A DNA stretch of 64,000 bases from the NCBI GenBank assembly GCA_029838195.1, contig JALGVJ010000004.1, forward strand, positions 128,001-192,000, read 5' to 3'. The notes beneath the pieces were generated by a model, which was not told where the DNA came from, ran no database searches, and was given only the letters and a program-made list of their open reading frames with translations. The first letter of the stretch is position 1; each line of letters opens with the position of its first letter. Both the position numbers and the translations under genes were made by a program. Positions 1-64,000 of the stretch are shown here, piece after piece. This DNA is from Promethearchaeota archaeon. Lineage in GTDB: Archaea > Asgardarchaeota > Lokiarchaeia > Sigyniarchaeales > SOKP01.

Positions 1-1
1 A

Positions 2-217
2 GGATTTGGATTTATATCCCCTCTTAATGAAGACGGAAGCGTATCTCTTGATAAGGATAATTCTAAAGATATATTCGTGCATTTTTCTAACATTCAAATG
101 GATGGCTTTAAAAAATTAGATCAAGGAGATATTGTAGAGTTTGAAATCAGAGAATCTAAAGATAAAGGCCCCGAAGCAATTAACGTAAAATGTATTGCTA
201 AAGATCGCAGATTTTAA
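2..217 (+). CDS. Cold-shock domain protein, 5' end outside window
   Basis: Hand translation [62 protein letters not shown]; RNP1 GFGFI and RNP2 IFVHF; TAA at 215-217. Confidence 0.92.
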
Positions 218-593
218 TCATTTACACTACGTTTTTGTTAAAATTTTAGAATTTAAGTTCTTTTTTTCCTACTTTTTTCTTTCATTTCTCACTCACACTT
301 TTTTAGAAACATTAATAAAGATATTTTTACCTAAGAATAAGAGCCCTCCTAAATGAAATGGATGCTCTTTCAAAATTTAATCCATTAAATCATCATATTT
401 CGGGGTTAAATTATATTTAATGGAATTATTAAATTCATTCCATTTACAAAAAATTTCGCTTAGAAATTCAATAGAAATACAAATCCATATTTTAATAGGA
501 AGAAGGTTTCACGATCATTCTTATTAAGAATAAAATTTCATTAATCAATTAATAATAATTAAATTACTATAAAAATACATTTAATATATATAT

Positions 594-1001
594 ATGCACA
601 AGAATGAAGTAGATTTATTGATAAATAGATCAAAAGCATTTCTGGATGCTGTTAAAGAAAGATTAAAAAAAAAGAATTTTGATCTTGCGTGTTTCATGGC
701 CGAACAAGGTGCTCAACTTTTTTTAAAAGCAATTTTATTAGAGAGTTCCGGAGAATTTCCCAGAACGCATTCGATTAGGGAATTAATTACGATGATAGAA
801 TTTTTAAAAAATCAAGAAATATCTATGGATAGAAATGCCCTTACCTTTTTAGAAAGTGCATATATTAATTCGCGTTATTAAAGCTTTTTATATTCAGAAA
901 AAGATGCTAAAAATGCGATAAAAACAGCAGAAGAGGTGATAAAAATTGTGGAAGATATTAGAGCTCAAGAAAAAAAAGCTAGAAATGCTCAAGAATTTTA
1001 G
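594..1001 (+). pseudogene. HEPN-domain protein of a HEPN-MNT pair, interrupted by in-frame TAA at 879-881
   Basis: ACFMAEQGAQLFLKA, PRTHSI and AYINSRY are HEPN (COG2250-type) motifs; the same frame continues SFLYSEKDAKNAIKTAEEVIKIVE (expected last helix) to TAG at 999-1001. Confidence 0.8.
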
Positions 1002-1287
1002 AATTTTCTTAAAAGTTATTAAGGAGAATGCCAAATCACTCCTTAAAGATTGTCGAGTTTATTTATTTGGAAGTGTTTTAGATGAGGAAAATGTAGGAGG
1101 AAGCGATATTGATGTTTTGATAGTGGCGAATGTCCCTAAAAAACATATGTTAAGAGCAGAATTAGTGGCAACAATTGAAGAAAAATCCGGTTTGCCCTTA
1201 TATCATCCTTTTGATTTACATCTCATCGATTTTGAAGAACTCGAAAAGTGGAAGGATATTCATAAATTAAAGTTAGAACCAATATAA
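946..1287 (+). CDS. Minimal nucleotidyltransferase (MNT), antitoxin partner
   Basis: VYLFGS...SDIDVLIV motif; overlaps the HEPN frame; AGGTGA upstream of the TTG start. Confidence 0.88.
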   Translation: MWKILELKKKKLEMLKNFRIFLKVIKENAKSLLKDCRVYLFGSVLDEENVGGSDIDVLIVANVPKKHMLRAELVATIEEKSGLPLYHPFDLHLIDFEELEKWKDIHKLKLEPI

Positions 1288-1392
1288 TCAAATAGTAAGA
1301 ATGCAATATCATTATTAATTAAAAAAGAAATACATGCATTTAAACTAAAAATAAATCTTATTTTTCAAGAGATGGGTTGTGGATAAATAATA

Positions 1393-1728
1393 ATGGATAT
1401 CATCCATGGTCATTATGAATGTAATTTTTAGTATTTTGTTTGTTCTCATTATTCTAACATCATTGCATTAAAAATTGCCTTTACATTTAAAAAGGCTAAT
1501 GATATAATTTTATTTTAGTAAGTTTAGCTTGGATTGGCCTTTCTAAACCTTGGTGGTTTTCTAGTATTAGCTTTATTTTTAAATTCTTAATCATATATTT
1601 TACCTTCACGGACCTTTCAGTATTAGCTACAAGAAGAAATCAAGTTGATTATGATCTTGGCTTGATATTAATCTCATATTTAATCGTAAATTTATTAATT
1701 TTCATTATCTTAGCTTTTTTCTCATAAA
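1393..1728 (+). pseudogene. Decayed multi-pass membrane protein gene
   Basis: Frameshifted hydrophobic pieces MNVIFSILFVLII / NIIALKIAFTFKK / LVSLAWIGLSKPWWFSSISFIF, similar in layout to the membrane protein at 32122-32823. Confidence 0.5.
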
Positions 1729-1919
1729 ATGAGAAAAAAGAAATCTCAAATAAATTAATTGCTTCTAAAAAATGTTATTACGGGCATTAAAAAATTAAAT
1801 ACTAAAAACAATTCTTCACATTAGCTTTTTTTCATCCAATCTATTCAAGATTTTAAGAGATAAATGAAGGAATATAATAGATAAAAGGAAAAAAATTTAT
1901 TTAATTAAATTTGGTTTTT

Positions 1920-3269
1920 TTACCTTTCCCACGCAAAATCGAGCGTGACATATTTTTTCGTGTAAAAATAAGAAATCAATAAGATCACCGAACAAATCGG
2001 CCCCCACACGACTAAGCCCAAGGAAAACGTGTTAGTTCCTACTGTAATTGCAGGTAAAGAGGTGATTAACCCTAATAAAAATACGCCTATTGCTTGGAAA
2101 ATGTTTAAAATGATGCTTGGATATCCCACGTAGATTCCTGCCTTTAGAGCACCGGTAGTTTTACTATCATCATCCGCTAAATCCGCATACATTATATAAG
2201 GGAACAAATACCAGCCTCCTAAAATCGCCGCTATGCCTAATATGAAAAAAATTCCTAATATCAAGGGAGAAATGCTCGACACGAGTCCTAATAGGGTAAT
2301 CGGAAGAAATATCACCGCAACAATGAATATGGTTAATAAGGTAGGCTTCTTTCCTCGTTTTTCAATGGATTTTCTCCAGATATACAAGAAAATAAAAATT
2401 CCTAAAAGCAAGCACACTGCTACAATTAAATATTCCATCGTACTCAACCCAAGCACCACTTCTGTGTACGTGAGCATGACAGTGGAGATTATGCTCCATC
2501 CAAAACCTGAGATTCCCTGCATTAGGACCACCAGATTGTAGTTCTTGTTTTTTAGGATGATTTTCAAGTTTCCTATTAGATCCGTGTCAATTGGAAAATG
2601 TGGTTCTGTCGGCAACACGAAGCAAATTAAAGAGAATAAAAGTATCGCAATTCCACCGAACAAAATCACGATGATTAAAAATTCTGAAGGGATCGTATTG
2701 ATGTCCGTTTGTAATTTATCAAACACGTTAGTAAATACGATTAAAGTGGTCAATGCCATGATTCCGTTCCCTATAAAGTTAAAAGTATTTTGAGCTTGGG
2801 AAACAACAGGTCTTTCATTAATTGGGAAGAGTTCGGCAAGCCAAGCTTGATAAGGCGTGGTAATGGCATAACTAGCTCTAAAAATGATGTCCCAAATTAA
2901 TAACCATTGGAATAATAACGATTTATTATTGAGATCAGGCAATACTAAGCCCGGTAATAGTAAGAATATGAAAGTTATGCCAAGCAAGGGTGCGAAAACG
3001 ATCAAGAACGGTTTTCTACGCCCCCATTTAGTATATTTTGCATCACTAACCCATCCCAGTAAGAATTGAGCCGCTGCAATACTTAAATATCCCATGGCTT
3101 GAGCAAAACCAACTAAAATAGGATTCAAGCCATAAGCAACGTAATAGAGAGTAAAGAGAGCAAATCCTTCGACGCCTAGGACGAGAGAACTTCCGAGCCG
3201 AGGGGAAGCGAAAAGGATTTTTTTCGAGAGTGGCGTTTCTTTCCTTTCCGGCAATTCATTTTCTGACAT
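1920..3269 (-). CDS. MFS transporter, GPH/MelB (MFS_2) family
   Basis: GWVSDAKYTKWGRRKPF motif; ~12 hydrophobic segments; ADLADDD...GIYVG. Confidence 0.9.
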   Translation of the reverse strand: MSENELPERKETPLSKKILFASPRLGSSLVLGVEGFALFTLYYVAYGLNPILVGFAQAMGYLSIAAAQFLLGWVSDAKYTKWGRRKPFLIVFAPLLGITFIFLLLPGLVLPDLNNKSLLFQWLLIWDIIFRASYAITTPYQAWLAELFPINERPVVSQAQNTFNFIGNGIMALTTLIVFTNVFDKLQTDINTIPSEFLIIVILFGGIAILLFSLICFVLPTEPHFPIDTDLIGNLKIILKNKNYNLVVLMQGISGFGWSIISTVMLTYTEVVLGLSTMEYLIVAVCLLLGIFIFLYIWRKSIEKRGKKPTLLTIFIVAVIFLPITLLGLVSSISPLILGIFFILGIAAILGGWYLFPYIMYADLADDDSKTTGALKAGIYVGYPSIILNIFQAIGVFLLGLITSLPAITVGTNTFSLGLVVWGPICSVILLISYFYTKKYVTLDFAWER

Positions 3270-3429
3270 TATTTTCCACCGTTGAATTATTTAAAAATAT
3301 TAAGTCAAAATAATTTATTATCAGATAATTTTAGCACGTGATATTATATAAAGTTGTGAGTTCTATCAATGATGGAATGATAAAATTAATACTTTATGAA
3401 ATTTGGTAGGGAAGAGGAAGGGAAAGAAT

Positions 3430-4371
3430 TTACTTTTCTTCTTCTTTTTCTTCTTCCCATCCAAGTTCTTTGAGGATGGAGTCTAAAGCTTCCGATTCTT
3501 CCTCTAAAATAAAATCGCTATCATATTCTTTGGCAATGAATTCTTCATCAAATTCAGGGGCTTTTAATTCCTCAAAGGATGGTAATTCTTGAGAAGAAGG
3601 GGGTTCAGGAGAGAGTCGTGATGGTTCAGGCTGCGATGGGGGAGGAGCAGAAGGCTCTTCTTCAATTTCAATAGGAGTATAATCATCTAAAGGAAGGGGA
3701 GGAATTTCATCCTCATATACCTTGAAAGAAACTTGTTCAGATGGTAGAGATGTTTTGGACCGGGGAAGCGATACAACATTATTGACAATTCCTACTTCTA
3801 ATTGTTCGAGTTCTACGCCTTCTTGTTCCCATTCATCCAAGAATCCTAATAATTCGTCGAGAGCTTGTTTATCTTGATCAACGGATGGAATGAACGTTTT
3901 TGGTTCTTTTTCTGGTTCTGGTTCAGGTTTTTTCGTTAATTTTTGACGTTCTTTTTCTTCTAAGGATAAAGCCATTTCAGTAAATTCTCCACCCGAGAGA
4001 AGAATATTAAGCTTTCTGGCGAGTTCTCTTAAATATCCCAAATAATATCCGACTCTATAAATTGCTTTTAATCCTCCGAATACCAAGTAATCATCATTAA
4101 CCGCAATTAATATAGAATAACCGGCACTATTATGGAGGATGATTTCTTTTAAATCTCCATGATTGGAGACAGTGGTTAATCTGAGTCCTAAATCGATTAG
4201 AGCTGAACTAGAAGCTGAAACTGCATCTGCATCGAGTTCTGCGGAATGCGCACTGGCTACTTTCATCCCCACCCGTGAAAGGACGATTAAATTTTCCAAA
4301 TCTGTTTTTTCTTCCTCTTCTTTTAGAAGATTCATCATTTTATAACGTATATCTTCCGCAATTTCTGACAT
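3430..4371 (-). CDS. Roadblock/LC7-domain protein with long Pro-rich acidic tail
   Basis: N-terminal ~120 aa LIVLSRVGMKVASA...DADAVSASSSAL...LKEIILHNSAGYSILIAV fits the roadblock pattern; low-complexity E/P tail. Confidence 0.85.
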   Translation of the reverse strand: MSEIAEDIRYKMMNLLKEEEEKTDLENLIVLSRVGMKVASAHSAELDADAVSASSSALIDLGLRLTTVSNHGDLKEIILHNSAGYSILIAVNDDYLVFGGLKAIYRVGYYLGYLRELARKLNILLSGGEFTEMALSLEEKERQKLTKKPEPEPEKEPKTFIPSVDQDKQALDELLGFLDEWEQEGVELEQLEVGIVNNVVSLPRSKTSLPSEQVSFKVYEDEIPPLPLDDYTPIEIEEEPSAPPPSQPEPSRLSPEPPSSQELPSFEELKAPEFDEEFIAKEYDSDFILEEESEALDSILKELGWEEEKEEEK

Positions 4372-4442
4372 TTTCTTCGTGAAAAATTTTTCTTTTACAC
4401 TATAGGTTTGTTAAAAGTTATCTTCCCTACTATTAACATGAT

Positions 4443-5237
4443 TCATAAGTTATTATATTTTTTCATGGGGGATAAAAATTTTATAAGATTCATTTGAGTT
4501 TTAGAAGGGAGAATTAATTCCTTAAAATTATATCCCGTTATTTCCGTTATGATTTTCTTGATTTCTTCAAGAACTTCTTTAGGAATAAGATGGTCGGTAT
4601 TAATTTCGTATATTTTTTTATCTCCTTGAGGTGAACGGAATTCTTGGCGATAAAGAGCCATGATGGTGAGCAAATAATTTTTTTCTTGCTCATTCCATGA
4701 TTTTCGAATGGTTTCTAATGATTCTCGATGGGTGATGCGGTTTAGAATGGTTTCCGGACTGGCTGTAAGATAGAGGATATAATCTTCCTTCCATTTTACC
4801 GAGTTATACATGTCAGAAATTAATTGATAATCCTTTTCTTTCAATTTCAAGCCCTTGGAATAAATTAAAACACAAGAAGGGCTTCTATCTAAAATGAGAA
4901 TTCGTCCTCTATAACGACTGGTAAAATTCATAATGCTTTGATTCCGTCGAATGAATTGCTGCAAGAAATGAATTTCACTTCGGAAGGCTATTTGCTTATT
5001 CTTCGAACCGAATGGAAATGGAGGATTTTGAACGTACCGTTCTCTATAAAACTTGAATTTCTTGTTGTTTTCGCCCACGTCTTTCCGAAGTAAGTTAAAT
5101 ATAGTGGTTTTTCCTACACCATGAGGTCCCGCTATGGAAATTACAATATTGCGTTTTGTACCCTTGTTTCTATATTCTTTTTTACCCACTCTAATTTTCC
5201 TCGTGTAGGTTGAAATATATCGTGTGAATAAGAACAA
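4443..5237 (-). CDS. Deoxynucleoside/thymidylate kinase-family P-loop kinase (start may be a downstream GTG)
   Basis: IAGPHGVGKTT Walker A; ILDRS motif; ILYLTASPETILNRITHR lid region. Confidence 0.8.
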   Translation of the reverse strand: MFLFTRYISTYTRKIRVGKKEYRNKGTKRNIVISIAGPHGVGKTTIFNLLRKDVGENNKKFKFYRERYVQNPPFPFGSKNKQIAFRSEIHFLQQFIRRNQSIMNFTSRYRGRILILDRSPSCVLIYSKGLKLKEKDYQLISDMYNSVKWKEDYILYLTASPETILNRITHRESLETIRKSWNEQEKNYLLTIMALYRQEFRSPQGDKKIYEINTDHLIPKEVLEEIKKIITEITGYNFKELILPSKTQMNLIKFLSPMKKYNNL

Positions 5238-5320
5238 TCGGAAATAATATAATTACTAGAGATAATTGGTTTTTCCTTTTATTAAAAATTTCATATTTGC
5301 GGGATAATCATCTCATGTAT

Positions 5321-6418
5321 TTATAACATTATCATTATAACGATAAGCAAGTTATAAAATACACTCGCTATAATGGTATTATACAAGTTATGATTAATCT
5401 CATAAAGGATTCCCAGGATGACGAAAACGAGAAAGTCTAGTAAGACAAAAAAAATCCCATAAGGCAAGGAAAGGATCATTTCAATCACGGAATAAATGAG
5501 AGCCACTAATAAAATCACAATTGTTTTCCCATAAAGATCATCTTCAAATTTAGCTTTAAACGAGTTATGTAGCACTCCTCGAAATAATAGTTCAGAAGAT
5601 ATCGACCCTAAAATGATTAAAAGTACTAATATAAGTTTCCACCCTATTTCCAAATTGCGAAGGATTAAATTTTGCTCTTCAAGTAAGATGGAAATATTCA
5701 TGGTGTCCCATCCTAACGTGCTCATAAAATCAATGATATAGCCTGAGAACAGGTTGATGAATAAAAGTAGAACACCCCCAACCAAACCAATTATTATTGC
5801 AAGCAAGAAATTTTTACGCCCTTTAAGAAGTCCTAATTTTATAAAATCGTGGTCACGTGAACGAATATATACTAATGGATAAATCCCATATAATAGCTCG
5901 GGTAATAACCCTATATAAATTAAATAAATTGCAGGAATAGTTGAGGCCAAATCAAATATGGTTATTTGAAAGGCAATCAAGAGATACATCAATACCCGCA
6001 AGGAAACACATATTTCAACAATTCTAGCGCCTTCTTTTAAATTCCAAACATCTTTTTTAATATAAAAGTTAATTTCTGGTTCTAATTTCTTTTCAGTAAA
6101 TATGAAACCAGGTTTTGGCTCAGGTGGAGCTTTCACGTGCTCTGGTAGTTTCGGTAATATTGCATCGCATATAGGACATTGCTCTAAAATTTTTGAATTT
6201 ATAATTGATCCACATCCAGGACATTTTCTTGAGATTTCACCTGCTTGGTTTGAAATAACATGAGAGTCCAAGGTAGACGTCCTTTCACTGGGTTTTACTT
6301 TTATCACTAATTTCCCGCAGTGCTTACAATAAGTTGCTGATGGATCCACTTGCTGTCCACAGTGAGGACAAAAATCTAAAGCGATTGTTTCTTCTTTTCC
6401 TTTCCCTTCCTTCGACAT
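5321..6418 (-). CDS. Double Zn-ribbon plus CPBP/Abi (type II CAAX protease-like) membrane protein with degenerate catalytic motifs
   Basis: CPHC..CKHC and CPGC..CPIC; SSELLFRG in place of EExxFRG; multiple TM segments. Confidence 0.75.
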   Translation of the reverse strand: MSKEGKGKEETIALDFCPHCGQQVDPSATYCKHCGKLVIKVKPSERTSTLDSHVISNQAGEISRKCPGCGSIINSKILEQCPICDAILPKLPEHVKAPPEPKPGFIFTEKKLEPEINFYIKKDVWNLKEGARIVEICVSLRVLMYLLIAFQITIFDLASTIPAIYLIYIGLLPELLYGIYPLVYIRSRDHDFIKLGLLKGRKNFLLAIIIGLVGGVLLLFINLFSGYIIDFMSTLGWDTMNISILLEEQNLILRNLEIGWKLILVLLIILGSISSELLFRGVLHNSFKAKFEDDLYGKTIVILLVALIYSVIEMILSLPYGIFFVLLDFLVFVILGILYEINHNLYNTIIASVFYNLLIVIMIML

Positions 6419-6650
6419 TTTATAAAGAACGATAGGAATTTTAATTAGATTTTAAATAAAAGAATAATTTCTTATGTTTTCTATATAACCCAATATTATA
6501 ATAATTTATGTTTATCCATTTGAAGAGAAAATTTTCTCTTTGCTTGAAAGTACCTCTTATCATATTAATCTTTATTAGTTAAAATGAATTTAACTTATCT
6601 CGAGCTTGAGATCGTTAAATTTATTAGAATAAATTAATAAGTACAATCTC

Positions 6651-7764
6651 ATGGACAGAAAAGAACGAGTGAAACGAGCTTTTCATTTTAATCGACCAGA
6701 TAAGGTACCATTTATTGGATTAACGGTCGATTCTGATTTCTATCCCATTCAATTTTGTGAACCCATTACATGGCAACCCACGAATTATCCGCCTCATGTA
6801 AATGGAGGAGCTCAAAATTTTGCTAATCCTTCATTTCGAAGAGATGTGTATGACTGGAAACCCGAAATTAGAGAGTCTTTAGGATATCCTCCTAATTGGT
6901 GGGAATATCCCCATGAAAGTATTGATGAATTCGGTGTAATTTGGCGAACTTCCGGCACCAAAAGTGAAGATAAAACCATGGGACATCCCATTAAGGGTTC
7001 TTTACAAGGAGCTTCTCCCGAGGAAGGTTGGGAAAATCTTGATAATTTAAACCTACCGGATCCTCATAATTCTCTCCGATATAAGCTGATTATCGCGGGT
7101 CGGTGGAGAAAGATCGCAGAAGATCGTTATTTGATAGGGGATTTAGGTTCGGGGGGAATTTTTAATCGCTGCTCCACGATTAGAGGTTTTAACAATTTTT
7201 TAGTCGATTTAAGTCGTAATAATCACCCGAATCAAGTCAATCAACTGATTCGAATGATCACGGAATACAATTTAGGACTAATTGAAAACATGAAAAAATA
7301 TTGTCCCCCGTTAGACTCCATCATGATAAGTGATGATTTGGGGTCACAAAAATCGGCGTTTTTAAGTCCCATGATTTTTAGGAAATTTTTTAAAAAATAT
7401 TATGGTCAATTAGTATCCCTCACTCATGATTTAAACATGGATTTTATAATGCACTCGTGCGGAAATGTGTTAGCGCTTCTTCCAGAACTTCAAGATATTG
7501 GTGTTGACGTAATGGAGTTTGATAGTCCTCATATGACGGGGGTTGAAAATTTTAAGATTTTTGCAGAGAAAAGAAAAATGGCATTCTGGTTGAGCTCTAA
7601 TATTCAAACAACCTTTGTTCATGGTACTCCTCAAGATGTAGAAAATGAAATATACTAATTTTACCGCAATTAATGCCCCTCGGAAAAATGTTCGCGCTCA
7701 AAGAAAAGCGGTTCAAAAATGGGGAAAATATAATGAACATGGCGTTATTGAATGGTTAGCTTGA
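6651..7764 (+). pseudogene. Uroporphyrinogen decarboxylase / MtaA-CmuA family protein with a frameshifted C-terminus
   Basis: ERVKRAFHFNRPDKVP, DEFGVIW, RGFNNFLVDL, SDDLGSQ, MHSCG; ORF stops at 7658 and a C-terminus-like TNFTAINAPRKNVRAQRKAVQKWGKY follows in another frame to TGA at 7764. Confidence 0.75.
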
Positions 7765-7848
7765 TCATGGAACACGTCTCTTGAAAATGATAATAAATGA
7801 AGTTGTTCTTGTTGAGAAGATTAATGATTTGTTAATATCGATTTCTTT

Positions 7849-9096
7849 TTATTTTTTCACGATTCTCCTAACGACAGCATATAATTCCATCAAGATTAAC
7901 CCTTGGTAATACGTTATGGAGTCAAAATATCCTTCTCCTGATTGAATGCCCCCATATTCTAATGCTAATTGAGCATTTAACGCCGCCTTCATCATTAAAT
8001 CTAGTCCTTTGTAGATCAAATTCGGGCTAAATAGTCCGTGTAAAGGATTAGCCCACCACATGGGACATGAATGAAGGCTTCGATCATGAAAGTATCGCGC
8101 CGTAATATAATAATTTTTCATCTCATTCTCAGAGGGATTAGAGCATGATTTATCCGCCAAGAACATCAAGTTATTTAGACTACGCATAGCTTTCCAATAA
8201 AAATAATGAATTTTATTATCAGGATGGTTCCAAAGAGGAAACGGTATTTTTTTTTTAAGATCTTCCTGGGTCGTACTCCAACTTGATTCTCTAGGAACTA
8301 TATTTTCTTGCGGATTTTTCTTGAAAAGTTGAATCAATTCGCTAATTGTGACAAGTTGGATGCTCTTATTTTCGGAAATCAATTCGAGGAGGGTTTTCAA
8401 AAACAATTTTTCATAATTTTTAATGTGATGTCCAAAAGTCTCCATATCTACAGCGATAATGGAATAATTATCATGGAGATTTGAATTCACGAGTTCTTCA
8501 TAAAAATCTTTTGCAGATACGTGATTAAAAGCGATTCGATTACTCAAGATATCATCCCGAAAAAGAACGTGGAAATCGTTATCATATAAGCAAATGTAAT
8601 CTTTAGGCCACTTCAATTTTGATTTGTTTTCATCCATCGGAAAGGCAATCCCGCTACAAATGATCCATTTATAATTTAATTTCTGAATAATTTTCAAGAG
8701 AGAGGGAGAAATTGCCATTTCAGGGGGAAAAAAACCTCTTTTTTTCCAATACTTTCCAAATACTTTTTCATTTAATTGCTCATTTAAATGAATCTGTCGG
8801 AGAACTTCTCGTTCGGGAATTAAGGGTAAAATGGGATGATATTTTGCTGTTCCCAAAAGTTCTATTTTATTAGAAATAAGAAGCTTTTTTAAAAGTTCAA
8901 TTGGTTCTAATAGGCCGTGTTCTTCTAATAAGTCTATTAATACGCCATTCACATTCAAGTTGAATCGAGAAAAATCAAATTCTTCCATTAATTTCAAGAT
9001 AGGAATGTAGCTTTCTTGATTAATTTTCTTGAGAATTTCTACATCTTGAGTAGGGGGTTGATACGCATGTAAAAGAAAGGCAATAAAGGTTGTCAT
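7849..9096 (-). CDS. Glycoside hydrolase family 57
   Basis: HAYQP, HPILPLIP, GFFPPEMA (nucleophile Glu), DMETFGHH, SSWS. Confidence 0.9.
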   Translation of the reverse strand: MTTFIAFLLHAYQPPTQDVEILKKINQESYIPILKLMEEFDFSRFNLNVNGVLIDLLEEHGLLEPIELLKKLLISNKIELLGTAKYHPILPLIPEREVLRQIHLNEQLNEKVFGKYWKKRGFFPPEMAISPSLLKIIQKLNYKWIICSGIAFPMDENKSKLKWPKDYICLYDNDFHVLFRDDILSNRIAFNHVSAKDFYEELVNSNLHDNYSIIAVDMETFGHHIKNYEKLFLKTLLELISENKSIQLVTISELIQLFKKNPQENIVPRESSWSTTQEDLKKKIPFPLWNHPDNKIHYFYWKAMRSLNNLMFLADKSCSNPSENEMKNYYITARYFHDRSLHSCPMWWANPLHGLFSPNLIYKGLDLMMKAALNAQLALEYGGIQSGEGYFDSITYYQGLILMELYAVVRRIVKK

Positions 9097-9232
9097 GAGT
9101 TATTTTTCAAGATTAATTCCTATTAAAAAAAAATACCGAGTTAATAAAAAAAAGATCTCATCTCAAAAAATATTAATGATAATAAAGAGTTCATGAAAAT
9201 GGGACTCCTAAAAGAAAAAGAATCTAATAATT

Positions 9233-10345
9233 TTATCTTTCAATTATTGTTTCTTTAATGGCTGTTCCAAAATGAGTAGCTCCTGGTCCCACGTGAGCTA
9301 AAACTTCATCTCCGATCTTTATATCCACCACGGATTTGGCTTTGCCTCCAGGAATTACAAATCGAATGGTCTCTGCATTCTGACAAGTGCAACTAATCGG
9401 GACTTTTTGCTCTCCCTTAGTTGCTTCAAATTCAAATCTCAACATGGGCCGAGTTTCAATTTTAATTCTTCCAACTGAAACGATACGAACGTGCCCTTCA
9501 TGATTCACGGCTAAGACTTGTTTTCCTCCCTTCAATTCGCTTAAATAACTGGTGCGATAGGGTTTATCAGGCTCGTCACTGGGAACTAGAATGTAGGCAG
9601 AAACATCCCCCGCATTAACTCGAAATGGTCTTGAGGCCACGAATTTAGTATCAAAAGTTTCTGAATGGATTAAGCAAAATCCTGCTGCAGTGGATCCAAC
9701 TAGGAAACCTTCTCCAAAATGAAGTAAAGAAGTGGTATCTACACAGACGCGATCTGCTTCTGGAATGTTTTCAATTTTCATAACTCGTGCCTTTGTTAGT
9801 TCAATAGTGAATTCTCCTTGCGTTAATTTTTTTAATTCAATTAAATCATTAGGATGGCGGGGTTCCATGAGCACGCCATCCACCCCTCGTTCTAACGTTT
9901 TCAACATTAATTCTGCCTCTTTCACGTTCTCAACCTCTGCTATAAGTTCTGTTTCATCTAATTGCATTTCAGCAATGAGATTCTCAAATGGGATCACTTT
10001 CCAATCTTTAGCGCTAACAATAATGAAATCAATGCTTGAGTTTCTTGAGATTTCTACGATTTCTCTCTCATCTTCTTTAGATTTTAACACCATATAAAAA
10101 CCAATTTTTTTGTTACTCTCTACGGATTTCCTTATTTCTTCAATTTCTTGTTTATCAGTCAGAATCACGTGAGTTGAAGACACGTCTTTATCTTTCGAAT
10201 AGGTAGTAAGGCGCTCGATGGCTTCAAATTCGGGCCATGTATCTCGAGAAATTAAGAAATTCAACAAATCCTTATTAAACGCTTGTTGTACTAATTCTTT
10301 AAAATTCGCCTTTTTTTTCTCAAAATTCAAGATAATTTTTTTCAT
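9233..10345 (-). CDS. aroB': 3-dehydroquinate synthase II (archaeal type)
   Basis: DWKVIPFENL, LERGVDG, DRVCVDT, RPFRVNAG, YLSELKGG, GRIKIETRP, QNAETIR. Confidence 0.93.
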   Translation of the reverse strand: MKKIILNFEKKKANFKELVQQAFNKDLLNFLISRDTWPEFEAIERLTTYSKDKDVSSTHVILTDKQEIEEIRKSVESNKKIGFYMVLKSKEDEREIVEISRNSSIDFIIVSAKDWKVIPFENLIAEMQLDETELIAEVENVKEAELMLKTLERGVDGVLMEPRHPNDLIELKKLTQGEFTIELTKARVMKIENIPEADRVCVDTTSLLHFGEGFLVGSTAAGFCLIHSETFDTKFVASRPFRVNAGDVSAYILVPSDEPDKPYRTSYLSELKGGKQVLAVNHEGHVRIVSVGRIKIETRPMLRFEFEATKGEQKVPISCTCQNAETIRFVIPGGKAKSVVDIKIGDEVLAHVGPGATHFGTAIKETIIER

Positions 10346-10506
10346 AATAGTGAAAATTGGACTAGTTAAAGTTTATTATATTTTATTTTCATTTCTTTAT
10401 TATTAGAGAATAGCATATAATCAACAATAAATATATAAGATTGAAATACATTTATTGAAATAAATTTTAATAATTATTTTTTAATTACAATTCGAACCAA
10501 ATCATC

Positions 10507-11157
10507 ATGGGAATTAAAAAAAAGCTTTTTCCCCGTAAAGCAAAAGAAAAGGATTCACTTGTCGCAAAGGCAAAATCCCATATTCATAGAATGGAATTAG
10601 CATCTCGAAATTTCCAAAAACGAGCCGAGATCAGCCGCCAAAATGCAAAAATTGCATTAAAGCGGGGTGAAAAAGAACGGGCGAAAGCATATTTAATCCA
10701 ATACAAGAACTATCAGAAAAAAATTGACCGCATGAATAATATTCGCACTAAAATAGAGAATTCCCTGCATGCAATCGAAGAAGGGCAAATGATTTCACAA
10801 ACCGGCGATCTTTTTGGTGGAATACGCGATACGTTAAAAGAAATCACAATAAAAGCTTCTCCTGAAAGAGTAGCCGAAATCGCCGAAGATTCTGAACAAT
10901 ATATAGCAGAAATAGAAGAATCAGCGGAAATTTTGGGAGGAGATTTAGAAGTTGACCTGGGAATTAGCGTGGATGATGAGCTAAATGAATTAGAGACTGA
11001 AATCCTTCTTGATCAAAGTGGCGAAATGCCTTCGGCCCCCTCGGAAGAGTTGAAATATATTCCGGAATATGGAACGGAACTAGAAGATACGGAAATGGAT
11101 ACAAAAGAAAAGCTTCAGAGTGAAATAGAAAAGCTTAGGAAGGAACTTGAAGGATAA
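10507..11157 (+). CDS. Snf7-family ESCRT-III protein (Vps20/32/60-like)
   Basis: Basic helical N-half with AKIALKRGEKERAKAYL; acidic C-half with VDDELNELE, MPSAPS and a terminal amphipathic helix; 216 aa. Confidence 0.88.
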   Translation: MGIKKKLFPRKAKEKDSLVAKAKSHIHRMELASRNFQKRAEISRQNAKIALKRGEKERAKAYLIQYKNYQKKIDRMNNIRTKIENSLHAIEEGQMISQTGDLFGGIRDTLKEITIKASPERVAEIAEDSEQYIAEIEESAEILGGDLEVDLGISVDDELNELETEILLDQSGEMPSAPSEELKYIPEYGTELEDTEMDTKEKLQSEIEKLRKELEG

Positions 11158-11223
11158 TTGAGAAAAATAATTCATTTTCATATCGTTTTTTATAAACAAA
11201 AGAGAGAATTTTTCCCGCGCGAA

Positions 11224-12249
11224 CTACTTTACTTCTTTTAAGGCTTGAACCATGGAATTTAATTTTGCTATCGTTATTTTATAAGCAATCTCTTCATTAT
11301 CAAAGGCTTTTCGTAAAGCTCCAAATCCACAATCTGGTTTAATGATGAGATTTTCTTTTCCATAAAGATCAAATCCTTTTTTTATAAAAGATTTCAAAAA
11401 ATCCATGTCTTCAATGTAATCATCGATTTTTCCTCCTGGAATGGGGCTAATACTGGTTTGGATGGTGCCCATGGCTAAATATTTTCCATGCGCTTCGAGA
11501 TCTTTTTTTTGAAACACGTTAAAATTTTTAGGATTTGTTCTAAATTCGTGATCCATGATCTTAACATCCGTTTGAAGGAGCAAATTATATAATTTAGGAC
11601 TTATTCTTCCACAAACGTGAATTGAGGGAAGGTCTTTAATGCCTGATAAAGCCCGATTTAACATTTCAATAACAAACTCTTCAGAATGAAACCAAATTTT
11701 ATTTCCAACCAAGAGGCTTAATATGGGTTCATCCATAGAGATGATGTTAATTCCAAAATCACTATATGCTTTAGCTACATCTTTCATGTAATCTGCAAAT
11801 TTTTGAACGACCCAATCCACCATAATTCCTCTTGGTTCTTTAAAGATTATGGGTTTAAATCCCTTAGAAAGGGGCTCTCTTAACAGAATTTCACTAGCCA
11901 ATGTAAAAGGGCCTGTTAAGCAGGCTTTAGTTCCTTGAATTGCTTGTTCTTCGTCCGGATGGTTTTTCAGAAATTCAACAATGAAATTTCCATATTTTAA
12001 AGCCACCAACTGATCAGGTATTTTAAATTCACCAGAAAGGTAAAAGGTATCATTAATTTCTTCCAATTCAGGGATTAACCGGGAAAGCGGAGTTAAAAAT
12101 TGAGGGTTCATAGCAACCAGTTGAGGATAACAGGGATAGTCAATTCCAATATTAATTTGGTCGTGAAATGCCCTTTCCATGTTTTCCTTTGTATTAGAGA
12201 GTGGAAACGAGCCTACGACCGTTGTAAATGGTACTATTGGTTTATTCAT
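11224..12249 (-). CDS. Cobalamin-independent methionine synthase, single catalytic (core MetE-type) domain
   Basis: TTVVGSFP, LTGPFTLA, MDEP, HVCG, PDCGF Zn ligands. Confidence 0.85.
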   Translation of the reverse strand: MNKPIVPFTTVVGSFPLSNTKENMERAFHDQINIGIDYPCYPQLVAMNPQFLTPLSRLIPELEEINDTFYLSGEFKIPDQLVALKYGNFIVEFLKNHPDEEQAIQGTKACLTGPFTLASEILLREPLSKGFKPIIFKEPRGIMVDWVVQKFADYMKDVAKAYSDFGINIISMDEPILSLLVGNKIWFHSEEFVIEMLNRALSGIKDLPSIHVCGRISPKLYNLLLQTDVKIMDHEFRTNPKNFNVFQKKDLEAHGKYLAMGTIQTSISPIPGGKIDDYIEDMDFLKSFIKKGFDLYGKENLIIKPDCGFGALRKAFDNEEIAYKITIAKLNSMVQALKEVK

Positions 12250-12361
12250 GTATAACTATAATGTTTATTATAATTTAAATTAAAGTGTGGATTCATGCGT
12301 AAATGAAATAAAAAAAAAGAAATGAAGAGGAAAAAAGCAATTTAAAGAAGGACCGCTATAA

Positions 12362-14377
12362 TTAAAATTGCATCCCTTCTGAGTAGTTTGTTCTAAAATT
12401 TATTCTTCTATTTCGTTCAATAGCTTCTTTTACGGTAATGATTTCATCTTCTAAAGAAAAAATTTCTTCTTGTAAGCTCCTGTACGTCTTAAAATAATCT
12501 TGCTTGCTAAGGCTTCCTTGATCAAATTTATTTGATAATTCTTTAAGAGTTTCTCTTAATGCATATTCCTTTTTTCTCAATTCATGTAATTTTTTCACGT
12601 GTTCCATGGAACTTCTATTAAATTTTCTGACGAATGTTGATGAAGCTTCTTTTGGAGAATATTCTGGGGTAAAATATTCAGATAAATGATTTTTGCGCAA
12701 GTCTTGATAAAACGGCCCGCATTTTTCACGTTCCTGGAAAATATTTTCGGGGTTATTTTTAACATTATAATCTCTAAATTCTTGAGCATTAATATCCGGG
12801 TTGATGAAATCTTCTCTGTAAAATTCATTTGAACGAGAATAAGGAGACATGTTTTCTTGATTTCTTTTTAATTTATTTATTAGATCCTTTTTCCTCGCGA
12901 ATTCCTTATTTCTTGTCCATTTCCATGCGGGAGGGACGTAAAAATCACTATCCCACATCCATGGATCTTGTTTTTGGTTTTCGCTAGCAAATTCGGATTT
13001 CAGAGCCTCTTCTCCGGGAATTGATTCAAAATTATTTTGATAATCATTGCATGTAAAATATCTATCCCGATGAGAAATCCTCTCATTTCCAAATCCTGCC
13101 TTTTTATTAAAGAAACTATTCTTTTTAATCAGATCCTTATTATATCCATGAGCAGAATTGTTTATTTTTTCATTAAATTTGCACTTCCTGTTATAAAAAG
13201 TATTAATTGCATTTTCAATGAAATGGGAAAGGTTATTCAAGGATATGGTTATAGAATCTAATTTTTTTACCGATTCAAGATTTCTTAAAACAGTTTCATC
13301 GAACGCCCTTGCTAAAAGAATATATTCTATCACTCGTGAGACGGATTTGGGAGGAAGTGCAAATTCATAAGTTCCATAACTAAATTCTAAATAAAGTTTT
13401 TTAAAAAAAAGCCCTTTTTCTCGAATTCGATTTATATCATTTACGGGTACTTTTATGATTAATTCTTGTTTCTTTTTTATAATGCCATATTCATGAATAA
13501 ACGATAAATCATAATTAGTAATAAATAGCATGCCTCTTTTTTTATTAAAAATATCCTGCCCATTATTATTACCATTTACTAATTTTGCGGGGATTGCATA
13601 CACGGCCTTTTCATTTTCCGCTAAACTTAAAAATCGTTTATAAGCTGAAAAATATTTCTTGATTTTTTCAATAAATTGTAGCTTTTTTTCATGGGAATTA
13701 ATTCCTTCAATTATCGGAGGTATGGTTGTTTCCATGTATTCTTGAATAGAATGAAAACTTCGAGATAGATTCTCTAATATTCCTTCTATAATTTTTATAT
13801 TAGAGTTTGGCTGAGCATAGATATTGAAAAAGAATTCTTCATTTACCGATAAATGATGAAAATGAATTCTTAATTTTTCAACTACATCGTTTTTTAATCT
13901 ACTAAATGCTTGATAAAGAGAAATCAGTTCTGTTTCCATGTTCGGAAAATGATAACACTTAATAGGAGGAGCTCGTGCTTCTTTAATTTTTTGTTTTACT
14001 AAAGTCCATTTTTCTAAAACTTCTCTAAGCGGAGGAAGAAGTTCCCTGCTACGAGTGATTAATTCCAAGAATTTCTGTTCTAAACTGTCTTTTTTTTCAA
14101 AAAGATTAATAATATTCATGGAATGACATTTCGGACAAGATTTTTCTACCCGGCTGATTTTAAGTAGTTTCTCACTATGACATTCCTTACAAACCTTCTT
14201 ACCATCAATATTTTCGGGTTCCATGGTAATAGCATTACATTCTTGACAAGTAAAAAAATCCTTACGCTCTTCCTGTAAACACTCCGAGCAGAAACTTGAT
14301 CCGCATTCTTCGCAATAGTGCGTTTCTTTTACTTGTTTCTGACAGAATCTACACGTGGAGGAGATTTTTTCAGCCAT
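12362..14377 (-). CDS. Multidomain protein: Cys-rich Zn fingers, coiled coil, PH/GRAM-like domain, C-terminal steadiness-box-like hairpin
   Basis: Six CxxC pairs in the first ~85 aa; GMLFITNYDLSF...VPVNDINRI; C-terminal LSNKFDQGSLSKQDYFKTYRSLQEEIF. Confidence 0.65.
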   Translation of the reverse strand: MAEKISSTCRFCQKQVKETHYCEECGSSFCSECLQEERKDFFTCQECNAITMEPENIDGKKVCKECHSEKLLKISRVEKSCPKCHSMNIINLFEKKDSLEQKFLELITRSRELLPPLREVLEKWTLVKQKIKEARAPPIKCYHFPNMETELISLYQAFSRLKNDVVEKLRIHFHHLSVNEEFFFNIYAQPNSNIKIIEGILENLSRSFHSIQEYMETTIPPIIEGINSHEKKLQFIEKIKKYFSAYKRFLSLAENEKAVYAIPAKLVNGNNNGQDIFNKKRGMLFITNYDLSFIHEYGIIKKKQELIIKVPVNDINRIREKGLFFKKLYLEFSYGTYEFALPPKSVSRVIEYILLARAFDETVLRNLESVKKLDSITISLNNLSHFIENAINTFYNRKCKFNEKINNSAHGYNKDLIKKNSFFNKKAGFGNERISHRDRYFTCNDYQNNFESIPGEEALKSEFASENQKQDPWMWDSDFYVPPAWKWTRNKEFARKKDLINKLKRNQENMSPYSRSNEFYREDFINPDINAQEFRDYNVKNNPENIFQEREKCGPFYQDLRKNHLSEYFTPEYSPKEASSTFVRKFNRSSMEHVKKLHELRKKEYALRETLKELSNKFDQGSLSKQDYFKTYRSLQEEIFSLEDEIITVKEAIERNRRINFRTNYSEGMQF

Positions 14378-14691
14378 ATTTTTACACTTTTTTGAACACT
14401 CAAAAATTCATAAAAAATTAAAGACAGCTATATCAAAAAATTAGAATCAACTCTCTTTAATATTAATAATACATGTATATCATCAGAGAGATATTCCCCT
14501 TCGAAAATAACCAGGATGAATTTAAGAAGTTTATACTCCAACTTCTAATTTTTAATAACTCATAGCAGATATCTAAACCTCTGGGAATTCTAAACATTCA
14601 TTTTTCATGCTACATTTTGTCAAATAGGAGTTATTAATTATTCTTTAAAAAAATACATCAATAAAACAGCTTCTAATTGCTCATTAAGATA

Positions 14692-15264
14692 ATGACAATT
14701 ATTGACATGCACGTTCATTTGAGCTCACGCTCTCCTTGTTCAAATCTATCCAGCACGCAATTATTTAATTCGTTATCTCATAAAATTGATGGAATTTGCA
14801 TTACTGATCATGGCATTTTAAGTCCTATAAGAAATTTTCACGGCGAGGGTTTATTAATTTTTTATGGTGTAGAAATCACATGTTTTGAGGGAGATTTATT
14901 GGCATATGGAATTAAATTTCTGCCTCAATCTAAAAAAGCGGACCATGTCATTAACCACATACATGAAAATGGAGGCATAGCAATCTGTGCTCATCCGTAT
15001 TCAGCCCGTCATAACGCATTTGAGGATGATGTGTTTAATCATGATTTTGATGCCATTGAACTTAATGGAGGAATTAAAAAGCATGAAAATGAATTAGCAC
15101 GAAAGGCGGCTAAAATCATGGATCTTCCTTTAATTGGGGGAAGTGATGCTCATTTTCCCCATCAATTAAACACGTATGCAACGTTCTTTGATAAAAAGAT
15201 TTTAGGCCTTGGAGATTTGGTACGGGAAATAAAAGCAAAAAGATGCAGGCCCGTGAGAATTTGA
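14692..15264 (+). CDS. PHP-domain phosphoesterase (ATG at 14692 preferred over TTG at 14677)
   Basis: DMHVH, ITDH, GVEIT, AHPY, GGSDAH. Confidence 0.9.
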   Translation: MTIIDMHVHLSSRSPCSNLSSTQLFNSLSHKIDGICITDHGILSPIRNFHGEGLLIFYGVEITCFEGDLLAYGIKFLPQSKKADHVINHIHENGGIAICAHPYSARHNAFEDDVFNHDFDAIELNGGIKKHENELARKAAKIMDLPLIGGSDAHFPHQLNTYATFFDKKILGLGDLVREIKAKRCRPVRI

Positions 15265-15297
15265 GATTTTTAGAAAATACGAGCCCCTAAGAAAAAG

Positions 15298-15591
15298 TCA
15301 TTTAATGATCTTAATTTTTTGTCCAATCGCTTGCCCGGGCAATCCTGCCTTTTTAAAAAGTGCTCTCACGGCACCATTATTGCCATGAGCCCGAGTAATA
15401 ACGCCTTTCAATTCTTTTCCCGTCGGACTCTTCCACATGACAGTTCTTCCAATTAACTTTTTAGCTTCTTTTCTCGTCGTGATCTTGGGAAAAACTAAAA
15501 TATTCTGCTTGAGCTTTACGGTATGCCTGCCACGTCGATAATTTGATATGTATCCTTCCATTCCCAGCAATTCTAATTTGTTCAAAGGCAT
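15298..15591 (-). CDS. rpl35ae: 50S ribosomal protein L35Ae (eL33)
   Basis: YRRG, GVITRAHGNNGAVRALF, LPGQAIG. Confidence 0.95.
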   Translation of the reverse strand: MPLNKLELLGMEGYISNYRRGRHTVKLKQNILVFPKITTRKEAKKLIGRTVMWKSPTGKELKGVITRAHGNNGAVRALFKKAGLPGQAIGQKIKIIK

Positions 15592-15797
15592 GAGAGTAAA
15601 TTTTTCGAGCTTGTTAATTATTAAAATTATATTCTCAGAATGAGGAATAGAATTTTTTAAAAGATAAAAAATTTTAGGTTTCCGTGTTTCTTAGCTTATA
15701 TGAAAATATTTATTTTCTAAGATACAATTTTTAATTATCTATTCATGATTCAAGTTTCTGCTGAAGTTAATAACAAGGAAAAATAGGATGCATTCAA

Positions 15798-17195
15798 ATG
15801 GAACAAAAAAGAATTGACCAACAATCATTAATGTTTCCGATCAATAGTAAAGAAATAAAGGAAGCTGCGCAATTTCTCTCTGATTTGATCAAAATCAATA
15901 CTACCAATCCCCCTGGAAATGAAACCGAAGCAGCAGAATTTTGCGCACGTGTTTTAAAAGAAGAAGGATTTGAAGATGTAGAATTAATTGAATCCGCACC
16001 GGGACGCGGAAATTTAATTGTTATTTGGCATGGTACGGATCCTACTGCTAAAAGCCTCTTATTGCTTGCTCATTTGGATGTCGTGCCTGCAGATCCCTCG
16101 AATTGGGAAAAGGATCCCTTTGGAGGCGAGATCGAGGGCGAATATATATGGGGAAGAGGGAGCATGGATATAAAAAACATGGTTGTTGCTGAAGCCATGG
16201 CTTGTATCCTACTGAAGCGTCAAGGATTTCAGCCAAAAGGAACGATTAAATTAGCTTTTACGGCAGATGAAGAAAGAGGTGGGGTCATGGGGGTGGGTTA
16301 TTTAACAGAACATTATTGGGAAAAAATTAATGCCGATTACATCATAAACGAAGGCGGAGGTTTTCTCATCCCTCTTGGAAAGAATCCTAAAGATTACGTG
16401 GTTCAAACTGGGGAAAAAGGCGTCTTTCGAACTACACTTCGGGTTAGAGGAGTGGGAGGGCATGGTTCTTTTCCTATTAAAAAATCTGAAAGCGCCATGT
16501 ATAAAATGGCAAAAATATGCCAAAAAATAATTGAGTATAAATATCCCATAGAAATTACTCCGGCTATAAAGGAACTTGCAGATAAAATCTCATTACCCGG
16601 ATTTTTTAAGAAAATTCTCACTTCTAAACGGTTTCTTCGAATAGGCTTGAAAATAGCCGATAAAAAAATGCCTGTCATGAGTAAAGTCGTGCTCCCCTTC
16701 GTAATGGACGTCCTTAATCCCACCGTATTTAAAGCGAGTGAAAAAGTAAACGTGATCCCCCAGCAAGTAGAGCTCTCATTTGACGCTCGTCTCTTACCCG
16801 GTCATGACAGAGGCACCATTGAAAAGTATTTAAGAAAAGCATTAGGAAAAAAATTATTTAACGAACTTGAAATCATTCCTATTGAACCAAGTCAACCAGC
16901 AACCATGAATTCCACGGAAAATCCTTTTTGGAACACAGTGGAAGAAGTATTGAATGAAATGCATGAAGGTGCTAAAATGGTACCCATGCTAAGTTCGGGT
17001 TCGACGGATTCCAAGTACTTTCGAAGCAAGGGAGGCTATGCTCTCGGTATTTGCCCCATGAAAATAGACCCCAATATATCCTTTGGAGAGATGTTAGAAA
17101 TGGCTCATGGCAAGAATGAAAGGATTTGGATTCCGAACTTGTCATATGGACTTGAATTTTTTTATAGATTAATCAAAAAAATGAATACCTTATAA
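15798..17195 (+). CDS. M20/M25/M40 family metallohydrolase
   Basis: TTNPPGNE, AHLDVVPA, WGRGSMDIK, ADEE, NEGGG, GHGS, AHGKNERI. Confidence 0.92.
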   Translation: MEQKRIDQQSLMFPINSKEIKEAAQFLSDLIKINTTNPPGNETEAAEFCARVLKEEGFEDVELIESAPGRGNLIVIWHGTDPTAKSLLLLAHLDVVPADPSNWEKDPFGGEIEGEYIWGRGSMDIKNMVVAEAMACILLKRQGFQPKGTIKLAFTADEERGGVMGVGYLTEHYWEKINADYIINEGGGFLIPLGKNPKDYVVQTGEKGVFRTTLRVRGVGGHGSFPIKKSESAMYKMAKICQKIIEYKYPIEITPAIKELADKISLPGFFKKILTSKRFLRIGLKIADKKMPVMSKVVLPFVMDVLNPTVFKASEKVNVIPQQVELSFDARLLPGHDRGTIEKYLRKALGKKLFNELEIIPIEPSQPATMNSTENPFWNTVEEVLNEMHEGAKMVPMLSSGSTDSKYFRSKGGYALGICPMKIDPNISFGEMLEMAHGKNERIWIPNLSYGLEFFYRLIKKMNTL

Positions 17196-17267
17196 CATTT
17201 ATTTTTCATTGATTAAAAACCTAAATATATTTATACGTGTAGGATTTATTCTTGATGGTGGATTCTC

Positions 17268-18677
17268 TTGAGAGTAGCAATTGATAAGATAAAAATTACA
17301 CCAAAAAAATTAATCGGCACACCCCTGGCGGGTTATACTCGAAAAGAGCCTTGCCGGGGTAAATGGGATGATATTCACGCATATGGGGTATTAATAGAAA
17401 GTAATGGTTCTTCTTCTTCCGATCAATACCTCCTTTTACTTTCTCTCGACTTATTAAAAATCCCATTATCTTTAGCAAACTACATGAAACGACAATTGAT
17501 CAACCATTATTCTGAACTAAAAGAGGAAAACATTCTCATTCATGCTACTCACACGCACGCCGCTCCCGATCTTACTGGTGAATTTTACTGGCCGGGTGGA
17601 ACTTTAAACGTGATGAAAGGCATAATGTTTGGAGTTAATAGAAATGATAAATATTTAGTGTGGTTAACTAAAAAAATCAATCAATTGGTACAACGGTTAT
17701 TGAATAATCTAATTCCTTGTAAAATAGCATGGAAAAAAGAACAATTTAATCCAAAATTAGTAATAAATCGCCGGCATCCCACGCGTCCCGTCAAGCCCGA
17801 TTTAGGCGTCATCGTTTTCAAGCATATAGATGACGGCGATAAAATCATTGGCTTGATAGTTAACTTCGCTTGCCACCCCACCACGTTACCTCATTCGAAT
17901 AATAAATTGTCCGCTGATTATCCGGGTCGCATCGTGCAAAAGATTGAAGAATCATCCAACCAAGAAATTAAAGCCGTCTATTTCAATGGTCCCTCAGGTG
18001 ATCTTAACCCGATTACCACTTGTGGCACGGATTTTAAAGCGTTAGAAAAAGATAAATCAAAAATCTATAATCAACACGGCACCTATCAAGATACGATTCG
18101 AATTGGTTCTACGATTGCTGAACGAGCCCTCACTTTGGCTAAAAGCATCCCAGAAGAATTGTATTTCGAAGAGATTACATTTACCTCCCATTTAAAATCA
18201 ATCGAAGTACCGTTACGCGACGTGAACTATTTTTCACCCGCTTGGTATTCTAACAAACTCTATCATGTTCTGAAAAAAATATTACTCATTCCTTTAGCTC
18301 GATCACATGATGCTAATTTTCCCGCTTTCACAATTCATCATGAATTCCGGAACATTCATGCCCAAACCATTTTACAATACATCGAACTCACTGCCTCATC
18401 AAAAAAAAATTCTATACTGAAAAAATTTTCCATTTTTACGGTTCCGGGTGAATTATTCGAAGAAATTGGCTTAAACCTCCTCAAACATTCACCCTTGGGA
18501 AAGGACAATTCCTTTCTCTTCCAAAACTCTAATGATTGGATAGCATACCTATTTCCCATTCATGAATACGTGAATGTAGGAGGTTATGAACCCATTGCGA
18601 GTTTCAGCCCAATTAGCGGTGATGTCATCCATCAAGAAATGCTTTTCCTATTTAAAACTATTACTAAAACCCAATGA
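17268..18677 (+). CDS. Neutral/alkaline ceramidase-family amidohydrolase
   Basis: PLAGY, HATHTHAAP, INRR, NFACHPT, SADYPG, PGELF. Confidence 0.82.
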   Translation: MRVAIDKIKITPKKLIGTPLAGYTRKEPCRGKWDDIHAYGVLIESNGSSSSDQYLLLLSLDLLKIPLSLANYMKRQLINHYSELKEENILIHATHTHAAPDLTGEFYWPGGTLNVMKGIMFGVNRNDKYLVWLTKKINQLVQRLLNNLIPCKIAWKKEQFNPKLVINRRHPTRPVKPDLGVIVFKHIDDGDKIIGLIVNFACHPTTLPHSNNKLSADYPGRIVQKIEESSNQEIKAVYFNGPSGDLNPITTCGTDFKALEKDKSKIYNQHGTYQDTIRIGSTIAERALTLAKSIPEELYFEEITFTSHLKSIEVPLRDVNYFSPAWYSNKLYHVLKKILLIPLARSHDANFPAFTIHHEFRNIHAQTILQYIELTASSKKNSILKKFSIFTVPGELFEEIGLNLLKHSPLGKDNSFLFQNSNDWIAYLFPIHEYVNVGGYEPIASFSPISGDVIHQEMLFLFKTITKTQ

Positions 18678-18834
18678 ACCAAATCATTTACTTGATTTTA
18701 AAATAATTAAAAAAAATGCTCATGTTGACATTTTTAACGAAAAAAGAAGCTAATTCGTACTTAAAATCATGGAAATTTAAAGAAAAATAAAGAAAATAAC
18801 ATTAAGAATAAAAAAATAAAAATAGTTGGAACTT

Positions 18835-20226
18835 TTATAAGGCTTTTTGCTTTAATAATTCCTTATTCTCCACAACTTTCTTCATATCTAGCGTGTATAC
18901 CAGCGTCATCATTAAGAAACCAATGAAATAGAAAATCATGGGAATAATCACCATGAGGAATCGAATGCCAAATAAGGCTAATGCCGGTTGACTCGTTTTT
19001 CCTGGTGGCGCTCCTGCTATGTAACCCGTACTCTCATGGACCACTGCAAATAATACTCCTTGAATTATCACCGGAATTCTTCCAAAAAACGTCCGAATAC
19101 CCGTATAAATTCCTTCTTCTCTCTTTCCTGTTCTTATGACAATATCATCAATAACATCGCTAAAGCAGGGATACATCAAGACCCAAATGCACCCTATTCC
19201 AATTCCAATTATCGCTATAAATAATGCCGAGGTGAGAATATCTGTCGCAAAGTATAAGGGAATGAACAAGAAAGTCGTTACTATTGTACCGTATTGAAAT
19301 GCACGTTTGTTTCCAACCTTCTTACCGACGTAGCTCCATAGGGGAATACCTCCAACTAATACGAAAATCAAGAAAAAAGCGGATAATATGGTTTCTACTT
19401 CTGGATCAGATGAACCGATAATATATTTTGTCCAATATGGAAGTGAGCTTAACATAAAAACAGTCATTACTTGATGGCCCATGTATGTGATGACATAAGC
19501 TATAAAATTTCTATCCTTTAGGGATGTCGTTAGAGCTTCTATAAAGGAAACAGATTCACCCTTTTCTGATGCTAGCTTGAATTCCTTCTCTCTTAATTCT
19601 TCATCCTCTTTCATTCCCGGTAAGGAAAAAAATGCCATGATAAAAGCGATAATTGTCACGATAAAAATGGCCAAGATCACGGTTTCTGGCTTTCCATATT
19701 CAATAAAAAGGGGTGGGAGCAACACGCCTAAAGCGATACCAAGAACACCCCAAATGGTATTCCACATTCCCGCACTCGTTCTTTCTTCTTGGGATCGAAA
19801 CTTATCCGGAAAAAGAGCTAAATAATTTGCTTGCCAGAGGGTAAATAAACCCTCGAAAGATAAGATAGTAATGAGGAGCCATAGAAACATGCCAATTTGA
19901 GTTCGAACGGGTACTACGAATACTAAAAGATACACCCAAGTATATGATAAAGCGCCAATCACGTACCATGGATATCTTCGACCCCATTTCTTAATGAATC
20001 GCGTGCTTTTATCCGAAAGGTATCCAATGAGCGGATCATTTATCATGTTCCAAAATCCGTAAATAGAAAGCGCAATCCCGACTAATGTAATGGCGAGCAA
20101 GAGTTCATTCTCATAAAAATCAACGATTCTCACTGTAAAGGCTGCAAGCACGAAATTATCCAAGAAACCTCCAATACCATAGCTTACTCTTATTTTTGTA
20201 CTGGTTTTCATTTCAATTTTACTCAT
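18835..20226 (-). CDS. MFS transporter, GPH/MelB family
   Basis: NDPLIGYLSD...WGRRYPW; SDVIDD...REEGIY. Confidence 0.9.
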   Translation of the reverse strand: MSKIEMKTSTKIRVSYGIGGFLDNFVLAAFTVRIVDFYENELLLAITLVGIALSIYGFWNMINDPLIGYLSDKSTRFIKKWGRRYPWYVIGALSYTWVYLLVFVVPVRTQIGMFLWLLITILSFEGLFTLWQANYLALFPDKFRSQEERTSAGMWNTIWGVLGIALGVLLPPLFIEYGKPETVILAIFIVTIIAFIMAFFSLPGMKEDEELREKEFKLASEKGESVSFIEALTTSLKDRNFIAYVITYMGHQVMTVFMLSSLPYWTKYIIGSSDPEVETILSAFFLIFVLVGGIPLWSYVGKKVGNKRAFQYGTIVTTFLFIPLYFATDILTSALFIAIIGIGIGCIWVLMYPCFSDVIDDIVIRTGKREEGIYTGIRTFFGRIPVIIQGVLFAVVHESTGYIAGAPPGKTSQPALALFGIRFLMVIIPMIFYFIGFLMMTLVYTLDMKKVVENKELLKQKAL

Positions 20227-20513
20227 TTCACGAATCCTCTAAATGTTTATTTATTTTTTTGATGGATGATACATTTTTTTCATTTAACTAAACATGGTTT
20301 AAAAAAAATCAAATTTGGTATTTAATAAAAAGAAAGGGTTACTATATAAAGATAATCATTCCAAGGATAAGTTCAAAAAAACCAACTAAACTTGTCTAGA
20401 ATGTGGGTTTAGATTTACACGCAGCACTTTCATGAAATAATTTAAATAGAATTGCTCATTTTAAACATTGTTTAATTACATGTCAAAAAAAAAATTAAAA
20501 CATGAATTGAAAC

Positions 20514-22220
20514 ATGCCTCGTGTAATAGATTTAGTTGCTGATATATTGATAGATGCCGGAATAGATCATGCTTTCGGTCTACCAGGCGGAGTAACGCAA
20601 TTTATGATGGAAGGATGTTATAAAAAGGGAGAGAAGATAAAGACCATTACAGCACGCCATGAAGCCTCGGCAGCGGCAATGGCCGATATGTACGGACGGA
20701 TAACCGGAAAACCAGGACTTTTATTGGGTCAAGGTGTTTGGATTGGCTCCAATGGTGCGTTTGGAATAATGGAAGCTTTTTTTGCGGGTTCTCCGATGCT
20801 GATAATAACGGATGTATCCGATTGGGATAACATGAGCTTAAAAGGAACGTATCAATGCGGAACGGGGGATTATGGATGCGTGAATCTTCCGGAGATTTTT
20901 CGTTCGATGACAAAATATACAACATATGCGACTTCTCCTATTGATGTCGTGTATGGCGTTCAGACGGCGATCAAACATGCGGTTTCCGGACGACCCGGCC
21001 CCGCCTGCGTGCTTACGAAACTCAGTTCATTAGGTGGAGTCATTGAGGATCCTTCCAGTTTAGACGTACCCATTTATCCTATGGAAGGATTTTTGAACGT
21101 GTCTCCGCCAAGTATTTCAGCTAGGGATGCGGAACGAATTGCAGAATTATTAATTAGTGCCAATAGACCGGTGATGATATGTGGGCGAGGTGTTCATGCT
21201 TCTCGGGCTTATGCGGAGGTTAGAGAAATAGCAGAATTGATAGGAATACCGGTTGCCACGAGCTACATGGGAAAAAGTAGCATTCCGGAAGTGCATGACC
21301 TTGCATTAGGCGTCATGGGCGGTCGCGGACAAAAACTTGCGACAGAAATGATACAGAAAGCAGATGTTATTCTTGCGGTGGGCACGGCCTTAGCTCCTGA
21401 AAATACACTTAATTGTAGCAAAGAATTCATAAACGTGGAAGAGCAAAAACTAATCCATATAGATATTGATCCTCGAAATGCGGCTTGGACATATCCCGCT
21501 ACGATCGGAGTCACGTCTGATGCAAAGATTGCCTTACGCACCATAATTGGCTTTATTAAAAAGAAAAATCCGCAAATTGATGTTCAAAAAAGGATTGAAG
21601 ATTTACAAGTAATTAAAAAAGCTCCCGAAACGGAATTTTTCATGAATAAATTTTCTAATTCGGACAAATTACCTCTTGAACCCGAAAGAGTGGTTAAGGA
21701 GATAAATGAACTAATAGGAGAAGATGATTTGGTTGTTCTGGACGCAGGTAATAATAGGATTTGGTTCTGTTCTTTATTTAAGTCGAAAAAAGAACGGCAA
21801 GTCATTGCACCGGGAGGCGCTGCGGGCATGGCATGGTCTCCTAATGCGGCCATTGCAGCCCAATTGCTTCATGATAGGGGAAAAGTAGTAAGTATTGTTG
21901 GAGATGGCGGCATGCTGATGGCTTTATACACGATTGAAACCACAAAGGCTCTAAACGTGCCATTACTTTTTATCGTATTTAATAATGCTAGCTTGGGTAA
22001 TGTGAGAGACTTTTTTTCTAGAAAAAGTAGGGCCATTGCAGAATATCCCAATACGAATTTCGCTAATGTCGCAACCGCTATTGGAATTGATGGAATCCGG
22101 GTAGAGACCCTCGAAGAACTCAGACCTGCTTTAGAGAAAGGTTTAAAAGCGGAGAAACCCACGTTGATCGACATCGTAGTAAATAGAGCCTCGCACTTAC
22201 GGGTTAGAACCTCCCTATAA
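20514..22220 (+). CDS. Thiamine-diphosphate enzyme (acetolactate synthase-like superfamily)
   Basis: FGLPGG, ARHE, SGRPGP, GDGG...VFNN TPP-binding motif. Confidence 0.9.
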   Translation: MPRVIDLVADILIDAGIDHAFGLPGGVTQFMMEGCYKKGEKIKTITARHEASAAAMADMYGRITGKPGLLLGQGVWIGSNGAFGIMEAFFAGSPMLIITDVSDWDNMSLKGTYQCGTGDYGCVNLPEIFRSMTKYTTYATSPIDVVYGVQTAIKHAVSGRPGPACVLTKLSSLGGVIEDPSSLDVPIYPMEGFLNVSPPSISARDAERIAELLISANRPVMICGRGVHASRAYAEVREIAELIGIPVATSYMGKSSIPEVHDLALGVMGGRGQKLATEMIQKADVILAVGTALAPENTLNCSKEFINVEEQKLIHIDIDPRNAAWTYPATIGVTSDAKIALRTIIGFIKKKNPQIDVQKRIEDLQVIKKAPETEFFMNKFSNSDKLPLEPERVVKEINELIGEDDLVVLDAGNNRIWFCSLFKSKKERQVIAPGGAAGMAWSPNAAIAAQLLHDRGKVVSIVGDGGMLMALYTIETTKALNVPLLFIVFNNASLGNVRDFFSRKSRAIAEYPNTNFANVATAIGIDGIRVETLEELRPALEKGLKAEKPTLIDIVVNRASHLRVRTSL

Positions 22221-22700
22221 ACCAAGAATTTATTCATTCATTACTTTATTTTTCTTTCAATTCCTTTTTTTAATGTATTTTTTTTAATCGTTTTTACTTA
22301 TTTCTTTTCTTCCCTCTTTTTTCTTTTCCTTGATTTAATTATCGTCCCTTAATCATCATGACGGCTACTTTTATTAGAAATATAATTTTCCACTTGAATT
22401 TAATGAATTAACCCCATTTTAAGCTCGTGAAAAATATTTCATGTTATTTTTTTTATTGAACAACGTTTAATATTTTTAATGAGTTTGGAAAAAATCTTTA
22501 AAGAATCTTCTTGAAAGGAGCGATTTGTTTCAAGGGAAAACCAAATCCTTTAAAAAAAATTAGAATTCATTTCTCTTACCACGTGCGTTGAATAAAACTT
22601 AAAATGAACCCTTACATTACATAATATTGTAATTATTTATTATTAAAAACATGATATTGTTCATGTAAATTTAAAATTAAAATAAAAATGGTAAAACAAA

Positions 22701-24119
22701 ATGGAATATGAAGAAATTAAAAAAAGAATTGCAATCATCAGAGATCAAGAGGTTAAGGGAATTCCCGATGAAATGATGATCAAGATTCGAAAGAAAATTG
22801 AGGAGAAAACTCCTAATTCGAAACCTTTAGCAGAAGTAATGAAATCTTTAGTTCCGGGAGGGACACAACATCAGATGTGCCTTAAAGACCCTTACGCCGT
22901 GACCATAAAACGTACTTTAGGCACAAGAATGTGGGACGTGGATGATAATGAATATATTGATTACTTGATGAGTGCAGGAGCGTGTATTTTGGGTCATAAT
23001 TATCCTCCCTTTCGAGAGAAATTAATAGAAGTCTTGCAAGATCTCTCTCCCGATTTATATTGGAATTGTGAATGGGAAATAAAAGCTATAAAGTTAGTAC
23101 AAAAGCACATGCCTTCAGTAGAACGGATGGTGTATTTTCAATCGGGTACAGAAGCAAACATGGCAGCTATTCGGATTGCGCGGGTATTCACAGGTAAGGA
23201 AAAGATCATCAAATTTGGTGGATCGTATCATGGTTGGTCGGATCAACTTAATTATGACATCCACATTCCGTTTTCTGGGGCAATGGAGGCTGATGGCATT
23301 CCAAAAGGCTGTTATAAAGACACCATTTCCCTTCCCCCCAATGATCTAAATGCATTGGAAGAAAACCTTAAAAAATGGTCAGAAAAGAGAAAAGGAGTTG
23401 CGGCCGTGATCGTGGAACCATTGGGGGCTGAATCCGGGGCCATTCCCGTACCTCCTGACTTTAATAAAAAAGTTAGAGAATTATGTGATCAATACGGGGC
23501 TTTACTCATTTTTGATGAAGTAGTCACGGGTTTTCGATTGGACCTTGGCGGTGCTCAAAAATATTTTGGCGTGAAACCCGATCTCACGATATTTGGCAAA
23601 TTACTCACTCAAGGATATCCTTCGTCCGGAGCCGTGGGAGGGAGAGCAGATATAATGAACGCTACGACAAGCGATATCGATGTTAGTAGCAAGCACGCTT
23701 CCGCTAGCGGAACGATCAGGGGAAATCCCTTGACCGTCGCCGCCACGTATTGGGGCATAAAAATCATGGAGGAAACAGGCACCATTGAAAAAGCGGCCAC
23801 AGCAGCAGATGATCTAGTGAAAAAATTAAATGACCTATTTGAACAACACGAAAGGCCCTATTTCGCTTACAACTACAAGTCTATTGTTCATTATGAAACC
23901 TTCTCTCCCCTTGCCATTGATATCCGGGACATGAATAACATTCCTAAAGCTGTATACCGTAAGAAATGCGTGGATGACTTAGCCACGGTCATGTTTTCTG
24001 AGGGCGTGATAACTAAATATGGAAACCGAGCGTTTACATGCATGCAACACGCTCCAGAAGATAATGATAAGTTCATTGAAGCCATGGACGTGGCCCTCAA
24101 GATGATTCCCAAATACTAA
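22701..24119 (+). CDS. Class III PLP aminotransferase (HemL-like)
   Basis: SGTEAN, GSYHG, IVEP, IFDEVVTGFR, FGK. Confidence 0.9.
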   Translation: MEYEEIKKRIAIIRDQEVKGIPDEMMIKIRKKIEEKTPNSKPLAEVMKSLVPGGTQHQMCLKDPYAVTIKRTLGTRMWDVDDNEYIDYLMSAGACILGHNYPPFREKLIEVLQDLSPDLYWNCEWEIKAIKLVQKHMPSVERMVYFQSGTEANMAAIRIARVFTGKEKIIKFGGSYHGWSDQLNYDIHIPFSGAMEADGIPKGCYKDTISLPPNDLNALEENLKKWSEKRKGVAAVIVEPLGAESGAIPVPPDFNKKVRELCDQYGALLIFDEVVTGFRLDLGGAQKYFGVKPDLTIFGKLLTQGYPSSGAVGGRADIMNATTSDIDVSSKHASASGTIRGNPLTVAATYWGIKIMEETGTIEKAATAADDLVKKLNDLFEQHERPYFAYNYKSIVHYETFSPLAIDIRDMNNIPKAVYRKKCVDDLATVMFSEGVITKYGNRAFTCMQHAPEDNDKFIEAMDVALKMIPKY

Positions 24120-24333
24120 ATCTTAAGAATAAGGTTACATTTTTTTTTACTGGTTTTTTAACCACTTGCTTCTTTTTTTCTCTTCATTCATCTCATGGGT
24201 CTTGGCGTTGTTTTTCCCTTTTTAAAATTCTTTTCAAATTGATGAATACATAAAAGATAAAAGATAGGACCACCAAAAGGACTGCTAAAAACAATTAAAC
24301 CAAGAGAAAAGTAAAAGGGAAAAAAATATTAAT

Positions 24334-26178
24334 TTAATATAAATCCTTGATAACAAATCCTAACTCCAATTCTTCTAAAGTTTCTTTAAGGGGATAACCA
24401 TTCTCCGGATTCCACCCCATTTTTTCACAATATCCCTTGTAATCCTCTACATAATCCACTCCAATGATTCGTTCCGGCAGTTTTTGTTCCATGATTTTAA
24501 TGCCCTCTCTTAAGGTGAACGCTTGCCGTAATGTTTGAATTCTTCGGCCAATCGTTAACGCTTCATCGGGTGTCATGTCCCATCCCGTGACTGCATTTAT
24601 TAATTCAAAAAGGGGATATTTCTGAAGGAAATAGGCAAATTCACAGAGCCCAACACTACACGTGAATTGCCAGATTGCCGCAACAATTTTTTCTGCCTCG
24701 GAACGGTCATCTCCCGGTCTCTTGAAACGTTTCGGAAGACCGATACCTTCAAATAGACCATTTGGCTTTATTAAAGGGCCTTGTACCAACATGTCGAGAG
24801 ATGCGGAAGTATGTCGACCAGGGGTGGGGTCAAACGCAAAAGAGGCCCCCAGGCTCTTGTAATATTTCGGGGAATGCATTCCGGGCTCTTGGCCTCCACA
24901 ATGCATGGCATATTCCTCCCCTTTACCCAATTTTTCAACCGCAACCTTTACGCCATCGGCCAACACGTCTCCAAATCCTTCTCGGTTGATGATTTTCTTG
25001 GTTAATTCAACGATGGCTTCTGAATTCCCCCATTTCAACTCAAGACCATCGGTTTCGTCTTTAGTAAGCAATCCATTTTCATAACATTCAATCGCAAACG
25101 CAATCGCCGTTCCCGTGGAAATAGTGTCAATTCCCGCCCGGTTGCACAAATCATTAACAATAAATATTGAATTCAAATCATCGTTCAAGAGTAAATGTCC
25201 AAAACTGGCACAGGTTTCATATTCCGGCCGATGCTCCTCTTCTATTCCTAAATCCGGAATTTTCAATATTGCTCCACACTGCACGGGGCAAGAAAAGCAC
25301 CCATAGGATTTTTCTTTATATGGTTCTATGGCTTCTCCAGCAATCTTATTTACTCTTTCTTGAGGAAAGTCTTCTTTCACGCCACCCCAATTTTTGACGG
25401 GCGTGTCCCCGATAGCCCAAGAAACCACGTTCCCGAACGTCGTTCCCAGCGTCTTATAGCTCTGAATCGCACCGATGGTGGCAGAATTAATGCCATCATT
25501 ATATTCCTTAGTTGCTTGAATTAGAGCATCGTTATTTGCCACATTTACTTTTTTATCACCTTTAAGCACGATTGCCTTTAGTTTTTTGGAGCCCATGAGT
25601 GCTCCGAAGCCCGAGCGTCCCGCAATCCGTCCTTTATCATTCACGATACCTGAGATCAGGCTTAACTTTTCGCCAGCTTGACCAATGCAAGCTACTTGGA
25701 CGTTCCCGTGTTTTTCTTTTATTTTAGCCTCGGTTTCAATAGCATCCACGCCCCATAAATCAGAAGCATCAATAATTTTTTTCTCTCCCTCTATTATAGA
25801 GATGTATTTTGGATTGTTTGCCTTTCCCTTGATGAGAATCGCATCATACCCGCATTTTTTAATTTCCGGACCAAAATAGCCCCCACAGTTGGAATCGCCC
25901 CATGTACCGGTCAAGGGAGATTTTCCCGCCACCATGAAACGACCCGTCATGGGCGCCGGCGTACCCGTAAGCAAGCCGGGAAAAAATCCAAACACTGCCT
26001 CATTACCTAAAGGATCAGTTTTTGGGGGGAGATTTTCATAAAGCAATTTAGTAGCAAGCCCATATCCACCAATATATTTTCTATACACCTCATCGGGCAA
26101 TTCTTCTTCCTTAAAACTCTCGGTTGAGAGGTCTACCCACAAAATCTTTCCCATGTATCCATTTGACATGTGTTCCAT
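24334..26178 (-). CDS. aor: Tungsten-type aldehyde:ferredoxin oxidoreductase
   Basis: KSPLTG, GRSGFGALMGSKKLKAI, CFSCPVQC, PEYET, GIDTIS. Confidence 0.92.
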   Translation of the reverse strand: MEHMSNGYMGKILWVDLSTESFKEEELPDEVYRKYIGGYGLATKLLYENLPPKTDPLGNEAVFGFFPGLLTGTPAPMTGRFMVAGKSPLTGTWGDSNCGGYFGPEIKKCGYDAILIKGKANNPKYISIIEGEKKIIDASDLWGVDAIETEAKIKEKHGNVQVACIGQAGEKLSLISGIVNDKGRIAGRSGFGALMGSKKLKAIVLKGDKKVNVANNDALIQATKEYNDGINSATIGAIQSYKTLGTTFGNVVSWAIGDTPVKNWGGVKEDFPQERVNKIAGEAIEPYKEKSYGCFSCPVQCGAILKIPDLGIEEEHRPEYETCASFGHLLLNDDLNSIFIVNDLCNRAGIDTISTGTAIAFAIECYENGLLTKDETDGLELKWGNSEAIVELTKKIINREGFGDVLADGVKVAVEKLGKGEEYAMHCGGQEPGMHSPKYYKSLGASFAFDPTPGRHTSASLDMLVQGPLIKPNGLFEGIGLPKRFKRPGDDRSEAEKIVAAIWQFTCSVGLCEFAYFLQKYPLFELINAVTGWDMTPDEALTIGRRIQTLRQAFTLREGIKIMEQKLPERIIGVDYVEDYKGYCEKMGWNPENGYPLKETLEELELGFVIKDLY

Positions 26179-26407
26179 TACCTTTTTTTTAATTTTTAAA
26201 TCGTGTTTAATTAAATAAATTGTCTCGAAAATATAAAAAAATTTTCCTTAATGTAATAATCATTGCTTCATTAAAAAAACCACTTTTTTAACTTCCACGT
26301 ACATATCTCTAACATTTAACCGAAGCTCCTCTCATGCATTACTCCATCCAAAAATTTCCAACTCCCCATGAAATTCTCGATTAAACTTCGACCCATCGCT
26401 GCTCATC

Positions 26408-26467
26408 CTTGAATTTAAAGTCAAGTTCCGCTAAGATTATTAGTACTTTAATAGACTCAAAGTACTA
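26408..26467. promoter_or_regulatory. Two inverted repeats in the divergent aor / MFS intergenic region
   Basis: CTTGAATTTAAAGTCAAG (26408-26425, one mismatched pair) and TAGTACTTT-N9-AAAGTACTA (26441-26467, perfect 9-bp arms). Confidence 0.45.
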
Positions 26468-26623
26468 CCACAAGGAATAAAAAGGCAAAGTTTATATACT
26501 AGCATGATGAAAATATTTATCAACACAGTTTTTCATGCGTTCTGAATTTATTAATGAACCTTTTATCTCAAACTCAATTTAAACTGAAAAATATAATAAA
26601 TGAAAAAAAAAATGAATTAAACC

Positions 26624-27838
26624 ATGGCTGAAGAAAAATCTAGTAGATATATTATCGGTCTCACGATATTCATGGGATTAGTCGGATTGCTTGACCAATT
26701 CCTCTCACAAGTCGAAGGACCTATCATGGTATACATTCTTGCGGATTATGGCGTTTCCGCATCAGAATTCGCATTTTGGCAAGGTATTTTTGCCGTGATC
26801 TCATTTGCGGTTTTCCTGATCTCCTATGCTTTCGATAGACTCGGTAGAAAAAAAGGAATCTTAATTCTCATCCTCGCTCTGGGCATTCCCGCACTCATCA
26901 TAACAATCCCCATGAATTTATACCTTTTCTTGCTAGTTTATTCGATTTTGATCATGGCAACACTCTCTAACGGTTGGGAAATTCCCATAGTAGAAGAGGC
27001 GCCCGCAGAAAAGCGTGGGTTATACGGCTCCATCGCTTTTTTAATTGGATTAATTCCTCTCTTCGCAATTGTAGCCGTTCCTATAGCAGAAAGCTTAGGA
27101 TGGCGCTGGGCCTATGGAGTTATGTTCTTCTTCGCATTGATCCTTTTAATTCCTTGGTATTTCATGAGAGAAACTCCCAGATGGCTCGCAGAGAGGGATA
27201 AATTAGAGAAAAAGCTCGGAATTGGCACTGCGCTAAAAACTCTGAAAAGAAAAGATTGGATTTACGTCTTATTCGCTATAATCGTTTACATTATCTGGAC
27301 GATTTGCTATATCATGATGCGCAGCTGGGGTGGCTATTATTATGTGACCTACCAAGGCTATACAACGTCTCAATATTCCACCATTTTACTCATTGGGGCT
27401 TTAATGACAATGGTAGGAGCAATCCTTGGAGGAATATTAATGGATAAATTTGGTAGAAATGTTACTTTATTAGTAGCGTGCATCGGTTCATTCATCGGCT
27501 TATTATTTATTCCTACGGGAATCGTTATCTTTTATTGGCTCGGGTATCTCTGCATGCCGATCATTTTAGGCTATATAATGGTATATTATAATGAGATATT
27601 TCCCACGAGCATTCGGGGCACTGCTGTAGGCGTAGTAAATACCATTTCAAGGATAGGTTATGTACTAGGTCCCTTAATATCGTCGCTTCTTTTGTTATTT
27701 TTCGATAATCCGCAGAATAAGATGGTAGGCTTTTTCGTAGTGGGGGCGATTTTAATTTTAATGCCGCTCTTTATATTGTTCACGAAACCGTATGAAACGA
27801 AAGGACAGGAGTTAGAAGCAATCCAAGAGGACAGATAA
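26624..27838 (+). CDS. MFS transporter (MFS_1/sugar-acid type)
   Basis: DRLGRKK and DKFGRN motifs; EEAPAEKRG; EIFPTSIRG. Confidence 0.9.
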   Translation: MAEEKSSRYIIGLTIFMGLVGLLDQFLSQVEGPIMVYILADYGVSASEFAFWQGIFAVISFAVFLISYAFDRLGRKKGILILILALGIPALIITIPMNLYLFLLVYSILIMATLSNGWEIPIVEEAPAEKRGLYGSIAFLIGLIPLFAIVAVPIAESLGWRWAYGVMFFFALILLIPWYFMRETPRWLAERDKLEKKLGIGTALKTLKRKDWIYVLFAIIVYIIWTICYIMMRSWGGYYYVTYQGYTTSQYSTILLIGALMTMVGAILGGILMDKFGRNVTLLVACIGSFIGLLFIPTGIVIFYWLGYLCMPIILGYIMVYYNEIFPTSIRGTAVGVVNTISRIGYVLGPLISSLLLLFFDNPQNKMVGFFVVGAILILMPLFILFTKPYETKGQELEAIQEDR

Positions 27839-28176
27839 AGCGTTTTAATTAAAAACAAATTAAATTAATTTTTTTTTATTTCTCGAATTTTTATTTCTAA
27901 TTGTTAATCGGCTTCATGTTATTATTTTAATAATTGTTAATCTCGTCTCAATTTTCATTTTAGAATTCTTCTTAAAATCGATTAGAATTTGCGATTTTTA
28001 ATAGGAACTAATCGTGATATGCTATAAAGGCGGGTTATAATATAAGAAAAAACTCTTCTTTGGGAATCGAATTTTAGAAAAATCAAGCACGCGAAGATTT
28101 ATTAATTAATTTTTTTAAACTCAATGATTAATAATAGATATAAGTTGAAGTATTAGTTAGAAAAGATTGAGGAAAA

Positions 28177-28461
28177 ATGAAAGGAAAATTTATAATTATG
28201 GATGAAAAAGACAATTGTGCGACTTCGTTGGCAGAATTGGAGGAGCATGAAGAGGTGGAGCTCGAGGGAAAGAAAATAGTTTTGAATCAAAAGATTCCGT
28301 TTGGGCACAAGTTTGCGATTAAGCCCATTAAGAAAGGAGATTTGCTTTACAAGTATGGTGAAATTATCGGTATCGCAACTCAAGACATCCAAGAAGGAGA
28401 TTGGATTCATACGCATAATATAAAAAGTCATTATTTAGAAAAGGTGGCGAAAGAAGGGTGA
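28177..28461 (+). CDS. UxaA/SuyA-type SAF-domain small subunit
   Basis: DNCAT, IPFGHKFA, KYGEIIG, GDWIHTHN. Confidence 0.9.
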   Translation: MKGKFIIMDEKDNCATSLAELEEHEEVELEGKKIVLNQKIPFGHKFAIKPIKKGDLLYKYGEIIGIATQDIQEGDWIHTHNIKSHYLEKVAKEG

Positions 28462-29663
28462 GCCGAAGCGAAAACGAGCAATTCATGGGCTATGTCCGTC
28501 CGAAAGGAAAGGTGGGTATCCGGAACAAGATTGCGATATTATCTTCAGTGGTGTGCGTGAACAACGTGGCTCGACAAGTTGCTAATAAAATCGAAAATGG
28601 CGTAGCCATTACCCATCCATTAGGCTGTGGACAATTTGGGGCCGATTTTTCCTACACCTTGCGGACTCTGGTCGGATTAGGCTCCAATCCCAATATTTAT
28701 GGCGTGGTCATCATTGGTTTGGGCTGTGAAAATATCACCAGTAAATTATTGGCACGGCAGATTAAAAAAACAAAAAAGCCTATAGAATTTTTTGATGTTC
28801 AAGATATTCAAGGTGGGACCATGGCTGCGATAGAAAAAGGCATCAAGTTAGCAAAACAAATGGAAACTGAAGCACGGGAGTTAAAGCGGGAGCCCTTTGA
28901 TTTTTCTCATTTAATTTTAGGTTTAGAATGCGGGGGTTCCGATTCGATTTCGGGAATAACGGCAAATCCCGTCGTAGGAAAAATCACGGATAAAATCATT
29001 GAATTGGGCGGAACTGCGATTCTTCCGGAATTTACGGAATGGATCGGTACGGAGCATTTATTAAAGAAGAGAGCCGTTAATGAACAGGTAGCGGAAAAAA
29101 TAGAGGAACCAATTCAGGCATTTTTAGAAAATACCATGAAAATTGGGATTGATTTTCGGGGAGTACAGCCTACACCAGGAAATATTGAGGGAGGCCTTAC
29201 AACAATCGAGGAAAAGTCTCTAGGCACTGTTGCGAAGGCTGGAACGGCTCCCATTCAAGGTATCATTAATTATTCCGAAGAGCCGAAGGGGAAGGGATTA
29301 TGGCTCATGATAGAGCCGGGACTTGACGTGGAATCCATGACGGGCTTGGCAGCAGGCGGAGCTCACGTCATCATCATGACAACGGGGCGAGGAAGCCCTT
29401 GTGGGAATCCAGTAGCACCCGTAATCAAGATTTGCGGAAATCCGCAGACATGCGATTGGATGGCTTCTAATATCGATGTAGATGCTTCCAAGATCATTAC
29501 AGAAAACAAATCCATCGAAGATATTGCGGATTTTTTATGGGAAAAGTTAAAGCGAGTAATAAATGGAGAAAAAACGCACGCGGAGGAATTAGGTTTCGAT
29601 GATTTGGCAATTTGGCGGGTGACGGGCACGTTTCCTTTTTCATTGAAAAAAGAAAGCAATTAA
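28458..29663 (+). CDS. UxaA/GarD/SuyB-family hydro-lyase large subunit
   Basis: GYVRPKGKVGIRN, HPLGCGQ, GLGCE, ECGGSD, PTPGNIEGGLTTIEEKSLG, TTGRG; GTGA overlap with the small subunit. Confidence 0.92.
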   Translation: MSRSENEQFMGYVRPKGKVGIRNKIAILSSVVCVNNVARQVANKIENGVAITHPLGCGQFGADFSYTLRTLVGLGSNPNIYGVVIIGLGCENITSKLLARQIKKTKKPIEFFDVQDIQGGTMAAIEKGIKLAKQMETEARELKREPFDFSHLILGLECGGSDSISGITANPVVGKITDKIIELGGTAILPEFTEWIGTEHLLKKRAVNEQVAEKIEEPIQAFLENTMKIGIDFRGVQPTPGNIEGGLTTIEEKSLGTVAKAGTAPIQGIINYSEEPKGKGLWLMIEPGLDVESMTGLAAGGAHVIIMTTGRGSPCGNPVAPVIKICGNPQTCDWMASNIDVDASKIITENKSIEDIADFLWEKLKRVINGEKTHAEELGFDDLAIWRVTGTFPFSLKKESN

Positions 29664-29738
29664 AAACAACTAATTCTTATATGGAACTATAAGAGAATAA
29701 GAGCATGTAACATAAAATAAAAAAGGAGAGGATTCACC

Positions 29739-30947
29739 ACGTGTGACACGTTTGTTGCGTTAGGTAATGCAACGGAAGATGGGAGTGTTATTTTCGGAAA
29801 GAATAGCGATCGACCTCAATCGGAGGCGCAATTAATCACCTATTTTCCTCGAAAGCATCATTCAGAGGGAGAAATTTTACAATGTACGTATATTACCATT
29901 CCTCAAGTTAGAGAAACAGCAGCAATCTTGTTAAGTCAGCCCTTTTGGATGTGGGGGGCAGAAATGGGCGTAAACGAGTACGACGTGGCTATCGGAAATG
30001 AAGCCGTGTATACGAAGGAGCCATTAAGGGAAACGGGATTATTAGGAATGGATCTCTTGCGTCTTGGTTTGGAGCGGGGAAAAACGGCGAGAGAAGCATT
30101 GAATGTTATCACGAGCTTGTTGGAACTTCATGGACAAGGAGGAAATTGTGCATACGGTCAACAAGGCTGGACATATCATAATTCTTTTTTAATAGCAGAC
30201 CATAAAGAAGCCTACGTTTTAGATACGGCGGATAAATGGTGGGTGGCTGAAATCGTGAAGGATGTTCGCTCCATTTCCAATAACCTTTCTATTCGTGGAA
30301 AAGGAGATTTCCGAAGAGAAAGCATCATTGAGCATGCAATTGAGCAAGGATATTGCAAGGATGATGATGATTTTGATTTTGCCATGATTTTTTCCGATCC
30401 ACAAATTCCTGACACCTTTCCCCCTAATACTCGAGATGGATGTTCTTTACGCATGCTAAATGAAGGGAAAGGTACGATTACCGTGCGTAGCATGATGGAA
30501 TTTCTTAGGGAACATGAAGTTGGTATTTGCATGCACGGTGCCTTTCAATCCACGGGCTCGCAAGTTTCTTGGTTGAGAGGAGAAGATGAAAAATCCGTTC
30601 ATTGGTTCACGGGCGGCACCATTCCTTGTCTTAACATTTTTAAACCGTATGTTTTTCCGGTCGATGAGTTTAATGTTTTATCTCCCGGTCCTTATGAGGA
30701 AATCAATCCGGATTGGTTCTGGGCAAAACACGCCCGGTTCATTAAACCTTATAAAAGGCGTTCAGATAAGCCCGAAAAACGAGAATATCTCAATAAATTG
30801 AGGACAATTGAAGAACAACTAATTGTAGAGGTAGAACAATTAGTAAAAGAAGAGAAATCCATGTCTGAAAAGGATTTTGTCTCACGCATTAAAAAGATAA
30901 ATGAGGATGCTTGGATTCAGGCAAAAAACATGATTAACATGAAATGA
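29739..30947 (+). CDS. Peptidase C69 / secernin-family Ntn-hydrolase; true N-terminus lies upstream of the ORF-track start, probable ACG start
   Basis: The in-frame upstream region reads (ACG)CDTFVALGNATEDGSVIFGKNSDRPQSEAQ; WMWGAEMGVNE, GMDLLRLGLERG, YHNSFLIAD. Confidence 0.88.
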   Translation, partial: TCDTFVALGNATEDGSVIFGKNSDRPQSEAQLITYFPRKHHSEGEILQCTYITIPQVRETAAILLSQPFWMWGAEMGVNEYDVAIGNEAVYTKEPLRETGLLGMDLLRLGLERGKTAREALNVITSLLELHGQGGNCAYGQQGWTYHNSFLIADHKEAYVLDTADKWWVAEIVKDVRSISNNLSIRGKGDFRRESIIEHAIEQGYCKDDDDFDFAMIFSDPQIPDTFPPNTRDGCSLRMLNEGKGTITVRSMMEFLREHEVGICMHGAFQSTGSQVSWLRGEDEKSVHWFTGGTIPCLNIFKPYVFPVDEFNVLSPGPYEEINPDWFWAKHARFIKPYKRRSDKPEKREYLNKLRTIEEQLIVEVEQLVKEEKSMSEKDFVSRIKKINEDAWIQAKNMINMK

Positions 30948-31076
30948 TGGAATGTTAACTCTTGCTAATTTTTCTATTTTTATTTTTAAAACTTTCCAAA
31001 TAAAAAACAAGAAAATTTTATATTCTGAAAGAACCTCATTTTTAATTAATAGTAAAAATTTTCATAGTGAAAAAAA

Positions 31077-31784
31077 ATGACTGAAGCTTCTTTTAGGAAA
31101 AAAATTAATGCTGTTAGAAAGCGATTTCATGAATTCATCACGGATTACAAAATCGTGAGAACATGTTCTATTTTTACGATTATTGCATATTCATTCTTGC
31201 TTATTATTGGAGTTATCATCGCTACCTTTTTAGGGACAACGAATTATAGGATTTGGACTCATTGGATAAGCGATCTTGGTACCCGAAATGATACGCCTGC
31301 ACCCTATCTTTATGATCTGGCAGCCATCTTGGCAGGGACTCTCACTATCCCTTTAACCTTTTATCTTGAAAAAATCTTAGCGCCAATGCCGCAGACTCCG
31401 AAGGAATTTAACAAGTATTCCCGCTTACGGTATCGAATTGCAAGTTATGGGTTTTTAATGAATATCATTGGAAATCTTGGATATATAGGGGTAGGCATTT
31501 GGAGAGGTGATAGAGATTATCCCATTCCCCTTTTGGGCATGGGTACTCATGGATTAATGTCAAGTCTTGCATTTGGGGGCTATACTTTTGGAGCATTTTT
31601 TTTTGGATGGCTCATTCTTCTTTATGAAACGAAAATTCCTAAGTTAATCGGGTTATATGGTGTGGTGGGGCCCCTTTTGACCTTAATCCTTTTCATGATT
31701 TTCGGAGGACCTCTATGGGAGTGGATACTCTTATTTTCCATTCTTGCTTGGGTGATTCCTTTGGCTATTTCATTATTTCATTAA
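31077..31784 (+). CDS. DUF998 / Frag1-DRAM-Sfk1-like membrane protein
   Basis: WISDLG motif, conserved His (GTHG), ~6 TM segments, WEW near the C-terminus. Confidence 0.7.
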   Translation: MTEASFRKKINAVRKRFHEFITDYKIVRTCSIFTIIAYSFLLIIGVIIATFLGTTNYRIWTHWISDLGTRNDTPAPYLYDLAAILAGTLTIPLTFYLEKILAPMPQTPKEFNKYSRLRYRIASYGFLMNIIGNLGYIGVGIWRGDRDYPIPLLGMGTHGLMSSLAFGGYTFGAFFFGWLILLYETKIPKLIGLYGVVGPLLTLILFMIFGGPLWEWILLFSILAWVIPLAISLFH

Positions 31785-32121
31785 CAAATTACTCATCAAG
31801 GCGTTTTCAGATGATTAAATTAGAAAATGTTCCGCTTATTTCGGTTAAAAACAATGTGATTCATTTATCAATAAATAAATCATTAGAATTAAAGAACGAT
31901 TGCCTAACCTAAAAGTTCTCTATTTTTTTTAATATCCAATAATATCAATAAACAACGAAAAAAAGGAGCCTTATTCTTTCAATTTGGAGGTTTTTGATAA
32001 AAAATTCACTTCCAGATTTAAAAACTCATGTTTAAACTTTTTTTATAAGCAAATAAAAAAGGTTCTTTTATAAAAAAAATAAAATAGAGTTAAGATAATG
32101 TAAAAAAAAAATAGAAATCGA

Positions 32122-32823
32122 TCATGTTTTTATTCCCCAGAATAATAAAATCCCGCTGATGATAATTCCAATTCTTACGATTGGTAATAGGAGTCCTGGC
32201 GGGATTAAAGCGTCAAATACAGTGGTTATGGAAAAGATTATAAATCCAATGGATAATGAAAGAAATTTTTTTCTGATTACTCCAGTTGCTTGAAGGGCCT
32301 TGTTTAGGAATCCCAATCCATTAAATATAAGAGTAGATAAGAGAAAGATTCCAATCAATATGAACGTGGGACCAATTCTATTCGAAGTATCTATTAAATT
32401 TTCTCCTGGAGTTTCGGGAAAAGTATAATAAAACGATCCTTCTAAGTTGGTGAAGAGAAAAATCTCATATAAAATTCCCAAGACCAGATAAGTGATTATG
32501 AAGATCATTTTCTTCTTTGGAATTAGGAGTTCTGCCCCCAAATACATGGCGAAAAAGATTGCGGGAGCAGCCCACATATAGCTCAACATTCCATACAACC
32601 AAAAGGGCTCTATGTTAGATTGCGTGAATAATATTACTAAGAAATCTGAAGAGGGTCCCATCCATAAGGTTCCTGTAAAGAATATGGTAAGGCCGGTTAT
32701 TTTCAGTAATTTGGCATCTATTTTTCTTGCTTTATAAATACAATAAGATCCCACGATGACATCAAAGAGGAGTACTATTAAAGCAGTAGAGCCATTTAAC
32801 CATCCTTCTACATTTAAAGCCAT
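32122..32823 (-). CDS. Seven-pass membrane protein of unknown function
   Basis: About seven hydrophobic segments; no recognisable catalytic motif. Confidence 0.7.
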   Translation of the reverse strand: MALNVEGWLNGSTALIVLLFDVIVGSYCIYKARKIDAKLLKITGLTIFFTGTLWMGPSSDFLVILFTQSNIEPFWLYGMLSYMWAAPAIFFAMYLGAELLIPKKKMIFIITYLVLGILYEIFLFTNLEGSFYYTFPETPGENLIDTSNRIGPTFILIGIFLLSTLIFNGLGFLNKALQATGVIRKKFLSLSIGFIIFSITTVFDALIPPGLLLPIVRIGIIISGILLFWGIKT

Positions 32824-33059
32824 TGCTCACATCCCCTTAATGAGAAAATAAATTATTATTATAATTAATTTTAAGATTGGACATATTTTATATAAATTTT
32901 TATTAATTTTAATAAAATAAAAATTATTTTAAAATTTATTCAATTTTTAATAGAAAATAATTTTCTAAAAGATGAGGATCTTTAACGAAACATTGTAAAC
33001 GGGCAGATTTAAGAAAATTGACATCTTTTAATTATATTTACTCTCAAAAATCAACTCCA

Positions 33060-33650
33060 TGATAAGATATCGAGAAAGAATAACCTATAAGAGGAAAAGA
33101 TGGTTTCATGCAAAAAGTGAAGAAAGAAGATATCGGCCCCTTATTACTTGATAGAAGGGATAAAAAGACCTTTGTTGGATATATGGATCAAAAGGCAACG
33201 GAGAGAAAGATTTTCAGAAATGTCTTTAAAGAAGGAGATGAATGGTTCAATACGAGGGATTTAGTTAGAGATCAAGGTTGCTTCCATATCCCATTCCTAG
33301 ATCGGTTAAAAGAAACGTTCCACTGGAAAGGACATAATGTATCCATCACGGAAATAGAAAAAATCTTGAATTTAAATGATAATAATTTCGTTTCATTCGT
33401 GAACAGAGTAAAAATTTCTAATACGGAAGGACGGGTGGGTATGACATCCCTTATTTTAAAGATCATTTTAGAAGATTTTGATTTCTCAAGACTCTTGATA
33501 TTCCTTAAAAAAAATTTAGTCTTCCATGCGATTCCATAGTTTTTGGGAATTAAAACGGAGATAGAAACTACTTTAACCTATAAATTCAAAAATTTAACCT
33601 TAAAAGCAGAAAGATTTTTTATCCTATCACGGGAGATTAATATTAATTAA
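33060..33650 (+). pseudogene. 3' fragment of an FATP-type long-chain acyl-CoA synthetase
   Basis: PIRGKDGF, KIFRNVFKEGDEWFNTRDL, FLDRLKETFHWKGHNVSITEIE, EGRVGM; in-frame TAG at 33537-33539 followed by FLGIKTEIETTLTYKFK; N-terminal part absent. Confidence 0.85.
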
Positions 33651-33792
33651 ATGGACTTAAATAGAACTTACTGAACACTTAAACTCTTGAATTGTTCTTT
33701 TAGGACGAATAATAATAAAAAAGAAAATAAAGAAGAAGCAAATTTTTAGCTTTTATCCACTTCTTAAAAAGATTTAAGATTAAAAAAGAAAA

Positions 33793-34170
33793 TTATTTTA
33801 AAGCTATAACATCAATTTCAATAAGCATGGAAGGAACGGGCAAATTAGCAACTTGAACCGTCGTTCTGGCAGGGAACTTCTCATCAACACCATTGTCTTT
33901 AAAAAATTTTTTGTAAGCCCGATTCATCATGCTAAAATCGTTAATATCTTTCAAGAAGACCGTAACTTTTACAATATCAGCGACTGATGCTCCTGCGGCT
34001 TCTAAAATGGTTTTCACATTTTCAAAGGCAGTAAGGGTTTGGTCAGTAATGCCTTCCGTGTTAGCTTTTGGTCCTTGACCTGATACGAATATTAAATTAC
34101 CTACTTTTACAGCAGGCGTGTAGGGACCAGCCACGGGGGTCCCTGGATTGATAAATTCTTTTTCCGTCAT
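33793..34170 (-). CDS. RidA/YjgF family enamine deaminase
   Basis: GPYTPAV, FVSGQ, PARTTVQV, LIEIDVIA. Confidence 0.92.
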   Translation of the reverse strand: MTEKEFINPGTPVAGPYTPAVKVGNLIFVSGQGPKANTEGITDQTLTAFENVKTILEAAGASVADIVKVTVFLKDINDFSMMNRAYKKFFKDNGVDEKFPARTTVQVANLPVPSMLIEIDVIALK

Positions 34171-34289
34171 TTTTTTCCCATTATCTTATAATTAATTTGA
34201 TGTATAAGAAAGGAGATATAAAAATAAAAATTTGTTGAATAAAAGATTGCCATGTTCATGTTTCATGAGCATGTTGAGGATTCACCAAA

Positions 34290-35387
34290 TTAGTAATTTT
34301 TTCCTCGAGCCAATACCGGCCAAGTACCGATATATTTTCCATCTTTTATCACGTGGATGAAATCATAAAGATTTACTGTAATGCAGACGTGTGCGGGAAT
34401 TAATTCAATTTTATCTCCAATTTTATAGTTTGTGCCGGGTGCTGCTTTAAATTGGGCATGTTCTTCAGTGAAAACGCGCCACCTATTTTTTGGATTGTCT
34501 TTAAAAATGGGTTTTCCATCGCCCGTTGGCACTGCTTTCAAACCAGAGTCAATAGTAAATAATCTTGGACCCGTTTTATTTTGAATCGTGCCTAATACCG
34601 TAACAGCAGGCTTGAATATGGGATTTACCATTTCTATGTGCTCATCAGAAAAAACATAGGTACCTGGTTGAATTTCAGTAATTCCTTCACATTTTCCCGC
34701 AAACATGTAAGTTCCTGAGCCGGAAGCCGTGATGTAATTAATGTCAAATCCATTTGCATTTAAGAGATCTCTTGTATCCAGAGCCAATTTCATGCATTCT
34801 CTCGTCATTCTTTCCTTATCTTCGAGATTTGTCATGGGAGTTAGATGGCCTTCATAGGCTTGAAGTCCTACTAACTCTAAATGCGGTGCTTTTTTTATTA
34901 AACGTGCTAATTGAAGAGCGGGGCCACCAGGTTTAATTCCACATCTTCCGAATCCCACGTCAAGGTCAATTAAGACTTCAATTTATTGGGAGTATTTTGA
35001 AGCCATTTCTTCGAGATCTTTTATATTTTTTTCCGAATCGACGCAAGCGCGGGTTAGACTAAATTTGTTTAATAAAACTAGCCTTTTTATTTGATTAGGA
35101 ATGATGATTTCATTGGTGATGAGGATATCATTAAAGCCACATTGCGCATAAACTTCAGCTTCTCCAACATTAGCTACAGCGATGCCTTTCGCATTATTTC
35201 CGGCTAATTTTTGCTGGATATGGGCGACTAAAGGAATTTTAGCAGTTTTTACATGTTGTCGCAAGTTAATTCCTTGTTCTTTAACGAAATGGGCCATGTG
35301 TTTCATGTTTTGTTCCATTATATTATAATTTAATATTAAAGCGGGTGTAGAGATTTCTTCTTTCCAAGAGTCATCCATGTTCTTCAC
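34290..35387 (-). pseudogene. D-threonine aldolase / DSD1-family PLP enzyme split by in-frame TAA at 34983-34985
   Basis: The two track ORFs share a frame: ...KYSQ*IEVLIDLDVGFGRCG...; TPAL, LRQHVKT, AYEGH, EIQPGTY, IPAHVC. Confidence 0.85.
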
Positions 35388-35584
35388 TTTTTTATAAAAA
35401 ATTGATAAAAAATTATCTTAGAACATGTTTTTTAATTAAATAACGTTTAATAAATTAATCGAGACTAGCATTATATAAAAAATAACCATATTTGCTTTTT
35501 CTTACGGATGATACATCCAATTTTAATTTTAATTAAGTTTTAATCAGAGATTTTTTTCTTTTTATTTGATCTGATTAAATAAAA

Positions 35585-37423
35585 ATGCCTATCAATGATA
35601 AAACAAGTGATAAAGGGGATACGATGAATGTAATCTGGGTTGCATGTTTTGAATACCAAGGTATTGCAAAGGTGGGAGGCCTTGGAGAAGTTTCAGCGCA
35701 TCAAACGAGCAGTTTAAGCAAGGATTTTGATTTTTGCGTCTTTCTTCCCTCTCACGGTCAAATTGAAAGATTGAAAACATATTATCAGGTGCAACAATTA
35801 CCTTTTCATTGTAAAGGGAAGCAAAAATTTTCATTCACTAAAAACAAGAAGAAAAGGCAAGAATTTCGAATTAATTTTTATAAGGTTAAGATGGAAGATA
35901 TTAATGTTATATTATTGTCCGGCGGAAATTCATTTACTCGTGGATTTTTGGATGATAAAATAGTGTACAATCCTGATTCCCTTCAAGGAAAGATATGCTT
36001 TTTTAGTATTGGAATGAAATTTTATGTTAATAAATTATTGAAAAAAAAAAATTATGATGCTTTACCGAAAATCATCCATCTCCATGATTATCACGTGGTT
36101 CTCCCTTATATTTCCATCAAACAAGCACTCATGAAGAAAGGATTTGATATTTCCTCCCTCATCACTTTTCATTTATTAACGTGGCCCCGTTTCGAATTAG
36201 ATTTCTATAAAGATTGCGGTATTGACGATACTCCCTTTCGGATCCTGACACGAGAAGGCAATAAAAATCTTACGATCAGTGAAATTTTTAACTTAATTTT
36301 AGAAACTCGGAAAGAACAACAAGCCAGAAAGAGTTTAAATACGCATGAAATTCCTACGGTAGAACAAGTGGGTGCAGTAGTGTCCGATCTGGTTATAACG
36401 GTGAGTGAATCTTACTTGAAATCAGATATCATTCCCAATTTAGGCAATGAATTGATTAAATTTAAAACAGATTTCGTATGGAACGGATGTGATTGGAATC
36501 ATGATATCATGCTCGAAAACATCTTAAAAGAATTGGGAAACGAAATCCAAGAAGTCTTACGTTTACCAACCCGTCATTCCATTTCAAGAGAAGATTTAAA
36601 AAGATATTTACTCACGTTTAAATTGGGTAATTTAACCGAAAGCCCTCTCATTCAATCCAAGAAAATATTGGCTGTAATCAATGAAATTTCCAATGGGAAT
36701 TCCTTCATTAAAAATGGCAAGATTAAAAATTTTTCGGATTCTGGTCCTTTAGCAATCTCAACGGGTAGAGTTTCAAGACAGAAAGGATTTGATATCATTT
36801 TTGACGCAATTCCCCTTGTTCTTGAAAAAATCCCCAATGCCAAGTTTTTGATTTTAGCGCTTCCAACCGAATACAGCTTAGAAGAGATTAAACATTATGC
36901 CGAACAAGTTAAAAAATATCCTTACAACCTTAGAATATTATTTGGACTTGCTCCGAATATATTCAAATTAGCACATGTTTCTGCCGATGTATATGCTGCG
37001 ATGTCCCGATGGGAACCTTTTGGAATTATCGCATTGGAAGCCATGGCATCAAAATTACCCGTAATAGCCTCAAGAGTCGGAGGACTACAAGAGACAATTA
37101 TAGATATCAGAGAAGATGTCGAAAATGGCACGGGTATCTTGATTCCTAAGGAGAGCCCGATAAATTTAGCTGAAGCTCTTATTACTTTTTTTCAATTAGC
37201 TCGAATAAATGAATTGAGCAAGAGAGGGATTTCATTAGAAAAAATCCAAAAGAAAATTGATATAAACGGGATTCCCATTTCAATATTAAAAAATCAAGTA
37301 ATAAAAAACCCCCGATTATATGAAAAGATTAGAGAAAATTGTCATGGAAGAGTACAAGAACGCTTTCGATGGACTGTCGTTTCGAAAAAATTAAAACATC
37401 TCTACGAGGGCTTGTTAAAATAA
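35585..37423 (+). CDS. glgA: Glycogen/starch synthase (GT5-type)
   Basis: AKVGGLGEV, IHLHDYH, VWNG, GRVSRQKG, SRWEPFGIIALEAMA; start may be ATG at 35624. Confidence 0.85.
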   Translation: MPINDKTSDKGDTMNVIWVACFEYQGIAKVGGLGEVSAHQTSSLSKDFDFCVFLPSHGQIERLKTYYQVQQLPFHCKGKQKFSFTKNKKKRQEFRINFYKVKMEDINVILLSGGNSFTRGFLDDKIVYNPDSLQGKICFFSIGMKFYVNKLLKKKNYDALPKIIHLHDYHVVLPYISIKQALMKKGFDISSLITFHLLTWPRFELDFYKDCGIDDTPFRILTREGNKNLTISEIFNLILETRKEQQARKSLNTHEIPTVEQVGAVVSDLVITVSESYLKSDIIPNLGNELIKFKTDFVWNGCDWNHDIMLENILKELGNEIQEVLRLPTRHSISREDLKRYLLTFKLGNLTESPLIQSKKILAVINEISNGNSFIKNGKIKNFSDSGPLAISTGRVSRQKGFDIIFDAIPLVLEKIPNAKFLILALPTEYSLEEIKHYAEQVKKYPYNLRILFGLAPNIFKLAHVSADVYAAMSRWEPFGIIALEAMASKLPVIASRVGGLQETIIDIREDVENGTGILIPKESPINLAEALITFFQLARINELSKRGISLEKIQKKIDINGIPISILKNQVIKNPRLYEKIRENCHGRVQERFRWTVVSKKLKHLYEGLLK

Positions 37424-37533
37424 CTCTTCCCTTTCTCTCCTTTTCTTTCAAAAAATCTCATGATTGAATATAAAAAGATAATCTGTTTATAAAAAACTCA
37501 AAAGGGGTAAAAAAAAAGGGATATTTAATAAGA

Positions 37534-38358
37534 TTATTTCCATTTCCATTTTGGCTTGGTCTTTTGCAAGCGAGCTAAAGCCCCGGATACCGCATCTTTC
37601 GTTTGGAGGAGCTGTGAGCTTATTAGGGTCTCCAGTTCGTTTCCAAATGCAATATCCTTACCATAGCAGTCATCAATGAGTTTTTTAGTTAAGCCCACAG
37701 CTAAAGGAGCCGAATCGATTAACTCATCTGTATACATTTTAATGATTGAATTTAATTCTTCTGCAGTGCTGGCAAACCGATTTACCACTCCTAAACGATA
37801 CGCTTCCTTACCATCAAATCTTCTTCCGGTCAACGCAATATCTTTCGCATTAGGTATACCCACTAATCTGGTCAGTCGAATTGATCCCCCAACGTCAGGA
37901 TTCATGCCAATTTTGGTTTCTAGCATGCTAAAAATGGAACTTTCAAGGGCAAATCGAAAATCACATGCTAAAGCTAGTTCAAAACCAAGCCCAAAACAAT
38001 ATCCTCGAATATCTGCGATTACGGGCTTTTCCATCTTTTCTAATTTGGACAAAACGGGTTGAATGAAAGTATTAGCGAAATAGCGAAAATTTCTTGGAAT
38101 CCTCAAATCAGGAATTTTTCCTTCCGGATCTTTTTCTTGTCCCGTGAGAAAGTTTAAATCAATACCGGCGCTAAAAATGTCATCTCCACCCGTAATAATT
38201 ACCACTCGGGTATTAGTTCTTTCAATCTTATCAAAAGCATCATTTAAACCCACTAACATGTCGAAATTAATTGCATTTTTCTTATCCGGTCGATTCATTT
38301 TAATGGTGGTGATGGTTTTGTCTTCGTTTTCTTCAATTAATACTACCTTTTCACTCAT
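37534..38358 (-). CDS. Enoyl-CoA hydratase/isomerase family
   Basis: NRPDKKNA, FSAGIDL, GLGFELALACD. Confidence 0.92.
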   Translation of the reverse strand: MSEKVVLIEENEDKTITTIKMNRPDKKNAINFDMLVGLNDAFDKIERTNTRVVIITGGDDIFSAGIDLNFLTGQEKDPEGKIPDLRIPRNFRYFANTFIQPVLSKLEKMEKPVIADIRGYCFGLGFELALACDFRFALESSIFSMLETKIGMNPDVGGSIRLTRLVGIPNAKDIALTGRRFDGKEAYRLGVVNRFASTAEELNSIIKMYTDELIDSAPLAVGLTKKLIDDCYGKDIAFGNELETLISSQLLQTKDAVSGALARLQKTKPKWKWK

Positions 38359-38438
38359 TTTTTTTCATCTTTAAAATTTACAATTAATTCTATTTAATGG
38401 AAAAGAGGGAATTAAATTAAAAGGATTTTAATTTTTCG

Positions 38439-40430
38439 TTAATGTCTAAAAATTTGTTTGGAATGCCAAAAAGGATAAAGTGTTTGATATATTGCATTCT
38501 CTTTATCGGGAACTAATTCTAATTCCGTGCGGAGCCAGTTTGAAATCCAATTTGATTTATCCCTAAAACGCTCATCTAAAAATATTATAGCGCCTTTATC
38601 ATCAATTTTCCTTATGGGACGGCCCGCTGCTTGGTTTGCCCTTTGGACAGCGGGATATAAATAAGCAAAATTCCAGCCTTGCTTATCAAACACTTTATCA
38701 TAATAAGTAATTTTTGCCTGAACTCGAGGTGAAGGAAGATGATAGGGAAACCCCGCAATAACCACGGAATTCATATATTCTCCTGGAAAATCTTCTCCTT
38801 CTGAGTTCCTTCCGCCACACACCCCTAATAAGACACCCCCTCCTCCATCTTTTACTCTTGTCATTGATTTAAAATTTTCAATCATCAATGAATTTTCAGT
38901 TGCAGATAAATTTGGAGATTCAATGAAAAGTTTCTTTTCATATCTCATGATTGAACGTTCTAAACCAAAACGAAGGAGTGCTTGAAGTATTTTATAGGAT
39001 GCACAGAAAATACCAACATTAGCGGGCGTACAAGCAATAACTTCTTCTATTTTATTTACTATCTTTGTAAACATGCGCGGATTTCTATCCTCTTTTCTCG
39101 TACTCACGCCTTCAACGATCAATACCCTAATATTTTCTTTTTTGAAAGGAGATTCTGCTATTATCGCTTTATAGCCTTTTCCACATCTGTTTAATCCCAT
39201 GAGATGGTTATACACGTACGGATTAACCGTTCCCGATAAATTCAAGCACGAATGACAATTTTTAAGGATCGGTATGGAAATTTCCCTTGGTTCCAAAGCA
39301 ACAATTTCTAGTGCTATATATTTCTTATTTTTTTTTTGAGTTATTTTATAACAAAAAAAATAGGAATCCAAGTCCAAAGTTTCAAGCCATTTTAACCAAA
39401 AATTCGCAAGATTACCGAGATAATCCCTAGAGAATATCCCATTAGCCAATTTTTCTTCATGAATAGCTAACCCATATTCTAATAAATCTTCCAAAAATAG
39501 CTTAAAATTATTTAAATTCTCAAAGCCTAATTTAATTATAATATTATTCAATAATTTCTTCGGATTAATGGGTTCTTCTGCTTTTTTGAGGAACTCTTTA
39601 CGTTTATTCAACAGATCTAATAAGAAATTTACAAATCTCCGAATAGAATATGGCCCCTGGTACGATTGCAAATCTTTCTGACATTGTCTTAAGGAATAAG
39701 GAGTAAGTTTCATGGAATTGATCTCTGTTGCCACATCGATAATATTATGACACTCATCTAAAATTAGAATGCAATCTTTCAATTCTCTTTCAATAAACTG
39801 TAAAAACGAGTCTCGTATAAAAGGATTGAAAATCCATTGATAATTGCAAATAATAATTTTCATCTCTTTTAAAAGAAACTTACTGAGAAAATAAGGGCAA
39901 ATTTTTTTTTCCTTACAAATTGTAATTAATTCATCTGCTTCCACGGGCTGATTAAAAATCTCCGGTTCGATGAGGATAGGTGAATCAACGTTTACCCGCT
40001 TTTTTAATAAATTAAGAAAATATCTACAATTCTTATTTTTTCTTAGATCCGTGCAGACAGTCATGGATTCTTGAGGATTTAATTTAAGAGATAAGAGTGT
40101 TTCATTCAAGCACATTTCATTTCTCCCACGGATTGACAAGCCATTAATCATGACGGGCTCTTCAAATTTTTCTAAAAAAGAATGGATTTTCTTTAATTCT
40201 TTTATGACACGAGCATTTTGTGCGTACGTGCGACATAAATAAATGACTTTTAAATCATTTTTGAGGGCAATGGGGAGAGCCGCACATAAGGCCATGATTG
40301 TTTTTCCCGTACCATTTGGGGCACTTAAAAGAATTATTTTCTCTTGAGCTAAGCTCTCTTCTATTTGTTTTATGATTTTTTCTTGGGAAATGCGAAATTG
40401 TTCGTATGGAAAAAATTTTAAATAATTTAT
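38439..40430 (-). CDS. xpd: XPD/Rad3-family Fe-S DNA helicase; N-terminus extended 45 codons to a probable ATA start
   Basis: Upstream in-frame FFPYEQFRISQ (Q motif) and SAPNGTGKT (Walker A); Fe-S Cys (MC, VC, NC, CPY); DECHN; SEGEDF; QAAGRPIR. Confidence 0.9.
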   Translation of the reverse strand: MNYLKFFPYEQFRISQEKIIKQIEESLAQEKIILLSAPNGTGKTIMALCAALPIALKNDLKVIYLCRTYAQNARVIKELKKIHSFLEKFEEPVMINGLSIRGRNEMCLNETLLSLKLNPQESMTVCTDLRKNKNCRYFLNLLKKRVNVDSPILIEPEIFNQPVEADELITICKEKKICPYFLSKFLLKEMKIIICNYQWIFNPFIRDSFLQFIERELKDCILILDECHNIIDVATEINSMKLTPYSLRQCQKDLQSYQGPYSIRRFVNFLLDLLNKRKEFLKKAEEPINPKKLLNNIIIKLGFENLNNFKLFLEDLLEYGLAIHEEKLANGIFSRDYLGNLANFWLKWLETLDLDSYFFCYKITQKKNKKYIALEIVALEPREISIPILKNCHSCLNLSGTVNPYVYNHLMGLNRCGKGYKAIIAESPFKKENIRVLIVEGVSTRKEDRNPRMFTKIVNKIEEVIACTPANVGIFCASYKILQALLRFGLERSIMRYEKKLFIESPNLSATENSLMIENFKSMTRVKDGGGGVLLGVCGGRNSEGEDFPGEYMNSVVIAGFPYHLPSPRVQAKITYYDKVFDKQGWNFAYLYPAVQRANQAAGRPIRKIDDKGAIIFLDERFRDKSNWISNWLRTELELVPDKENAIYQTLYPFWHSKQIFRH

Positions 40431-40806
40431 GAAGATACACCTGAGTTCTCTTTTTAAACCTTGATTCTATTTTTATATTTTAAATAAAATATTCGTTTTC
40501 GACTATTCAAGAAAAATTAGTAGTTCCAATAAATTTTACATGTCAAGAATTCTATTTTAAATTTTTTTGACTTTTTTAATTTCCTTATATCTTTTTCTTT
40601 CATGAAAAAGAATTTTCATTACAATTACAAGTTTTCTATTGAAATGGACGCTTATTAAGAGTTGTCAATATGTGGAATGTAAATAAATTTCCTTGGAGTT
40701 TGAGGAATGTTTAAAATTTTTTATTCATGGTTATTAAATTAATTATTTTTGTTTTGGTACATACCATTATTTTTTATTAATTTGAAATGTTTATATCTTA
40801 GAGAAG

Positions 40807-41706
40807 ATGTCAAAAATTACCGAACTAAGATTTAGGAACTTGGTTTCAGAAGGCTTTTTACGAGAGTTAATCTTGTTTTTTTTTCTCTTTTTATTGACAA
40901 TAGCTCAGGTTTGGGAGTCCATTTTATTGTTCATTTTTCCGCTTATATCTTTTGGATTTTATGTTTTCTTCAGGATATTAAGCATAAATAAATGGAAGCT
41001 CACGTTTTCTAAAGATATAATCATCTATAATCCTTTAGGCGTGGAAAAAAGACATGCTAATCGATTCTACTTTGTTTCTCTTTTTACCCTCATCTTAATC
41101 TTTTGGATTGGAGCAGAAAGTTTATATCATCCTCAGTTAATCGAAGATTACTCGAGTTATTTCTTAGCATTATTGATTTTCGTGTATACTTTTGGGTTTA
41201 TTTGGATTTTTATTGACATGTGGAAATATAGTAAAATTCAAATTAAATTAGGAAAAATCATTGAGGATAATGAAAATTTAAACATCCATTCAATTTCTCC
41301 ATCAACTTCTCAGAAAAAAGAGATCACGAGTTCTCTGAGCTTTAAAGTCTTTAAACAAATCATTATTATGAACTGGATCATTTTCGTGAGCACCAATATT
41401 TTGAATTTACTTTCTATAATGTTCTTGGAAAACCGAATTCTTATGGGTTTTAACATTATCTTACCCGGTACAAGCCCTTTAAATCAAAATGGGATACATG
41501 TGTCTTTTTTAATTTTCTTCTTCATGATTATTCCGCCCAGTTCTTGTCTAATCAGTTTTCTTCTTCTCTATAACAATATAATGAAAATTAGTCTTGAAAA
41601 ATTTGAAATATTGTTAGGGGCTTTACCAAGGGACAAGCAACTCAAAATAAAACAAGAATTATTCTCCTTGAATGATAAATTTAAATTAATTTCAAGATTA
41701 GAATAA
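40807..41706 (+). CDS. Hypothetical multi-pass membrane protein
   Basis: 299-aa ORF with ~6 hydrophobic segments. Confidence 0.7.
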   Translation: MSKITELRFRNLVSEGFLRELILFFFLFLLTIAQVWESILLFIFPLISFGFYVFFRILSINKWKLTFSKDIIIYNPLGVEKRHANRFYFVSLFTLILIFWIGAESLYHPQLIEDYSSYFLALLIFVYTFGFIWIFIDMWKYSKIQIKLGKIIEDNENLNIHSISPSTSQKKEITSSLSFKVFKQIIIMNWIIFVSTNILNLLSIMFLENRILMGFNIILPGTSPLNQNGIHVSFLIFFFMIIPPSSCLISFLLLYNNIMKISLEKFEILLGALPRDKQLKIKQELFSLNDKFKLISRLE

Positions 41707-41769
41707 AATTAATTAATATTAATTTCATGTTAATTATATAAAAATTCTTGATGAGAAATAGGCACTTCA

Positions 41770-42309
41770 ATGAAACGGAAGAAACTCTTATATAAGTGCG
41801 TTATCGTAGGTGATGGCGGCGTTGGGAAGACCACAATGGTCCAGAGATTGATTACCGGCAATTATATTCCCCAAAAAATGACCATTGGCACGGATTTAGC
41901 TACTTATTCTATTGAAATTAATGATGAGGATGGAACTATTTATGATATAATATTGCAGCTGTGGGATTTTGCGGGTGAGGCGAGATTTCGGTTCTTTTTG
42001 CCAAACTATGCGAAAGGAGCCCGTGGCTGCTTAATTTGTTATGATATCACGAGATATTCGAGTTATGAACATTTAGAAGAATGGTATAATATAGTAAATG
42101 AGAATGCTGCTAATCCAGTGTACATATTGGTGGGGCAAAAATATGATTTAGCGGAGCAAAAACGCGTTGTAGACGTGGAAAAAGCGAGAGAATTTCAACA
42201 ACATTATGACATTCCCCATCTATTTGAAACATCTAGTAAAACAGGTTATAATAATAAAATTATTTTTGAAACTTTAGCAAAAGAAATTATTAAGAAAACC
42301 CATGCTTGA
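41770..42309 (+). CDS. Rab-like small GTPase
   Basis: G1 GDGGVGKT, G2 TIG, G3 WDFAGE, G4 QKYD, G5 ETSSK; RFRF..NYAKGA region. Confidence 0.92.
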   Translation: MKRKKLLYKCVIVGDGGVGKTTMVQRLITGNYIPQKMTIGTDLATYSIEINDEDGTIYDIILQLWDFAGEARFRFFLPNYAKGARGCLICYDITRYSSYEHLEEWYNIVNENAANPVYILVGQKYDLAEQKRVVDVEKAREFQQHYDIPHLFETSSKTGYNNKIIFETLAKEIIKKTHA

Positions 42310-43504
42310 ATCTTCCTTTAAATATTTCTCTACGGATTTCGTGAGAAAATTATCTTTTCCGCGTCTTGCCGGCTCTGATGGGGAACAAAAAGCTCAAGAA
42401 CTTATTGAGTCAGAATTGAAGCGTCTCGGTATTGATGCTTTTGAAAAGGAACCTTTTAACTACACTACTTTTTTTATGAACGTATTATTACGATTTTATA
42501 ATCCCCTTATTGGACTTCTGATGATCTTCATTTACTTATCACTTCATTTTAAATTTCATGGATTGACTATCGTGTTAACCATTTTATTATTTATTTTATC
42601 GTGGTTTGGGAGGCAAATTAGGGAAAAAATCCAATTTACGTTTAGGAAAATAGGAAAGCTGAAGACATCATTTAATTATATCATTAAATTGCAAGCTAAT
42701 AAGGAGGAGGAAAAAAATAAGAAGAATATAGTGCTTTTTGCCCATTATGATTCCATTAGTCATGAATTTCATCCTTTATTCGCAGGCGCAATTTATCTTT
42801 TTTCACTTTTGGGGGGCTCAATTTTTTCAGTCCATGTCATTATCGTTTTATTTTTATTTTATTTCAATTTTGTTTCAGACCTTATTTTAATCCAATTTAT
42901 CTATAGTTTTTTCCTTGCGGGGTTCTATGGGATTCAATTATTTAATCGACGCCATAATAAATCGTCAGGAACTGCTGATAATGCTACCGGCGTGGCATGT
43001 GCCCTATATTTAGCGGATTATTTTAACAAAAATAGATTAAAATACTTGAATTTAATAATCGTGCTCACCGGAGCCGAAGAAATGGGAGATTACGGCGCGT
43101 ATAGCTTCATTAAAACGCATTGTAAAGAATTTGAAAAAACCAATTCATTTTTTCTAATTTTTGATACCTTAGGCTCAAAAAAACAAATGAATTTTTATGC
43201 TTGGTCGCAGGGCTTGCTCCCACGACACGTGTTCTCTCCCACATTGAATAAACACCTCCAAGAGTTTTTAGAAAAAAAGGGTGTTAATAAGTATAAAATA
43301 AAACCGTTTGCCATTCCTCCCTTCATTCATTATTCCACGGATCACGCCCCTTTAAAACCTCTTAGATACGAATTCCTTGTATTTTTCTCTAATGCTCCGA
43401 TTCATTCTTCTCGTGATAATCTTCAAAATTATTCTCCTGAAATGCTTGAAGATTTTAATAGATTCATGACGGATTTTATACTTCATTTAGATGAAAAACT
43501 ATAA
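42302..43504 (+). CDS. Membrane-embedded M28 family peptidase
   Basis: FPRLAGS, AHYDS, ADNATG, GAEEMG, STDH; two TM hairpins; overlaps the GTPase stop. Confidence 0.85.
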   Translation: MLESSFKYFSTDFVRKLSFPRLAGSDGEQKAQELIESELKRLGIDAFEKEPFNYTTFFMNVLLRFYNPLIGLLMIFIYLSLHFKFHGLTIVLTILLFILSWFGRQIREKIQFTFRKIGKLKTSFNYIIKLQANKEEEKNKKNIVLFAHYDSISHEFHPLFAGAIYLFSLLGGSIFSVHVIIVLFLFYFNFVSDLILIQFIYSFFLAGFYGIQLFNRRHNKSSGTADNATGVACALYLADYFNKNRLKYLNLIIVLTGAEEMGDYGAYSFIKTHCKEFEKTNSFFLIFDTLGSKKQMNFYAWSQGLLPRHVFSPTLNKHLQEFLEKKGVNKYKIKPFAIPPFIHYSTDHAPLKPLRYEFLVFFSNAPIHSSRDNLQNYSPEMLEDFNRFMTDFILHLDEKL

Positions 43505-43510
43505 AAAAAA

Positions 43511-43823
43511 TATGAGGTAGCAAATTAATCTCATCTCCGGCCAAATTGCGGCCCCGCCTTTTTTTATTTTTTGTCGAACATGCTTATTCACATCCACGTC
43601 AAATTCCTTGTATTGCTTGCTTCTTGCCCGACCAATAGCGCTTATTTCCCGCATGGTAGCGCTTAATTGCTTATGCCGGCTCGTCCCGTTCACAATTTTT
43701 CGATTCATTAATATATAATGGATCGTCATGTCTTTCAACTTTCTGGTAGTTCAACTTTCTGGTGGTTTTGTCGTCAATCTTAGAGCTGGAGCGTGGTAAC
43801 TGAGATTAATTTGCTACCTCATA
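43511..43823. mobile_element. MITE / internally deleted IS with 23-bp perfect terminal inverted repeats
   Basis: TATGAGGTAGCAAATTAATCTCA (43511-43533) vs TGAGATTAATTTGCTACCTCATA (43801-43823); poly-A flanks; GC-richer interior; internal repeat TTCAACTTTCTGGT at 43734 and 43750. Confidence 0.85.
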
Positions 43824-43864
43824 AAAAAAAAATCGAAAAAGAAAAAGAAAATAAGGAATTTCGT

Positions 43865-44806
43865 TTATTCCTTTAAAAGGTCTAAAATTTCTTCTTTTGT
43901 TAATTCTAAATATTTCGCTTTTATTAATGAGTCACCAATTAAAGTTTTAAAATTCTTCTTGCGTTTTTTATTTATGAATTTCTTCATTTCCGTTAAGTCC
44001 GGGTTATCGTTGGTAATTTCAAGCAATTTCTTCTTGACCGCCCCATCCACCACCTTTTGTCCTACTTCCGTTCGAATGATTAACATGGCTTCTCCTTTTG
44101 GAGCACCCCACGGTGAATAAGAAATGTCGGAAAATTCTCCCGAAAAATCCGTGCAATATTTGCACGCTGTCATGCCTCCAGAAGAACAAGCATATGCAAT
44201 CTTTAGAGAAAGCGTTTCCCTAATGCCAGTATTAAAATCTGAATTGTAAATTTTAGCAATCCCTCGAATATGACACGGATTTCCAACAAATCCCACTTGC
44301 TTTTTCCTCTCAAGATAAGCTTTCCCAATTCCCGTCACGAGAGGCCCCGCATTATCCATGGTTTTATCAGGAATGTATTTTTTAGCAGTTTCAGCATCAT
44401 CAACAACGACCGGATACGCAACAGGTGGTTTCTTGCTTTTTGGTTCCGTAAGTACCATATGTTTTACAATACCCTCTTCAAAAGCTGCTTTAACAAGATT
44501 ATACAAGATAGAATCCTTATTCTTTGATTTAACTTGTATGATATTTTTATAAACTCCAACGGCAAGGTCCTTTCTTGTTTCTCCAAAAATTCCTGTTTCT
44601 ATTTTGTTAATAGGGAAAAATGTTCTGGGGCATGAGTTATAGCATAAGCCTACTGTTTCTGCACACTCATCAACCACGAATGCTTCCCCCGTTTCCTTAT
44701 TGAAATCCATGTGGGGACAAAATGCATTGCAAGAGCCACAATGAATGCACAATCCCGCATATATTACTTCATTTTCAAGGTCTTGACTTGATTTTTCTAC
44801 TTTCAT
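43865..44806 (-). CDS. Coenzyme F420 hydrogenase/dehydrogenase beta-subunit (FrhB/FdhB) family protein
   Basis: CIHCGSCNAFCP...CYNSCPR ferredoxin; VGNPCH; CKYCTDFSGEFSDIS; IIRTEVG. Confidence 0.85.
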   Translation of the reverse strand: MKVEKSSQDLENEVIYAGLCIHCGSCNAFCPHMDFNKETGEAFVVDECAETVGLCYNSCPRTFFPINKIETGIFGETRKDLAVGVYKNIIQVKSKNKDSILYNLVKAAFEEGIVKHMVLTEPKSKKPPVAYPVVVDDAETAKKYIPDKTMDNAGPLVTGIGKAYLERKKQVGFVGNPCHIRGIAKIYNSDFNTGIRETLSLKIAYACSSGGMTACKYCTDFSGEFSDISYSPWGAPKGEAMLIIRTEVGQKVVDGAVKKKLLEITNDNPDLTEMKKFINKKRKKNFKTLIGDSLIKAKYLELTKEEILDLLKE

Positions 44807-44912
44807 CTATTTTTACCTATAAAATAATGTTAAATAAGTATAATGAGATAAAAGAAGCTTCAAATAAAAAGTTTGAAATTTCAAACTATGCGAAGAAGTA
44901 TTATATCTTTTT

Positions 44913-45194
44913 TTATTCCAAAAAACGTGAACAAGTATCTTTTATGGGCTTAATAACGTGTTCTCTATCTTTCCACGCCACCCAACTATTTCCTAATTTT
45001 TCAAAATGAAAGCCACAGTAATTTTCTTGCTTTAATTTTTCCAGTATTTTTTTTACATAAGTCCAAGAGAGATTAGTTTTTGACACGACTTCAGCAATAT
45101 CGATGGGCCTATTCATTTCTAATTCATTATTCAAGAAATCCAAGATTTTTTCGAATCCTGTTTTGGGAGAAGAGGCATTTGAGTTAGAAGAAAT
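44913..45194 (-). CDS. Small winged-HTH protein; probable ATT start at 45194 (track start TTG at 45143)
   Basis: IAEVVSKTNLSWTYVKKILEKL HTH pattern; in-frame extension SSNSNASSPKTGFEKI behind AGGTGA. Confidence 0.65.
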   Translation of the reverse strand: MSSNSNASSPKTGFEKILDFLNNELEMNRPIDIAEVVSKTNLSWTYVKKILEKLKQENYCGFHFEKLGNSWVAWKDREHVIKPIKDTCSRFLE

Positions 45195-45430
45195 TTTCTT
45201 TTCACCTTATTTTTTATTGCCGGTATTGTATTAAATTAGGAAGGGAGGCATTTTTTCTCCAAAATTAAATTTTTTCCATGAACAATAATGCATTATTGAA
45301 AATAAATTCATGAATTATAAACGAGAGATTAAACATTAATAATAAAATTTTAATGGAGAGATTATTTTAAAAGGAATTAAATTTAATTCAAAAAAAGATT
45401 TACATCAATCGGTCATTTAAAATTAGAAAA

Positions 45431-46693
45431 ATGGTTTTTAATAAATTGAGAGAAATTTCGGGAACGTTTTTTCAAGACGGAATGAATAAAGAAATATTTC
45501 TGGAATTAACGCCTGCTTTATTTTTTCTCGTGAACCATGTTGAGAGAGAGGGAGATTTTGAAGAGCGCGTTGAAAATCTGAACATGTCATGGATATCTAA
45601 CGAAAAATTATTCGATCTATTGGAATATCTATTAATTTCTGATAAATCACCTTCAATAAGAAGGGGCGCTGCGTTATGTTTGTTGCATTTATATCCGAAA
45701 AAATGTTCCAAGCCTATAATTTGGGCCATTCAACATGAAAGGTCAATAATCATCTTAAAAACCTTGCACGATTTTATTTTCTCTCACGATACATCAGAAA
45801 TGAAGGTTTTACGTTTTTTTTTAAATAAAAGATTAGAACACCTATATAAAATAGTTCCAGAAGAAGCCGGTGTCTTGTTGGAATTAGGCGCAATTAAAGT
45901 TAGGAAAAATATCGTACATGATTATAAAATTATTATTGAAAAAAAGCATGTCATCACGTTAGAGCTTCCCGGCTGGCATTTAAAGAAGCTACCACGGTGC
46001 ATTGGTAATCTTAAAAGATTAAAATTGCTGAATCTTTGGGATAATAATTTGACTCATTTACCTTCCACCTTTAGGAAGCTTACAGCTCTTCAATCGTTAT
46101 ATTTAGATTGGAATCATTTTTCAAAACTTCCCTACGTTCTTTCCCACATGAAATCCTTGAAAAAGATTAGTCTCACGAATAACAACAGGCTAAAAAAACT
46201 TCCAGATTCCATGCTAAAACTTTCAAGAAAAGTCACCGCCCCTCATTATGAGTTTGAAAACGTCCATTCGGAAGATGCTACTATTTTAGGCTTGTTAGAA
46301 ATCATTATAGGGCAGAAATTGAAACAATTACAAGAAAATGGGCCCCTTTCAAAAACGTGTGCTTGTCATTATAAAATAAATCAAGATGGACGAGTTATTG
46401 GAATTTACATCTATGGGTATTATTTTTTCCAAATTTCCTTTTTTCCGGAACAAATAAGTAAATTAAAATATTTAGAAGAGTTGAGTATTCGGGACCAGAA
46501 TATCAATTCCATTCCAAATTCAATTGAGCAATTATTGCATTTAAAAAAATTAGATTTAATGAATAATCAATTTAATGAGATTCCTGATGTTTTACTGAGA
46601 TTAAAATCTTTGAAACTAGTTGATTTAAGTTATAATCAAATTAACCAAATTCCTCCTCGTTTCTTGAGAAAGAAAATGGAAATTTGGGTATAA
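45431..46693 (+). CDS. Leucine-rich-repeat protein with an N-terminal HEAT-like segment
   Basis: Two blocks of LxxLxLxxNxLxxLP repeats; DKSPSIRRGAALCL. Confidence 0.88.
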   Translation: MVFNKLREISGTFFQDGMNKEIFLELTPALFFLVNHVEREGDFEERVENLNMSWISNEKLFDLLEYLLISDKSPSIRRGAALCLLHLYPKKCSKPIIWAIQHERSIIILKTLHDFIFSHDTSEMKVLRFFLNKRLEHLYKIVPEEAGVLLELGAIKVRKNIVHDYKIIIEKKHVITLELPGWHLKKLPRCIGNLKRLKLLNLWDNNLTHLPSTFRKLTALQSLYLDWNHFSKLPYVLSHMKSLKKISLTNNNRLKKLPDSMLKLSRKVTAPHYEFENVHSEDATILGLLEIIIGQKLKQLQENGPLSKTCACHYKINQDGRVIGIYIYGYYFFQISFFPEQISKLKYLEELSIRDQNINSIPNSIEQLLHLKKLDLMNNQFNEIPDVLLRLKSLKLVDLSYNQINQIPPRFLRKKMEIWV

Positions 46694-46707
46694 AATTCTG
46701 ATTAAGC

Positions 46708-47913
46708 CTATTTCATGTTCTTAAACTTACCCGTTCGCATTAATTCACAGGGCAAAAAGTATGATTTTCCTGATTCTTCTACAAAATCTTCTAATTTTTT
46801 GCACCATTTTTCATAATTTCTTTTTCCGGGGCCAAAAGGACCGGGAATATCGAACGCTGCTAAAATTGCTTCATCAATTTCCTTATAACTCTTAACTACG
46901 CCCTCTTCTAAAAGGCGGCATGCTTCATTTAATTGTAATGCCATGTATAAATCTACATCAAACAAGTTAGCTTTTTCCGAGGATTTCCTTTTTAACTTAC
47001 CATCTTCCGTCCATTCACATATTCCCTTGCCCGTTTTACGCCCCAAATTGCCCTCTTTCACTAATTTTTGCAATACTCTTCCCGGAGCAAAATCCGGTGA
47101 AAGTGTTTTTTCAAAATATTTTAAAGTATCCATTTGTATATCCAATCCTAAATAATCCCATTTTGCACAAGGTCCCATTTGGTGCATGTACGCAAAATCA
47201 GCATCAATATTTTCAAGTGGAATACCACGATCCATTGCTTTATCAAGAAGCCAACTAATATACACGCTGGTCGGTATCATGACCCGATTTACAATGAATC
47301 CAGGGCTCTCTTTTTCAATTCTAACGCATTTTCTTTTACCTTTTAAGGAAGGAAATCTTTCACCCACGGCAATGGCAATTTCCATGGTTTCTTCAGATGT
47401 TTTTCCCTTGATTATTTCGATTAAGCGGAGTAATGGAACAGGGATAAAAAAATGCATGCCAACTACTTTATCGGGACGATTGCATTTTTCTGCTATTTTA
47501 GTTATGCTCATGGTGGATGTATTCGTCGCTAATATGGAATGAGAAGGAGATAGATGCCCTAATTTTTCAAATAATTCTTGTTTTAATTCTAGTTTTTCTG
47601 GAATGGCTTCTATGATGAAATCTGCTTCCGCCACGGCTTCTTTTAAATCCAAATTTAAATTCAATTTTTTCATCAAAAGAGCTGTTGTAAAATTAGAGGG
47701 CAATTTTCCCTTTTGTTCAATTTTCGAGAGCCCTTTATTAATATAATCCCGTGCATTATTCAATATCTCGGAAGAAATATCAATCATATTAACTTTTTCA
47801 AAACCCGCCATGAGTGCAACTTCCGTTATTTCTCTCCCCATGGTTCCAGCTCCAACCACGGCGATTTGTTTAACATGAGATATATCAACCATTGTTCTTA
47901 CACTTGATTGCAA
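46708..47913 (-). CDS. 3-hydroxyacyl-CoA dehydrogenase
   Basis: VVGAGTMG, EAIPE, ATNTST, GMHFF, PGFIVNR, LGRKTGKG. Confidence 0.93.
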   Translation of the reverse strand: MQSSVRTMVDISHVKQIAVVGAGTMGREITEVALMAGFEKVNMIDISSEILNNARDYINKGLSKIEQKGKLPSNFTTALLMKKLNLNLDLKEAVAEADFIIEAIPEKLELKQELFEKLGHLSPSHSILATNTSTMSITKIAEKCNRPDKVVGMHFFIPVPLLRLIEIIKGKTSEETMEIAIAVGERFPSLKGKRKCVRIEKESPGFIVNRVMIPTSVYISWLLDKAMDRGIPLENIDADFAYMHQMGPCAKWDYLGLDIQMDTLKYFEKTLSPDFAPGRVLQKLVKEGNLGRKTGKGICEWTEDGKLKRKSSEKANLFDVDLYMALQLNEACRLLEEGVVKSYKEIDEAILAAFDIPGPFGPGKRNYEKWCKKLEDFVEESGKSYFLPCELMRTGKFKNMK

Positions 47914-47970
47914 TTTTCTTTAAATTCATGTATAAAAAACGTAAATTAAATAAAAAATTTAATATTACCA

Positions 47971-48185
47971 TTAGAGTGCGGGAAAGTACGCACTCTTTAG
48001 GAGGAGGATGATTCGCCCGTGGATTTAAATACTCACAATCCAATAATGATTATTAAGAAGATAGCCCCCAGCTTCTCTAACCGTAGAAACGAGATGGTTA
48101 ACGTTTGGAAAGAATGTAAAACTGACACTCGTCAGCAATTCTCGATGAGTTACGAATCTTACGCCTTTAGGTGAGAGTCGTTCAA
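47971..48185 (+). mobile_element. Non-autonomous IS200/IS605-family derivative (PATE-like) with left- and right-end hairpins and a tnpB 3'/omega-RNA-like segment
   Basis: Hairpin AGAGTGCG-N8-CGCACTCT followed by TTAGGAGGAGGATGA; right end GAATCTTACGCCTTTAGGTGAGAGTCGTTCA(A); no ORF inside. Confidence 0.72.
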
Positions 48186-48198
48186 TTCTTGACAGAGT

Positions 48199-49233
48199 TC
48201 ATGTTAAAAACAATTGAAAGATATTCCAAGAGATTACCATGGTTAAAATTCCCAGAAAAATGGAGATAGGGAGTCCGGGTAAAATCTTGTTTCGTTTTAA
48301 TCCTGTAATCGTGATCCCCGTCCCGATGATGATAGCAATAGCAGTTAAAATCATTACAATTATATTCTCCGTCTGTATCAAGGCTGCAGATGTTAGCATG
48401 CTGTAAAAAGTTAAATCTCCGATTCCAATCTCTAATTGCGAAGTATCATATTCCAATTCACCTTCTTGTATTTTTTCTTCGATTGCTTCCCTTGCCATCT
48501 CTCGATCAGAATATTCTTCCGAGATATAATCAATCATTCTTCGAATAGGTCCTCTTTTTGCCTTGACTGCATAAATATCCCACAGGGAGATCCCTATTAA
48601 TATGGCTAAAGTTGTCCAAAGAGGCATGATCACTCCAAGAAGTGCGCCGGTCATTAACCCTATATATAAAACTAAGAAATTTCTGAAATGATAGGATTCA
48701 GCCGTGAAATATTTGTATAATATGAACAGAGTGAAAAAAGATATACAAGCAAGAAGGATGTAGTATAAAATAACATAAAGAAGAAGGTTGAATTCAGTAT
48801 ATTCTACATTGTAAAACCCTAAAAAAAGAAGAATTTCAACATAAAATAAGGTTAAAAAGAAACACAGGAATCCAAAACTAATCCCAAACACGTATTTTAA
48901 CACGTTAATGCCCCTCTTTTTAATTAAAAAGATAATTGTAAAAGAAGACACGGCGGCAATTGCAGTAAAAATAATGCCATTTAAAAGTCCAGCGGTTGGA
49001 CCATATTCTTCTTCTGAAATATATCCTCCGTCAATTTGAATTCCGGCCTCTACATAAGTAATATAAGCTAAAATTCCCGCACAAATTACAACAATAATAA
49101 TAGGAATTGGATATAATTCTCGCTTTACTCTATATGTAGGAAAATAATTTGGTATGTTGCTTTTCTTTATCTTTTCTTGAGATTGTTCTCTTATTGAAGG
49201 AGAAGAGTTAGAATTATCGGGGGTTTGAGACAT
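48199..49233 (-). CDS. Presenilin-like GxGD intramembrane aspartyl protease (A22)
   Basis: SLWDIYAV, GPIRRM, IGIGDLTFYS, LPGLPISI; ~9 TM segments. Confidence 0.9.
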   Translation of the reverse strand: MSQTPDNSNSSPSIREQSQEKIKKSNIPNYFPTYRVKRELYPIPIIIVVICAGILAYITYVEAGIQIDGGYISEEEYGPTAGLLNGIIFTAIAAVSSFTIIFLIKKRGINVLKYVFGISFGFLCFFLTLFYVEILLFLGFYNVEYTEFNLLLYVILYYILLACISFFTLFILYKYFTAESYHFRNFLVLYIGLMTGALLGVIMPLWTTLAILIGISLWDIYAVKAKRGPIRRMIDYISEEYSDREMAREAIEEKIQEGELEYDTSQLEIGIGDLTFYSMLTSAALIQTENIIVMILTAIAIIIGTGITITGLKRNKILPGLPISIFLGILTMVISWNIFQLFLT

Positions 49234-49346
49234 TCGGAAAATGTGAGTTTTAATGATACTAATTATTCTTTCATTTAAAAAATTATCATGGATAAATTTT
49301 TGGGTAAAATATATATAATTGGAAAAAAAATTAAAGAATAAGACTT

Positions 49347-50273
49347 TTATTCCTCGGAAGCTTCTGATGTGGCCGTGAGAGGGGCATCAATCACTACTAA
49401 GCTGCTTTTTTTCCAAGTTTTCAATGAGATCATCCCAATTATTAGCAATAATATTGGATATATTATAACTTCTAATAGGGAGGGATTCGCATTATATCCG
49501 AGCAATGTTTTCATCAAGGAACCTACAATCTCAAGCCAGGCGGGAGTAGTAGCGAGGTCATCTGGAAAATTTTCGGGTAAAACATGTTTAATATTATAGA
49601 GTTCTTCTACAATGGGGTTAATCAAATTTGCTTCAATTAATTCGTGAAGTCCATACGTGATTAACCCTGCTGCAAAGAAAATCAAAACGATATTAGTAAT
49701 TTTAAAAAAATTTGCTAAGGATAGCGTTTTTACCCTATAAAAAATTAAAATTCCCAAGATAAGAGCCCCGCCAATGCCAACTACTGATCCCAGAATGATG
49801 CTTTCAGGCTCTAAAGACTCCACCGCTGCGTTTCCTGTTAACATTAGAACTAATTCAATGCCTTCTCGAATGATAATGGTGAAAGTCAAAAAGGATATTG
49901 AAATGTATTTTTCTTTTTTGATTGATAATTTTACCTTTTGTTCTAATGTTTTTTTTAACTTAGGACCTTCCTTACTCATCCATAAGATCAATGTAATAAT
50001 GAAGATTCCTGAAAGGATAAAGGTAATTCCCTCAAAAATTTTTTCTAAAATTCCAGAAAATCCTCCTAAAAAGGCCTTAAAAGCCAAAGCAAATCCAACA
50101 CTTGAAATTATTGCTAAAATGCTTCCACCATATACATATTTATAATAATATTGTTGTTGCGTGTTTTTTAGATATAATAACAGAATAACAACGACAAGAA
50201 CGGCCTCTAAGCCTTCTCGAAAACTTAAAAAAATTGGAACCAAAATATCCACGATTGTTACTATTTTTTTCAC
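49347..50273 (-). CDS. FTR1/EfeU-type iron permease
   Basis: Two REGxE motifs (FREGLEA, IREGIEL); FAAGL..YGLHELIEA. Confidence 0.93.
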   Translation of the reverse strand: MKKIVTIVDILVPIFLSFREGLEAVLVVVILLLYLKNTQQQYYYKYVYGGSILAIISSVGFALAFKAFLGGFSGILEKIFEGITFILSGIFIITLILWMSKEGPKLKKTLEQKVKLSIKKEKYISISFLTFTIIIREGIELVLMLTGNAAVESLEPESIILGSVVGIGGALILGILIFYRVKTLSLANFFKITNIVLIFFAAGLITYGLHELIEANLINPIVEELYNIKHVLPENFPDDLATTPAWLEIVGSLMKTLLGYNANPSLLEVIIYPILLLIIGMISLKTWKKSSLVVIDAPLTATSEASEE

Positions 50274-50460
50274 CTATATTTTTAATTATTTTCGTGTTAA
50301 AAAAATAATTTTTAGTCATGCCTAATTATGAAAAAAATATTAATTTAAAAAACTTAAGGTTTATTTTTTATTAATCTCTTTTTATTCATGAAGTATTTTT
50401 TAAAACCCATCATTTAATATACATGAATTAAAGCAATCTCTAAATCGGTTTATCAAATTA

Positions 50461-51246
50461 ATGCCATCTAAATATAAGTATATAGAGAAAAAAATAAGAA
50501 AATACCGTAAAAATTTTTCAAACATAAAATTTAAAGAGAAGCTAATGAATTATGTTTATAAAATAGGAATATACAGTTCAAAAGATTTTGAATTAAAGGA
50601 AGATCTTGTAAGAAGAAAAATAATATTTCCTTGTCGTCTTGGAATCTTATTTTGTGAAACCGGACTTGCAGAGTCGTTTTTTGAGGAACTTTCAAATAAA
50701 TTGAATAATGTTTTTGACTCTTTCTTTTTTACCATTCAAAATTTAGGGCGTTATACCTTTTCAGATCACATGTTAAAAAAAGCAGTTAAGAATGCAAATA
50801 AAAAGGGAAAAGATTTCGCGGAAAAAAATTATAACCTACACTCGACTAATAAATTTTATACTATCCTGATTCAAGAACGGGTAAAACATGATTTGGATAT
50901 GATTGCAGCAATTACTGATTTACCGCTTTTCTCTTCTCATGATGATACTATTTTATTTTTATTCGGGGAGGCTCATTTAAAACATGCTTGTTGCATTATT
51001 TCTACTTTAAAATTAAAAGAAAGTTTTTATAATCGAAAAGAGAATCAGCGGTTGTTAGAACAAAGAATTATAAAAGAAGTTATCCATGAGATCGGGCATT
51101 TTTTTCTCGGACACGAACATTGCGTTGATCAATCGTGTGTCTTCTGCTTTTCAAATAACTTGGAAGATATTGATAATAAAGCCATTCATTTTTGCAATTC
51201 TTGCCAGCAAAAATTTGAGGATTTGAAAACAAAATTTAATATATGA
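50461..51246 (+). CDS. Archaemetzincin-family Zn protease (M54)
   Basis: KEVIHEIGHFFLGHEHC...CVF...DNK...FCNSC. Confidence 0.85.
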   Translation: MPSKYKYIEKKIRKYRKNFSNIKFKEKLMNYVYKIGIYSSKDFELKEDLVRRKIIFPCRLGILFCETGLAESFFEELSNKLNNVFDSFFFTIQNLGRYTFSDHMLKKAVKNANKKGKDFAEKNYNLHSTNKFYTILIQERVKHDLDMIAAITDLPLFSSHDDTILFLFGEAHLKHACCIISTLKLKESFYNRKENQRLLEQRIIKEVIHEIGHFFLGHEHCVDQSCVFCFSNNLEDIDNKAIHFCNSCQQKFEDLKTKFNI

Positions 51247-51265
51247 AGGTTGCAAAGAGATTTTT

Positions 51266-52513
51266 TTAAAAACTCACATTTGGTAAATGGTGAATAAATT
51301 CTTTTACTAATTCAACCCGTTCTTTACGTTCTTTTCTATAATAACGCAAGGGATATAACTCATTAATTACAAATTTGTAAATTTTTATCCATGTTTTAGC
51401 TACTTCACTAATTTTGTATCGAGATGCTATTTTTTTTGCTTTTTTTCCGAACTCTTCACGCAATGATTCATCTTTTAATAATTTTAAAACATATTCTTCA
51501 AATTCATGTAAATTATTGGCAAGAAAACCAGTCTCTCCATGTCGAATTACATCACGGATTCCATACCCATTTGCACCAACATTTGGCGTACCTTGTGCCA
51601 TGGCTTCAATTAAAACCAATCCTTCGGCTTCTACCCAGCTCCATAAACAAGTTAAATCTGCAGCATTATAAAGTTTCAATAAATCTTCAAAGGGCACCAT
51701 TCCTAAATAGGAAACGCAATTCTCCAAGCGCCATTTTCTAATAAATCTTTTTACTAATCCTGTAGAAGGCCCAGAGTTTCCAACTATAACAAAATGGGAA
51801 TCCGGATCTTTCTTGTGAATGTTTTTAAATGTTTTTATCAAGCTTATGGGATGTTTTTCTGGAGACAATCGGGCCGCAGATAATAAGATTTTTTTATCTT
51901 GCAAGTTGTATTTTTCCCGTATTCCATTTTCCTTGACGTTTTGAAAATAATAATCATGTATGCCGTTGGTAAGACATATAATGGGTTCTTTGAATTTTTT
52001 CTCTCTTAATAATTTCTTTTTGGATTTTGTTGCCACGTGAACTAAATCATATTTATCGACGACATGTCGCTCATAGCGCCAAATAATATCACTATTTGCT
52101 AAAAGACTTCCTAAAAAGGGAACATATTGAGCTGTATAGAATGTCATAGGACTATTATGAGTACCGATCATCGGGATTCCCAAATATTTTGCCCAGTTGA
52201 TTGCCATGGAACCAATGGTCGCATGGGTGTGAATATGAGCTATATCCAGATAATCTTCTTTACAAAAAAAGATTTTATGGATGGGTACGCTCAATACAAA
52301 ACCCGTATCTTTTGAAATCCTCGCTCCCCCTAAATCGTGGTAATAAAGATTTTTTGGCTTCTTATAGCCATTTTCAATTCTGGGGGCAAAAACATGAACA
52401 TTATGGCCTGTTTTAGCAATAGCTTCACTCAAGAATCTAACGGCATGTGCGGTCCCGTTAATTTGAGAATACATGCAACTGAAAAATCCAATGTTAAGTG
52501 CTTGTTTAGCCAT
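51266..52513 (-). CDS. GT4 glycosyltransferase
   Basis: GHNVHVFAP, HIHT, ARLSPEK, EAEGLVLIEAMAQG. Confidence 0.9.
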   Translation of the reverse strand: MAKQALNIGFFSCMYSQINGTAHAVRFLSEAIAKTGHNVHVFAPRIENGYKKPKNLYYHDLGGARISKDTGFVLSVPIHKIFFCKEDYLDIAHIHTHATIGSMAINWAKYLGIPMIGTHNSPMTFYTAQYVPFLGSLLANSDIIWRYERHVVDKYDLVHVATKSKKKLLREKKFKEPIICLTNGIHDYYFQNVKENGIREKYNLQDKKILLSAARLSPEKHPISLIKTFKNIHKKDPDSHFVIVGNSGPSTGLVKRFIRKWRLENCVSYLGMVPFEDLLKLYNAADLTCLWSWVEAEGLVLIEAMAQGTPNVGANGYGIRDVIRHGETGFLANNLHEFEEYVLKLLKDESLREEFGKKAKKIASRYKISEVAKTWIKIYKFVINELYPLRYYRKERKERVELVKEFIHHLPNVSF

Positions 52514-52869
52514 TGCTTACCTCTTTTAAAATAATGAATTCCTATTTTAAGAGCTCTTTAATTAAGAATCAGGAGAGGAGTTCATTTAATTGAAAAATTA
52601 TCTCTCCATATTTATATAAACAATCGTTTCATTAAAAAATAAAATGTTTTAATAAAAATTTTTCTTGGTTTTAATAACGATTAATTAAATATTTTCATGA
52701 ATTTTCAAATATTTATTCAAAATAGGAGACAAATGTTCTTAATAGAGAGTTCAGAAAGAGTTTTGTACTTTTTAAAAATTTATTTTTATTTTCAAACTTT
52801 CTCTAATTAGTACAAAAATTTTTTTTTTGATACATAATTAATGCATGTTAGAATTCTTTAATTAATGGA

Positions 52870-53055
52870 ATGATCATGGACGAAGCAGAGAAAAGAAAAA
52901 TCGAACAAGATATTATTAAGAAAAGAAGATTACCTTATTCATTAGATTTAATAGAAGTTAACGGAGATAAATACGTAGTGTTGAATAATTATGGCTCTAC
53001 GATAACTTATATTAAAAAAGGCGATGAATACTTCTTGGAAGAGGAATTAAAATAA
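52870..53055 (+). CDS. Small hypothetical protein
   Basis: 61-aa ORF with protein-like composition in an AT-rich gap, followed by a T-tract. Confidence 0.6.
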   Translation: MIMDEAEKRKIEQDIIKKRRLPYSLDLIEVNGDKYVVLNNYGSTITYIKKGDEYFLEEELK

Positions 53056-53368
53056 CTCCTTTTTATTCTCATAAATAAGATTGAGTTAATAATGGGAGAT
53101 TTTTTTAAGAAAATAAAGAGATAATAAACTCATTTTTAATTAACTAAAATTTAATTTTAATCAAGTGAAACTAGTATTTTAAAATCATGCGGATTAGATG
53201 CTACACTTGATTAATTTAATGATATTAACAAACTCGCCGAGAAATAAGAATTTCTCTCACTTAATAATTCATTATAGATAAGAATTTAAGAAAAAATTAT
53301 TTTTATTAAATTAAGAAATATTAATTTTCAATGACGTTATAAAGTGGGGAAAGATTCAAAGACGAAGG

Positions 53369-54535
53369 ATGGATTCTACTGATTCAGGAAGTAACTTGAG
53401 TGAAAAATTTCGAGCGTGCGTGAATGAGCATACATCTTTATCTATGTATAAAAAAAGAGAAAATTTTTACTGCATTATTCGAAAAGATTTATCTAAACCT
53501 TATGAGGTAGATGTAGATGCGTCCGAAGCGCCTATTACAAATAAAATGACAAAGGTCGCAGAACCATACGAAATCAGTATTGCTGATTTAAAGATTTTAG
53601 AAGATGAAGTATTTCCCATTAATGAGGCAATTAAAAAAGTATTCGGCCCTGAAAATGAGTTGAAATTAAAAACGATTACCTTAGCGATTGGGGGTAGCAT
53701 TACCGATTATGTCACGGTTGATAAAGGCGATTTAATAAAATTTGATGTAACCCCTACTCTTACCGGCTTGATGGAATTCGTGGAAGAAAACAATGAGAGC
53801 ATAATAGGATTCCTAAATTCTGAATATATTAGTGAAGAGGGAAATGTAATTTATTTAAATTGTGGAAGAGAAAAACTATCCAAAAACATTCTTTCGATTA
53901 AATTAAAAATTTTAGCTTCCATGCAACAACGAGGATTATTCTTGCAACAAGAACATAAATATTATGGACTTCAATTATACGTCATTATTGCCTCTCGAGT
54001 ACAAGATGATAATAAATTATTAGAATTCTTAAAAGAATTAGGAATTGATTGGGAGTTAATCTTTTTTAGAAGAAGATTAGCCATTCATGATTGGATTCAA
54101 ATCGAATGTGAGAAAGATAAAGAAAATCTAAAAGGATTCTTACGAGCTAAATATAAAACTTTAAACTATTTTGATGTTAATAATATCACTCTAGTGGTCG
54201 TTAAAAACGAATTACCTTTTATTGTTGCAGATAAAATGGCTTCACTTCTCTCTAACATGAAATCTGAACGTATTAATCAATCCAAGGGGGAATCCTTACA
54301 AGATTCGGCAAGGAGCTCAAGGCTTTCAACCAGAAGAACCTATTATACCCGAGATTTTTATCAACCGAGGGATCACCAAGGAGAAGAATATTCTATAACT
54401 TTAAAAAAAGCAGAAATCGCTGCTGCTGCTAAACTAGCATGTGCTTACTTGGGAATTCAAAAACAAATGGAGTTTGATAGAGATATTCCCATAACTGAAA
54501 TTTTAAAATATCAAGAAGAATTAACCAATATTTAA
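53369..54535 (+). CDS. Hypothetical protein
   Basis: 388-aa open frame; no motif recognised. Confidence 0.7.
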   Translation: MDSTDSGSNLSEKFRACVNEHTSLSMYKKRENFYCIIRKDLSKPYEVDVDASEAPITNKMTKVAEPYEISIADLKILEDEVFPINEAIKKVFGPENELKLKTITLAIGGSITDYVTVDKGDLIKFDVTPTLTGLMEFVEENNESIIGFLNSEYISEEGNVIYLNCGREKLSKNILSIKLKILASMQQRGLFLQQEHKYYGLQLYVIIASRVQDDNKLLEFLKELGIDWELIFFRRRLAIHDWIQIECEKDKENLKGFLRAKYKTLNYFDVNNITLVVVKNELPFIVADKMASLLSNMKSERINQSKGESLQDSARSSRLSTRRTYYTRDFYQPRDHQGEEYSITLKKAEIAAAAKLACAYLGIQKQMEFDRDIPITEILKYQEELTNI

Positions 54536-54578
54536 TTAGTGATAATTAAAATAAAAAATAAAAAAAAATAAGATTCGT

Positions 54579-55586
54579 TCACTCTAATCCGTAAGAAGTT
54601 TTTAATAACTCGTGATTTACTTTTCCTACCGTAATAGTTTTTCCGGTTCTTAGATTATTTATCGTGTATGTTGCTGGAGCAAAAAGCCCAGGATCGATTT
54701 TATAAAAATCATAGTCTGCTTCTTTAAATATGACATTAAATGGTTTTCCATAACTTGATGATTGATTTGCTGGAGCTTTCTTTAAAATCTCAATAATTTC
54801 TGGCTCTTTTTCTTTTTCAGCATCAATTACATAAAAAGTAGATCCGGCAGCGATAATAGAATCATTAGTCAATCCCATGGCCGTAAAATCATCTTTAGCA
54901 ATGGGAGCGATGGTGGTAATTCCAAATCCTTCTTTAATTACATCTAATGGAAAATGTAGTTCATGCAATTTGTGAATCCCCGTTTCTACAATTCGAGCAG
55001 CAACTTGAATTGAACCTGTCAAGCAAGCAGTGGGAGCACAGACGGCATACGTATTTTCTGCGGGTACCTTACAATTATCCGTAATTATTTGCATTACTTC
55101 TTCATTCGGCATTTCTCTCGTCTCAAAAACAATAACCGCACAGTTAGAATTATCCGTGTAATCTAACTCTTCGAAAAGCTTTTCTTTCTTTGCTTTAGAT
55201 CTCGCTGGACCTGAGCCTAATGACTGGAAAACGACTTTCTTCTTAATTTTTCCATCTTTTTCCACTTCTTTTTTTAGTTTTACGCTCCATCCGGCTAATT
55301 GCGAGGCTAAACAAGAGATGATGGGATGAGAGGTATGAACATTGACTGCTGGAAGAAAATGTCCATCCACCTTGTAAGATGTAAATTCTACTGTTCCAAG
55401 ACCCCCCATGCAAATTTCGCCTACTAATTTTCCGCCAATCCATCCCGCATGAGTCATATCTACAATGGTTTGGCCGGAGGTTAATTTAATTACTTTTGCA
55501 CCATAGAGAGTCTGATTTTTTATAATATCTTCTACAATTTTTAGGGCTAAATCATTAACATTAATTTGTTCCAAAAAATTCACCAT
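54579..55586 (-). CDS. mch: Methenyl-H4MPT cyclohydrolase
   Basis: ICMGGLG, CLASQLAGW, GSGPAR, APTACLTGSIQVAARIVETG, TNDSI, DFYKIDPGLFAPA. Confidence 0.96.
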   Translation of the reverse strand: MVNFLEQINVNDLALKIVEDIIKNQTLYGAKVIKLTSGQTIVDMTHAGWIGGKLVGEICMGGLGTVEFTSYKVDGHFLPAVNVHTSHPIISCLASQLAGWSVKLKKEVEKDGKIKKKVVFQSLGSGPARSKAKKEKLFEELDYTDNSNCAVIVFETREMPNEEVMQIITDNCKVPAENTYAVCAPTACLTGSIQVAARIVETGIHKLHELHFPLDVIKEGFGITTIAPIAKDDFTAMGLTNDSIIAAGSTFYVIDAEKEKEPEIIEILKKAPANQSSSYGKPFNVIFKEADYDFYKIDPGLFAPATYTINNLRTGKTITVGKVNHELLKTSYGLE

Positions 55587-55762
55587 TAATGATGTTTTTA
55601 TAATTTTTTAGGTAAAATGATTTTTAAATTTTTAGAATTTTACTGAAATCTTCCAGCATAAAGTCATGATTTAAGCATGAAAAAATTTAAAATTATAATT
55701 AGTTTTTAATATCAAACACGGAATGTTATACATGAAAAATCAAGAAAAACGAATGACATATT

Positions 55763-57283
55763 ATGGACAAGAAAGATCATCGAATCTTGATGTTTTTGGA
55801 TGAAATAAGAAAAGCTTTGAATTATTTTCTAGAACATTATCATGAAAATTCTGCACCTGTTCAAATTTACACGCATTTAGATTCAGATGGATTAACTTCA
55901 GGGGCAATTTTAGGAAAAGCCTTATACAGGGAACAAATTCCTTTTCAAATTCGAGTATTGAAACAATTAGAAAAAAACGAAATTAAAAAATTAAAGGAAT
56001 CGGCTAAAAAATTAAAGAATTTCATTATTTTTTCGGATTTTGGTAGTGGACAGTACAAGGAATTAGTCGAAAGTTTAAATAATACGGAAAAGCCCATATA
56101 TTTTCTCATTTTAGACCATCACCTTCCTCAATCTGTTTCAAGCAAGGAAGAGATTGAATTACTTGAAAAAATTCACGTGCAGACCTCCCCTTTTCATGTT
56201 AATCCTTATTTTCAAAATATTGATGGAAGTTCAGAAATTTCTGGAGCGGGTGTTTGTTATTATTTTTCTAAAGCATTGAATGAAAAAAACGTGGATTTGT
56301 CCGGTCTTGCCATTATAGGTGCTTTAGGAGATATTCAAAATCAAGGAACACATAAATCTTTTAAAGGTGTGAATGAATTAATTTTAAAGGATGCCGTGGA
56401 TATGGGTCTTGTAAAGGTTATTGATGACTTGAATTTTTCAACCACAAGACCATTAAATGAAGCTCTCGCCTATTCCTCTGATATTTACATGCCTGGTTTG
56501 AGTAATGACGTGAATAAATCATTAAAATTTTTACAATCCATAGGAATTTTAATAGAAAAATCTGATGGGCAGATAAAAACACTCTCTGATTTAACTAAAA
56601 AAGAAAAACAAAAATTAACTTCTGCCATAATAGAATATATTTCCATGAAAATGGACGTAGATCCTGGCGAATTTATTAGTCGGCTAATAGTAAACAAGTA
56701 TATTTTAGCCCAAGAGCCCGAAAATACAATTCTTAAAGATATGGGTGAATTTTCTAACCTTCTAAATTCTTGCGGCAGGACAAACAATGCCTCTTTAGGA
56801 ATTGCTATTGCAATGGGAAACAGAACGGACGCTCTCACCAAGGCATTAGAAAACCTACAAGAATACAAGAAAACCTTAATGAACGCATTAAATTGGTTAA
56901 AAGAAGAAGATAAGATTAAACAAAAGAACTATCTTCAATATTTCTATGGGGAAAACATGATAAATGAGAATATCGTGGGAACAATTGCAACCATGCTAAT
57001 TTTTGAAAAAGGACCGGTAATCGATTTAAATAAACCCATATTTGGTCTGGCAGAAAGAAAAGAAGAGCAAGTGTTTAAAGTTTCTGCAAGAGCAAGCAAG
57101 GAATTAGTGGAAAAAGGATTGAATTTATCTGAAGTGATTAGAGAAGCTTGTAAAAGAACTAACATTGACGTGTTAGGCGGCGGCCATCCTCCTGCTGCTG
57201 GCACGAAAGTGCCTCTTGATCGAGCCGAGATTTTTTTAGAACAGTGCAATGAAGTAATAAAAATTCAACTCTCTTCCCAATGA
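55763..57283 (+). CDS. Archaeal RecJ/GAN (Cdc45-like) DHH phosphoesterase
   Basis: HLDSDG, DFGSG, LDHH, GALGDIQ, LLNSCGR, SAR, GGGHPPAAG. Confidence 0.9.
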   Translation: MDKKDHRILMFLDEIRKALNYFLEHYHENSAPVQIYTHLDSDGLTSGAILGKALYREQIPFQIRVLKQLEKNEIKKLKESAKKLKNFIIFSDFGSGQYKELVESLNNTEKPIYFLILDHHLPQSVSSKEEIELLEKIHVQTSPFHVNPYFQNIDGSSEISGAGVCYYFSKALNEKNVDLSGLAIIGALGDIQNQGTHKSFKGVNELILKDAVDMGLVKVIDDLNFSTTRPLNEALAYSSDIYMPGLSNDVNKSLKFLQSIGILIEKSDGQIKTLSDLTKKEKQKLTSAIIEYISMKMDVDPGEFISRLIVNKYILAQEPENTILKDMGEFSNLLNSCGRTNNASLGIAIAMGNRTDALTKALENLQEYKKTLMNALNWLKEEDKIKQKNYLQYFYGENMINENIVGTIATMLIFEKGPVIDLNKPIFGLAERKEEQVFKVSARASKELVEKGLNLSEVIREACKRTNIDVLGGGHPPAAGTKVPLDRAEIFLEQCNEVIKIQLSSQ

Positions 57284-57313
57284 AATAAACCTTACATGTT
57301 TTCCTTTTAAATT

Positions 57314-58618
57314 TTAAATCATGTATTCTTCTCCAATTTCTGGAGCAACGGAATTATATCCCTTTTTTACTAATGAACTAGAAAAACGGGTAGTAGATTT
57401 TTCATCCCCATGGATGCAAAACACTTGAGAACCATCCCGGAATTTCAAACCATTTACATATTCAAGTAATTGAGTTCCATCAGCATGAGAAGAAAAATCA
57501 AAATATTCATAATCACATTTAGCTACCACCCTTATTGGAGAGAGATCTTCTACAACACTTCCATGATCTCGTTTATAATCAAAATACCCCTTATCTAATA
57601 AGGTTCTTCCTGGGCTATCCTCAACTTGATACCCCACAAAGTATATAGCAGATAAAGGATCCCTCAAAATGGTTTTTAAATATTCCATTACGGCACCTCC
57701 TTTTAACATGCCACTAGATGCGATAAAAACAGCATTTTCTTTTTTAATGGAACCCCTATCTATTTGTCTTGATATAAATTTTGCTTTTTTCAATGCTTTT
57801 TTATAAATTTTATAATCTTTTAACGCTTCGGGATAGTTTAAGTAACTCGTACAAATTTTTCGTGATAGACCATCCACATAAATTTGATCATTATAATTGT
57901 ATTTATGTAAAATTAACAATACTTCTTGGGAACGCGCAACCGCAAACGCCGGAATCAATATTTTGCCTCCATTGCTTATTACATTTGATATCTTGTCAAC
58001 AAAATTTTTCTCAAGCATCTCTCTATTAGGATGAGTTTTCAAGGCATATGTAGACTCAATAATCAAGCAATCAATGGGAGGTAAATTTTCTGTAGAAGTA
58101 GGAAAGCATAAATTAGTGTTTTGGGTGTTGATATCGCCCGAATATAAGATGTTTTTCCCATCTACTTCTATTAAAATAGACACGCTTCCGGGAATATGTC
58201 CTGCATTAATAAAGGTTATATAGAAATTTTCATCAATTTTTTGCCGAATCCCTTCCTCTAAAAACCAAGCATTATTTCTTAACTTTTCTAATTCTCTATA
58301 TCCAAATTGAAAATTATACTTGGAAATATTTAATGAGTCTTTAATTAAAATTTCAGAAATTCTTAATGAAATAGGATTGGTATAAAAAGGTACTTGTTTC
58401 TCTTTATATAATTTAGGGAGGGCTCCCGAATGATCAACATGAGCGTGTGTTAAAGCAACACCTTTAAGATTTTTTATATTAACTGGAAGGGGGAGTCTTG
58501 CATCTTTTTGAAATCCAATACCGTAATCTAATATACATTTTCTTCCATTATTAGAAGTTATTAAAATTCCTGCTCTTCCAATTTCACGGCATGAACCTAA
58601 AAACGTTATTTTCGTCAT
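57314..58618 (-). CDS. Beta-CASP metallo-beta-lactamase ribonuclease
   Basis: THAHVDHSG, AGHIPGS, YSGD, ESTY, PAFAVAR, GYQ, FSSHAD, IHGD. Confidence 0.92.
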   Translation of the reverse strand: MTKITFLGSCREIGRAGILITSNNGRKCILDYGIGFQKDARLPLPVNIKNLKGVALTHAHVDHSGALPKLYKEKQVPFYTNPISLRISEILIKDSLNISKYNFQFGYRELEKLRNNAWFLEEGIRQKIDENFYITFINAGHIPGSVSILIEVDGKNILYSGDINTQNTNLCFPTSTENLPPIDCLIIESTYALKTHPNREMLEKNFVDKISNVISNGGKILIPAFAVARSQEVLLILHKYNYNDQIYVDGLSRKICTSYLNYPEALKDYKIYKKALKKAKFISRQIDRGSIKKENAVFIASSGMLKGGAVMEYLKTILRDPLSAIYFVGYQVEDSPGRTLLDKGYFDYKRDHGSVVEDLSPIRVVAKCDYEYFDFSSHADGTQLLEYVNGLKFRDGSQVFCIHGDEKSTTRFSSSLVKKGYNSVAPEIGEEYMI

Positions 58619-58888
58619 TTTTAAAGCATTAATAAAATATAGAAATAGTAAACAAGTTAACGTCTTATTTGATTTAATAATTTCAAAAAGATTAATTTTT
58701 GCATTTTTAGAAATTGATGAAATTATTCATTAATTTAAAATTTTATAAAGAATTTTTAAATTATTTTTAGAAAAACATGGGTTTTGCTTGGATAATGGGA
58801 TTTAAAAAAACTCAATATCATTAAAATTTTAATTAATCTAAAATAAAAAGTAAATATACTCTAAACAATTAAAAATAGGGATATTTTC

Positions 58889-59752
58889 ATGAAATTCGAA
58901 GGAAAAGCAGAAATTGGAATTATAGGTGGAACTGGTTCGGATCTGGAATTGGAAAATGCCGAAGATGTTAAAATCTACACGCCTTATGGAAAAACTTCAG
59001 ATTTCATTAAAATTGGAAATTTTCAAGGAAAACGGATTGCTTTTATTCCACGTCATGGAACGGGCCATGTCATTCCCCCTCACCAATTGAATTCGCGGGC
59101 AAATATTTGGGCTCTAAAAGAATTGGGTGTTCAATGCATCATTTCACCCAGTGCTGTAGGCTCTTTAAGAAAAGAACATGGAAAAGGAAAATTCCTTTTG
59201 GTTGATCAATATATAGATCGCACGAAAAAGCGGTTAGATACATTCTATGAAGGAGGGCAAGTATGCCATATATCCCAAGCCGAACCTTATTGCGATTATC
59301 TCAATGGATTATTTCATGATAAAGGGAAAACGATTGAGGGATTGGAAATTCAAAAAGGAGGGACATACGTGTGCATTGAAGGTCCCCGATTCTCCACGAG
59401 AGCTGAATCTATAATGTTTCGGACCTGGGGCGGAGATATAATTGGCATGACCACTTATCCGGAAGTAGTATTGGCTGCTGAAAAAGAAATGTGCTATTGC
59501 TGCATCGCCATGGTCACGGATTTAGATGTATGGGCGGGAGAGTGCCCAAATTGTGGAATTGTTGAATATCAAGAGAAATGTGAAAAATGTGGAGGCCCTG
59601 TTAATAAACTGGCTGTAAGCATAAATGAAATATTAGAGACTATGGAAAAAAATACCAAGAACTTAAAAAAGCTATTGGAAATAACCATTCCCGAAATTGA
59701 TACTTCAAGAGATTGTCCATGCAAGCATTCTCTTACGGGAGCAGTAATATAA
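58889..59752 (+). CDS. mtnP: 5'-methylthioadenosine phosphorylase with a Zn-ribbon insertion
   Basis: GIIGGTG, TPYG, PRHG, RANIWALK, AVGSL, EGPRFSTRAES, GMT, VTDLD. Confidence 0.93.
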   Translation: MKFEGKAEIGIIGGTGSDLELENAEDVKIYTPYGKTSDFIKIGNFQGKRIAFIPRHGTGHVIPPHQLNSRANIWALKELGVQCIISPSAVGSLRKEHGKGKFLLVDQYIDRTKKRLDTFYEGGQVCHISQAEPYCDYLNGLFHDKGKTIEGLEIQKGGTYVCIEGPRFSTRAESIMFRTWGGDIIGMTTYPEVVLAAEKEMCYCCIAMVTDLDVWAGECPNCGIVEYQEKCEKCGGPVNKLAVSINEILETMEKNTKNLKKLLEITIPEIDTSRDCPCKHSLTGAVI

Positions 59753-59831
59753 AGAAGAAAGAGAAAAAATTAGGGAAAAAATATTCTTTTTTTTATGTTT
59801 CATTCTTTTCATTACCTTTTTCATTTTAATT

Positions 59832-60359
59832 TTATTCCTCTACGGGAATTTGAACTAAGGTATAGACGTCATATTCTTTAAGTAAATCTCGCCCATGCAA
59901 GCTTCCCGTCAGTTCAATTACAAAAGCCACCCCTACAACAGTTCCTCCTGCTTTTTCAATTAATTTACATGCTGCTCTTGCCGTGCCTCCCGTGGCAAGG
60001 AGATCATCGAAGACTAACACTTTATCGCCCTTTTCAATGGCATCAACATGCATTTCTATGGTATCCGTTCCATATTCTAATTCATAGGTCTCGCTTAATG
60101 TTTTATAAGGTAATTTACCGGGCTTTCTAATTAATATAAAACCTGCTCCTAATTGATAGGCAATCACACCTCCAAAGACGTACCCTCGAGCTTCGATTGC
60201 AGCGACTTTATTAATACCTTTCTTTTTATAATGCTTTACAATTTTATCGCATGCCTCTTTAAAAGGAGCATGTACTTTACATAAGGTCGTGATATCTTTA
60301 AATTGAATGCCTGGTTTAGGAAAATCAGGAACATTTCGAATATATTTTTCTAAGTCCAT
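59832..60359 (-). CDS. apt: Adenine phosphoribosyltransferase
   Basis: PDFPKPGIQFKDIT, EARG, RKPGKLP, YELEYG, DDLLATGGT. Confidence 0.96.
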   Translation of the reverse strand: MDLEKYIRNVPDFPKPGIQFKDITTLCKVHAPFKEACDKIVKHYKKKGINKVAAIEARGYVFGGVIAYQLGAGFILIRKPGKLPYKTLSETYELEYGTDTIEMHVDAIEKGDKVLVFDDLLATGGTARAACKLIEKAGGTVVGVAFVIELTGSLHGRDLLKEYDVYTLVQIPVEE

Positions 60360-61171
60360 TTTTTAAACTCCTTTACATGACCTTAATTTATTTTCATGTG
60401 ATACATTTTCTATTAATTATTTGAACTATTTAATATAATCGATTTGGTTAGGGGGTCTAACTAATAAATTAAAATTATTATTTATTTTGTTTTATTTAAT
60501 TTCATTTTTCGCGAAATCTTGTTTAGCTCCAACATTATCAATGGATTTGGACACGTTTATCGTTTTCTTATAATTTCTTTTTCCCATCCATAAGAGAATT
60601 CATGTTTTATTGACTAGGTAATTTCAATTTCTTATTTGGAATTAATTAAGATATGAATTTTTTCATGATTTTCATAGAATTCCTCATTGCTTTTTTCATT
60701 AACAAGTATTTTTAATAAATTGTAAAGAGGGTTCCTGTAAATAATGAGATAATCCACGCGGAATATATTGCTAAGGATGATGATCAACACTTAAAATTCG
60801 GTAAATCACGAATTTCATTTAAAATCAATACCTTGGGAATGGATTAATCTAAATTGAGAGTCACGCAAGAATGAGGAATCTTTTTAATATATGCCCCTTA
60901 CTTAATTGAAAAAATCTAAATATCTCAATATTATTATTACCTTATTTTTAAAAGTAGAATCTTACGTCCTATCGTTATTGTTAATATTCCAATCTGGTTT
61001 ACTCCCTTCTTCAAAAGTAATTTAAAATCATTGACACCATCATCGTTTCATTTAGTAAAGGTTTAAAAAGACATTATTTTTTATTATGATCGTACATGTT
61101 TGTTTAACATTTATTTCCAAAAAATTTAAAATGAGATAAAAACTAATTAATCAAATTGAGTGGCTTTTTGA

Positions 61172-62137
61172 ATGAAAATCCTACTTTTTGGACCCGAAAA
61201 TGCCGGAAAAACTTCTCTAATGCGTACCACGTGCTTAGGCTATAATTTCATGAAAGTAGTAAATCTAAAACCAACGAAAGGGATCAGTAGAGAGAATTTT
61301 ATCTTCCGCGGTTTAGTAGAACTCTCCGTTTGGGATGCAGGTGGCCAACAGAGATATTTAGAAAGGTATTTCTCAAAGTCTCAACGAGAGTTAATCTTTT
61401 CTGAAGTCACAACGGCAATTTTCATGGTAGATTCAACTGTTATTGAGGATCGAATAAAAGAAATTTTCAACATGTTTTTAAAATACATTTTCGAATATAG
61501 CCCACATGTTGAGATGGTATACTGTCTATTAAATAAAATTGATCTTCCGAATTCAAAGGAAGATGAGCTTTATGATTTTTTGATCAAAGATATGGACGAC
61601 GATTTGAAGAAAAAGATTGCGTTCACACCCGTTTCTGTCAAGGAAGGAAGTGCTCAACATCGCTTGATTGAAATTTTAGATCATGAAATCATGAAAAATA
61701 CCCTAAGCATGGCTAAAATGGGAAAAATCCAGCATTTTCTTCATGAATTGAAAAGTACCACGATTGCAGAGTATTTATTGTTCAATCAACCAGATGGATT
61801 ATTAATTGCGTCAACATTAGGGAAATTTGAAAGCGAGCCTTTAAAATTTATGAGTTTAAAATTAAGTTTGCCAAATTCTAATATTTATCAGATCTATAAT
61901 AAAATTTCTAAAATGATTGATTTACAACCTTCTTCCTTAACATTATCAAGCATTTTATTTGAATCAGAAACAAGTTATATCATCACGAAGGAGATTAGTA
62001 ATGGTAAGGTTTTATTAGCCGTAACAAAAAATAAGAAACTTGAAGTAATAATGGACGTATTAAAAGCATTAGCTAATCAAAATCTAAAACAATTGGAGGA
62101 GATCTTAGAAGAACAAAATTTAAAAGAAATTTTATAA
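61172..62137 (+). CDS. Rag/Gtr-like small GTPase fused to a C-terminal roadblock-like domain
   Basis: GPENAGKTS, PTKG, WDAGGQ, NKID; C-terminal YLLFNQPDGLLIAST. Confidence 0.85.
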   Translation: MKILLFGPENAGKTSLMRTTCLGYNFMKVVNLKPTKGISRENFIFRGLVELSVWDAGGQQRYLERYFSKSQRELIFSEVTTAIFMVDSTVIEDRIKEIFNMFLKYIFEYSPHVEMVYCLLNKIDLPNSKEDELYDFLIKDMDDDLKKKIAFTPVSVKEGSAQHRLIEILDHEIMKNTLSMAKMGKIQHFLHELKSTTIAEYLLFNQPDGLLIASTLGKFESEPLKFMSLKLSLPNSNIYQIYNKISKMIDLQPSSLTLSSILFESETSYIITKEISNGKVLLAVTKNKKLEVIMDVLKALANQNLKQLEEILEEQNLKEIL

Positions 62138-62201
62138 AAAAAAATGCGTAAATTAAAATAAAATAGAATTAATTTGAAGGGGAGTTAAAAAAGCATTTTA
62201 T

Positions 62202-63050
62202 TTATTTTTCCTTTTCCATTAAACCTCTTTTTGATAAAAGTTCCTGGCTTGAACGATGAGGTGTTCTTAAAACGGTATCGTTGGATTTCTCTATTTCTCG
62301 AGCATCATCACACATTTTAGCAGCATAACGCATCATTTCATGGGCAGCAGCCAATAATGGCATGTATTCCTCCCGCTCTTTTAAAACAAAACAAGCTTTA
62401 CTCGTTACCTTTGATACGGAGCTTGCTAGATTAAATGCAGCAATGGCTTTTGCTCGTGCATATGGATTAGAAAATCCGGCAATTTCAGTCGCCAACTCTG
62501 CCGTGATTTCAATTTGAGGAAGTACCGGAGCCTTGCCTTCTAACATGTCCATAATAACTTTATTTAATTCAACAACTATAACTTGTAAAGCACCTGTTAT
62601 AGCTAATACTTTTAATAAATCAGAATTGAATAAACTCATTTCTATCGGATCCAAAAAGGGGCGTCGAGCGCCAATCATGGAATCACAATCTACTAAGATA
62701 TAACCCATGCCTTTTTCTTTAATTTCTTCTATTGCTTTTTTAGCGGGAGCATCAGAAATTACTATTGCGGGTATTTGTCCGACCATTTCTCTTATTTGTT
62801 TAGGGCCTTTCAATGCGGCATTAGGCGAACTCATGATTATCAATTCGGGTTTCCAAGCTAATAATTCTTCCATGGCTTTCACACAGACTTCAGGGGGGTG
62901 CATGGCAGCACCAGATGTGACTTCTCTCACTTCAAGTCGAGTTGCTTCAGCTCTCTCATCAATGAGAAAAGCTAACAAAAGAGAGCTTCCAATAGTACCA
63001 TTTTTGAGAATTCCGATTTTTAATTTCTTTTCTTCGCTCATTATTCTCAA
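62202..63050 (-). CDS. mtd: F420-dependent methylene-H4MPT dehydrogenase
   Basis: LIDERA, SPNAALKGP, DSMIGARRPFLDPIEM, FSNPYARAKA, AAHEM, RTPH. Confidence 0.95.
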   Translation of the reverse strand: MRIMSEEKKLKIGILKNGTIGSSLLLAFLIDERAEATRLEVREVTSGAAMHPPEVCVKAMEELLAWKPELIIMSSPNAALKGPKQIREMVGQIPAIVISDAPAKKAIEEIKEKGMGYILVDCDSMIGARRPFLDPIEMSLFNSDLLKVLAITGALQVIVVELNKVIMDMLEGKAPVLPQIEITAELATEIAGFSNPYARAKAIAAFNLASSVSKVTSKACFVLKEREEYMPLLAAAHEMMRYAAKMCDDAREIEKSNDTVLRTPHRSSQELLSKRGLMEKEK

Positions 63051-63214
63051 CTTTTAATTTCTTCTTGTTATTACTCTTAAATTTTTTACTATATTAATAG
63101 TTTAATTTTTTTTTAACTTTTAAATAAGATTGAAAACTAACTATTTTAACAAGAATTGAAATTGAAATGAAATGTGAAATTTGAAAAATAAATTACCGAT
63201 AAAAGGATTAAAAA

Positions 63215-64000
63215 ATGGAATTAAATGGAGTTGAAATTGAAGATACATATTGCGAAGCGTTTGGGAGCTTTCTTTCAAGAATTATCGTTACGGCTAAGAA
63301 TGAAAAGTGGGCAAAAATTGCTGCTCAAGTAGCCACGGGATATGGCACGTCTACAATTCATTGCGACGCAGAAGCGGGATTTGATGTCTTGATTCCCGCC
63401 GATCAAACCCCGGATAAACGTCCTGGCGTGGCTTTAATGTTTTTTGTTGGAAAGAAGGAAAAAATAGGAAATGTTGTCATGAATCGATTAGGACAATGTG
63501 TTCTGACCTGTCCTACTACTGCTTGTTTTGATGGAATGAAGGAATCCTTAGATCCGAGTAAGGTTTTTGAGATTAAAATTGGAGCAAATTTAAGATATTT
63601 TGGTGATAAGTTCGAAGAAAAGATAGAAGGCACGTATGATTTTGAAGCGTGGAGAATCCCGGTCATGGATGGGGAATTCATCTGCCAAAGCCTGGCTAAA
63701 GTTGGAAAAGGGATTGCAGGAGGTAATTTTTTGATAATCGCAAAAGATCAAGATTCTGGACTTGCAGCTGCTGAAAAGGCTATAGAAGCTATTAATAATG
63801 TTGAAAATGTCATTGCACCATTTCCAGGAGGCATTGCAAGATCTGGTTCAAAAGTTGGTTCGAAATATAGTTTTTTAAATGCTAGTACGAATGATCGTTA
63901 TTGTCCCACGTTAAGAACTAAGATTGAAAATTCTGCGTTGAAAGAAGGGGATAATTGCGTGTATGAAGTCATATTAGATGGAGCGACAGAAGATGCCATA
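63215..64000 (+). CDS. ftr: Formylmethanofuran:H4MPT formyltransferase, 3' end outside window
   Basis: Hand translation MELNGVEIEDTYCEAF...CDAEAG...TPDKRPG...RLGQCVLTCPTTACF...IPVMDGEF...GIAGGNF...PFPGGIARSGSKVGSKY. Confidence 0.96.
   Translation, partial: MELNGVEIEDTYCEAFGSFLSRIIVTAKNEKWAKIAAQVATGYGTSTIHCDAEAGFDVLIPADQTPDKRPGVALMFFVGKKEKIGNVVMNRLGQCVLTCPTTACFDGMKESLDPSKVFEIKIGANLRYFGDKFEEKIEGTYDFEAWRIPVMDGEFICQSLAKVGKGIAGGNFLIIAKDQDSGLAAAEKAIEAINNVENVIAPFPGGIARSGSKVGSKYSFLNASTNDRYCPTLRTKIENSALKEGDNCVYEVILDGATEDAI

Follow-up and report, generated by a model that had tools for sequence, protein, structure and literature searches.

A Lokiarchaeial Znr_CC_PH_SB protein encoded beside a B-type ESCRT-III gene is a likely upstream ESCRT adaptor

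The window (the whole stretch of 64,000 nucleotides analysed) encodes a 671-aa member of Znr_CC_PH_SB (asCOG cog.011556), a published family specific to Asgard archaea. The most likely role of this protein is that of an upstream ESCRT adaptor. Taken as a whole, the explanation that this family member is such an adaptor and that its locus is half of one ancestral ESCRT cluster is, in our judgement, probable. The family, its domain architecture and the exact gene order were published between 2015 and 2024; the finding is real, not new. The features discussed below were the following:

12362-14377, (-), gene of the 671-aa candidate adaptor (open reading frame in the window)
14105..14377, (-), residues 1-91, predicted triple-zinc module (six CxxC pairs)
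13643..14104, (-), residues 92-245, coiled-coil/helical stalk (AF2 full-length model)
13289..13642, (-), residues 246-363, PH-fold domain of GRAM/GLUE type (Foldseek, VIA-align)
13103..13288, (-), residues 364-425, short helices and a long helix (381-423) after the PH domain (AF2)
12623..13102, (-), residues 426-585, poorly conserved, predicted-disordered linker (AF2 pLDDT, alignment)
12365..12622, (-), residues 586-671, Vps23-type steadiness-box helical hairpin (Pfam, profile, hhalign)
11224-12249, (-), MetE-like gene of the cobalamin-independent methionine synthase family (Pfam Meth_synt_2, E 4e-9)
10507-11157, (+), B-type ESCRT-III gene, Vps20/32/60-like, CHMP4-7 class (Pfam Snf7, E 4e-15)

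Gene layout and family membership

The open reading frames and motifs quoted in a preliminary description of this DNA were all present in the window as described. The translation of the 671-aa protein contained CRFC...THYCEECGSSFCSEC, KKVCKEC, GMLFITNYDLSF and, at the C-terminus, LRETLKELSNKFDQG.... The adaptor and ESCRT-III genes were located on opposite strands and converged, 3' end to 3' end, with only the MetE-like gene between them.

Membership of the family was indicated by three N-terminal zinc modules, a coiled coil, a PH domain, a C-terminal steadiness box and full-length homology. More than 180 full-length homologs were found, and the family was present in 127 of 161 Asgard genomes, including 114 of the 121 from Lokiarchaeia, which had about one copy each. 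Homolog P0099 matched the window protein with 42% identity over 95% coverage (E 5e-144), and its 90% cluster includes KKK44603.1, alias Lokiarch_16740, known in Lokiarchaeum GC14_75 as the 'steadiness box' protein. The window protein is the ortholog of Lokiarch_16740. In Supplementary file 9 of Makarova 2024 (mBio, PMC10936438), the GC14_75 gene is listed as cog.011556 Znr_CC_PH_SB (11247..13199, 650 aa) in the order L35Ae - Znr_CC_PH_SB - MetE - Vps20-family ESCRT-III(-) - DHQS - GH57. The window showed the same gene order, apart from an inserted PHP-domain gene that separates L35Ae from the adaptor gene.

N-terminal zinc module

The module contained six CxxC pairs (C9/12, C22/25, C30/33, C44/47, C63/66 and C81/84). 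Since all 12 cysteines were invariant across 39 homologs sharing 20-56% identity with the window protein, the pattern is under selection and not due to chance; the 12 cysteines are predicted to form three zinc sites. Pairs 1-4 were spaced as in RING, B-box or ZZ domains, and a zinc-ribbon-like part extended over approximately residues 36-78. The AF2 model of the zinc domain had a pLDDT of 81.

The preliminary description had seen a FYVE-like finger in this region, and four of the CxxC pairs are spaced in a way that would allow a FYVE cross-brace. However, the Pfam FYVE profile (PF01363) gave E 0.61 for the window protein (10.7 bits, cut-off 27.8), and FYVE was not among the 25 Pfam families with the largest numbers of matching proteins in a set of 49 family members. 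Neither WxxD nor R(R/K)HHCR was found in the window protein, which reads MAEKISSTCRFC...KETHYCEEC; acidic or neutral residues occupied the position of the FYVE basic patch, and the homolog consensus at the R(R/K)HHCR position was YYCEECG. No FYVE chain was present in the VIA-align top 50, where matches were weak throughout (best Z 4.9). Of FYVE-related fingers, the sequence and fold matches listed comprised only Slp4 (E 0.38) and, with Foldseek, the zinc finger of Rim2 (E 0.73), both at noise level; no FYVE structure proper was among them. The matches fell instead on RING, B-box, ZZ and zinc-ribbon folds.

These matches bear on a different reading, in which this cross-brace zinc domain is an E3 ligase or a ubiquitin-system module of the RING/B-box type and the protein mainly ubiquitylates ESCRT cargo or subunits, or recognises their ubiquitylated forms, rather than acting as a passive adaptor. 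The zinc-region profile matched the RNF4 RING (E 1e-4) and the TRIM2 B-box (E 8e-4) among PDB sequences, as well as the B-boxes of TRIM3 and KAP1 and the RINGs of COP1, RBBP6 and BRE1. Pfam zf-B_box was matched, below threshold, by 9/49 family members, and several homologs carry the NCBI name 'B-box zinc finger protein'. The zinc-ribbon part aligned with the N-terminal zinc finger of RNF126, a finger that binds a UBL domain (VIA-align Z 3.9), and the legend of Supplementary Fig. 8 in Hatano 2022 includes the domain labels RING, CC and PH, which may refer to this family. On the other hand, every structural match was weak (VIA-align Z <=4.9; Foldseek E >=0.1), the ligands are all cysteines with the RING histidine missing, and Makarova 2024 (PMC10936438) interpreted the N-terminal region as three zinc ribbons. 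We consider a ubiquitin-ligase or ubiquitin-system function of this kind improbable.

Helical stalk, PH domain and linker

The stalk was modelled as three long helices (92-135, 147-178 and 191-245) with pLDDT mostly >90. It was followed, at residues 241-363 of the AF2 model, by a beta-sandwich with a C-terminal helix. This domain bears a GxLFITNxxLxF motif; we take this GxLxITNxxLxF-type strand motif to resemble that of GRAM domains. Foldseek matched the domain to the Lam6 PH-like domain, 4tyz and the Vps36 GLUE domain 2cay (E 1.4e-4). With VIA-align, 4tyz_A scored Z 13.3, and GRAM-type PH domains (MTMR2 PH-GRAM, Z 13.1 with an rmsd of 2.5 over 107 aa; Lam6, Z 12.1) outscored GLUE domains (EAP45 2hth_B, Z 11.5; Vps36 2cay_B, Z 10.9). 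The PH/GRAM-like stretch proposed from the sequence was hence recovered as a fold, with neither a Pfam GRAM nor a Pfam Vps36_ESCRT-II match in the window protein. The basic residues K257, K301, K309 and K326 of the domain were invariant in the homolog alignment. In the linker, pLDDT was <50 at residues 426-489 and 510-585, one short helix was predicted at 486-508, and the alignment consensus was mostly undefined.

C-terminal hairpin

The hairpin comprised helices 588-619 and 625-668. Vps23_core was the top Pfam match of the window protein, with a sub-threshold score (E 1.7e-4; 21.9 bits, cut-off 26.8), and was matched by 35/49 family members. The top matches of the family profile among PDB sequences were the yeast Vps23 core structures 2p22_A, 2f66_A and 2caz_A (E 0.01-0.045). 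With hhalign, the family profile aligned with an Asgard UEV-Vps23 ortholog (L096:1886-2719(-)) over 59 columns at 95.7% probability (E 8.5e-9). These profile alignments show homology between the hairpin and the steadiness box of Vps23, as the preliminary description had suspected. Weak matches to the generic coiled-coil families APG6_N, GvpG and CdvA, and to SHOCT in one short relative, were also obtained. Of the recruiting modules that had been proposed to be combined in one polypeptide, the PH domain and the steadiness box were supported, and the FYVE finger was not.

In the source genome, this hairpin was the only detectable Vps23-type steadiness box. No UEV or UQ_con domain was matched in the window protein with Pfam, its N-terminus being the zinc module. 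Similarity of the hairpin to the Vps28 hairpin was not significant (hhalign E 0.21), and none of significance to the N-terminus of the Vps22 of the same genome was detected with hhalign. With Pfam, no canonical small Vps28 was found in the source genome, where the C-terminal domain of Vps28 occurred only within open reading frames of 791 and 850 aa.

Neighbouring ESCRT-III gene and conservation of the locus

The ESCRT-III protein of the window best matched the PDB sequences 9fn1_U, 'Vps20/32/60-like protein (ESCRT-III)' (E 4e-88), and Heimdall AB_125 ESCRT-IIIB (E 2e-7). By its sequence matches it is a B-type ESCRT-III, nearer to B-type than to A-type members. The source genome contained one Vps4 and two ESCRT-III genes, the B-type gene of the window and an A-type gene at C87 beside Vps4, Vps25 and Vps22; the best PDB sequence matches of the latter were CHMP1B, CHMP2A and Vps24. 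A Snf7 gene one gene away from the 671-aa gene and outside any Vps4/ESCRT-II operon, as first described, was confirmed.

The adaptor gene was convergent with an ESCRT-III gene at 28/30 loci of the same family, 4/4 of the same order and 17/19 of other classes. At five loci from deeper Lokiarchaeia families, three of them on short contigs, no ESCRT-III gene was seen in the DNA examined. The MetE-like gene was absent in two genera of the same family (g4 and g5), in other orders and in other classes, where the two ESCRT genes were 80-600 bp apart; it is a passenger between the adaptor and ESCRT-III genes, inserted in some genera.

The preliminary description had allowed that the proximity of the two genes could be chance, and the opposite strands, the unrelated MetE-like gene between them and the weak generic matches of the hairpin would fit a zinc-finger/coiled-coil protein unrelated to ESCRT. 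However, convergent adjacency persisted where all other synteny was lost and protein identity had dropped to 20-30%, and it was also seen within complete ESCRT clusters; moreover, the hairpin aligned with a genuine UEV-Vps23. The adjacency is not due to chance, and a neighbour unrelated to ESCRT has next to no probability; we regard that reading as refuted. Since the convergent arrangement is kept phylum-wide, a functional link between the adaptor and the Snf7 gene is supported.

In a further reading, which takes up the preliminary proposal of a second minimal ESCRT module, a FYVE-type, PI3P-binding ESCRT-0 analog and the 'orphan' Snf7 form such a module, independent of the first; a locus separate from that of Vps4 and ESCRT-II would fit this. 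With a single Vps4 and one ESCRT-III gene per type, however, the genome has one system split over two loci; in other Asgard classes, a full contiguous ESCRT cluster was present (L086, L092 and L093). Together with the missing FYVE motifs and fold matches, this makes a second module highly improbable, and the proposal is largely refuted. In the favoured explanation, the ancestral single cluster would have had the order Vps22> <Vps25 <Vps4 ESCRT-IIIA> ESCRT-IIIB> <adaptor and would have been broken between IIIA and IIIB in the source lineage, the window locus representing one half.

Proposed role

As a Vps23-type steadiness box, the hairpin would plug the adaptor into a helical 'headpiece' with the ESCRT-I/II subunits Vps28 and/or Vps22. 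In yeast two-hybrid experiments, the 'freestanding steadiness box protein' of Loki and Thor interacted with Vps28 and Vps22 (Hatano 2022). A Thorarchaeal homolog of the window protein appears to be among those constructs, family motifs (CxxC pairs, GTLFITN) being recognisable by eye in ThorAB25_08990|SB. For contact with the membrane and/or with cargo, which might be ubiquitin or a ubiquitin-like protein, the adaptor may use its PH domain of GRAM/GLUE type together with its three zinc sites. Through ESCRT-II/Vps25, the assembly would then lead to nucleation of a polymer of the B-type ESCRT-III whose gene lies nearby. B-type Asgard ESCRT-III has been reported to start remodeling and to recruit the A-type (Souza 2025).

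A possible though tentative alternative is that the protein is a substitute for Vps36, provided as a separate subunit, and thus an arm of ESCRT-II rather than a subunit of ESCRT-I. As in yeast Vps36, binding to membrane and ubiquitin would fall to the zinc fingers and the GLUE-like PH domain. The hairpin would dock on Asgard Vps22, and the GLUE function missing from Asgard ESCRT-II would come from the adaptor. The resemblance of the PH domain to the Vps36 and EAP45 GLUE domains and the two-hybrid interaction of the Loki protein with Vps22 are in line with this, and Makarova 2024 (PMC10936438) reported Asgard Vps22 with its own, fused steadiness box and drew the Vps36 analogy for Znr_CC_PH_SB. 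In addition, in one rare Asgard lineage a homologous Zn-CC-PH module continues directly into winged helices of the EAP30/Vps36 family (L096:9025-10842; with Pfam, E 3.8e-8 for EAP30, above cut-off, and E 0.012 for Vps36_ESCRT-II GLUE; BLASTP E 3e-14 to the window protein), and the fused gene adjoins a B-type ESCRT-III gene in the same position as the adaptor gene. Against this reading, the hairpin is specifically Vps23-like, showed no significant hhalign similarity to the Vps22 N-terminus of its own genome, and GRAM-type PH domains score above GLUE. Moreover, with its restriction to 3 protein clusters and with winged helices so close to Vps22 (tblastn E 4e-27), the fusion looks recent and lineage-specific; EAP30 winged helices had no Pfam match in the window protein and were seen only in this variant.

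The fusion, which may correspond to the published cog.002441 architecture, creates a Vps36-like architecture in archaea, which have been reported with only a single Vps22/Vps36-like gene. It speaks for a reading in which the Zn-CC-PH head corresponds in archaea to the GLUE arm of Vps36, supplied as a separate subunit via the steadiness-box hairpin; this reading is rather unlikely in our view. If the head does bind membrane and ubiquitin, it would become possible to test where the GLUE function of ESCRT-II originated.

Comparison with known systems

Among known systems, the window protein is closest to Znr_CC_PH_SB/Lokiarch_16740, with which it has the three predicted zinc sites, the coiled coil, the PH domain and the steadiness box in common; Lokiarch_16740 is from another Lokiarchaeial genus and has 650 instead of 671 aa, with no difference of substance. 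With Vps27/Hrs of ESCRT-0, it shares no more than a generic CxxC spacing over four pairs, the signature motifs and fold matches of the FYVE finger being missing from the zinc module. The PH-GRAM domains of the myotubularin MTMR2 and of Lam6 are among the best structural matches of the PH domain, but the phosphatase or StART domain of these proteins is not present. Vps36/EAP45 of ESCRT-II likewise combines a GLUE/GRAM-type PH fold and zinc fingers in one polypeptide; however, its zinc fingers are inserted in the PH domain rather than N-terminal, and it has an EAP30 winged-helix core that the window protein is without. Vps23/TSG101 of ESCRT-I has a homologous C-terminal steadiness-box hairpin and, like the window protein, a helical region upstream of it. 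Where Vps23/TSG101 has a UEV domain, the window protein has zinc fingers and a PH domain, and it differs further in the long stalk N-terminal to the PH domain and in the disordered linker of ~160 residues before the hairpin.

Gene content and published knowledge

The open reading frames and all the motifs quoted in the preliminary description were found in the sequence:

Open reading frames in the window
10507-11157, plus strand: Snf7-family gene, 216 aa
11224-12249, minus strand: MetE-like gene, 341 aa
12362-14377, minus strand: adaptor gene, 671 aa

The 671-aa protein contained six CxxC pairs, predicted to bind three zinc ions, and all cysteines (12/12) were invariant in an alignment with 39 homologs sharing 20-56% identity with it. 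Among 49 full-length homologs, invariance or near-invariance extended to many residues of the PH-like region and of the hairpin at the C-terminus; lysines K257, K301, K309 and K326 of the PH region were invariant. These invariant residues confirmed the observation and indicated that the features are under selection. No NCBIfam family was assigned to the protein.

The adaptor belongs to Znr_CC_PH_SB (cog.011556), which Makarova 2024 (PMC10936438) described as a likely ESCRT-I component with a PH domain expected to associate with the membrane, drawing an analogy with Vps36; in the supplementary table of that study, the corresponding genes of Lokiarchaeum GC14_75 are listed in the order seen in the window. 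The matching protein cluster P0099 includes KKK44603.1, which is Lokiarch_16740, the ortholog in that genome. The 2015 attribution for Lokiarch_16740 rests on Table 1 of Caspi and Dekker 2018, which gives it as the Asgard Vps23/TSG101 homolog, and the same study assigned Lokiarch_16760 to the Vps20/32/60 class of ESCRT-III. The construct list of Hatano 2022 contains the Thorarchaeal ThorAB25_08990|SB, in which the Znr_CC_PH_SB motifs were present as judged by eye. The adaptor finding is a correct rediscovery of what was already known.

Domain architecture

An AF2 model of the adaptor, built on a 49-sequence alignment, had a mean pLDDT of 74.

Regions of the adaptor in the AF2 model
Residues 1-91: zinc region rich in beta-hairpins
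Residues 92-245: three long helices, pLDDT mostly >90
Residues about 246-363: beta-sandwich followed by a helix
Residues 381-423: further helix
Residues 426-585: disordered, poorly conserved linker
Residues 588-619 and 625-668: helical hairpin

With Foldseek, the whole model matched PH domains, namely the Lam6 PH-like domain, 4tyz and the Vps36 GLUE domain (2cay_A, E 1.4e-4). The PH/GRAM-like stretch suspected from the sequence was borne out by VIA-align comparisons of residues 241-363, with Z-scores of 13.3 for 4tyz_A, 13.1 for the MTMR2 PH-GRAM domain (rmsd 2.5 Å over 107 residues), 12.1 for Lam6, 11.8 for BBS5, 11.5 for human EAP45 GLUE and 10.9 for yeast Vps36 GLUE. A RhoGEF-like DH-PH reading of the helical bundle and PH domain was rejected. 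The model did match ECT2, p115, Dbs and Vav in Foldseek (E 1e-4 to 6e-6), but with an rmsd of 18-28 Å and TM <=0.34, and the DH-PH alignments from VIA-align had an rmsd of 4.8-13.9 Å, compared with 2-3 Å for PH-only alignments; such hits are taken to reflect the PH domain, with the long helices adding no information.

The best Pfam match of the adaptor was Vps23_core at residues 594-640, which was sub-threshold (E 1.7e-4; 21.9 bits against a cut-off of 26.8) and recurred in 35 of the 49 family members. When the family profile was compared with PDB sequences, the yeast Vps23 ESCRT-I core ranked first (2p22_A, 2f66_A and 2caz_A, E 0.01-0.045), with the alignment falling on the hairpin. The strongest test drew on locus L096 of another Asgard genome, where a Vps23-Vps28-Vps22 operon encodes, among its products, a 277-aa protein matching UQ_con (E 3e-17) and UEV (E 5e-6). 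The family profile matched this UEV-Vps23 in hhalign with 95.7% probability (E 8.5e-9) over 59 columns that correspond exactly to the hairpin. With the Vps28 hairpin from another Asgard genome, the alignment kept register without reaching significance (E 0.21), and no steadiness box was detected by hhalign against the family profile in Vps22 and Vps25 of the window genome. Since the UEV-Vps23 match was strong and the Vps28, Vps22 and Vps25 comparisons were not significant, the hairpin is, by homology, a Vps23-type steadiness box. The earlier proposal of a steadiness-box-like C-terminus therefore held in the Pfam, PDB and hhalign comparisons. In yeast two-hybrid assays, the Loki and Thor steadiness-box protein is reported to interact with Vps28 and Vps22 (Hatano 2022).

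The hairpin also occurred in other combinations, with CpXC (351 aa) or, as a 222-aa 'mini' version, with the bacterial-PH-like bPH_3 (protein matches P0211 and P0233), which suggests a mobile module. UEV was absent from all ten short hairpin-sharing proteins scanned.

The FYVE-like finger proposed for the zinc module was unsupported, and FYVE identity was rejected: the Pfam E-value was 0.61, the signature motifs WxxD and R(R/K)HHCR were absent from the 671-aa sequence, and no FYVE chain was among the 50 best VIA-align matches of the zinc-domain model, all of which were weak. Instead, weak family-wide Pfam matches were to double zinc ribbons, B-box and other ribbons, and the profile of residues 1-96 matched the RNF4 RING (E 1e-4), the TRIM2/3 and KAP1 B-boxes, the COP1 RING and MCM/RPB12-type ribbons. 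A zinc-domain-only AF2 model (pLDDT 81) gave nothing significant with Foldseek; in VIA-align its whole range resembled ZZ, B-box, RING and U-box folds, and residues 35-78 resembled zinc ribbons, all weakly (Z <=4.9). The literature is split on the fine class of the module, as are these matches. Makarova 2024 (PMC10936438) described three zinc ribbons, the legend of Suppl. Fig. 8 in Hatano 2022 carries a RING label, and the homologs are named B-box proteins at NCBI. The module might, with low probability, serve the ubiquitin system in the manner of a RING or B-box.

The neighbouring ESCRT-III gene and ESCRT inventory

The best PDB sequence matches of the window Snf7 protein were 9fn1_U, a 'Vps20/32/60-like protein' (E 4e-88), and Heimdall ESCRT-IIIB, which makes it a B-type ESCRT-III. 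The IIIA/IIIB labels conflict between sources and need care when cited: Suppl. Data 1 of Hatano 2022 labels Lokiarch_16760 (Vps20/32/60-like) 'ESCRT3A', at odds with PDB 9ftl and with Souza 2025, where the CHMP4-7 class is 'B-type'. The PSAP motif in the C-terminal part of the window ESCRT-III was not conserved: of 34 close homologs, P[ST]AP occurred only in the one from the same genus and in a single further homolog. What is conserved is MPxxP, after which come acidic residues and, at the terminus, a (D/E)EIxKLRKEL helix.

The window genome had a single further Snf7 gene, on contig C87. It was A-type, with CHMP1B, CHMP2A and Vps24 as best matches, and adjoined Vps4, Vps25 and Vps22. Because a single Vps4 was found, the other Snf7 was A-type and the adaptor carried the only detectable Vps23-type hairpin, the window locus is part of the genome's single ESCRT system and not a second minimal ESCRT module. 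In the same genome, the Pfam VPS28 model found the Vps28 C-terminal domain only within frames of 791 and 850 aa (C54:56817-57089 and C56:3064-3258, both minus strand) and detected no canonical small Vps28. UEV-Vps23 was not detected there, the best UEV match (E 0.007) being a 209-aa frame on contig C4.

Distribution and synteny

Of the 121 Lokiarchaeia genomes sampled, 114 carried the adaptor family, at about one copy each; in the Asgard sample as a whole, 127 of 161 genomes did. Among 60 loci compared, adaptor and ESCRT-III genes were convergent in 28/30 same-family, 4/4 same-order and 17/19 other-class loci; the Snf7 adjacency is conserved phylum-wide. The opposite strands of the two genes had left room for chance proximity; chance is excluded, since the linkage was kept where all other synteny is lost. 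The MetE-like gene lay between them in some Lokiarchaeial genera only, and the gap was 80-600 bp in two genera of the window organism's family (g4 and g5), the sister family and other classes. The MetE-like gene is thus most likely a derived insertion.

Several other classes had a complete contiguous cluster, Vps22> <Vps25 <Vps4 IIIA> IIIB> <adaptor (loci L086, L092 and L093). The two-locus layout of the window genome is this cluster cut between IIIA and IIIB, which is evidence that the Lokiarchaeial layout arose by splitting of one ancestral cluster.

Locus L042 (G093 C1:433000-452900) comes from a genome that consists of one 3.3-Mb contig. Its 20 kb included the adaptor and MetE-like gene but none of the ESCRT-III, DHQS and GH57 neighbours, apparently through a local rearrangement.

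Discussion

ESCRT-I and ESCRT-II adaptors set where, and on which cargo, ESCRT-III acts, and Asgard ESCRT adaptors bear on the origin of the eukaryotic ubiquitin-ESCRT sorting pathway. Alongside the domains, homology, distribution and linkage found for the adaptor, we infer a mechanism in which the hairpin would slot into a headpiece shared with other subunits of ESCRT-I/II, the head made up of the PH and zinc modules may bind membrane and/or cargo, and the complex would act upstream of the neighbouring B-type ESCRT-III. Asgard B-type ESCRT-III starts remodeling and recruits A-type (Souza 2025).

The adaptor may be an ESCRT-I subunit in a Vps23/Vps37-like slot, or it may be a detached subunit that serves ESCRT-II as its Vps36-like arm. 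In one rare lineage, a 605-aa protein joins a homologous Zn-CC-PH head to winged helices of the EAP30/Vps36 family, which take the place of the hairpin:

Zn-CC-PH-EAP30 fusion genes
L096:9025-10842, plus strand: fusion gene in genome G160, contig C95
L095, about 9800-11600: fusion gene in genome G168

Only three protein clusters of this fusion were found in a 5.8-billion-protein database. Its head matched residues 9-293 of the window protein (BLASTP E 3e-14), and Pfam gave EAP30 (E 3.8e-8, above cut-off), zf-B_box (1e-3), bPH_3 (1e-3) and, weakly, the Vps36_ESCRT-II GLUE domain (0.012). The fusion gene occupied the same position as the adaptor, 1.7-1.9 kb from a B-type ESCRT-III gene, and the L096 contig also carried the UEV-Vps23 - Vps28 - Vps22 operon.

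Added here are the quantified, phylum-wide convergent linkage of the adaptor to the B-type ESCRT-III gene, the evidence for the Lokiarchaeial layout as a split cluster and the direct profile-level link of the hairpin to a genuine UEV-Vps23. That the adaptor unites modules split over ESCRT-I and ESCRT-II in eukaryotes is already contained in Caspi and Dekker 2018, Hatano 2022 and Makarova 2024. The fusion protein, with its Zn-CC-PH head and winged helices, has a Vps36-like architecture.
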